Assembly: GCF_048593235.1 (NCBI RefSeq)
Contig: NC_133619.1
Span: 645,336,558 to 645,400,557 of the forward strand
DNA: 64,000 nucleotides
Direction: 5' to 3'
Source of the DNA: Sminthopsis crassicaudata
Taxonomy: Eukaryota
Below the pieces are notes generated by a model. That model was not told where the DNA came from, made no database searches, and saw nothing but the letters and a program-made list of their open reading frames with translations. Shown here one piece after another: positions 1 through 64,000 of the stretch (its first letter is position 1; every line of letters starts with the position of its first letter). The position numbers and the translations under genes are program-made.

Positions 1-3000
1 CTCCTCTAACTTCTCTCCGCCTTTTTTGTTCTCCTCTTCCATCTCTCTTCCTCCACTTTCTCTCTCCTCCTTTTTCTTGTTCTCCTCCTTGTTCTTTTCC
101 TTCCTTTCTCTGCCATTCCTTCTCCTCCTTTTTTCTTGTTCTCCTTTTCTGTCTTCCTTTTTATCTTCCTCCTCTTTTTTTCTTGTTTTCCTCCTCCTCT
201 CTTTCTCCTTCTTTTTATTCTCTTCCTCCTCACCCCTTTCTTCTGTCTCCCTCCTTCTCCTTTTCCTTGTTCTCCTCCTTTCTCCATTTTCCCCTCTCCT
301 CCTTTTCCTTCTCTTCCGTTTTCTTCTCTTCCTCCTCTTCCTCTTGTCCTTTTTCTTATTGTCCTTCTCTCTTCTCCTTCCTCCTTTTTTTTGTTTCCAT
401 CCTCCTTTTTTTCTCCTTTTTCTTCTCTTCCTTCTGTCTCTCTTCTCCTCCTCATCCCTTTCTTCTGTCTCTCCTCCTCCTTTTTCTTCCTCTCCTGTGA
501 TGTTCTGTTTTTCTAAGTTGTAATCGTTCTCTGGGAGGAGGTTTCTTGGGGAGCTTCTGGAGGCAGCCTTGGCTTCAGTTCAGTTCAATAATCCCAAAAT
601 GGAGGCAGGAGTTAAAGTCCTTTACTGTCTCTTTCCAAATCTTATCTCCAGATCCTTTATTTTCTCCTTCAAGTCTTGTCTCCTTCACTTAGGGCTCGGC
701 TAGCTTTCTGGAAGCCTTCCTCTCTCTTTGGTTCCTGAGAGCTCTTGTCCAAGTGTCTCCAGTCTCTCGTCTTCCCAATGTCTCCAGCCAGCACCACTGT
801 GGAATCTTGAATGACTCTTGACTCTGAATCTCCTAGACTGTGGGAATCAGACTCTACCTCCAAAAATGGGCTTGTGGGTACAGCCTAGGCTTGTGAGAGC
901 TCCTTAAAAGTATGCTCTCTTAAAAGTGTGAATTTCATGGAATTCTAGTAAATACATTACTGAACTAGAGAACTGTTAAGTACCATGCTAAATTAGATAA
1001 TTATTGTCTCTATCCCTTCCAGTCACTTAGCACCTTGTAAGAATCCTAACACTCTCCCTCTCCTTTTCCTTCTCTCTCTTCCTTCTTTTGTTTCTCCTCC
1101 CCCTTCTCTCTCCTCCATTTCTCTTACTCATTTTCTTCTCCTTTTCCTTCTCCTCCTATCTCTCTTCCTCCTTCTCCTTTTTCTTGTCCTCTTCCTTTCT
1201 CCTTCTCTACTTTCTCTCTCCTTTTTTTTTGTTCTCCTCCATCTTTCTTCTTCCTCCTTTCTCCTCTTCCTCCACCTTCTCTCTCCTCCTTTTTCTTGTT
1301 CTCCTCCTTGTTCTTTTTCTTCCTTTTTCTGCTATTCCTTCTTCTTCTCCTCCTGTCTCTCTTCATTTTTCCCCTCTCCTTCTCCTTTTCCTTCTCTTCC
1401 TCCTCCTCATTCTTTTCCTTGTCATCCATTTTCTTCTCTTCCTCCTCCTCTTCTCCTTTTTCTTATTCTCCTTCTCTCTTCCCTTCTTTTCTTCTTCATC
1501 CTTTTTCTTGTTTTTCTTCTCCTTTTTCTTCTCTTCCTTCTGTCTCTCTTCTCCTCACTCTTTTCTTCTGTCTCCCCTCCTTTTTCTTCTTCTCTTCCTT
1601 GTCCTTCTCCTACTCTTTCTTCTTCTTCTATACTTCCTCATTTTTCTTCCTCTCCTCCTCCTTTTCCTTCTCTGTCTCTCTTCCTTCTTTTGTTTCTCTT
1701 CCCCTCCTTCTCTCTCCTTCTCCATCTCTCTTCCTCATTTTCTTCTTCTCCATTTCCTTCTCCTGTCTCTCTTCCTCCTCCTTTTTCTTGTCCTCCTCCT
1801 TTCTCCTCCTCTACTTTCTCTCTCCTTTTTTTTTGTTCTCCTCCTTTCTCCTCTACTTTCTCCTTTTTTGGTTCTCCTCTATTTCTCTTCTTCCTGTTTT
1901 CTCCTCTTCCTCCACCTTCTCTCTCCTTTTTCTTCTTCTCCTCCTTGTTCTTTTCCTTCTTTTTTCTGCCCTTCCTTCTCCTCCCCTTTTTTCTTGTTCT
2001 CCTTCTCTCTCTCTTCCTTTTTTTATTCCTCTTCCTCTCTTCCTCCTCACCCCTTCCTTCTGTCTCCCCTTCTCCTTTTTCTTGTTCTCTTCCTGTCTCT
2101 CTTCATTTTTCCCCTCTCCTTCTCCTTTTCTTTCTCTTCCTCCTCCTCATTCTTTTCCTTCTCCTACTTCTTTTATACTTCCTCCTCTTTATGTCTCTTT
2201 CTTTTTCTTCCTGTCCTCCTTTTCCTTCTGTCTCTCTTCCTTCTTTTGTTTCTCCTCTCCTTCTCTTTCCTGCTCCATCTCTCTTCCTCATTTTCTTCTC
2301 TTTTTCCTTCTCCTGTCTCTCTTCCTCCTCCTCCTTTTTCTTGTCCTCCTCCTTTCTCCTCTTCTACTTTCTCTCTCTTTTTTTTGTTCTCTATCTCTCT
2401 TCTTCCTCCTCTTCCTCCACCTTTTTCTTGTTCTCCTCCTTGTTCTTTTCCTTCTTTTTTCTGCCATTCCATCTCCTATTTTTTTGTTCTCCTTCTCTCT
2501 CTTCCTTTTTAAAAATTCCTCCTTTTTTCTTGTTTTCCTCCTCCTCTCTTCCTTCTCACCCCTTCCTTCTGTCTCCCCTCCTCCTTTTCCTTGTTCTTCT
2601 CCTCCTCTCTCCTCATTTTCTCCCTCTCCTTCTGCTTCGTTTTCTTCTCTTCCTCCTCCTCCTCTTCTCCTTTTTCTTGTTGTCCTCTCTCTTCCTTTTC
2701 TTTTCTTCTTCATCCTTTTTCTTGTTTCCCTCTTCCTTTTCTTCTCTTCCTTCTGTCTCTTTTCTCCTCACCCCTTTCTTCTGTCTCCCCTCCTCCTTTT
2801 TCTTCTTCTCTTCCTTGTCTTTCTCCTACTCCTTTTTCTTCTTCTATACTCCCTCCTCTTTATCTGACTCTTCCTCCTTTTCCTTCTGTCTCTCTTTCTT
2901 TTGTTTCTCCTCCCCTTCTTCTCTCTTCTTCTCCATCTCTTTTCCTCATTTCTTCTTCTCCTCCTTTTCCTTCTCTTCCTCCTTCTTGTTCTTTTCCTTC

Positions 3001-4110
3001 TCCTCCTGTCTCTCTTCCTTCTCCTTTTTTTTATCTTCCTCCTTTCTCCTCCTCTACTTTCTCTTTTTCTTGTTCTCCTCCTTATTCTTTTCCTTCTCAT
3101 ACTTTTTCTGCCATTCCTCCTTTTTCTTGTTTTCCTTCTCTATCCTTTTTTCTTCTCTTCCTCCTCACCCTTTCCTTCTGTCTCCCCCCCTCCTCCTCTT
3201 TCTTGTTCTCCTCCTCCTGTCTCTTATTTTCCCCCTCCTTCTCTTCCTCCTCCTTGTACTTTTTTTCTCATCCTTTTTCTTCTCTTCCTCTTCTTCTTTT
3301 TCTTGTTCTCCTCTCTTTCCCTTTTTCTTTTCTTCCTCCTCGTTTTTCTTGTTTCCCTCCTCCTTTTCTTCTCCTTTTTCTTCTCTTCCTCCTCTCTCCT
3401 CCTCCTCACCTCTTTGTTCTGTCTCTCCTCCTCCTTTTTCTTGTTTTCCTCTTTTTTGTCCTTCTATTCCTTTTTCTTCTTCTACACTTCCTCCTCTCTT
3501 TATCTCTCTTCCTCCTTTTTTCTCCTCCCCTTCCTTCTCTCCTTCTCCACCTCTCTTCCTCCTTTTCTTTTTCTCCTCCTTTTCCTCTCTTCCTCCTCCT
3601 TGATTTTTTTCCTTCTCCTTTCTTCCTCATCCTTCCCTTTTTCTTCTCCTCCTCCTTTCCCTTTTCTTTCTCTTTTTTCTTCTTTCCCCCTCCTTTTTTC
3701 TTGTTCTTCTCTCTTCCTCCTTTTCTTTTTCTTTTCTTCTCTTCCTCTTCCTCCCTTTTTTCTTCTCCTCTTCCTGCTCCTCTGAATCTCCTTCTCCACC
3801 TTCTCTCTCCTTTTTCTTGTTCTCCTCCACTTTGTTCTTTTCCTTCCCTTCCTCCTCCTTTTTTTTTCTTCTCTTCCTCCTCCTCCCCTTTTTTTCTCCT
3901 TTTTCTTTCTCTTCCTCCTCATTCTTTTCCTTCTCCTCCCCCTTTTTTTGGGTTCTTCTTTTTTCCTCCTTTTTCTTCTGTCCCTTTTCTTCTCTTCCTC
4001 CCTTTTTTCTTTTCCTCTTCTTCCTCCTTGTTCTTTTCCTTCTCCTTTTTCTTCTTCCTTTTCTTCTCCTCTTCCTCTGCCTCTTTCTCCTTCTCTCTCC
4101 TCTTCCCCTC
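1..4110. repeat. Very long polypyrimidine (CT-rich) low-complexity tract, interrupted by a solo LTR at 496-1051
   Basis: Almost only C/T on the + strand, with recurring cryptic motifs (ttctcctcc, tccttctgtctc, ttttttgttctcctcc). All F/L/S/P-rich and R/E/K/G-rich ORFs here are compositional artefacts. Confidence 0.95.
496..1051 (-). mobile_element. Solo ERV LTR (~556 bp)
   Basis: Normal-complexity island inside the CT tract with TG...CA termini (tgtgatg...cctaaca). The hexamer ctctcc flanks both ends (490-495 and 1052-1057), a candidate 6-bp TSD. AATAAA lies on the - strand at 656-661. Confidence 0.7.
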
Positions 4111-4759
4111 CCCCCTTCTTGGCACATGCTTACCAGGTGAGAAACACTCTGGGCTGGGAGACTTGGATCCGAGTTCCGGCTCTGACCCTATGTCTTGGGG
4201 AAATGCTCCCACTTCAGAGAATCGGCCCCCTGCCTGGGCCCTCAGCAACTATTGGAGAAAGCGAGTCAGAAAGCTTAAGGCAGAGCAGGTTGCCTCGAGC
4301 TGCCCCCTCCTCCTCCCTTTCTATTACAGAACACAAGGGCCCTTAAGGGACCACCAAGCAGGACTCCTTTGGTTTGACTGAAGGTCAGACAAGGGCAGGA
4401 ACTGACCCACAGTCACCAAGCTGAGGCTAGACTCAGCACCAGAGCTGGAGGAGGCTGCACAGCAGGGTCAGGGATGGGAGGATGGGATGGCAAAGCTATA
4501 GACCCTCAGAAAGGGATGTCAGGGCTGGGAGGAGACTCAGGATGGGGGATGTCAAGCTGGTGGGGAGGTCAAGGCTTGGTCTCCTCCAGCTGTCCCCAGG
4601 GGCCAGGGTGGGCTGAGGCTGCAGCTCCGTTGGGGACTGGCTCTTGGCAGGGTTGGCTGGACCAGGAGGGGAGAAGACCCTTTCTGACCTTTCTCTGTCT
4701 CTCTTCTCTACCTGTTTTGCACCCTGGGACACCTGCCTTGGACCCTGGACGAAGTCACT

Positions 4760-5430
4760 AATCAGTGAGGATGAGGATGAGGAAGATGCTCCCCAGAGCC
4801 CCAACCTCACGAAGGGTGATTCTTAAGTACCGCTGGGGGGAAGTGCTGCCTGGTGGGCTCCCCTGACTCCACCTAAATAGGTACCAAGCTGCCCATTTCT
4901 CTGGGTTCCTGCATAGCCTGGAAGGCTGGATGGACCTCAGGATCCTTTCCAGTTCAGAGGCCATTGCATAAGGCCTCCCCCCAGCCCCTTGTAGGCAAAG
5001 AACCCCCTCCCCCCAGATTGTCTATTCTCCAACTAAAGGCCATTTCTTCTTCAGAAGGACAAAAACCATCTGGGATTCCACAGCAGCCTTCAGGAAACAG
5101 ATGCCCCCCCCCTTCCTTAACAGAGGCTGGCCTGCTCCTCGGACCCCCTTGGAAAGAGTACCCGCCCAAGAGCTTACAATGACAAGAGTGCCCACTGAAG
5201 AGCAGTTTACAATGGCAAGAGTGCCCGCCTGAGAGCAGCTGACCATGGCAGGCTGAGAAACTCGAGGACTATGAGCCGCGAGACCACGGCCACAGAAGCA
5301 GACAAGCCCGCCCTGGAAAGAGGCACCAGCCTCAGGGCACAAACTGAGCCAGGCGCTTCTCTGGCCAGTCTGGCACTGCCCTGAAGACCTGTGTGCTCCG
5401 TACAAGGAGCGAAGGGATGGGATAAGTTTT
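4760..5430 (-). mobile_element. Possible degenerate class I ERV leader/gag-matrix remnant
   Basis: Frameshifted - strand fragments QWPLNWKGS and LCRNPEKW resemble gag MA motifs (WPxNGS...FCRxxGKW). Short direct repeats lie at 5165-5260. No PBS or paired LTR was identified. Confidence 0.25.
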
Positions 5431-7150
5431 TAACGTGCTGCCCTTAGGCTGTCTTTGCCTCGGTCACTGCAGGGCCAGGAAGCCTCTCCCCTAGCCTCCC
5501 CCCACTGACCCAGCAGGGCACCAGCTTCCACCACTGAGGGGACGTTCGGGCCATCCAGCTTCATCTCCTGGTGAAACCTGAAACTGCACCCCAGCTCTTA
5601 GACACCCACAAGCCTTTGACAGGAAGCCCCTAGCACAGCCGACTTGGAGCCGGGGTGCGAGCCACCAGATCCAGACCTGTCCTCCCCTGAACCCCCTTGT
5701 GTGGGAAGTCCCGTAAGGTGGAGGCTGACATTCTCCCCAGAACCCCAATATTCTCGGCCCCCTCACAACCCTTTCCCTGCACCCATCCTTGCACAAGGGG
5801 AGCATCCTTGGCTAACCACCTTGCTGGGACAGAGACCTGGGTCCCTCTTGGATGACGCCGTCCCTGCCACGGCTGTCTGCCAGCTTCCCCCGACCCCGCT
5901 GGCCCAGCTCCTCCTGCTCTCAGGGCTCCCCCTCAGTGCCCGCATTGGGCTGGACCCTGTGGACCACGGAGCAGGTGGTGGGGCGCCCTGAGCACGGAGC
6001 CCCGGCAGAGGCTTTCTCCATTCAGATGGCCGGCCCCAGGCGAGCCGCCCTCCTGCTTCTAAGCACATGGAACGTCTGTGTTCTAAAGCCATGAGGACGC
6101 AGGGCTCCCGGCCTCCACAAAGCCTCGGCGCTCCTTGGAATGCTGGTCTGCACGAGCCGGGGGGCGGCGCCTCCTGGCACCGAACCCTCATCCCAACGAG
6201 GCCATAAGCAGGCTGCCCGCGCCCCGGAAGAGGAGCTGCACCGCGTGGGGCCCAAACTCCTTCAGGGAAAGAGGCTCGTTTCTCGAGATGCCATTAAAAT
6301 CATGCCGTGGTGCAGCCCAACAGACAGCCGGACCAACTCTGGACCCCAAAGAAGCTTCGGCTCCCCCCAATTCCATTACTCTCAGACTAAATTACCAAGT
6401 AAACAAATAAATGCTCCTTTGTTACACTTTAAACTCTGCCTCACAGAAAGCTCGCTGACCGCTGTCTTGGTGGGTCTCTAGGGTGGTCCCCTCCCCGACC
6501 TGGGTCCCCAGAATTTGTGGCAGTGCCCATGAGTGTCCTCAGGGACCCTTCCCGCCTCATCTGGCCCAAGCAAGCTAAGGCGCCCCAGCTCCGTCAAAGG
6601 AGTGCCTGACAAACCTGAGGGGGACCTCACAAGTCGGGGCTCCCTAAGACCTGGGCGACCAGTCCTCGGGGGCAGCACTCTGCACACGGGGGCACTTCAC
6701 ACCCACTTTCCCAAGGCCTGAGGCCCCCGCTGGCGACCACCGAGGCTCCCCTTCCCTGGAGGCCCCACGGGTGGGAAAGCCCCCTTGGGTCTCTGCCACA
6801 GCTGGCCGCCCCTGGCCCAGGGAGAAGCCCCCCTTATCCCCCTTCTGATCACAGGCAGCCTAGTCCGTGACACCCCGCCCTCACTGGTCCAGAGAGCACA
6901 TGGCACGTGGAATAGCAGTTAGGCGTTATCTTTCTGGAACACGAGAGCGGACACGGGGAACTTCCTCGCCAGAGCTGAGGGAACATCTTGGTCACAGCCC
7001 TCGCGTGACTGGGATCCCTCCCGCCTCCTCCAGCCCGACTCCCTCGGTGGAGGAGCTCACTGCGCCCCCAAGCCACATGGCACCCCCAGACCTGCCGGGC
7101 CTCCGGGAGGGGGCCGCAAGCTGCAGACAAGAGCAGGGTCCAACGGGAAC

Positions 7151-7156
7151 TTTATT
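7151..7156 (-). terminator. EMC10 proximal polyadenylation signal (AATAAA)
   Basis: tttatt on + lies 17 nt past the stop codon, with GT-rich sequence downstream on -. Confidence 0.55.
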
Positions 7157-7173
7157 TAGCAACAGGTGGGCTC

Positions 7174-10294
<3,121 letters not shown>

Positions 10295-10826
10295 CGCCGC
10301 TCGCCCGCGTTCACGTGACCACTCGCGGGGTACTCTGGGAGAGGGCGGACGAAGCCTCTGCGCCTGCGCCCCTCTGAGGTCTCCGTCTGGAACCGGAGTT
10401 TGGACCCCGAGGCCCCCTCCCTCTAGCTCCTCCCTCTCCATGACGTCACATCACTCTCGTGCCTTAAGCCAATCCTTCCCCACTCCCACCTTCACCCGAT
10501 TCTCCGACGTACGCATGCGCAATGATTCCCACTCAGGAGTACCCAAGTCCAGGCTTTCCGGCCTCCTCGTATTCGCGACCCCGTTTTCTGCGCGTGCGCA
10601 ACGACTCCTCGTGATATCACAGAATCTGGGACCCCGCCCCCGTCCCCATAGCAACATGGTAGCATTTGGGCAAAGTGCCAAGTGACGGGAGGGGGCCGAA
10701 CTTGTGAAAGTGAGAGGAGTAAACCCTCCACCGCCTCCTCTCGGTAGTTCCCAGCCACCCCCAGAGCCCCGGGCCCAGAAACGATCCCCACTCCCCGAGG
10801 CCCGCGAGGACCAGGGGGAAGCGGGC
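10295..10826. promoter_or_regulatory. Bidirectional CpG-island promoter shared by EMC10 and GARIN5A
   Basis: About 530 bp between divergent ATGs. Contains E-box CACGTGAC (~10313-10320), CRE TGACGTCA (10441-10448) and NRF1-like CGCATGCGC (~10512-10520) and GCGCGTGCGCA (~10590-10600). Confidence 0.75.
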
Positions 10827-14966
<4,140 letters not shown>

Positions 14967-14971
14967 TAATT

Positions 14972-14977
14972 AATAAA
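14972..14977 (+). terminator. GARIN5A polyadenylation signal AATAAA
   Basis: aataaa about 250 nt after the inferred stop codon. Confidence 0.65.
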
Positions 14978-15159
14978 GACACCATATGTCCGAAGGAAGG
15001 TCAGAGCCTTCAGCGGGGGCGGGGGGCGCCCGTCCTGAGCGGGGAGGGGTCTCGGGGCAGTGCCCCCTCCCCAGGGCCGCGGGGGTCCCTGACCCCGGCG
15101 CAGCCGGGGCCTGGGTGAGAGACGGCAGCGCGGCCTGGAAGCCACCGAATCCGTCCCTC

Positions 15160-15885
15160 CTCCTCCTCTTCTCCCTCTCTCCCTTCCTTCCTCCTTTCTT
15201 CTTTCCTTCCTCTCTCCTTTTCTTCCTCACTTCTTTCTTCCTTCTTTCCTCCCTCCCTTCTCTTTTCCCTTCTTCCTTTTTTCTTCCTCCCTCCCTCCCT
15301 TCTCTATTCCTCCCTTTTTCCTTCCTTCCTTTCTCCCTCACATTTTTCCTCCTCCCTCCCTCTTCGCCTTTCTTTTCTCCCTCCCTCCTTCCTTTCCTTC
15401 CTGTCTTCCCTCTTTCCTTCAAAAATTTCCTGCTTCCTTCCTTTCCTCCTTCCTGCCACCTTTCTTCTTCCCCTCCCTTCTCTCTTCCCTTCCTCCCTTC
15501 CCTCTTTCCTTCCTTCCTCCCTCCTTTTCTTCCTCACATCTTTCTTCTTCCCTCCTTCCTTCCACACTCTTCTCCCTTTTCTTTTTCCTTACCCCCTTTC
15601 CTTCCTATCTTCCCTCTTTCTTTCCTTCCTCCCTTCTTCTTTTCCTCCATCCCTTTCCTCTTAACTTTCCTTCCTTACTCCCTTCTGTCCTCTCATCCTT
15701 TCCCTCCTCCCTTTCTCTTTCCTTTGCTTCATTTTTCTTCCCTTTTCCTTTCCTTCCTTCTTCCCTCCCTCCCTTTTTTTCTTCCTCTTCCTTTCCTTCC
15801 TTCTTCCCATCCTTTCCCCCCTCCTCCTTCCCTCCCTTCTTCCCTTTTTCCTTCCTCCCTCTCTCCATTCATTCTTTCATCCATC
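15160..15885. repeat. Polypyrimidine (CT) low-complexity tract between the convergent GARIN5A and MYBPC2 3' ends
   Basis: About 720 bp of ttcc/ctcc/cctt motifs. Confidence 0.9.
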
Positions 15886-16062
15886 CATTCACATAGGCAG
15901 ACATTGAAAAGAGGAGCCACAAGCATTGTCCAAATCTCATGTTTGAGCATAAATGAGAGAAGGGACAGGTGTCCCCAGGAAGGAGGGTCCAGAGTCAGGT
16001 TCTTCAGGTTTTCAACAAAGCTGGGGTGAAGTAGGAAGAGTGTTGGCCGCCCTCAGGAAGGA

Positions 16063-19000
16063 TTATTGCGGCACTGGAGAGGAGAGGAAGGGAAATGGTA
16101 TGAGCAAGGCTGTCTCCATTTTCCAGATGTTGAAACAGTCCCAGATAGAGAGGAATGACAGGTCCCTCCCTTCAGCCCCAGATTTACTGTTCCTGTCTCA
16201 TTTGAGGTGGGATGCCACGGATTGGTGGCAGAGAACTTGGATTCTGGTCCTCTCTGGGTCTGTTTCCTCATTTATAAATTTATAAATAGGGGCAGTTCCC
16301 TCCCAGAAGCCACCAGTGTGGCCCCGGCCTGAGCCACCTGTCTCGGGGAGGGGGGGCTGGTTACAACTGCCCGCCTCGGCCTGGTGGGTTCCTGGCTAGG
16401 GTCCCTCTCTGTGTCTATCCATCCCGGGACTGGCTCAAAAGTACTCTGTCCAAGGTCAAGCAGGGGCCTTTGAAGCCATTTAGTTCAAGGCGGAGAGAGG
16501 ATATCCGGCTTATAGCCAGGCGCCCCAACTCTGTGGAGAGCGTATGTGGCAGAGAAACCCGTGCCGAAGTCCTCGCAGCCCCATAGGCCCCGCATGGTGG
16601 TCGCCAAGTGTGGCCCGCAGCTCTGGCTCCAAGCAGTCTGCAATCATCTCATTAGATGTACAACCCCAAGCCATGGATGCTACTCATCTCCCTTTTACAG
16701 ATGAGGAAACCGAGGCAGGCCATGGTTAAGTGCCATACCTGGGCTCACTTAAGTGCTCCAGGCCCCATGGTGCCCCCCAGTTACTTTTCAAAAAGGAGGG
16801 AAAGCCTCCAAGGTGGTCATCCAGCTCGGCTTTCCCCCTTAGCAGGACGTGACAGGTCTACAGGGTCAAGGTGCTGCTGGCACTCAGGGCTGGGATTGGC
16901 GTGCAGACCCCCGGCCTCCGGGCCCCCTGGCCGCCCCCGGCCCCCACCCCGCCTCACCTCGGACCTCCAGCTTGCACTCGGCCAGAGCCTCGCCCAGCTC
17001 GTTGACCGCCCGGCAGGAGTAGGTGCCACCGTCGAAGGGGCTTGGCCGCCGGATGCTGAGCGTCAGGATGCCCTGCTGGTTGGTCATGATGAACTTGGGG
17101 TCCTCATGAATCTCCATTTTGTTCTTCATCCAGACCACCTTTGGCTGCAGTGAGACGGAGCGCGGCCACGGACCGCTGGAGCAGGAGCTGGCCGTAGCCT
17201 GGAAGCTCGTACCCCCCCTCGAAAATGGGGGAAACTGAGGCCCCAGCAGGGGGGGGGGGACTGGGCCCTGGCAGTAAGTAGCTCAGCAAGCATACGGTCC
17301 TGGCTCCCGGACTCCTTGGGTGGAACCCTCCCCTCCCCAGGCCCTGCTCCAGCTCCTCCCTGGTTCCCGGGGCCTCGGCCTACCTTGGGGTACCCCCGCA
17401 CAGCACAGTAGAGGGCAGCCGTGTAGCCTGCCACCACCACGCGGTCCAGCAGGGGGGTCAAGAACTTGGGGGCCGAGCGGAAGTCGTGCTCCTGAAACTC
17501 CAGAGGTTTCAAGGTGATCCCTAAGGAGGATGGGATGAGCGGCTCAGCCCCTGGCCATTCCTGCCCCCCTCCCCCACCCCCTGCCAGGACTGGACTGAGA
17601 GATAGCTGGACCGGGGCTGCCCCCCCTCCCCGCCCCCCAGCTGCAAAGATCGCGAATAAAGGCTCGTCTGCTCCCAAGCCCTCCTGGTAGCGGGAGGGAC
17701 AAGTAGCTCTGGACCAGAAAGCTCTGGGGCGGACCCCCTGGGAAGGTCTCCCCTGGGGCCACGAGCAGGGCGCCCCCTCTCTGGGTCCCTTTGCCCGTCG
17801 GTCACATGGGGCGACCGCACCTCCAGCCGGGAGGTCCTCCTGAGAAGGGGAAAGGGCGGGCAAGCCTGCGGGGACCCTCGCACCCTCCTCGCCCCTGGGA
17901 GCCCCGCGGGGCTGGGCCCAGGGCACACAGCACCTGCTTTGAGGATCTTGGCCGTGTTCTTGGACACTCCCGGGGAGTCGCTGAACCCGCAGATGTTCTC
18001 GCTGAACACGCGGAAGTAGTATTCGTTCCCGATGATGAGGTCCGAGACTGTGCACCTGGTGGGCCTGCTGTGCTCATACACAGTGAACCACTCCTGGGGG
18101 AAAGGCGGGAGCATTAGGGAGGGGGCAGAGAGGGAGGGGCTGGGAGTGGCCAGAGAGGGAGGGGCTAGGGAGTGGCCGGGAGGAGGAGGGGCTGGGAGTG
18201 GCCAGAGAGGGGCCGGGAGAGGGAGTGGCCGAGAGGGAGGGACTAAGGAGTGGCCAAGAGAGGGAGGTAGCTGCTAGGGAGTGGCCGGGAGAAGGAGGGG
18301 TGGGAGTGGCCAGAGAGGGAGGGGCTAGGGTAGGTGGTCAGGAGAGTCGGAGGGACTAGGGAGTGGCCAGGAGAGGGATGAGGGGCTAGGAAGTGGCCAG
18401 GAGGGGGACTAGGGAGTGGCCAGGAGAGGGAGGGGCCAGGGAACGGCCGGGAGAGGGAGGGGGCTAGGGAGTGGCCAGGAGGGGGACTAGGGAGTGGCCG
18501 GGAGAAGGAGGGGCTGAGAGTCTGGCCAGAGAAGGAGGGACTAAGGAGTGGCCAAGAGAGGGAGGTAGCTGCTAGGGAGTGGCCGGGAGAAGGAGGGGCT
18601 GGGAGTGGCCAGAGAGGGAGGGGCTGGGAGTGGCCAGAGAGGGAGGGGCTAGGGAGTGGCCGGGAGAAGGAGGGGCTGAGAGTCTGGCCAGAGAGGGAGG
18701 GACTAAGGAGTGGCCAAGAGAGGGAGGTAGCTGCTAGGGAGTGGCCGGGAGAAGGAGGGGCTAGGGAGAGGCCAGAGAGGAAGGGGCTAGGGTAGGTGGT
18801 CAGGAGAGGGAGGGGCTAGGGAGTGGCCGGGAGAAGGAGGGGCTGAGAGTCTGGCCAGAGAGGGAGGGACTAAGGAGTGGCCAAGAGAGGGAGGTAGCTG
18901 CTAGGGAGTGGCCGGGAGAAGGAGGGGCTGGGAGTGGCTAGAGAGGGAGGGGCTAGGGTAGGTGGTCAGGAGAGGGAGGGGCTAGGGAGTGGCCAGGAGA

Positions 19001-22000
19001 GGGATGAGGGGCTAGGAAGTGGCCAGGAGGGGGACTAGGGAGTGGCCAGGAGATGGAGGGGCCAGGGAACGGCCGGGAGAGGGAGGGGGCTAGGGAGTGG
19101 CCAAGAGAGGGAAGGGCTAGGGAGAGGCCAGAGAGGGAGGGGCTAGGGAGTGGCCGGAAGAGTGGAGGGGCTGGGCGTGGCCAGGAGAGGGAGGGGCTAG
19201 GGTAGGTGGTCAGGAGAGGGAGGGGCTAGGGAGTGGCCAAGAGAGGGGGGTGGGCAAGGGAGTCTGGGGGGCCCGACCCTCCCTCACCATCGTCTTCTTG
19301 TCCGCCTTCTGGATGAAGTAGCCGGTGACCTCACTGTTGCCGTTGTCCTTGGGCGGCTGCCACTCCACCAGGGCGTTCGTGCCCCACACCTCCTTCACCA
19401 TCACGTTCTCTGCCGGCCCCGCCTTCTCTGCAGAAGGCCAGGGGCTCAGACGCTGCTCCCCCCTCCTCAGGAAGCCTCTGCCTCCTCCCCCCCACCCCCC
19501 CTCTGGTGGTCTTCCATCTTCTTTACCTTCCTCTCATTCCTACCCCCTGCCCTCCATGCTGAGCTAGCTCATCCCCCCCCCACACACACACACACATTAT
19601 AAGCCTTCCTCCCTCTGGCCTCCTCCCCAGCTCAGCTCCTCCCTCCCCCGCGCTCCTCCTGTCTCGCACCCACAACTCGGATCCGGATGATGGCCGTGTC
19701 TTTCATGTTCTCTATCTGCACACTAAGTTCGTACTCCCCAGAGTCTGAGCGAGCCGCCTGGCGTACGAAGAACACGGTATCGAAGTCGCTCGTCCGGATG
19801 TTGACACGAGACGTGTCCAGGGGCGCCCCACCCTTTGTCCAGGTGACCTGGGGTCGTGGCTTCCCCTGGGGACGAGGGAGAGGTGAGGGGACACTCTGGC
19901 TTCTGCCCCGCCCCCCCCAGCCCTAGCGCTTCATACCTGGAAAGGAATGACCAGGTTGAGCTGCTCACCCACCCTGCGAATGTACGTTTGCCGGAGGTGC
20001 CTGGGGAGCCGGATCTTAGGCTGTTCTGGAGGGAGAGAAGAGGGGTGGGAAAGGGGTCAGAGTTCAGGGTCCAAAGAAGCAGGGGCTCACTCATGGAGGG
20101 TGGGGACTGTAGTCAGTGGAGGCTCAGGAGGTTGGCTTTGGCTCATGGTGGCCATTATCAGTGGGAGGTCAAGACCGGCTGGCCAGTCTCATCTGCTGAG
20201 AGGTGACCACAAGAAGTCAGCAGTCATCCAGGGGCTACAATGAGAAGTCGGAGGTCATCCAGAGAGGATCACAAGAAATCAGTGGTCATCCACAGGCAAC
20301 CACGGTCATCCTGGAATGACCAGGAGATAGTGGTCTTAGCCCAAAATAAGCAAGACCTGACTTAGGAGACCAATCGAGGAAGTCTAAGGGGCTACATGGA
20401 CCCCTCTGGATCCCACCTCTTGAATGACCCTTCTGGATCCCATTTCTTGGACGACCCCTCTGGATCCCACGCCTCTGGATCCCACCTCTTGGATGACCCC
20501 TCTGGATCCCACCTATTGGACGACCCCTCTGGATCCCACCTCTTGGACGACCCCTCTGGATCCCACCTATTGGATGACTCCTCTGGATCCTACCTCTTGG
20601 ACGATCACTCTGGATCCCACCTTTGGATGGCCCTTCTGGCTCCTCTCCCTGGATCCCACCTCTGGTTCCTCCTCTGGATGACTCCTCTGGATCCCCCCTC
20701 TGGATGACCCCTCTGGATCCTCCTCTTGGACCCCCCTCTGGATAGTCCCTCTGGATCCCCTTCCCTGGATGGCTGAACCCCCCCTCTGGATGACCTTTCT
20801 GAACCCCCCTCTGGATCCCACCTATTGGACCCCCCTCTGGATAGTCCCTCTGGATCCCCAATCTGGATCCTCCCCCTTGAATGACCCCTCTGGATTCCAC
20901 CTCTTGGATGACCTCTCTGGATTCTCCCCTTCTGGATGGCCCCTCTGAATCCCACCTCTTGGACGACCCCTCTTGATCCCACCTCTTGGATGGCCCCTCT
21001 GGATCCCCTCTTGACCCCCGACCTCAGGGTGGCTGCTCTCTGTCAGGGAGAGGACAGGGCTCACTCACGGACGATCTCCCGGATGGTGACGGGCTGGACG
21101 AGGGTGGCCGGCTCGCTGCGGCCGGCGATGTTGACCCCGACTACGCGGAAGAGGATCCTGGCCCCTGTGGGCAAGTCCTTGACCGTGAAGCCGCAGCGCT
21201 CGACAGGCTCCGTGTTGGCGGCCACCCAGTCTTCGGCTATGGGGGAGAGAGGCGGGTTTCAGGCGGTGCGACCCTCCCAGCCGGACCCGGGGGGGGGGCT
21301 GAGCACAGGTAGAGTCACTCACAGTCCTCCAAGCAGTACTCCACGATGTAGCCGTCGATGCCGCCGGCCCCAATCCTGTCCGGGGGCCGCCACTTGAGGG
21401 TGGTCGTGGTGTCGGTGACGTCCTCCACCGTCAGGTGCAGCGGCTCGCTGGTGGGGGCTGCGGGGAGCAGAGAGGGGTGTCACCAGGGAGGGGCTCCCCG
21501 AGCACAAAATGGGGAGACCGAGGCAGGCCGGCCCCTTACCGATGGGCATGAAGGGCTTGCTGTTCATGCTGGGCTGAGAGACGCCGATGCCGTTGACGGC
21601 GAAGACGCGCATCTCATAGAGCACGCCCTCGATCATCTTGGTCGACTCGTACGTGGTCTCCGTGAAGACCTCAAAGTTGAGCTTCATCCAGCGCTGCGAG
21701 CCCTTCTTCTTCCTCTCAATGAGGTAGCCTGCGGCCAAAGCCGAGGAGCAGAGAGCATGGGGCTGGGCGGGGGTGTGGAGGGGGGACGCAGGGGGAGAGG
21801 GGCCCTGAGGACCGGATGGGGGGGCGTGGAGTGGGGGCCACAGAGGGAGCAGAAGTTGGGCCCGAAGGACCGAGCAGAGGGGCCGCTCCCAGGTGTGGGA
21901 GCCACAGAGGGAGAGGGGTCCTGAAGACCGGGTGGGGGGGCTGCCCCCAGAAGTGGGGGCTACAGGGGAAACAGAAGTCAAGCCAGGGGTCACTGGGACA

Positions 22001-25000
22001 TTGGGCGGGACCAGGGAGCTGGGTCAGGGTTTGCACCTGAGCCCCGAGTAACTCACCGGTCACAGGCTGGCCACCATCATACTTGGGGGGCTCCCAGACC
22101 AAGATGGCCCAGTCCTCCCCCACTGATGTGATCCGCACAGCCTCAGGCGGGTCTGGCACGTCTGGGGGAGGGGAGGAGGGTCAATCCTATGGAGCCCAAA
22201 GCCCGCCCCCCCAGCCCCGTCCCGGGAGCCACTCACCCACGACCTTGACGAAGATGGAGGCCGTGTCCTCGCCCGCGGGGTTGGTGACCTTGATGGTGTA
22301 CCGGGCCTCGTCGGCCCGCTCGGCCCCCTCTATCACAAAGCTGCTGTTGTCCGGCCGCTGCTCCACGTGGACGCGGCCCTCGGCTTCCGCGAACACCTGG
22401 GGGAGGGGGACGGGGAGCCTGTGCCCTGAGCCCAGCCGCCCCCACTGTCCTCGGTCCGGCCAGGGCTCCCTCGCCGGGGACCTGCACAAACCTCGGCTTT
22501 TACTCCGCAGAGGAATCGTCCGCAAGGACCCGACCCCTTTGCCCTGGCCTTAAGTGGAAGCCCCCAGCCCCAGCTTCCGGGCCCCCTCCCTGCCCCTGCC
22601 GAGCCAGCAGCCAGAAAGAGGGAGGGGCAGGAGCATCGGAGCTTCCCGGGGGTCCGGCCCCCTTCCTCCCCCTTTTTCTAAATAGATAGAGGCCCAAGGT
22701 GAGGAAAGCTCGTGGCACCCCCCTTCCAGAGCAAGGGCGGGGCGGAGCAGGGAGGGAGCTGCCCCCACCTGGTCCCCCTTCAGCCAGGTGACTGTGGGAG
22801 GGGGCTCTCCCGTGATGGCCACGTCCAGCCGCAGCTTGTTCCCGGCCACCACCACGATGACATTTTCCGCCATGTTCCCCGAGCAGTCCAAGTGGATCTT
22901 GGGGGGCTCTGGGAGCACAGGAGGGAGACAGAGTTCGGCCCCCAAATCCAGGAAGCCCAAGGCAGCCTGCCTGAGGCTGGGAGGGGAAATGTGGGCCCCG
23001 AGTCCCCCCAGGGGCCGAGTCTGAGCACCTCCTGCTGGGAGCCCCAGAATCCCAGCCCCCCCTGTCATGGGAACCCCAGGCCTCTGAGCGGTGGCCTTCC
23101 TTCCCTTCGGGGGCTGCTCACCTTGTTTGGGCACGTAATCGATCTTGATCTCTGGGAGGAGAGAAAGAGAGGAAGCTATTAGAAGTGGGCTTTCTCTGAG
23201 GGCCTCCCAGTGTGGTGAAGGAGGGCAGGAGCCGGGCAGGGACAAGATGGGGAATCGGGGCCTCCGCCGGCTGCTCTGGAAGCCATGAAGGGCCGGGGCA
23301 GGCGCCCGGTCCCGGGGTCCCCGGAAAACCGAGACTCGGACAATCGTTTGTCACCCCCAAGCTTTCAAGTGGGCGCGGACGCCCCAGCCGCCAGCCCCGC
23401 GCCTTCTGGCAACCCCATTGAATAATCATACCATCAGGAGGAAGCCGCCTGCATTGAAAAGTTAGCAAAACACAGAGAAATGTGCCCAGGCCGCAGGAGC
23501 CGCTGGGGACTCTGTCGCCCCTTTCCGATTTAAAGCCTCGGCCAGTACGCGCTCAGCGTCCCCAGCACGGCAGCGTCCCGGCACACAGTAGGTGTTCAGG
23601 CAGCGCTTGCTGACTTGCCTGCTCCATCCCTGGCAGGAGCCTGTCATCCCAGAGTCCCCGGCCCACCTCCGGGCGAAGCTCTTCAATTCCTCAATCCCAT
23701 TTGGGGGGGGATCCCACAGGGAGGACAGGCCAGACCGGGGTCCTCAGCGCCTCGCCCCAGAGCTCAGCATTTGGGGGGCACCAGGCGAGACCCCCTAGAA
23801 ACGCACTCCGTTCCAGGAGTTCCAGGCTGCCACCAGGGGGAGGGCGCTGTCCGAGGACCCTCTCCTCCAATCCAACTCTCCCCCCCAACCCTAATTAAAA
23901 GTGTTCTTGGTGCTGTGGGCAGCCCTTTCTCACTCCTTCCTAAGGACAAGCATTTATTAAGCCCCTGCTGTACACCAGGCAACAGACTCTAAATGGGGGG
24001 ATTCCATGGGAGTCCTTCCCCCTGAGGTTCCGCCACAGAGCGGGCGAGGGGCGGGGCCAGCCTCACCCAGGAAGTTGAGCTTGGCCGACAAGGTCAGGGC
24101 AAAGCCATCGGGCACGAACGTGTAATCCCCCTCGTCCTCGGGCCGGACGTCATTGATGACCAGCTTGTGGATCCTGGAGGGGGGATGGGGGATGGTGGAT
24201 CCCAGGAAGTGGGGCTGGGGAGGAGGAGGGAGTGGGAGAGGGCGGGAGAGGCCAGGGAGGGGAGCGGACCCAGCAGAGAGGCCCGGGAGGGCTCCCTCCA
24301 TGGCCCTCCCCCCCACTCCCTCCCCCTCCATGCTGACCACAGGTTCTGGCTTCCTTATGGGGGGCACCTTTATACGACAGTATTCTGCGGGGTTTATGCA
24401 AATGAAGAGATTTGCAAGTAACCTGGCGCCCTGCCGCTGTGCAGAGGAGGCAGGAGGCCAAAGCCAGGCCTGACCCCTCTGCTGACTGCCGTTGGGAAGC
24501 CCTTCCTGCCCGGCCCAGCGCCTGGGAAGTCTCAGAGGAGAGCATGGGGTCACGGTCACGCCAGGCACCCGCACGGGGGTCCCAATCAGCCTCCCTGGTG
24601 CTATGGGCCCTGGGGGGGGGGGGGGCTCTGGCCCACAGGCAGGGCTGTGTGGGAGTGGGCCCGGCCCAGCCTCTCACCGGCCCGTGTGGCTGATGGTGAT
24701 CCTCTTGCTGGGCCGCACTTCCACGCCGTTCTTGTACCACTTGCCGGTCACCTTCTCGTCAGAAACCTCGCACTTGAACACGGCCTGGTCCGAAGCCTTC
24801 ACCGTCAGGTCCGCGATGTCCTGGAGGACCTCCAGCTGCTTCTCTGCAGGGAGGGAGGGCGCATCCGGCTCCGAGCTCCTTGAGCCCCAGGGGGCCCGGT
24901 GCCATCCGCACACCTTAGGTGCTTAATAAATGCTTTCTGAATTGAGTGGAAGGCTCCTACTAAAGGACGCACTCCCTGGGAGCAGAGATCTGCTAAGGGA

Positions 25001-28000
25001 AAGTCTGACTCCCTCACAAGCAAGCACATATACACATATCCACAGCCAGATACACAGCAGGTGCTTCATAAATGTGCATGGCCTAAAACAGAATCCTCCT
25101 ACTGGCCTGTGAAAAGTGTGTCTGCTCCAGAAGTGAGCGCATAGTCCCGTATACAGTGGGTGCTTCATAAATGCTCAAGGTTAACTCAGCTGACTGGAGA
25201 GGACTTGGGAACCCCAGTCCCCTGGCCCCTTGGAGGATGGTGGCTGCTCCTCCGGCTCCCTCCCGGTCGCCCCTCACTCGCTGGCCCCCCCCCTTACCCT
25301 CCACGATAAGCTCCGCCTCACACTGGCCACCATTGGTCATGACCTTGTAGCGGCCGCTGTCCTCCTGGGTGACCTCGGTGAAGATCAGCAGGTGCTTCTT
25401 GCCGTCTTTCTTGAAGCGGTAGCGGGCCTTGTAGGAGTCCTCCCGGGTCATCTCCACGTCGTCCTTCATCCTGGGAGGGGGCGGGGGCTCAGGGCCGCGC
25501 GGCTGGGGCTCCCGGGGAGGGTGTCGGGGCCCCGCGGGACGGAGGGAGCACAGGGGGGTCCCCGGGGCACTGGGGCGGGGCCAAGGCTGGGGACACTTGC
25601 CACATGAGCTGGGCTCCCTCCTCCGACACTTCCACCATCATCTCCACGCGGTCGCCCACAAACACCTGCTGGTCCTCCAGGGGGGTGACGATGAGGACGG
25701 GGGGCTCTGCAGGGACAGTCAGTGGGGGGAGGTGGGGGGCGCTCCCCGAGCCCCTCAGCCCCCCCCAGCCTACCGAAGGCCCCACCTTTGACGAAGAGCT
25801 CCGTGAAACACTTCTCTTCCTTGACGGCCACTTCGTACGCCGCGTCGTCGGCCAGCGTGCACTTGTTGATGGTGAGGATCCTCTTCTTGCCCACATTCTC
25901 AAACACGTACCTGGTCCGGCCGCGGGAGGCTGAGGGCGGGCCCTGGTGGGCCCCGCCCAGTCCCCGCCTCCAGAGCTAAAATCCAGGTCCCGCCTCCAAG
26001 GCTAAAGCCCCGCCCCTGGCCCAGGTCCCGCCTCCAGAGCTACCCCCCCCAGGTCCCGCCTCCAGGGGTAAATCCCCGCCCTTGGCCCAGGTCTCGCCTC
26101 CAGGGTTAAATCCCCACCCCCCCCCACCCCCCGGGCCCAGGTCCCGCCTCCAGAGCTAACCCCCCCAGGTCCCGCCTCCAGGGTTAAATCCCCGCCCCTG
26201 GCCCAGGTCCCGCCTCCAGAGCTAACCCCCCAGGCCCCGCCTCCATGGTTAAATCCCCGCCCCTGGCCCAGGTCCCACCTCCAGAGCTAACCTCCCAGGC
26301 CCCGCCTCCAGGGTTAAATCCCCGCCCCTGGCCCAGGTCCCGCCTCCAGAGCTAACCCCCCCAGGTCCCGCCTCCAGGGTTAAATCCCCGCCCCTGGGCC
26401 CCAGGCCTCACCTCCAGGGTTAAATCCCCACCCCATCCCCCAGGTTCTGCCTACAGAGCTGAATCCCCACCCCCGGGCCCAGGCCCCGCCTCCAGGGTAA
26501 AATCCCCGCCCCTATAGCTAAAGTCCCATCCCCGCTCCAAGCCCCGCCTCCAGAGCCCAAAGGCCATCCTGGTGGGACAAGAGCCCCATCACCTGGTGGC
26601 CCCTCCCCACCTCCCAGGTGAGAGGTCCTGCTAAATCCTCTGCTATGGGCCCTCTGTGAACTCTGGCCTTCCCTATGGTCGGGGCCCTCCCAGCTAGGAC
26701 CCCGCTCCATGCCCCCTATACCCACTTGCTGCTGGGCTTGATCTCCTGGCCATTCTTGTACCACTTGAGGGGCAGGTCGGGGTCACTGATCTCCACCACC
26801 AGCTTAATCTTGTTCCCCTTGTCCACCTGGTAAGCCGGGTCCAGCTTCTTTGTGAATGCTGTTGGGCCAAGGAGGGACTCAGGAGGAGGAGGTCAGGGAG
26901 CAGCCTGCCCCTTGTGCTCCCCAGCTGTTTCCCCCTCCCAGCTCTTCTCCCTCCCCAGTCGTTTCCCCTCCCAGCTCTCCCCTCCCCAGCTGTTCCCCCC
27001 CCCCCCCGCAGCTCTTCTCCCTCCCCAGCCGTTTCCTCCTCCCAGCTCTCCCCCTCCCAGCTCTCCCCTCCCCAGCTGTTTTCCCCTCCTAGCTCTCCCC
27101 CTCCCCAGCCGTTTCCCCCCTCCCGGGCCATGCCCGAGCTCTGACCTGCGCTCTTCTTAACCTCAACCTTGGCCTTCTTGAGGCGCTTGAGCATCCCTCT
27201 CAGGTCCGTGATGCCGTACTGGAAGGCGATCCTCTCATACTCGCTCTTCTTGGCCCCCTTGAGCAGCTCCCAGATCTCGGGGGGCAGGCCCAGGTCATCT
27301 TCGTCCTTCTTCTTCTTCTTCTCTTCCACCACTTCCCTGCGGCCGGGAGGCTCAGAGGCTCAGGGGCAGCTTGTGGAGGGGGGGAGGAGAGGGGGGAGGG
27401 GAAAGTGGGGAAGAGGCAGGAGAGAGGGGAGGGGAGAGAGGGGAGGGGAGGACCAGGCCAAGGGCTGGCAGATGAGCTTCCCAGCACTGAGGGGAGGGGG
27501 TCACTGCCATCCCAGCCCTGGGCAGGCAGACTGGGGCCAGAAGGACAGGAGCAGGGGCCCGTGGGGGGCTCACCTCTTCTTTAAAAGTCCGCTGAAGTCC
27601 AGCTCCCCGGCATCTTCAGGTTTGCCTTCGCCTCTGCCAAGGGAGGCAGACTGTTAAAGGTTTTGTCGCCTCCTTTTACCCTCAGTAGTCCCCGGAGGGA
27701 GGGAGAGAATGGCTGTGATTATACCCATTTTACAGAGGAGCCTTGCCAGGGCCACATAGCTGCTGAGTGTCTGAGGCCTGATGGGAATTCCAGGCTTGGC
27801 TCCTGTAGGTCCCCGTGTCCCAGCACCCCTGCAGGCCCAGCACCCCCGCAGGCCCTAGCTCTGGGGTTCCCCCCTCGTGGGGCTTCCTCCCTCTCTGACA
27901 GGCCGGCCCTCGCCCCCTGGGGCAGGACGAGTGGAGGCGCAGGAGGGACTGGGGCGGTGGGAGTGGGGGCCATCACTCACGAGCGCTTGAAGCTTTCCAG

Positions 28001-31000
28001 GATGTTGTCTCCGCCTTCTTGGCTGGGGACTGAGGAGAGGAGGGAAGAGCAATGAGTGGGGCCTCCCTTGCCCCTCCCCCAAGCTCCTAGCGCCCCTCAC
28101 GCAGGACTCGGCACCTTCCACGTCGATGTTGAAGCTGCAGCTGTCGCAGGCGTCCTTGGCCTTGACCTCGCAGCGGTAGTCGCCTCGGTCCCCCACCACC
28201 ACCTTTCCAATCTGCAGCTCCACCGTGTACACCTGGGAGGGGCGGAGCTCAGCATCCCCCCTAGGGCCCGTTTTCTCTCCCAGCCCCACTGGGCCCCTGC
28301 CCCCGGGAGCTTCCAACCCTGGTGGGGGGGGGCAGGACTGGGAGCCTGGCACCTTCTCTGTGAGAGCGTGACCTCCAGCACTGACATGGGAGGTGACTGG
28401 CCCAGGGTCACTTGGACTAACGGTCTCCAAGGTAGACTGTGCCCCAGGGCTTTCTGGGAGGCTGCCACACAGTCCCAAGTGAGAGCCGCAGGAGGAGGAA
28501 AGGTCACAGCCCCCCTTCACGGTGCCCAGGCAGAGCCAAGACTGCCAGGAGGCAGTGAAGGGGCAGCTGCCGCCCCCCTCCCGGCAAAGTTGCCCCCTCA
28601 TTCAGTGGCCCCCAGGCTCGCCCAGGGACACCTGGGAGCCCTTCTTTTTGTTTTATTTTTACACTGAGGATGGGAGCAGCCCAGGGAGATCAAGCGATTT
28701 ATTTCCCCTAGAGCCCGTCCTGTGGGTTTGCCCATTGGCCAACCCAGTGCCATGGGAAAAGGCAGGCTCAGACACGTGGCCAAGATCACACAGCAAGTAG
28801 GGGGCAGAGCCAGGGCTGGGCTGGCATTGGACGGGCCTCCTACCCCCCATCTCCATCACTTGTGCTGCCCAGCCCCTCCCAGCCCCCCCAGCCTTACATT
28901 GCTCTGTGCATCATGGGTCTCCTTGAAGCTGAATCGGGCCCCGCTCTTGCTGCCCAGTTCCAGCCACTTCCCTTTGAACCATTTGATGACGGGCTTCCCA
29001 GGGAGCTCCTTGCCATTCACCTTGGCAATGATCACCACGTCCTTCCCTGGGCCGGGGTTAAGCGAACCATCAGGGGTCTAACGTCTTCACCCCTCGAGGG
29101 GCGCATCCTGGCGGGGAGGGGCCCAGCCTGCTGCCTCCCAGGCCTCCTCAGAGACCCCATCTCGAAAGCTCCCCCAGGGACCTCCCCTCCCCCGGGGATA
29201 CAGGCGGCTGGCCTGTGGCTCTCTGAGGCCCCTGGATCTCTCTGGGATCCAAGCTCGGGCCCGCCTCAGAGCTCAGCCTCCTCACCTGCCTCCACAGACA
29301 CAGTCTCTGGTTTCTTCAGGAAGATCCCCGTGGGCTCCTCGGCCGTGGGTGACTGGTCCTCAGGGGGGGCCTCTGCTCAGAAGGGAAGGAGGGTTCAGTT
29401 ATAAATGGGCCTCCTAGTCTGAGTCAGGGGCTGGCCGGAGTGGGGGCAAGCTTTCTTTGAGGTCCCTGAGAACTGGGGGAGGGCTCAGCACCACACCTCC
29501 CTCCCTCACCTTCCCAATGGGCCGTGAGTCTGCCGGTAAACATTAAACATCCCCTTTGTGTCAGCCGAGGGCCGCCATGCAAAAAACTGGTCCTCAAAGA
29601 GCTGACTAGTAGGTTGGGGGTGGGGGAGGACAATATGCAAACAAACATAGCAAATTATGTCCAGACAAGTCGGAATTCATTAAGAGGGAAGGATCTGGGG
29701 AAGAGTCCAGGACTCGGAATTTGAATCAGAAAAAGGCTGGGTCTCTCCAGACACTCTGTTTCTTCTTCTGTAGAGGAAGGGGGAGAGAGTGGATCCGCTC
29801 TTGCCTCGGTTCCCTCCTCTACCGAGTGAGAGTGGACCGGCAGACCTTCACTGAGCGTCATTTTCCCCTTTCCTCCCAGCCTTCTCCGACCCCAGTTTCC
29901 ATCCACCAGCCAACAAGCCCCAGGACAGCTCTAGAGCACTTGCAACAATGTTTCTGGATAGATACAAAGTAACCCAGGCAGCAGTTTCACATTCAGATGT
30001 GGAGGAAAGGATACAAAATCGCTACAAGGTGACTGGGAGACTACAAAGACAAAAAGGGCCCTGTCCAGACTCCAAGAGGCTTTTGTCCCTGGACAGCTCA
30101 AATGCGAGAGTATCAGATGCACATACTGAAGACCCTCTGGAGACGGGGAGCTCACTACCTTCCGTGGTTATCTCTAACTCTGAGGAAGCCCTTCTTCCTG
30201 ACTTGGAATCTGAATTGGTCTCTTGGATCCTCATGCCTTAATCCTTGGATCACGGAGTACTTTGCTAATAATTAGGGCAGAACTTATTACAAAGTATCAG
30301 ATCGTCATGGGAGACAGCTAGAGATGGAGGAGGAATGGAGAGGTGTAGGGGGACTAGAGGAGGAGGAGGATCAGAGGAAGGGGTGAGGAGAGACTAGAAA
30401 CCTGGGGGATTAGGGGAAGGGGAAAAGACTGGGGGAGGGGAAGTGGAAAGAAGAGGGGATTGAGGGGAAAAGAAGAGGGAGAGGAGTTAGAGGAAGGGAA
30501 GGGAGAGGAAGGACTTCCTAGATGCAGCAGCTAGAATAGATTCCAAACGCAGAGGGTGGGAAGGCGGACAGTGACTGGTGTCCAGTGGGCCTCTCTTGGA
30601 CAGACCTCCGGGGCCCCCCCGGCATTCTGAGACAAAGAAGCTGGGCTTTGTCAGGGGCACAGACCTCCGGCTCCGTCCCCCTGCAGGTGAGATGGAGTCT
30701 GGAGTCCCACTTACCACTAACAACTTGGTCCCCAATGGCCCTGGGGGGTTCAGGAATAGGAAGAAAAATGAGGAACGGGGATCCCCCAAAGTTTGGGGGT
30801 TCCAAGAAAGGAGGATCAGAAGACACGGTTTCCCTGATAAAGATTTGAGAGGCTCCAGGACCAGAAGGGGAGCCAGAGGGAGTCTGGGAAAAGGAGGATG
30901 AGGAAGGAGGGGTAGTTGACTGAGGAAATCTAGGACAGAGAGGAGAGGCAGTTCCAGGGAAACGTCGTTGGGGGCACAGAAGGAGCTGAGGTCCGCAGAC

Positions 31001-32180
31001 ACCTGGAGGGTAGGCCCAGCCCTGGGGGTGCTCACCACTGGGTGGTGTAGCCGGAGCCTCCTTGGCAGGGGCAGACTCTTTGGAGACATCCTTGGCTTTG
31101 GCAGCGGGCTTCTTGGCAGCTGGGGGGAGGAGGGAGGAGGGGACGGGTCACAAGTTATTAGGGAACCCAGGCATCCTGGTCCCCCAAGCCTCATGCCCTC
31201 AAGGCCCCAGTGGTGCTGAGTGGAGCCAGCCCCTCCCTCCAGCTATCCCCCAGCACCCAGAAGTGCACGATCAGGCGTTTTCGCCCCCCCCCCTCCCCCC
31301 TCTCCCCAGACACCTGCTTCCCCTCACTTCCTCTCCCATCCTCCAGGGACGGAGGGCAGGGCCAGCAGGATCCCCCTAAATAAGGCCTCGGCTCCTTCCT
31401 CGCCTCCCCCAAGCCCAGGCCAACTGCTCTTGACCTTTTTCAGCTGGGCTGGCCTGGGTATAATTAGCTTGATCTGGGGTCAGGTAACTGGACACCCATG
31501 TGCTGAGCTCAGCACCCAGCACCCAGCGCTCAGGACCCACCCAAGCACTGGCTGCCAGCATCCCGCCGGGACCCCTTGTCCCTCGGAGTGCGAGGGGCCC
31601 CCTGTCCCTGATGGGGTGCTTTCCCTCCTCCTCAGGGGCTCCCTCCCCATACCAGCTTCGGGCTCCTTATGCATGGGAGCCCCTCCCCCCCAGAACCGGC
31701 TTTCTTCTCCAGTTCTAGTCCACCTACCCATCCCTCTGCCCAAGGAGCCCTCCCCTGTCTTAGCCCCGGTGGGGGGGGTGGGCTTTCCCTTCCTCTGTCC
31801 CCAACCCTCCATCTTAGCCCAAGGGGGCCTTTTCCAATCCTCTGTCCCCCACACCCCCCATTCTGGGGGGGGGAGCCCTTTCTATTCCTCAGTCCCCACC
31901 CCCCCTAATCCTAGACTTCCTTTCTCTGCCCTTGCCCATCTCCCTCCCCACCCCACCCCCATCCTAGCCTGAGGAGGCCTTTTCCCCTCCTCATTCCCCA
32001 ACCCTCTTATCCTGGGGGGGGGGCTTTCCACTCCTCAGTCCCCACTCCCCCCTAATCTTAGACTTCCTTTCTCTGCCCTTGGCCATCTCCCTCCCCATCC
32101 CCCCCACCCTGCCTGCGTCCCCTCCGGGAAGGGCTTGGGGGGGAGGGCTGGGGGCCCCCACCTGGTTTGGGCACGGGCAT
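16063..32180 (-). CDS. MYBPC2: Myosin-binding protein C, fast skeletal type; 28 coding exons, ~1137 aa (Ig and FN3 domains)
   Basis: Exons 32180-32162, 31119-31036, 29372-29286, 29046-28898, 28232-28115, 28029-27981, 27633-27574, 27336-27146, 26858-26726, 25910-25786, 25706-25601, 25470-25298, 24843-24678, 24173-24067, 23151-23122, 22908-22769, 22396-22237, 22161-22057, 21728-21540, 21457-21323, 21236-21069, 20025-19937, 19865-19670, 19427-19288, 18093-17934, 17520-17384, 17144-16958, 16073-16063. Total 3414 nt, in frame. Motifs [42 protein letters not shown] and C-terminal CKLEVRVPQ*. Confidence 0.97.
18118..19250. repeat. Purine/G-rich minisatellite in MYBPC2 intron 24 (~25-28 bp unit)
   Basis: Tandem variants of ggctagggagtggccagagagggagg with higher-order blocks. 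Confidence 0.93.
20395..21020. repeat. Minisatellite in MYBPC2 intron 21 (~27 bp unit)
   Basis: Tandem ctctggatcccacctcttggatgaccc variants. Confidence 0.92.
25955..26555. repeat. GC-box-rich minisatellite in MYBPC2 intron 9
   Basis: Alternating caggtcccgcctccagagctaaccccc and caggtcccgcctccagggttaaatccccgcccctggcc units. Confidence 0.9.
26915..27122. repeat. Short C-rich tandem repeat in MYBPC2 intron 8
   Basis: Repeated cagctctcccctcccc / cagccgtttcccc units. Confidence 0.8.
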
Positions 32181-32500
32181 CTTAGTCTGTGGCCGGCCGG
32201 GAGCCTTCCTGAGACAGCAGGGCCCAGGGTGGGTGGCCGGGGAGGGTTTTAAGGAGGCCGGAGGCCCCGGGAGACGCCTGACTCAGCTCCCCCCCCCTCC
32301 GAATTCCCCAGGCGTTCTCTAAAGGGCGAGAAATAACAGCTGGGGGGGGGGGCAGCTCCTGGCCGAGGCCACAAGACTCTGGTTTCTGAGGCAAGGGGAG
32401 GGGAGAGGGGGGAGGGCTCTGTGGGTCCGGACACCTGGGGCTCGGGGAGGCCTCCGGAAGGGGACGCCTGGGTCCCTATTATTTGGGAGCTGCGGGGGGG
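32181..32500 (-). promoter_or_regulatory. Putative MYBPC2 muscle promoter
   Basis: TATA-like TTAAAA (32247-32252 on -), E-box CAGCTG (32337-32342) and an A/T-rich MEF2-like ctattatttg near 32476. Confidence 0.45.
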
Positions 32501-33735
32501 GGGGGGCTGGGAGACCAGGAGCCTCGAGGGGGTGGGAGTCAGGGCATCGGGCCGTGCTGCAGGAGAGGAGGGGGCCGGGGGCCCAGCCCCGCGCTTTCCG
32601 CAGGTCAGGGATCCTCAGAGAAATCGGACCCCGGGAGCCGAGCTCCGGGCCGGCTGGGGGCGGGGGTGCGGAGGGCCAGCGCCAGGGAGCCCTCGGTCTA
32701 GGGGAGCCCGCCGTCCCCGGCGGCCCACCGGGCACTTCTGTCCCGGGCCGGCTGCCGTGGCCCCCGCCGGGGCCGGCGCCCCTCAGCAAGGTCCAGTCCT
32801 CGGCCCAGCTGCCCCGGAGAAAGCGGGCGGGAGGCCTGCCAGCCAGGACGCCTGGGTCCCTTTCCGGGCTGGAGCCTGACCCGCCCAAGGTGGCCTCCCT
32901 CTCCAAACAAAACTCAGGGAAAGCGGAGAAAACAAAGCAAAAGTCCCTTTTAACTTTCACTGAAGCGGCGTTTGGCCAATCCAAAGGGGAATGCTCCGTG
33001 ACGTCATCGGTCTCTGGTCAGACTCTCTCCCGGTGGGGATGGGGGAGCGGGGAAGGGAAGCAGAGGAGCCTGGGAGGAAGGGGAGAACAGGAGAGGGATG
33101 GGGAGAGATGGAGACAGAGAGACGGGCTAGAGATGGAGAGGAGGGAGGGGAGCATGGGAAAGGGAGGGGGAAGGGGGGGAGAGGGGAAGGAAGGAGGAAG
33201 GGGAGGGGTGGGAAAGGGACGGGAAAGAGAGGAGGGAGAGGGGAGGAGGAGGGAAGGGAAGAAGGGGGAAGGGGAGGGGAAGGAGGAGACACAGGGGAGG
33301 GGAGAGAGGAAGAGACCAGGCAGGAGGGCCAGCGAGAGGAAGGAGGGATGCCCAGAACCAGACGTGAGAGAGCAAGGGCCAAGGCTGAGGCCCGACCTCC
33401 AGGAACAAGCAGCCCCGGCCCGGGAGCTCAGCGGGCTCAGATTTCCGGGCCAGAGACCCCAGGCGGGGGCGGGGGCCGCCAGAGAAAGAATGGTGTTGGA
33501 GACAAGGGGTGCAGCAGACCCAGCCTCAGTTTCCCTGGCTGTCACGTGAGGCAGAGAAGGCAGTGGCGCCCGGGTCCTGGCCGGGAAAGCCCGGCGGGTC
33601 ATGGTCAGACAGGGCCGAGGGACCGGTGCCCTGGGAGCCCCCCCCCTTCCCCGGTGTGCGGTCCCCGCTGAGCGTTGGGGTTCGCCCAGGCCGTTCCCCA
33701 AAGCGACAGCTCAGGCTCGAGAGTGTTCATGGTGT

Positions 33736-33741
33736 TTTATT
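33736..33741 (-). terminator. SPIB polyadenylation signal AATAAA
   Basis: tttatt on +, about 880 nt after the SPIB stop. Confidence 0.55.
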
Positions 33742-34619
33742 TGCAACGTTCCTCGAGGTGTGGGCTGAGACGTGGCCCCCAGCCCCCACGGGGCTGCCAG
33801 CCCCCCTTCTCCATAGGGGCTCTCGGGACAGGGTGGGGGCCTGTACCTCGGCGGCCCAGGGAGGAGAGGGGGGTCCTGGGGCTGGGGAGTGCTCCAGCGC
33901 CCACAGAGGGTGCTCCTCGCCCTCAGAGGCAGTCCCCCCCCAGCATCTAATAACTTAGGGCCTCCAAGGCAGTCAGAAGCAGAGATGCCAGCTAGCCAAA
34001 CTCCCTTAGGGAGAAACTGAGGCGCAGAGAGGGTCACACGCAGGGAGACTTGGGAGCAGCAGACTGGAAGTCCTTTACACAAGGGGAAACTGAGGCTGCC
34101 TGGGACACCCTTGGCTGAAGAGGGAGGTCAGGGCTGGAGCAGCCAGGACCCGAATCTGGGTCCGCCGGAGCATGTATCCCCTTGCCCCCTCCCCCCCCCC
34201 CCCGTTGCCTCCCTCAGCCCTCCGGTCCAACATCTCGTCTCAGGTCTTGGCAGACCCTGTGCCCACGACTTCCCGGGGCCTGGGGCCTCAGCGCTGGTGG
34301 GGAGGGGGCGAGGAGGGGCCAGCCCAGGCTGGGTGGCTCAGGGGGGAGGCGCTTGGAGCAGGGGCCCTTGGGGCCCCCCACGGTCCCAGAGCTCATCGGC
34401 TGAGTCGTCCTGCCCCCCCCCCCCGCCCCGGACTCGCCCATTGGGGGCAGGGGCACACCGGTGCCGGCTCCCTCAGCCCGGATGGGAAGGGGGTTCTTTC
34501 AGTCTCCCCTCCCCGTGGGTGCCAGGGATGCCCTTTTAGGGTTTGGAGGGGGCTCCCCCGGGGCGCAGGGATCCTCGGGCCGCAGCAGGGGGCTCCCCCA
34601 GTGGGAGGCACAGGCACCC

Positions 34620-37600
34620 TCACGCCCGCCGGGGGCTCAGCAGGGTGCTGTCGAACTGGTAGGTGAGCTTCCTCTTGACCTTGCGGATCTCCCCGGTCTT
34701 GGCGTAGTTGCGCAGGGCGCGCGCCAGCTTCTGGTAGGTCATCCGCTTGCGGTTGCCCTTCTGCTGGCCCCAGAGCCGGGCCAGGGCCTCCTTGTGCTTG
34801 GAGGAGAACTGGAAGACGCCGGCGCCCGGCTCCACCCACCACACGCACTCCCGCATGTCCCCCCGCGTCAGCAGCCCCAGCAGGAACTGGTAGAGGCGCA
34901 GCTTCTTCCGGGCACCTGGGGGGAGGGCAGCGTGGCTGGCACGGGGGCCCTGCGGGAGAGCCCCCCGCCCGGCCCACAGCCCGGCACAGAGACTTCGGGG
35001 GCCGTAACCAGTTACTCCTGCTTAATAGACACCAGGCGGGTTCCCTGCAGAACCGAAAAGGCTGAGGGCGAGCCCCCCTGCGGCTCAGCAGCCTGGGCTG
35101 AGTGTCGAGGGTCCCCACCCTAGTTCCAGCTCTGCTTCCCACTCCGCCGGGCCTTCCCCCCGCCCTGGGACCACTTCCTGGTCGGGGAGAGACCGGGAGG
35201 GTCCCTACGGTCCTGAGGCCCCAGCGCTGGGTGCGGGGCCTGACTGGGGGCTCCCCAGGGCCCCGCTTTGTCTGCTGCTCAGCAAGTGGGGCTGCACCAG
35301 GCAGCGGTCGTGGGGGGGGGTTCCTTCCCCGGGGAAGAACAGGGCCAAGGGGGCAAAGGGCAAAGACACCCACTGAGGCTGGTGCAGGAAGTTCCCGGGA
35401 TGAGAGTGGGGGAGGGTCTGCCGGAGGAGCCCGATGGCCTAGGGGCCCTCCGACTGGGGGGGGGGGTGATGCCCCCCACACTCAGGGCTGGCCTCTTCCC
35501 AGCCCAGGGGCTCCCAGGTCAGCCCCTCCCAGCAGACCTGCACCCACTGCCCTCTCTCCCCCCTCCCCCCACGTGCAGACCTCCCTCACCTGCATCTGCT
35601 CCCTCCCCTCCTTCCTCATCTCCCCCCTCCCCCCATGTGCAGCTCCCCCTCACCTGCATCGGCCCCCCTCCCTTCCCCGGCAGCCGCCAGGCCCTCTTCC
35701 GCCTCGCTGTCGGACACCTCCAGGGCCGGGCTCTCCATCGGGAACTCCTCATCCTCAGACGCGCCCGGGCTGGGGAAGGGGGCGAACGGGGCCTGCGCCT
35801 GGGAGCACAGGGGGGAGCAGGACAGAGCTGGTGGGCCTCGGCTCCCCTCCCCCTCCTCTCCAAGCCCCTGGCCCGGAAGCTCCCTCTCCCCTCACTCTGC
35901 CAGAGAAGCCCCTCGAGCCGCCCCCCCCCGCCCCCTTTGGTGGGACCCGAGGAGGGTGTCGGCCCGAATGTCCACCCCCCCCGCCCCCTTTGGTGGGACC
36001 CGAGGAGGGTGTCGGCCCGAATGTCCACCCCCCCCCGCCCCCTTTGGTGGGACCCGAGGAGGGTGTCGGCCCGAATGTCCCGCCCCCCCCCCGCCCCCTT
36101 TGGTGGGACCCGAGGAGGGTGTCGGCCCGAATGTCCACCCCCCCCCCGCCCCCTTTGGTGGGACCCGAGGAGGGTCTCCGGGCCCCGAATGTCCCGCTGC
36201 CCCTCCCCCGCTCCTTGCCCCTCACCTGCCCCCCGAAGTCCTCCTCGGGGTAGCTGAGCCCCGGGCCCGGCTGCGGCTGCCCCCCGGGGGCGTAGCCCAG
36301 GGGCAGGTAGGAGAGCGGGACGCCGGGGAGCGGGCCCAGCGGGGGCGCCGAGGGCTCAAAGGGCTCGTAGGCCAGGCCGGGCGGGGGGGCCAGGCCGGTC
36401 GGGGGCTCTGTCCAGCCCCACAGGGAGTCTGGGGAGGCAGGAAGGACTCAGGGCGCCGGGAGACCGGCCCGGGCACAAAGGGGCGCACGGGGGAGGGAGG
36501 GGCGCGCCCGCATCATTTGCATCCGTGGGGAGGGAGCGGGCTATCCACAGATCCCTGCGGGGGGGGGGGGGAAGGGGATGAAACAAATGGGGCGCACAGA
36601 GGGAGGGGGCTGGGGAGGGGCACGGAGCCTGGCAGGGGAGAGGGAGAACTGGGGAGGGGGAAAGGAAAGGCCATAGGAAGAAGTGAGTAGAATGAGCCGC
36701 TTGGCCAGGGGCCGGGCCCCCGAGGATGCAGGGGGTCGGGCGTACTTACCCACCATGCCTTCGGGCTCCAGGTAGCTCGGGGGTTTGCTGCTGTCCAGGT
36801 CGTAGAAGACCCCATCTGAGTACTGAGGAGGGCACCGGAGGGTCGGGGGCGCGCCCACGGCCCGAGGACGCCCCCCTTAGGGGCTCCCCGGAGGGAGGGG
36901 GGGGGCCGGAGAGAAGCCCCGAGCGGAGACAGCGGGAAGCTGGCGGGGGAGGGGGGGGCGGGGCAGCGCTGGGTGCGAGATCAACTTACCTGGCAGGAGA
37001 ACTGGGAATCCTCCAACCTGGGGAGAGAGCGAGCGGTGGGACGGGGCGCCCAGCGGGCTCTAGTCCCTCCGTGGCCTCTCCCCCCGCCCTTCACTTTCCC
37101 TCCTGAGCGCGGGCCCCGCACCATTCGCACTCTCCCTCCCGTGGCCGCCGGACCCGGGCCCCTCACTCCCCCAGGGCCTTGTTCCCGCGCCCGCCCTCCG
37201 CCCCGGGGTCCCCGCTCCCCTCCCCCCAGCACTGCCGCCTTGCGGTTTGTCTCCTGGAGAGGACGGAGACTGGGGGGGGGGGCGGGCCTGCCCTCCCCCA
37301 CCCGGGGCCTCCCGAACAGGAAGGGGGGCAGGGGGAGCCTTGCACGGAAATATCCCGGGGGAGATTTGCATGGGCACAGGCTGGGGTGGGGGCGGGGCCG
37401 GTTAGTGAAAGTGGGAGAGAAAGTGTGGGGGCGGGGGAGGAACTGCCCCAGCCTGGGGAAAGTAACGGGGCCGAATGGAGATCCAGGGGACAGCCGGGCA
37501 AGAGATGGGGAGAGCAGGAGAGGGAGGNNNNNNNNNNNNNNNNNNNNNNNNNNNNNNNNNNNNNNNNNNNNNNNNNNNNNNNNNNNNNNNNNNNNNNNNN

Positions 37601-38037
37601 NNNNNNNNNNNNNNNNNNNNNNNNNNNNNNNNNNNNNNNNNNNNNNNNNNNNNNNNNNNNNNNNNNNNNNNNNNNNNNNNNNNNNNNNNNNNNNNNNNNN
37701 NNNNNNNNNNNNNNNNNNNNNNNNNNNNNNNNNNNNNNNNNNNNNNNNNNNNNNNNNNNNNNNNNNNNNNNNNNNNNNNNNNNNNNNNNNNNNNNNNNNN
37801 NNNNNNNNNNNNNNNNNNNNGGAGGGAAAGAGAGAAGGAAAAGAGGGAAGGAGGGAAGGGGAGAAAGAGAGGGAGGGAAGGGGGAGACACAGGAGAGAGC
37901 CAGAGCCAGAGCGCGGAGCGGCAGCGCCGGAGGGACCAGGCAGAGGCCGGCGGCCCGGGCGCACCGGGGGGAGGCAGCGCGGGGGCGGGACGCAGGCCCG
38001 GGGTCCTCACTTACTGCGCAGCCTCCAGGGTGAGCAT
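34620..38037 (-). CDS. SPIB: Spi-B ETS transcription factor, 6 coding exons, ~255 aa
   Basis: Exons 38037-38015 (MLTLEAA), 37017-36990, 36822-36750 ([11 protein letters not shown]), 36428-36226, 35798-35654 ([10 protein letters not shown]) and 34915-34620 (ETS: [27 protein letters not shown]...[22 protein letters not shown]). Total 768 nt, in frame. Confidence 0.97.
35921..36195. repeat. ~52-55 bp minisatellite x5 in SPIB intron 4
   Basis: cccccccgccccctttggtgggacccgaggagggtgtcggcccgaatgtccac repeated. Confidence 0.93.
37346..37371. promoter_or_regulatory. kB-like site plus octamer in SPIB intron 1 (candidate internal B-cell promoter or enhancer)
   Basis: GGAAATATCCC (37346-37356) next to ATTTGCAT (37364-37371). 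A further ATTTGCAT lies at 36515-36522 in intron 3. Confidence 0.5.
37528..37820. other. Assembly gap (293 N) in SPIB intron 1, within purine-rich sequence
   Basis: Run of N with GA-rich flanks on both sides. Confidence 0.99.
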
Positions 38038-38059
38038 GGCGGGGCAGGGTTCGGGGTTG

Positions 38060-38190
38060 GCACTGGCTCCGGGCTGGCATTGCCCATCACCTTATAGGCG
38101 GGAGGGGCGGGGCCGGTGACCTCACCGAAAATCCCCTCCGGGGGGAGCCTGCCGACGGGGGAATTGCTCAATGGGTCACGTGACGGGGGC
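38060..38190 (-). promoter_or_regulatory. SPIB proximal promoter
   Basis: TATA-like CCTATAAG on - (~38091-38098), GC box (~38104), kB-like GGGGATTTTC on - (~38128-38137) and palindromic E-box GTCACGTGAC (38175-38184). Confidence 0.6.
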
Positions 38191-39056
38191 TGGGAGGGTA
38201 GCGCAGGCTCCCGGCCCCCTCCATTCTGGGGTTCCTGAGGCAGATTTCGGGTGAGGGGAGAGCCAGGCTTGAGTTCTAGTCAGACCCGCGCCCCGAGGAC
38301 GGGGGCAAAAACGAACCGGAGGGCTCCTGGGGCCCAAGCCCCCAGGGGACAAGGAGGGCGGAGGGGGCTCCCTGCCCCCGCGGGCAGACCCCCCCCCTAG
38401 CTTTCCAGGTGAGGGACTTGTCCAGGACCACAAGGCCCATGGATCCTCTGGATCTTGGCTCCCACCACCCCCACCCCCCAACCGAGTCTTCCCAGCTCCC
38501 CAAGGGCTTTCCTTGGCCAGGGCATCACTGGGGGGGGAGTGGCCTGAGGCCCCCCCAAAACCAGTAAGGCGGGGGAACACCGTGGGTGTCCCAGAGCCTA
38601 CCTGCCTCAGTATCCCCACCTGTAAAATGGGCGTGCCCCAGGGGAGTCACTGTCTGCCTCCAGGGGGGGTCTGTGACCCCAGAGCCTCTCCCCACTCTCA
38701 GCAGAGGAGGAAGCCAGCAAGGCTGCTCCAGAGGGAGGAAGTGGGGGCACCAGCCCCACCCCTCACCCCCAACCCAATGCCAGAGTATGTGGAGCTCAAT
38801 TCCTGGGGCCCACATCCCCAGTTGGGGGGGTCACAGCACTTCCAGGGGCCCCGAAAGGGTCTTACCCCTGGAGATTTCTCCACCATCCGCCCCTAGCGGG
38901 CAGCTGCTGCATCCCTGCACCAGACCCGTATCCAGGCTGCCCCATCCTAGTTGCATCAGCTCCCGGGGACTCACTCCTCTGCGCTATGGTGGCAGCGGCC
39001 GGCGGGACCCTCCCCCACCCCTCCCAAAGAACCACACGGGGAGGCCGCAATAACAC

Positions 39057-39062
39057 TTTATT
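39057..39062 (-). terminator. POLD1 polyadenylation signal AATAAA
   Basis: tttatt on +, about 22 nt after the stop. Confidence 0.75.
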
Positions 39063-39084
39063 GAGGCCGACGGGCACTTGGCCG

Positions 39085-48902
<9,818 letters not shown>

Positions 48903-48964
48903 CTGCCGGAGGGGGAGGGGGGCCTGGCTCAGGCCCCTGCCTCGCCCGGCCTTTACCCCTAGTC

Positions 48965-49130
48965 CCCTCCTCGGCCCTCCCCTCCGCGCTCCTCCCGGTG
49001 CCCCTGCGCTCCTCCGTCTCCTCGGGCTCCTCCCGGTGCCCCCGCACTCCTCGGGCTCCTCCCGGTGCCCCCGCACTCCTCGGGCTCCTCCCGGTGCCCC
49101 CCGCGCTCCTCCCGTGCTCCTCCCGCACAG
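48965..49130. repeat. ~29 bp C-rich tandem repeat in POLD1 intron 1
   Basis: ctcctcgggctcctcccggtgcccccgca, about 4 copies. Confidence 0.8.
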
Positions 49131-49249
49131 CTCCCTGCTCCGGCCCCTTCCTCCGATCTGGCCTCTTTCCCAGGGCCCTCCCCAGCCCCCCGCCGCCGCC
49201 TACCCCCAGCCCCGCTCACTCCCAAGCTCTCAGAGCAGCCTGGGCTCCT

Positions 49250-49510
49250 CTCTCCCGGGCTTGCGTTTCCCGCCACCGGCGCTAGTTGTCCTCTGACCCC
49301 TGCACGCGCAGAGCGCCGAGCGCGGCCATGTCGAGCGTGGCTGGGGCCTAATTGGCCGCCCCGTCAGCGCGCAGACGCAGTCGCTACGCTAGAAGGGGCG
49401 GCGGAGACGGCGTGCGCGGGTCGCCATGTTTAGCGTGGCGGAAGCTAAAGCCAGCCTTCCCATTGGCGCAGTGACTCCCTCGGATCTCTAAGCCCGCCCC
49501 CGTTTCTGGG
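49250..49510 (-). promoter_or_regulatory. POLD1 CpG-island promoter / non-coding exon 1 region
   Basis: E2F site TTTCCCGCCA (49266-49275), CCAAT boxes on - (~49350 and ~49462) and a GC box near 49494. The ATG exon begins exactly at an acceptor (cag|ATG), implying an upstream non-coding exon. Confidence 0.65.
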
Positions 49511-50235
49511 GAAGAGCTGCTGAGCCATGGAGGGAGAGCGTCCTGCCTTGGGAAAGCTAGGGCAGGATGCGGAGGCAGGGGAGGCCGTTCCTGGGCCGCA
49601 GTCCGTCGGGGGCCCGGCTGGCCGGGTGATCGTGGCTGCCTGCCTCAGCGGCCTCCTCCATAAAATGGGCTTCATCCAGGTGCGCCCCAAGGAAGGAATC
49701 CGTTTCAAAGGCTATTTGCCTCCCTCCCTCCGCGCCTGCTCCGAACTCCAAGGACGTTGTCCCCGCCTCAGGCTGGCTCTGGCCCGTTTTCCATTCCCGC
49801 CCAGCACAGGCTCTGGCACCCAGGAGGCGCTTAAGGCCGTTTGTGCACTGACTGCTTGCATGAGCTGCCCAACGGGGCCGCTTTGGCCTTCCCCTGTACT
49901 GTATGCCTGGGCATACAGTCAGCACCTAATAAATGCCTGGAAACTGCCAGAGCAGCACATGGGACAAAGCCTCAGAAAAACATACAGATGTTTCCCCGAA
50001 ACTTGTCCAATGTGTAACGGGCTATTTGGGGGGCCACCGACCTCCCTCCCCATCCCCGAGGCTCCCCTAAGAAGGCTCCCCGGAGGCGGGTGACCTCCCT
50101 CCCCATCACGGAGCCTGTTCAAAGACACAGAGCCCCCAGGCTGCCCTGCTCTTCTTTCCCCCAGGTCTGTCTCTGATCTTCCCACCCCGGGAGGCAGATC
50201 CGCTGACCAGAACTCGCTTCACTGGCTTTAAGGTT

Positions 50236-50266
50236 TTTATTAAGATTTTGCTTTGTTTTGTTTATT
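50236..50266 (-). terminator. NR1H2 tandem polyadenylation signals
   Basis: tttatt at 50236-50241 and 50261-50266. Confidence 0.65.
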
Positions 50267-50647
50267 AAATAAAAGGAGCGGAAGGGAAGGGCCCTCTCGT
50301 CCCTCTCAGGGCCACGGGAAACAAGACCTCAGGACCCAAGGTCTGGGCCCCCCTTGATCCCAGGCAGAGAGTCGGGTCACCCTCTTCCCTTCAAGGTGCA
50401 TTGCGCTGTGTAAGCAGGGGAGGACAGGAAAGGTGAGTGTCGGAGGTCAATGGTCAAGGTTAATGACCTGCCCACCCCTCCCCAGGAAGACAGTGTCAGT
50501 AGAGCCTGGGAACACCCGGTGACCGAGGCCCCTCCTGGGGAGCTCGCTGTGGGCGCTGGAGCCCAAGCCTGCTGCCGGAGCCGCCCCAGGGCGGGGCCCG
50601 AGGGGCAGGGGTGGCGCCGGGGCCGGCCCGGGGAAGCCGCTCCTCGG

Positions 50648-53095
50648 TCACTCGTGGACGTCCCAGATCTCTGACAGCAGTGGGGGGAGCTTCTTGTCTT
50701 GGAGGCGCAGGGCAAACACCTGCTCTGAGTGCACGGAGCTCAGCGTCCGCAGGCTCACCAGCTTCATCAGCATCCGTGGGAACCGGAGCTGGTCCTGGGG
50801 GACACGGAGGAGGGAGACGCCATTAGCGGGCATGGCCTCCGTGGCCTGGCCCGGGGATGGGGAGTACCAGGCAGCGCGCTACCTGTGGCATTTTGATGCG
50901 GGTGTAGGAGAGCAGGGCCTCCACGTAGGGCTGCTGGAGGGCCTCCACCCGGCCCGGCTCCTGCACGTTGGGCCGGTCGGCGGAGAAGATGTTGATGGCG
51001 ATGAGCAGCGCGTATTCGGCGTCATCCAGGCCCAGCCGCCGCATGGCCCTGGAGAACTCGAAGATGGGGTTGATGAACTCGACCTGCAGGCCTGCGGGAG
51101 GGGCAGAAGGCAGGCCTGCTGGCCGGCTCCATTCCAGGGGGGCACATCCCCCAAGATCAGCAGCCCCTGGGGGCCTTCCAGGCACTTGCTGGAAATGACT
51201 TGCCAGGGACAGCGCACAGTGGGTGCTTAATGGGAATGGCGCATAGTAGGTGTTTGTTGGGGAAGGCTTGCTAGGGACAGTGCACAAAGGACACTTGCTG
51301 GGGGTGGTGCACAATAGGCACTCACTGGGGGATGGCGCACAGTGGGCACTCACCAGAGGCCCACCCTTTACCCATGGCTCTCCCCTCCCCCCAGCCCCCG
51401 CACCAGCTCTGTGGAAGTCATCTTTGCTATAGGTGAAATCCTTCAGGAAGGTGATGCACTCCGTCTCATGGTTGTAGCGCCGTGCCGTCTCCAACAACAT
51501 GATCTGGGGGGACAGCAGGGGCATCGGCAGTGCAGCCTCGGTGCCCTGGCCTCCGGCAGTCCCAGCACCCCCTCCCCTTCAGGAGCCCCCCCGCCCTCGG
51601 CCGAACCTCGATGGTAGAGGCCTTGAGCAGAGCGATCTGGTCCTCGCGGCCCAGCTGCAGGAAGCCGGGCACCTGCTTGGCGAAGTCCACGATCTCCTGC
51701 ACCGAGATGATGGCCAGCTCCGTGAAGTGGGCGAAGCGCTGCTGCCGGGCATCTCTCGACTGGGGGTCGGCCCCCAGGGGCCAGGGCTGGCGGGGAGAGG
51801 CGTGGTGAGGTGGCGCCGGCCCCGGGGCCCTCCCTGCCCTGTTTCAGCCTCCCCTCCCCACTGGGGCAACAGCGGTCCTTACCGTGACCTTGGGCTGGTC
51901 GGAGAAGGAGCGCTTGTTACACTGCAGCTGGGCCGACACCAGCTGCTGGATCATGAGCTTCTGGTCGGGCGTCAGCTGGATGCTGCCGCCGTCGGCGGGG
52001 GACTCGGAGGAGGCAGCCGGGGAGCCCGCGGGCCCAGGGACAGGCGTGCCAGGGGCAGCCGTGGCCCCCGGGCTGGGCCCCGAGCCCGAGGGCTGATGCT
52101 TCTGGATCTTCTTCTTGCGGATCTGCTCCTCGGACAGCACGCCTGGGAGGAAGACGCCGGGGCCTGAGCACGTGCCCTGCCCCGTGCCCGCCCCGGCAGC
52201 CCCCCGGCCCCCCACTCACACTGCTCTCTCATGCCCGCCTCGCGGCACTTGCGCAGACGGCACTCCTGGCACTTGCGGCGCATGAAGGCGTTCATGTGGC
52301 AGGCGCCACCCCCGCGGCAGGTATAGCGCCGAGCACCTCCCCGCACCACGCTGCGCCGGAAGAAGCCTTTGCAGCCCTCGCAGCTGAGCACGTTGTAGTG
52401 GAAGCCCGAGGCCTTGTCCCCGCACACGCGGCACAGCTCGTGGCCCAGCATCTTGGGGGCCGGGCCCTTCTTGCGCTTCCGCTCGGGCTCCGGCTCCGGC
52501 TCCTCCACTGTGGGGGGTAGGGAGGGGGTGGGTGTGAGGGCCAGAGAGGAGGGAGGGGTGTGGGCTCATGGGCTCCTGAGGTGGGCGCAGGGGTCAGGGG
52601 GTCCCCGGGGTGGGCTAGAGGGCCGATGGGACGGGGGGAGCGAGGACAGGCAGGTCCTGGATCCTACCAACGCCACAGGCGGAGCCCTCGCCGGCCGCCA
52701 CGGCGGGGATGGGGCCGTCGGGCTCGGTGCTAGGGGGCCCGGTCCCTGTCATCCCCGGCTCTGCTCCCTCCTCCTTTATGCACTTCAAGGGCCCTTCGTC
52801 CTCATCTTCGCCTGGGGAGAGAGAGAGGCTGGGGGGGGCTGCCGCCCCGCCCAGAGGGACTCATCCACCTCAGCCCTGGCCCAGCCTAGGGAGCAGTTGG
52901 AGGACGCTCCTCTAGGGGGCGCAGGAGGAGGGGCGCCAGCATCCCAGACCGGAGTTCAAATCCTGCCTTTCACACTCCCGGTGACTCTGGGCCCACAATC
53001 CCGTCACCCATCTGTAAAACTCAGGGCGGGAAACAGCACTCACCATGGGCGGGAGCGGGGGCCACGGGGGTGCCAAGGATCCCAGGGGAAGCCAT
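50648..53095 (-). CDS. NR1H2: Liver X receptor beta; 8 coding exons, ~459 aa
   Basis: Exons 53095-53044, 52811-52668, 52507-52220 (C4 zinc fingers [25 protein letters not shown]), 52142-51883, 51786-51607, 51503-51404, 51091-50883 and 50794-50648 ([13 protein letters not shown]). Total 1380 nt, in frame. Confidence 0.98.
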
Positions 53096-53659
53096 GGTGG
53101 TCACCGCAGGAGAGCCTTGAGGAAAAGGGGGGCCCAGATGGGAAAGAGGTCTTCGTTCCCCCACGGCCCCTCCTACTGCCAGCCTTGCCCCCTCCCCACC
53201 CGTGCTGGGCCCCAACTCCCTCCTCAACGGCCCCTCCTGCTGCCTGCACCGGACCCTTCCAGATCCCAAATCTGCCCCTTCCTCGGCCCCTCCCCCTGAT
53301 CCAGGAGCCCCTGCAGAGGCTCCGCCCACCCAGACTGCCCCTCCCCCTGATCCAGGAGCCCCGCCCACCAGAGCTGCCCCTCAGCACCTCGGACCCCACC
53401 CCTACAGATCCCAGCTCCGCCCTCGTCTTTCCCCCTGGGCTGACCCCCCTCATTGCACTCCTTTATTAACCCCCTGGGACCCCAGACCTCCTGGAATCTG
53501 CGCTCCTGCTGCCAGGACCCCGCACCTCTCCGGATCCCAGTGCTGCCCCTCCCCTCCCTCTGCTCTAACTCCCCCTTTCCTGCCCCCCCCAGCTGGGATC
53601 CCGGCCCCACGCCCCCCCCTCACTCCTCCTGCACCCCCCTACCCCTCTTACCCCTCCCC

Positions 53660-54000
53660 CCTTACCCGATTCATGGCTGCGCACGCCGCGGCTCCAGTGC
53701 CGGGTGGGGAAGCTCCTCCTCGCGGCTGCCCTGTCTCCGTCGCTTCCCGGTCCTCAGCCTCCCGCCCGCCGCCTCCAGGCCGCCCCCCAAAGCTCGCCCC
53801 GCGAAAAGTAACTTCGCCACTTCTTCCGGCAACCCCAAATCTGCGTCACTTCCGGCCCGACTGGGGCGGAGGTGCACGTGACACAAGGCTCCGCCAGCCG
53901 GGGCGGAGTTTGAGTGATTTTTTTCCCCCTCCTCCCGCCCTACCCCGGAAGAAGGTCCTGACCGTCCCGGAAGAAGGTCCTGACTGTCTCGGAAGATCCC
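53660..54000 (-). promoter_or_regulatory. NR1H2 CpG promoter / 5' non-coding exon
   Basis: ETS-CRE composite TGCGTCACTTCCGG (53842-53855), GC boxes, E-box CACGTG (53875-53880) and several CCGGAAG sites. Confidence 0.6.
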
Positions 54001-54499
54001 TGGTCTGAGCTGGTCCGAGTCAGGGGGAGGCCAGACTCACTGCAGAGCCCAAACCGGCAGGCCGCTGACAAAGGCCCCGCCCCTCCCCGTGCGCAGGCGT
54101 GCTAACGCTCCCGGCCACTTGGGAATCTGCGGGCTGGTGAGGAGCGGGGCTGAAAAGAACGCTGTGTGCGGATCTGAGCCAGAGGCCTCACCCCGGGAGG
54201 TCCCCCAGGAGGGCGAACCCCAGGGCCAAACCCCCTTGGGGTGCTGTGTTCTAAAGGGGCCGCCCCATGGTCTCCACCCACGTCTTTCCTTCCTTCCACT
54301 AAGTTTGTCAGGTCCCTGGCCCGGGGGGAGGGGAGGGGTCCCCCTGCAGGGACGGAACCGCACGGGCCCCGGGACACTGAGGGGGGATGAGCTTAAAGAA
54401 AGAAAGGAACAGAAAGATCGCAGCCCCCAATCCCCGCGGCACCGAGCCCTGGCACAGGGGGCACGGGCTGGCCGCTGGGGAGCCTCCGGCCGCTCTGCC

Positions 54500-56220
54500 C
54501 CCTTCCGGCTGCAAATCCATCTGCCCGTCTGTCTGTCTTCCCATTCATCTGTGCTTATTTCTGTCTATCTGGATGTCTGTCCATCTTCCCATTCATCTGT
54601 CTGCCCTTCTGTCTGTCTGTCTGTCTGCAAATCCATCTGTCTGTCCGTCTATCTGTCTGTCTGCAAATCCATCTGTCAGTATATCTGTCTGTCCGTCTGT
54701 CTGTCTTCCCATTCATCTGTCTGCCCTTCTGTCCATCTGTCTGCAAATCCATCTGTCTGTCCGTCTGTCCGTCCATCTGTCTGCAAATCCATCTGTCCGT
54801 CTGTCTGTCTTCCCATTCATCTGTGCTTATTTCTGTCTATCTGGATGTCTGTCCATCTTCCAATTCATGTCAGCCCTTCTGTCCGTCTGCAAATCCATCT
54901 ATCTGTCCATCTTCCCATTCATCTGTCTGTCCATCTCTGTCTTCCCATTCATCTGTCTGTCCGTCTGCAAATCCATCTGTCCGACTGGATGTCTGTCCAT
55001 CTTCCCATTCATCTGTCTGCCCTTCTGTCTGTCTGTCTATCTGCAAATCCATCTGTCCGCCTGTATGTCTGTCTGTCTTCCTATTCATCTGGCTGCCCTT
55101 CTGTCTGTCTGTAAATCCATCTGTCTGTCCATTTTCCCATTCATCTGTCTGTCCGTCTGTCTGTCTGTCCGTCTTCCCATTCATCTGTCTGCCCTTCTGT
55201 CCATCTGTCTGTCTGTCTTCCCATTCATCTGTCTGCCCTTCTGTCCATCTGTCTGCAAATCCATCTGTCCGTTTTTCTGTCTGTCTTCCCATTCATCTGT
55301 CCGTCTGTCTGTCTTCCCATTCATCTGTCTGCCCTTCTGTCTGTCTGTCTGTCTGCAAATCCATCTGTCTGTCCGTCTGTCTGTCTGTCTGCAAATCCAT
55401 CTGTCAGTATATCTATCTGTCTTCCCATTCATCTGTCTGCCCTTCTGTCCATCTGTCTGCAAATCCATCTGTCTGTCCGTCTGTCCGTCCGTCTGTCTGC
55501 AAATCCATCTGTCTGTCCGTCTGTCCGTCTGTCTGTCTGTAAATCCATCTGTCTGTCCATTTTCCCATTCATCTGTCTGTCCGTCTGTCTGTCTGTCCGT
55601 CTTCCCATTCATCTGTCTGCCCTTCTGTCCATCTGTCTGTCTGTCTTCCCATTCATCTGTCTGCCCTTCTGTCCATCTGTCTGCAAATCCATCTGTCTGT
55701 CCGTCTGTCCGTCCGTCTGTCTGCAAATCCATCTGTCTGTCCGTCTGTCCGTCCGTCTGTCTGCAAATCCATCTGTCTGTCCGTCTGTCCGTCTGTCCGT
55801 CCGTCTGTCTGCAAATCCATCTGTCCATCTGTCTATCTGTCTTCCCATTCATCTGTCTGTCCTTGTTTCTATTTATCTGGATGTCTGTCCATCTTCCATT
55901 CATCTGTCTGCCCTTCTGTCCATCTGTCTGTCTGCAAATCCATCTGTCTGTCCGTCTGTCTGTGTGTCTGCAAATCCATCTGTCCGCCTGTCTGTCTGTC
56001 TTCTCATTCATCTGTCTGTCCATCTGTCTGTCTTCCCATTCATCTATCTGTCCGTCTGTCTGTCTTCCCATTCATCTGTCTGTCCTTGTTTCTATCTATC
56101 TGGATGTCTGTCCGTCTGCCCTTCTGTCCGTCCGTCTGTCTGCAAATCCATCTGTCCATCTGGATGTCAGCACATGATCCGTCCATCTGTCCTGCCCATG
56201 CATCTGTTTTTCTGCCCATC
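54500..56220. repeat. Complex (TCTG/TCCA)n-derived satellite between the NR1H2 and ACP4 5' ends
   Basis: ctgtctgcaaatccatctgtctgtccgtctgtctgtcttcccattcatctgt variants over about 1.7 kb. Confidence 0.95.
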
Positions 56221-56463
56221 CAGATCTTTCTGCCTGCACCCGTCTGTAGATCTGCCCGGGTTTCTCACAGGCTGCAGAGAAAGTCTGGGGGCAGCCTCCT
56301 GCCTCCGGAAGCCGCCTGGACTTGAGCCTGTGGGCAATGATTAGGGGTTGGGGTGGTGGGGAGGTAATGACTGGGTGGGGCGGGCAGCAGGAGGTGGGAG
56401 GGAGCAGGCGCGGGGCGAGTAGCTCAGTCCTATCTGTGTGCTCCAGAGCCAAGACGGGCGGCC

Positions 56464-59268
56464 ATGGGGGGTCCCCATCACCTGAGCCCCCTCCTGCTCC
56501 TGGCCTCCCTCCTGCCCCTGGGGGGGAGCTTGCCTGAGCCCCGGAGGGGACCATTGCTTTTCGTGACGTTGGTGAGGCCCGTGCCCATTTCCAGGCCAGC
56601 CCGGGGCTCTGCTGAGCCGGTCCTCATCCCAGACCCCCCCCATTTCACCAGGTCTATCGCCACGGCGACCGTGCCCCCCTGGATTCCTACCCCACAGACC
56701 CTCATCAGAACAAGACCCTGTGGCCCCAAGGGCTAGGCCAGCTCACCCAGGTGAGAGACCAGGGAATGGGGGGGGAGGCGAGGGTGGCCCCTTACTCCCT
56801 AACCCCCCATCTTCAGGAGGGCGTGCAGCAGCAGCTGGAGCTGGGCCGCTTCCTAAGGGACAGATACCGCGACTTCCTGAGCCGGGAGTATCATCGGGAA
56901 GAGGTAAGGCGCAAATCTGGTCCCTCCAGCCTCAGGCCCAGCCCCTCATGACTTCCCCTCCCCCGGCCTCCCGGGCCCAGGCCCCTATGACCTTGCCTCC
57001 CCGGCCTCGGCCCCAGCCCCCTTTACCTCCCGCTGCTTCCCCAGCTGTACGTGAGGAGCACGGACTACGACCGCACCCTGCAGAGTGCCCAGGCCAACCT
57101 GGCCGGGCTCTTCCCCGGGTCTCCCAGCAGCCCTGGCTGGATGCCCGTGCCCGTCCACACCGTCCCGGCCACTGAAGACAAGGTCAGGGAGAGGCTTGGC
57201 GGGGGAGGCAGGGGGTCGGGGAGCAGCCCCGGCACACTTCGGGGAGGGGGTCCACTAAGCTGGCGGCCCAGGCTGGCCTCTCCTGAGGGGGCGGACCTGG
57301 CCTTTGCACCAGGGAGCATCCAAAGGGGGGGAGGGAGGAGGAGGGGGAGGAGGGGAAAAAAAAAGAGGAGGAGGAGGGGGAGGAGGGGAAGCAAGAGGGG
57401 GAGGGGGGGAGGACAGGGCCAGCAAGGAGGCTTGGCCAGAGGGGGCGCTGAGTGGGCCGGCCCTGCCCAGCTCCCAGGCTCCCTCCTGCCCCCTGCAGCT
57501 GCTCAAGTTCCGGACCCGGGGATGTCCCCAGTACCAGAAGCTGTTGGAGGAGACCGTGGCGGGAGAAGAGTACCAGGCAGCCCTGGAGGGCTGGAGAGTG
57601 AGGGGGGAAGGGGGCCGCATGGGGGGGGCCCTGAGGGTGGGGGAAAGCGGGGGAGGGCTCCAAGGCCCCTCTAGCCGGGGCTCCTTCCCCCCAGGACTTC
57701 CTGGTGCGTCTGGAGAACCTCACGGGGCTGTCCCTGGCCGAGGGGCCCCTCCACAGGGCCTGGAAAGTGCTGGACACCCTGACCTGTCAGGTAGGTCCCC
57801 GCTCCCCCGCCCCCGCCGCGCCCCCCAGTCGGCGCCCCGCCCCCACCCTGCCGCCTTCCTCCCTAGCGCGCGCACGGGCTCCCCCTGCCTGCCTGGGCCA
57901 CCCCCGAGGTGCTGAGCTCCCTGGCCCAGGTGTCGGCGCTGGACGTCCGAGCCCACGTGGGCCCCCCGCGGGCGCAGGAGAAGGCGCGGCTCACAGGCGG
58001 TGAGTGGGGGCGGGGCGGGGGCGGGGCGGGAGGGCGGGGGCGGAGCTCAGGCTGCCCGTGCCCACCCCCAGGAGTCCTGCTCGATGCCATTCTGAGCAAC
58101 TTCACCCAGGCGCAGGCCCGCGGGGGGGCCCTCAGGATGGTCATGTACTCGGCTGTGAGTGCAGGGGGGAGTAGGGTTGGGGGGATGGGGGGGTTGGGGG
58201 GGTGTGGGCGGGGCCCGGGGTGGGGGGAGGGTCCGAGGGGGCGGGGCTGGGGCCCTGAGTGCAGGTTCCCTCCCCAGCATGACAGCACGCTGCTGGCCCT
58301 CCAGGGCGCCCTGGGCCTCTATGACGGGCACCATCCGCCCTACGCCGCCTGCCTCGGGTTTGAATTCTGGAAACATCTGGGGCAGCTGGAACAGGAGGAG
58401 AAGGAGGAGGAGGAGGGGTAGGCCAGAAGGGAGCTTGAGGCTGAGTGGAGTGCCTCCCGTGCCCCCTGGGTGCCTCCCGTGCCCCTGAAATCTTCCCGTG
58501 CCCCCTGGGTGCCTCCCGTGCCCCTGAAATCTTCCCATGTCCCTGGGTACCTCCCGTGCCCCTGGGTACCTCCCGTGCCCCTGAAATCTTCCCATGTCCC
58601 TGGGTGCCTCCCGTGCCCCTGAAATCTTCCCGTGCCCCTTGGGTACCTCCCGTGCCCCTGGGTGCCTCCTGTGCCCCTGAAATCTTCCCATGTCCCTGGG
58701 TGCCTCCCGTGCCCCAAATCTCCCTGTGCCCCCTGGGTGCTTCCTTTGCCCGCTGGGTGCCATCCCTTCCTGCAACCCTCCCTCTTGGGGTGTCCTGTGC
58801 TCTGGGGGGAGGTGGGACAGGGGGTCTGAGGCAGACCCCGGCCCCGGAGCCCCCTTCCTCCATGCCCCCTCACCCACTCTCTGTCCCCAGGAACGTCACC
58901 GTCTCTCTCTTCTACCGGAACGACTCTTCGCGGCCCCCCCTGCCCCTGGAGCTCCTGGGCTGCCCCTCGCCGTGCCCGCTGGGGCGTTTCCGCCGGCTCA
59001 CCGCCCCGGTGCGCCCACCCCCTGGGGGACCGCTGTGCCGCCCCCCCGCCGAGGACGCTGCCCGTGCAGGTGGGCCCGCTGCGGGCCAAGGGCTGGGGGA
59101 CGGGCCGGGGCTCCGGCTGGGACTCACCCGCCTCCTTCCCCCTCTCCTGTAGGTGCTGCCGTGCCCCTGCTGGCCGGGGCCGTGGGCATGCTGGGCATCC
59201 TGAGCTTGGGGCTCGGGGCTCTCCTGTGGAGCCGGGGCTCTGCGAGACCCCAGGAAGGCCCCATCTGA
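56464..59268 (+). CDS. ACP4: Acid phosphatase 4 (testicular acid phosphatase, ACPT); 11 exons, ~425 aa, type I membrane histidine phosphatase
   Basis: Exons 56464-56571, 56652-56750 (RHGDRAP), 56817-56903, 57045-57182, 57499-57597, 57695-57790, 57867-57999, 58072-58154, 58278-58417 (HD motif [13 protein letters not shown]), 58891-59069 and 59153-59268 (TM helix). Total 1278 nt, in frame. Confidence 0.95.
58449..58735. repeat. 19/38-bp minisatellite in ACP4 intron 9
   Basis: gtgcctcccgtgcccctgaaatcttcccatgtccctgg and its 19-bp half-unit. Confidence 0.9.
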
Positions 59269-59373
59269 GAGGGCCGGAGACCCCCGGCCGGAGGGCTCAT
59301 GTGGGCCATCCTCGGCTCCAAGCATAAACCTGATGAAGCTCTGGGAAGGGGGTGTCCGTGTGTGTTTGGGGGC

Positions 59374-59602
59374 CCTCGTCTTGACATAAACATTCTTATC
59401 ACCTTCGCACTTCTGTCAACCATTTTAGGCGGATGAGGGGGCCTAAACCAAACCCACATTCTAAAAAATCTAGCCCACTCCTCTATCGCACACATAGGCT
59501 GAATAGTAGTCATTGTTCACATTAACCCAACAATAACAATCCTCGACTTAACCATCTATATCTTAGCCACATTGACCACATTTATAACCCTCAACATTAC
59601 CC
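59374..59602 (+). pseudogene. MT-ND2: Nuclear mitochondrial DNA segment (NUMT) derived from ND2
   Basis: AT-rich island in GC-rich DNA. With the vertebrate mitochondrial code it reads [72 protein letters not shown], with two in-frame TGA=Trp. Confidence 0.92.
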
Positions 59603-60124
59603 CCTCGGTTCCTACTTTTGGGGGCTCGGGAGGCCCCCTCCTAATGAGAGCTTTAATGAAGCGCTCGGGGGGAGGTGCCCCCAATCTCTTAGCCCCCACC
59701 CCCTGCACACAGCCTCACACCCCACAACAGTCAGAGAACACAAAGTGGTGACCTTAGGTCTGGGCCCCCTGCCAGGAGCCAGCCCAGTGCTGGGAAGGGG
59801 CTGGGGGCCCAGAGAAATCTCGAGTGAGCCCTCGGGACTGAGGATCCTCCTCCTCTGAGCCCAGGGCTGGCCCAGCCCAAGAAAACGGGGTGTCCGGACT
59901 CATCTTGCAGAGTCCTGTTTGGGGAAACTGAGTCCTGGGAAAGGTCAGCAGTGGCCCAGCGCCTTCCAAAAAGGACCCTGACCCCGGGAAGGTCTCCCGC
60001 ACCCTTTCCCTGGTAGAAAAAGGGAGACTGGAGGTGGGGCAGGGAGTGTGTGGCCCTTCCTGCCTGGGCCTCTGCAGCCTTGGTCTGGCTGGCCATGGGG
60101 GCCGCCCTCACTGCCCCAGCCCCC

Positions 60125-60608
60125 CCCCCCATATCCCGCATTCTAAGGTTTCTCCCTGACATCCCACCTTCTAAGCCCCCCACATCCCACGTTTTAAGGT
60201 TTCTCCCTGACATGTCATGTTCTAAGGTCCCCCCATCACATCCCACGTTCTAAGGTTTCTCCCTGACATCCCACCTTCTAAGGCTCCCTCTTACAGCTCA
60301 CGTTCTAAGGCCCCCCCATCACATCCCACGTTCTAAGGTTTCTCCCTGACATCCCACCTTCTAAGCCCCCCACATCCCACGTTTTAAGATTTCTCCCTGA
60401 CATGTCATGTTCTAAGGTCCCCCCATCACATCCCACGTTCTAAGGTTTCTCCCTGACATCCCACGTTCTAAGGTTTCTCCCTGACATCCCACCTTCTAAG
60501 GCTCCCTCTTACAGCTCACGTTCTAAGGCCCCCCCATCACATCCCACGTTCTAAGGTTTCTCCCTGACATCCCACCTTCTAAGGCTCTCTCTGACATCCC
60601 ATGTTATT
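60125..60608. repeat. 23-28 bp minisatellite with higher-order structure
   Basis: Variants anchored on ttctaagg (…tttctccctgacatcccacc, …ccccccatcacatcccacg, …ctccctcttacagctcacg). Confidence 0.92.
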
Positions 60609-60879
60609 AGGCCCCCTTGCTGACCCTCTGTCCCCAGGCCCGCAGCCCCCACTTTCTCCAATGAGTGCTCTCCCCTGCTCCCTCCCCAGCAGCTTGAGCT
60701 CTGAGGGGGAGGATCGGACTGAGTCACCTCGGCTGGGGGTGGGGGTGGGGGGTAGGTTTTAGTCCCCAGAGGGGAAATGAACACTGTGTGTGAATCTAAC
60801 AGCTGCTCCCACTGCTCAGGGAGAAAGACTGAGGTCCACAGGAGGGCAGGGCTTCCCTCAAGTGGCTCCGCATCTCCAG

Positions 60880-61130
60880 GGTCCGAGCCCAGGCTACTGG
60901 AGCGCGCACGGCGGCTCCCTTGGGAACGAGCGTGCTGCCTGGGCACACGCACGACGGCTCTCCAGTAGGGGATGGAGCGGCGGCTTCTCAGGCCCTGCCT
61001 CAGAGCTCATTCGCCTATGGTGGCGCACCTGATATGCGCCTGCGCAGAAAAAGATTAAGGGCGGGCCTGGGGGGTGAAGAAGGAGGGGCCTGACTGGCCT
61101 ACGGGGCGTGATCCCGAGTGATGAGTGACA
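60880..61130. promoter_or_regulatory. Orphan CpG-rich promoter-like element
   Basis: CpG cluster with NRF1-like TGCGCCTGCGCA (~61035-61046), GC box GGGCGGG (~61059) and a pyrimidine run CTTTTTCT on - (61053-61046). Confidence 0.4.
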
Positions 61131-61419
61131 GCGCAGGGGCGGGCCTTCCTCGGCAGTCACACCAGGATTTTTTCCTTTTGTCCCTCAGCCGCCCTCCCCG
61201 CGCGGGCCTGGAGTCCGGGAGACCCGAGAAGCTGTGCGACCCTGTTCGCCTCAGTCCTCTCAGGTGGAATTGGGGGCACAGAGCGCCGGCCTCCCGGGGT
61301 TGTCGGGAGACCGCTGATTGTAGGGGCGAGGCTGTCCCTCTGGTCCGGGAGGGCGCCAGCCTCCGGCCGGCCCCCTGCAGCTCAAACGCCAACTGCTGTG
61401 GAGTGCAAGCTTTCGCGGC

Positions 61420-61850
61420 CTGAGCCCCCACTTTCCAGCCTCTCCTCCAGTCCGGGGGGCCGCCATCCTGAGCCCCCACTTTCCATCCTGTCCTCTGGCC
61501 CGAGGGGGGCCCGCCAGCCTGAGCCCCCACTTTCCAGCCCGTCCACCAGTCCGGGGGGCCGCCATCCTGAGCCCCCGCTTTCCAGCCTCTCCTCCGGCCC
61601 GAGGAGGGCCCCGCCAGCCCGAGCCCCCACTTTCCAGCCTCTCCTCCGGCCCGATGAGGGCCCCGCCAGCCTGAGCCCCCCGCTTTCCAGCCTCTCCTCC
61701 GGCCCGAGGAGGGCCCCGCCAGCCTGAGCCCCCACTTTCTAGCCGGTCCACCAGTCCGGGGGGCCGCCATCCTGAGCTCTGGCTTTCCATCCTGTCCTCC
61801 GGCCCGAGGGGGGGGGCCCGCCCTCCTGAGCCCCCACTTTCCAGTGTCTT
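61420..61850. repeat. ~51-54 bp minisatellite (about 8 copies)
   Basis: cctgagcccccactttccagcctctcctccggcccgaggagggccccgccag variants. Confidence 0.92.
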
Positions 61851-62800
61851 GCCTGGCTGCCCCACACTGACCTGACCTGCTGGCTGTGTGCATCTCTCTG
61901 CCCCCCTCCCCCACGGTTCTCCCTCCTGTGCTCTGACCACTCACCTCCCTCTCCCCCTTTGAGTCCCAGCTAAAATCCCCCCTCCTCCAGGAAGCCTACC
62001 TCCCTCACACCCTGGAATCCCAGCCTCCGCTCTGTGCTTTTCCCCCCATGACCCTCCCTGTATCTTGTTTGAACGTGGACTTTGGCTCCTTGTCTCCTCC
62101 GTTATATCATGAGCTCCTCCAGGGCAGAGCCTTGGGTGTCCCCAGAGCTCGGGCCAGTGCCCGGCATACAGTGGGCGCTGCATAAATGCTTCTTGGCCGG
62201 AGAGCACGTGGTCCGTGCTGAGCCGGAGGCGGCGCTGCCTGTGGCTGCTGATTTCAGTTCCTCCCAAGGCTCTAGGCTCCATCCCTCCGGGTCTACTCCC
62301 CCCCCCCAAATTCAGCACCTCTGCTTAGAAACAGCAAATCACTTTTATTTTCGCAAACCGCGGCGGGGTAAAGCTCTTGTGTTCGTCTTGTTCTTCGGGA
62401 GCTGTGGGGCTCCCGCGATCTGGGGATCTCGGCTTCCAGCCACAGTAATTCCCTCGTTCCCGAGGTTCTAGGTTTTTCTAGGATATTTCTAAAATAAGGA
62501 AAAGCAAGCAAGCCTGAAGCCCGCAGCATGTGAGCCCCCTTTCCCAGAGGAGGAAGCTGGGGCTGAGGAGGCCCAGAGCCGGGGAGCCCGCCGGCGAGAC
62601 CAGGCCGCTGGAAGATGAAGGGGGGCGGCTCCTGCTCGGAGCTCCCCGGGGGCATGGGTGGGCGTCCTTCGGGACCTTCCCTGGGAGACGAGCTTTAAGG
62701 GCGCTTGCCCCGCCCACGTGCCCTAGGGCCCCGCCCCTTCTCAGCCATTGGCTTCCTCAGATATCGCCCCTCCCCCCGGCCCCGTGGGCCCTCCCCTCAC

Positions 62801-63091
62801 CTTGGACGCGCAGCTCCACGTAGTCGCTGGGCGGGGAGCCGGCGAAGGGCGCGGCCGTCTCGAAGTAGAGGCAGCTGTAATTGCCCGCGTGAAAGTCCCA
62901 GACCTCCCGGAGGACGAAGTCGGCCTCCGGGCCGGGGGCGCTGAGCACCTGCAGGGGCCGGTCGCTGTGCTGCCTCAGCAGGGCGAACCTGGCGTGGGCC
63001 CGGCCCCCCCGGCACTGCAGGGTCACGTTGGTGCCGGGAGCGATCACGGCGTCCTGGGGCTGGACCCACAGGGTCGGCTTGGGCAGGGTTT
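62801..63091 (-). CDS. Single C2-type Ig-domain exon of a leukocyte receptor complex-type gene (LILR/OSCAR/TARM1/A1BG-like); the rest of the gene was not located
   Basis: 291-nt phase 1-1 exon (ctag|AAACC...CCAAG|gtgagg) encoding ETLPKPTLWVQPQDAVIAPGTNVTLQC...ADFVL...AGNYSCLY...SPPSDYVELRVQ. The LPKPxL start, NVTLxC, YSCxY and S-P-S-D-x-V-E-L end are typical of the LRC Ig family. Confidence 0.85.
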
Positions 63092-63635
63092 CTAGACACA
63101 GAAAAGGCCACACGGTGTTAGCTGCAGGAGCGGGGGAGGGGCAAGGCGGGGGGGGGGAGGGGGCTAGCACGCAGAACGTGCGAAGTGGGGGGGGAGTGTA
63201 ACAAAATCATAGAGTTGGAAGGGAGCCTAGAACATAAAACTTGGTCAGGAGAGGCCGATAATGGAATCAAGACCGCCTCACAGAGCAGCAAACAGCGGGG
63301 AAGCGGAGGCCGGGGACCCCGGAATCGCAGCTGCCCTGGGGCCGGCGGGGGGCCTCTGTTCTCCATCCTCGTCCCCTCCGATGAGTGGGCGGCAGAGGCC
63401 CAGGGATGCCCGGCCCGGGTCCCTAGGAAGCAGGGAGCCAGCACGAAGTCACGGACAGAGCCCCGACTTCGGAGCGCTACCTGGAACAAAGTCTAGACGC
63501 CCTTAGCCGGGTCACTTGCAGACTCGGCTGTTTCCCGAAGGGCTTTGGGAAGATGAGATAATATGCGGAGCGGTTCGCAAAGTAAACTACCGCAGTTTTA
63601 GCTGATTCTAACCCGATTCTAACCGGATCAAGCAT

Positions 63636-63860
63636 CAGCAAGCATTTATCGAGCACCTACTGTCTGCCAAACGCTTGCTACGGCCGGGCAGCGAATGGAA
63701 GCGTTCCTGCGTCCCGGGATCCCCCTATTCTCATGAGGAGACACGCGTGTAACGGACGCAGCAGTTATGAAGTCGACGAAGACAAAACCACCCAGACTGC
63801 GGAACACAGGGGAGTGGGGGGAGCTTTCCTGGGCAGGGACAAAGGGGTCCGTTGGACTGC
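63636..63860. mobile_element. Ancient L2/MIR-type 3'-end fragment
   Basis: caagcatttatcgagcacctactgt motif. Similar tails occur near 23945, 24920-25190, 49915 and 62165. Confidence 0.45.
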
Positions 63861-64000
63861 ACGCCGAGAGAAGACGGCTCGGACCGTCTGTGAAGGGCCT
63901 TACGGGGAGAACAGAGGCTTCGGGTTTCAGTCAGAACTAATTTAATCTAACGAGACTTCCTAGGAATGCTCGGGTTGCACAGTGAGCCGCAGGTCTGACC

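What the first reader, a model, noticed from the sequence alone, without database searches (positions are those of the whole stretch)
59374..59602. Mitochondrial ND2 NUMT inserted about 100 bp downstream of the ACP4 stop codon
Seen: an abrupt ~230 bp AT-rich segment with one unbroken reading frame under the mitochondrial code ([10 protein letters not shown]...SSIAHMGW...NP), with ATA/TGA codon usage typical of mtDNA. Established: this is the conserved mid-region of ND2, and placentals typically have NQTQ where marsupials have NQTH. Inference: residues that break ND2 conservation (ILKNLAH where LRKILAY is expected; ILDL where ILNL is expected) suggest neutral decay after an insertion that is not recent. 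Its position probably puts it inside the ACP4 3'UTR, and I saw no AATAAA nearby. CATAAA hexamers at ~59326 and inside the NUMT (~59385) are candidate poly(A) signals, so the NUMT may have been exapted for 3' end formation.
Basis: partly seen in the sequence, partly recalled or inferred. Interest (0 to 1): 0.7.

Follow-up and report, generated by a model that had tools for sequence, protein, structure and literature searches.

The report
Decayed mitochondrial ND2 fragment near ACP4
A roughly 220-base piece of the mitochondrial ND2 gene was pasted long ago into nuclear DNA just past the end of an ACP4-like acid phosphatase gene; it is real but an ordinary mitochondrial relic, and the RNA data suggest the gene's message ends before it, so it is probably not used to form the message's end.

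Summary
Window 59383-59601 (start uncertain by about 10 bases) is a nuclear copy of mitochondrial ND2 (a NUMT), covering about residues 150-223.

- **Identity:** under the mitochondrial code the frame is open, and both TGA codons sit at conserved Trp positions. Its pieces match only ND2 chains in the PDB, in colinear order.
- **Composition:** 11% G and about 41% GC, against flanks of 63-79% GC.
- **Not an assembly error:** contigs from two separate studies bridge both junctions with 0-1 differences, at single-copy depth.
- **Decay:** 8-13 other ND2-like contigs differ from it by 10-19%.
- **Exaptation not supported:** a spliced RNA contig of the phosphatase gene ends at 59345. That is 22 nt from the start of the upstream CATAAA (59323) and just before a GU-rich tract (59350-59372). 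No RNA contig covers 59348-59883. The NUMT therefore lies about 38 nt beyond the apparent poly(A) site. Contigs cannot prove an RNA end.

Earlier scan notes call this genome a dunnart, a dasyurid marsupial. Dasyurids have a published burst of NUMT insertions. This is an ordinary new member of a known kind, of low interest. The scan has no other note of this NUMT.

The parts
59383..59601 (+). NUMT: nuclear copy of mitochondrial ND2, about residues 150-223, in sense orientation on the + strand. The 5' edge could lie as far left as 59373.
   Evidence: Mitochondrial-code translation. Colinear PDB ND2 matches. Edges from where other ND2-like contigs begin and stop matching (tables 7 and 8). 11% G.
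59434..59436 (+). TGA read as Trp in GGWGG; a stop in the nuclear code
   Evidence: The position lies between the ND2-matching pieces.
59500..59502 (+). TGA read as Trp in HMGWM; a stop in the nuclear code
   Evidence: It corresponds to ND2 residue 189, between the matches 168-188 and 192-223.
59458..59478 (+). Decayed motif ILKNLAH. Other ND2 copies of this organism read MRKILAY here.
   Evidence: Differences at 59460, 59462, 59468 and 59476 are carried by 92-96% of the depth in 10-11 other contigs, translated.
59545..59547 (+). Codon GAC (D in ILDL). Other copies have AAC (N).
   Evidence: 59545 G>A, 174.8 of 193.8 depth, 6 contigs.. Human ND2 has ILNL here.
59151..59345 (+). Last exon of the ACP4-like gene as seen in RNA: the transmembrane tail, the stop at 59266-59268, and a 77-nt 3'UTR
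   Evidence: X11 contig 12 is spliced 59067>59151 (GT..AG) and ends at 59345. Translation.
59323..59328 (+). CATAAA, the probable poly(A) signal of the gene
   Evidence: The RNA contig ends 17 nt after its 3' end and 22 nt after its 5' end, which is the modal distance reported in PMC11699766. CAUAAA is a listed weak signal variant (PMC3053588).
59350..59372 (+). GU-rich tract (GGGTGTCCGTGTGTGTTTGGGGG), the probable downstream element of the poly(A) site. It lies entirely in nuclear sequence to the left of the NUMT.
   Evidence: Sequence. Its role is inferred from its position 5-27 nt after the contig end.
59385..59390 (+). CATAAA inside the NUMT. No sign that it is used.
   Evidence: RNA depth is zero over 59348-59883 in X11 and X20.
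59373..59378 (+). CCCTCG, repeated at 59602-59607 on the far side of the NUMT. Probably chance.
   Evidence: 7.8% of control pairs of 15-mers at the same spacing in the neighbourhood share a word at least as long.
58890..59067 (+). Penultimate exon of the ACP4-like gene
   Evidence: Spliced contigs in X11 and X20. Translation.

Best explanation
A fragment of mitochondrial DNA of about 220 bp, from the middle of ND2, was captured at a chromosome break. NUMTs are generally thought to arise this way, by end-joining repair. The break lay about 115 bp after the stop codon of an ACP4-like acid phosphatase gene.

The insertion is old, roughly 10-25 million years by a rough inference. Since then the copy has drifted neutrally. 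It has at least four replacements at residues that ND2 conserves, and its two Trp codons are TGA, which are stops in the nuclear code. It cannot encode anything.

The copy sits about 38 nt beyond the gene's apparent poly(A) site (CATAAA at 59323, RNA contig end at 59345, GU-rich tract at 59350-59372). It is therefore a passive passenger in the gene's immediate 3' flank. It is not part of the mature mRNA and is not the source of its 3'-end signal.

Shown: identity as ND2, nuclear location, decay, and the absence of RNA contigs over it. Inferred: the insertion mechanism, the age, and the exact cleavage site.
For: - **ND2 identity:**
- **Nuclear location:** X1 contigs 58686-59541 and 59515-60166 match with 0 differences, at depth 20.8 and 18.9 against a neighbouring 16.2. 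From another study, X5 contigs 58672-59466 (0 differences) and 59515-60170 (1 other letter and 1 gap, both listed outside the NUMT) also bridge the junctions.
- **Divergence:** other ND2-like contigs differ by 10-19%. The deepest one (depth 217 in X1) differs by 19 of 118 bases.
- **Decay:** states unique to the window fall at codon positions 1 and 2 of conserved residues (L40R, N42I, H45Y, D68N in the others). Sites that vary among the other copies are mostly third-position and synonymous.
- **RNA:** X11 and X20 carry GT..AG spliced contigs of the gene. X11 contig 12 ends at 59345, and depth is 0 over 59348-59883 in both runs. X11 holds 0.31 of the sampled words, which matches my count of about 1209 exon bases out of 4001 up to 59345.
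- **Signal:** CAUAAA is a recognised variant signal, and the 22-nt distance is the modal one.
- **Background:** many NUMTs are expected in a dasyurid genome (Hazkani-Covo 2022, as cited in PMC10764098).
Against: - All four runs are assembled contigs, which cannot prove where an RNA ends. No poly(A) tail was seen at 59345.
- Only one RNA contig, at depth 11, reaches the last exon. The tissue is unknown, so minor or tissue-specific longer isoforms that run through the NUMT are not excluded.
- The deepest ND2-like contig may be a multi-copy NUMT rather than the living mitochondrial genome. No mitochondrial contig lay on the NUMT in the RNA runs, perhaps because long mitochondrial contigs were filtered out. 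This makes the age estimate soft.
- No orthologous empty site was examined.
Confidence: 0.8

Rival explanations
1. The NUMT lies inside the ACP4 3'UTR, and its internal CATAAA (59385) has been taken over as the gene's poly(A) signal.
For: No AATAAA or ATTAAA lies within 59200-60700, and a CATAAA lies at the NUMT's 5' edge. Contigs cannot strictly show an RNA end (header).
Against: The RNA contig ends at 59345, before the NUMT, and RNA depth is 0 over 59348-59883 in both RNA runs. An identical hexamer lies upstream at 59323, at the modal 22 nt from that end, and is followed by a GU-rich tract. The NUMT has no G/U-rich tract 10-40 nt after 59390; the segment is 11% G.
Confidence: 0.06
2. The NUMT is not in the main mRNA, but it acts on the nascent transcript just after cleavage. 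It could be a pause or termination-zone element, or a back-up poly(A) site for read-through transcripts in some tissue.
For: It begins only about 11 nt after the GU-rich tract, so RNA polymerase II must cross it before terminating (position). Weak RNA contigs reappear at 59976-60170 in X11, at depth 3.
Against: Nothing positive supports it. There is no RNA over the NUMT, and no conservation data. The sequence drifts at ND2-conserved sites as a neutral sequence would. The downstream contigs lie in or beside a repeated stretch (from about 60100) that has raised DNA depth.
Confidence: 0.1
3. Assembly chimera or mitochondrial contamination: the ND2 piece is not really at this nuclear site.
For: NUMT-like joins are a known assembly artefact. 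The best DNA holder (X1) may be the sample the assembly came from.
Against: Both junctions are bridged by contigs with 0-1 differences in X1 and in X5, which comes from another study, at single-copy depth. The segment differs by 10% or more from every other ND2-like contig in those runs. A contaminant from the living mitochondrial genome would not.
Confidence: 0.01

Closest known systems
NUMTs of dasyurid marsupials (burst of insertions in Dasyuridae; Hazkani-Covo 2022, as cited in PMC10764098 and PMC12129016)
   Same: A short fragment of a mitochondrial coding gene sits in nuclear DNA close to a gene. It reads only in the mitochondrial code and has diverged from the other copies. The same organism holds many other ND2-like nuclear copies: 8-13 contigs at 81-90% likeness.
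   Different: Nothing in kind. This particular copy has not been placed on a tree or dated by orthology. That the genome is a dunnart comes only from earlier scan notes.
Poly(A) signals imported into 3'UTRs by inserted elements (Can-SINEs in dog, PMC11699766; transposable elements at poly(A) sites, PMC2553571)
   Different: There the insert lies inside the transcript, and the mRNA ends about 22 nt after the insert's hexamer. Here the RNA contig ends before the insert, and the hexamer at that distance is host sequence.
Coding NUMTs with intact mitochondrial reading frames (cNUMTs and dcNUMTs, PMC12129016)
   Same: The frame is open under the mitochondrial code despite more than 10% divergence.
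   Different: Those are whole genes, and some show signs of selection. This is a 73-codon internal fragment with replacements at conserved residues. An open frame of this length after a few neutral changes is unremarkable.

Membership tests
NUMT (nuclear mitochondrial DNA segment) | Sequence derived from a mitochondrial gene | tested here: met
   Colinear ND2-only PDB matches. Pfam Proton_antipo_M. TGA at two conserved Trp positions. L-strand-like composition with 11% G. ND2-like contigs of the same organism align at 81-90% and run on into upstream ND2.
NUMT (nuclear mitochondrial DNA segment) | Joined to nuclear sequence on both sides in independent data | tested here: met
   X1 and X5, from different studies, each have contigs with 0-1 differences across 59383 and across 59601, at single-copy depth.
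NUMT (nuclear mitochondrial DNA segment) | Distinct from the living mitochondrial genome, with signs of non-functional evolution | tested here: met
   It differs by 10-19% from all other ND2-like contigs. Four replacements unique to the window fall at conserved residues. Which contig is the living mitochondrial genome was not settled.
NUMT (nuclear mitochondrial DNA segment) | Empty orthologous site in an outgroup, which would date the insertion | not testable with these tools
   No other marsupial genome is on hand. The single sequencing-run search and the single read-laying run were both spent. Organism B (X20) is RNA only and does not cover the site.
Insert-derived (exapted) poly(A) signal | The insert lies within the transcribed 3'UTR of the mature mRNA | tested here: not met
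   The X11 spliced contig ends at 59345, and RNA depth is 0 over 59348-59883 in X11 and X20. Caveat: the data are contigs, only one contig reaches the last exon, and the tissue is unknown.
Insert-derived (exapted) poly(A) signal | The mRNA ends 10-30 nt after the insert's hexamer, and no host signal serves that end | tested here: not met
   The host CATAAA at 59323 lies 22 nt (measured from its 5' end) before the contig end. The insert's CATAAA at 59385 lies after it.
ACP4 (testicular acid phosphatase), branch-2 histidine phosphatase | His_Phos_2 domain with the RHGDR active-site motif | tested here: met
   Exons match PF00328 (E 1.8e-07 for 57045-57179, above the cut-off; weaker matches for two others). 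Prostatic acid phosphatase is the best PDB match (E 7e-10). YRHGDRAP is encoded at 56652-56747.
ACP4 (testicular acid phosphatase), branch-2 histidine phosphatase | Orthology to ACP4 rather than to ACP2 or ACP3 | not tested
   Inferred only. The gene has a hydrophobic C-terminal tail. Its neighbour on the - strand at 51972-52508 is an LXR-beta-like (NR1H2) exon, which I recognised from memory. The joined protein model was not searched, because operator rules allow exon-by-exon searches only.

The most novel reading that the evidence does not exclude
The NUMT was kept because it landed in the ACP4 termination zone. There it could serve as a back-up poly(A) site (CATAAA at 59385) or as a pause element for read-through transcripts in a tissue not sampled here, such as testis or developing tooth. 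That would be a rare case of mitochondrial DNA taken over for nuclear 3'-end processing.
Probability: 0.05. Interest if true: 0.35.

Novelty: new member of a known kind. Interest (0 to 1): 0.12.

Why it matters
It matters little in itself. NUMTs are common, and dasyurids are already known to carry many. The copy has three practical uses:
- It is a datable presence/absence marker for dasyurid phylogeny.
- It is a warning for ND2-based barcoding or phylogenetics in this group. This run set holds at least 8-13 distinct ND2-like nuclear sequences that could be co-amplified.
- It is a small worked example that an AT-rich insert with a signal-like hexamer next to a stop codon need not be part of the transcript.

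Tried and rejected
- **Wrong frame at first.** My first references were out of frame, and one piece was too short. I corrected this.
- **Full mitochondrial-code translation not searched.** The roughly 74-residue translation has no reference, because the tools read TGA as a stop. It was searched only as its two pieces. The large profile search was not used, because ND2 identity was not in doubt.
- **Flanking CCCTCG repeat.** I considered the repeat at 59373 and 59602 as a target-site duplication or microhomology. I rejected it as not significant: 7.8% of control pairs do as well.
- **Extending the NUMT left to 59373.** One contig aligns from there, but by my count likeness over those 10 bases is only about 60%. 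This was left open.
- **Rfam.** A scan of 58500-60500 on both strands found nothing near any gathering score.
- **Other NUMT pieces in the window.** The only other low-GC stretches are a polypyrimidine tract and repeats.
- **Paper searches.** The search for numt + marsupial + ND2 gave nothing relevant. I did not find the paper on the Dasyuridae NUMT burst itself among the results, so it is cited through PMC10764098 and PMC12129016.
- **ACP4 protein model.** The joined model was not assembled or searched; exons were searched one by one by reference.
- **Assembly gap.** The N run at 37528-37820 was not touched.

Full report
**What is in the sequence**

Between about 59383 and 59601 the window drops from 63-79% GC to about 41% GC, with a strong shortage of G (A 0.33, C 0.30, G 0.11, T 0.26). 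The frame that starts at 59341 is open under the vertebrate mitochondrial code. It reads, in part, [19 protein letters not shown] and [13 protein letters not shown]. The two W residues are encoded by TGA, at 59434-59436 and 59500-59502. Under the nuclear code both are stops.

**Is it ND2?**

The tools do not accept a protein read through a stop, so I searched the pieces between the TGA codons separately.
- 59437-59499 (21 aa) matched only NADH-ubiquinone oxidoreductase chain 2 (ND2) of pig, mouse, cattle, sheep, human and fly, at residues 168-188 (best E 0.01).
- 59503-59607 (35 aa) matched only ND2, at residues 192-223 (E 0.004).

The two matches are colinear, and the TGA between them falls on residue 189. 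Pfam gives Proton_antipo_M for the first piece (E 0.007, under the cut-off because of its length). Two independent ND2-only matches in register, TGA at two conserved Trp positions, and L-strand-like composition together leave no real doubt.

**Is it really nuclear, at this site?**

I laid contigs of four public runs on 56400-60400 at 80% likeness.
- In X1, one contig covers 58686-59541 and another covers 59515-60166. Both have 0 differences, at depth 20.8 and 18.9. Neighbouring unique sequence has depth 16.2.
- In X5, from a different study, contigs cover 58672-59466 (0 differences) and 59515-60170 (1 other letter and 1 gap, both listed outside the NUMT).

Each junction is therefore bridged in two studies at single-copy depth. 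The assembly-chimera alternative is excluded for practical purposes.

**Other ND2 copies, boundaries and decay**

The same two DNA runs hold 8-13 further ND2-like contigs that lie on the segment at 81-90% likeness. Most have about nuclear depth, so they are other NUMTs. One has depth 217 in X1, about 13 times nuclear depth. It differs from the window at 19 of 118 bases. It is the best candidate for the living mitochondrial genome, but it could be a multi-copy NUMT. The same haplotype has depth 7.4 in X5.

Two of these contigs stop matching before 59383 and 59373. They run on into sequence that translates as AIIYQIAPCL, the ND2 stretch just upstream. Likeness ends at 59598-59601.

I translated the listed differences. 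At the sites where 90% or more of the other copies' depth disagrees with the window, the changes are:

| Place | Change in the other copies, relative to the window |
|---|---|
| 59415 | synonymous |
| 59439 | synonymous |
| 59462 | L40R |
| 59468 | N42I |
| 59476 | H45Y |
| 59545 | D68N |

With I39M, the other copies read MRKILAY and ILNL. Those are the residues placental ND2 also has at these positions. By contrast, sites that vary among the other copies are mostly third-position and synonymous, as expected for change on the selected mitochondrial lineage.

If the other copies carry the ancestral state at each of them, six of the nine changes unique or nearly unique to the window run from A/T to G/C, and none runs the other way. 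This fits drift toward the very GC-rich surroundings. That reading is an inference.

**Age (inference only)**

About 4-9 changes specific to the window in about 190 bp is 2-5%. The deepest other copy has changed at about a third of the third positions. Ordinary mammalian nuclear and mitochondrial rates would then put the insertion on the order of 10-25 million years ago, with wide error. I did not test orthologous sites.

**The gene upstream**

X11 and X20 carry contigs with GT..AG joints. They are therefore RNA. The exons they define are 56651-56747, 56814-56901, 57043-57180, 57497-57597, 57695-57788, 57865-57998, 58278-58381, 58890-59067 and 59151-59345, plus one near 58069.

These exons encode a branch-2 histidine acid phosphatase:
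- YRHGDRAP is present.
- PF00328 matches at E 1.8e-07.
- Prostatic acid phosphatase is the nearest solved relative (E 7e-10).
- The last exon encodes a hydrophobic tail and a stop at 59266-59268.

That this is ACP4 rather than a paralogue rests on the neighbouring LXR-beta-like exon (51972-52508, - strand), which I recognised from memory, and on the tail.

**Where does the message end?**

The one RNA contig that reaches the last exon (X11 contig 12, depth 11) ends at 59345. Neither RNA run has any depth from 59348 to 59883. X11 holds 0.31 of the sampled words of the 4001-base stretch. My count of exon bases up to 59345 is about 1209 of 4001, or 0.30.

The end lies 17 nt after the 3' end, and 22 nt after the 5' end, of the CATAAA at 59323-59328. 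That is the modal distance for poly(A) signals (PMC11699766). CAUAAA is one of the recognised weak signal variants (PMC3053588). Directly after the end comes a GU-rich tract at 59350-59372, where a downstream element is expected.

All three parts of an ordinary poly(A) site are therefore host sequence to the left of the NUMT, which begins about 38 nt after the apparent cleavage site. The 3'UTR would be only 77 nt long. There are three caveats:
- Contigs cannot prove an RNA end.
- No A tail was seen at 59345.
- The tissue is unknown, so a minor longer isoform is not excluded.

**Verdict on the interpretation**

The NUMT call and the claim of old, neutral decay are right. The suggestion that the NUMT lies in the 3'UTR and was taken over for 3' end formation is not supported.

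**Mechanism of insertion**

NUMTs are generally held to be captured during end-joining repair of double-strand breaks. I looked for a junction signature. CCCTCG occurs at 59373-59378 and again at 59602-59607. However, 7.8% of control pairs in the neighbourhood share a word at least that long, so I do not count it.

**Context and novelty**

Earlier notes of this scan describe the genome as a dunnart, a dasyurid marsupial. I did not verify this. Dasyurids are reported to have undergone a burst of NUMT insertion (Hazkani-Covo 2022, cited in PMC10764098 and PMC12129016). That fits the many ND2-like nuclear contigs seen here. This copy is an ordinary new member of a well-known kind.

No Rfam family matches the region on either strand. 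The only earlier scan note on this stretch is the finding under review.

Noticed in passing
window 1040-4140: A polypyrimidine (C/T-rich) low-complexity tract of about 3 kb, 33-42% GC. It is free of mitochondrial-code stops in all three + frames only because A and G are nearly absent.
   Followed up: partly
window 54106-54135 and 56651: In run X20 (organism B) a 1642-nt RNA contig joins sequence ending at 54135, which is followed by a GT donor, to the phosphatase exon at 56651. This skips the exon with the ATG and signal peptide at 56464. About 1.3 kb of the contig lies upstream. It may be an alternative upstream exon or promoter, in the gap shared with the NR1H2-like gene.
   Followed up: partly
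window 54400-56250: A long tandem-repeat-like stretch between the NR1H2-like and ACP4-like genes. ORF translations repeat CLSVCPSV-type units on the + strand and DRQTDG-type units on the - strand.
   Followed up: no
window 57740-57873 and 58142-58275: DNA contig depth spikes to 705 and 1328 in X1, against about 16 nearby. Loose ends there consist of G runs (58179, 58213). These look like G-rich low-complexity stretches inside introns of the phosphatase gene, shared with many other loci.
   Followed up: no
window 60100-60600: A C-rich stretch (GC skew about -0.55) with repeated ORF translations (MSGRNLKTWDVGGLEGG units on the - strand) and raised DNA depth of 45-87. It is probably a tandem or dispersed repeat downstream of the gene.
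   Followed up: no
window 59491 (other loci of the same organism): Two ND2-like contigs in X1 stop matching at the equivalent of 59491 and continue into a CAGAGA-type microsatellite. This is another ND2 NUMT elsewhere in the genome, with a different breakpoint (table 7).
   Followed up: no
window 56651-59050 (run X20): The listed spliced contigs labelled organism B match organism A's phosphatase exons with 0 differences. Organism B is therefore a very close relative, or a different label for the same species.
   Followed up: no
window 62757-63170, - strand: An ORF that encodes an immunoglobulin-like domain (…TLWVQPQDAVIAPGTNVTLQC…YSCLY…), a likely exon of a leukocyte-receptor-type gene downstream of the phosphatase gene. 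I recognised it by eye only.
   Followed up: no
window 59383-59601: If the other copies carry the ancestral state, six of the nine changes that are unique or nearly unique to this NUMT copy run from A/T to G/C, and none runs the other way. This fits GC-biased drift in a flank of about 70% GC.
   Followed up: partly
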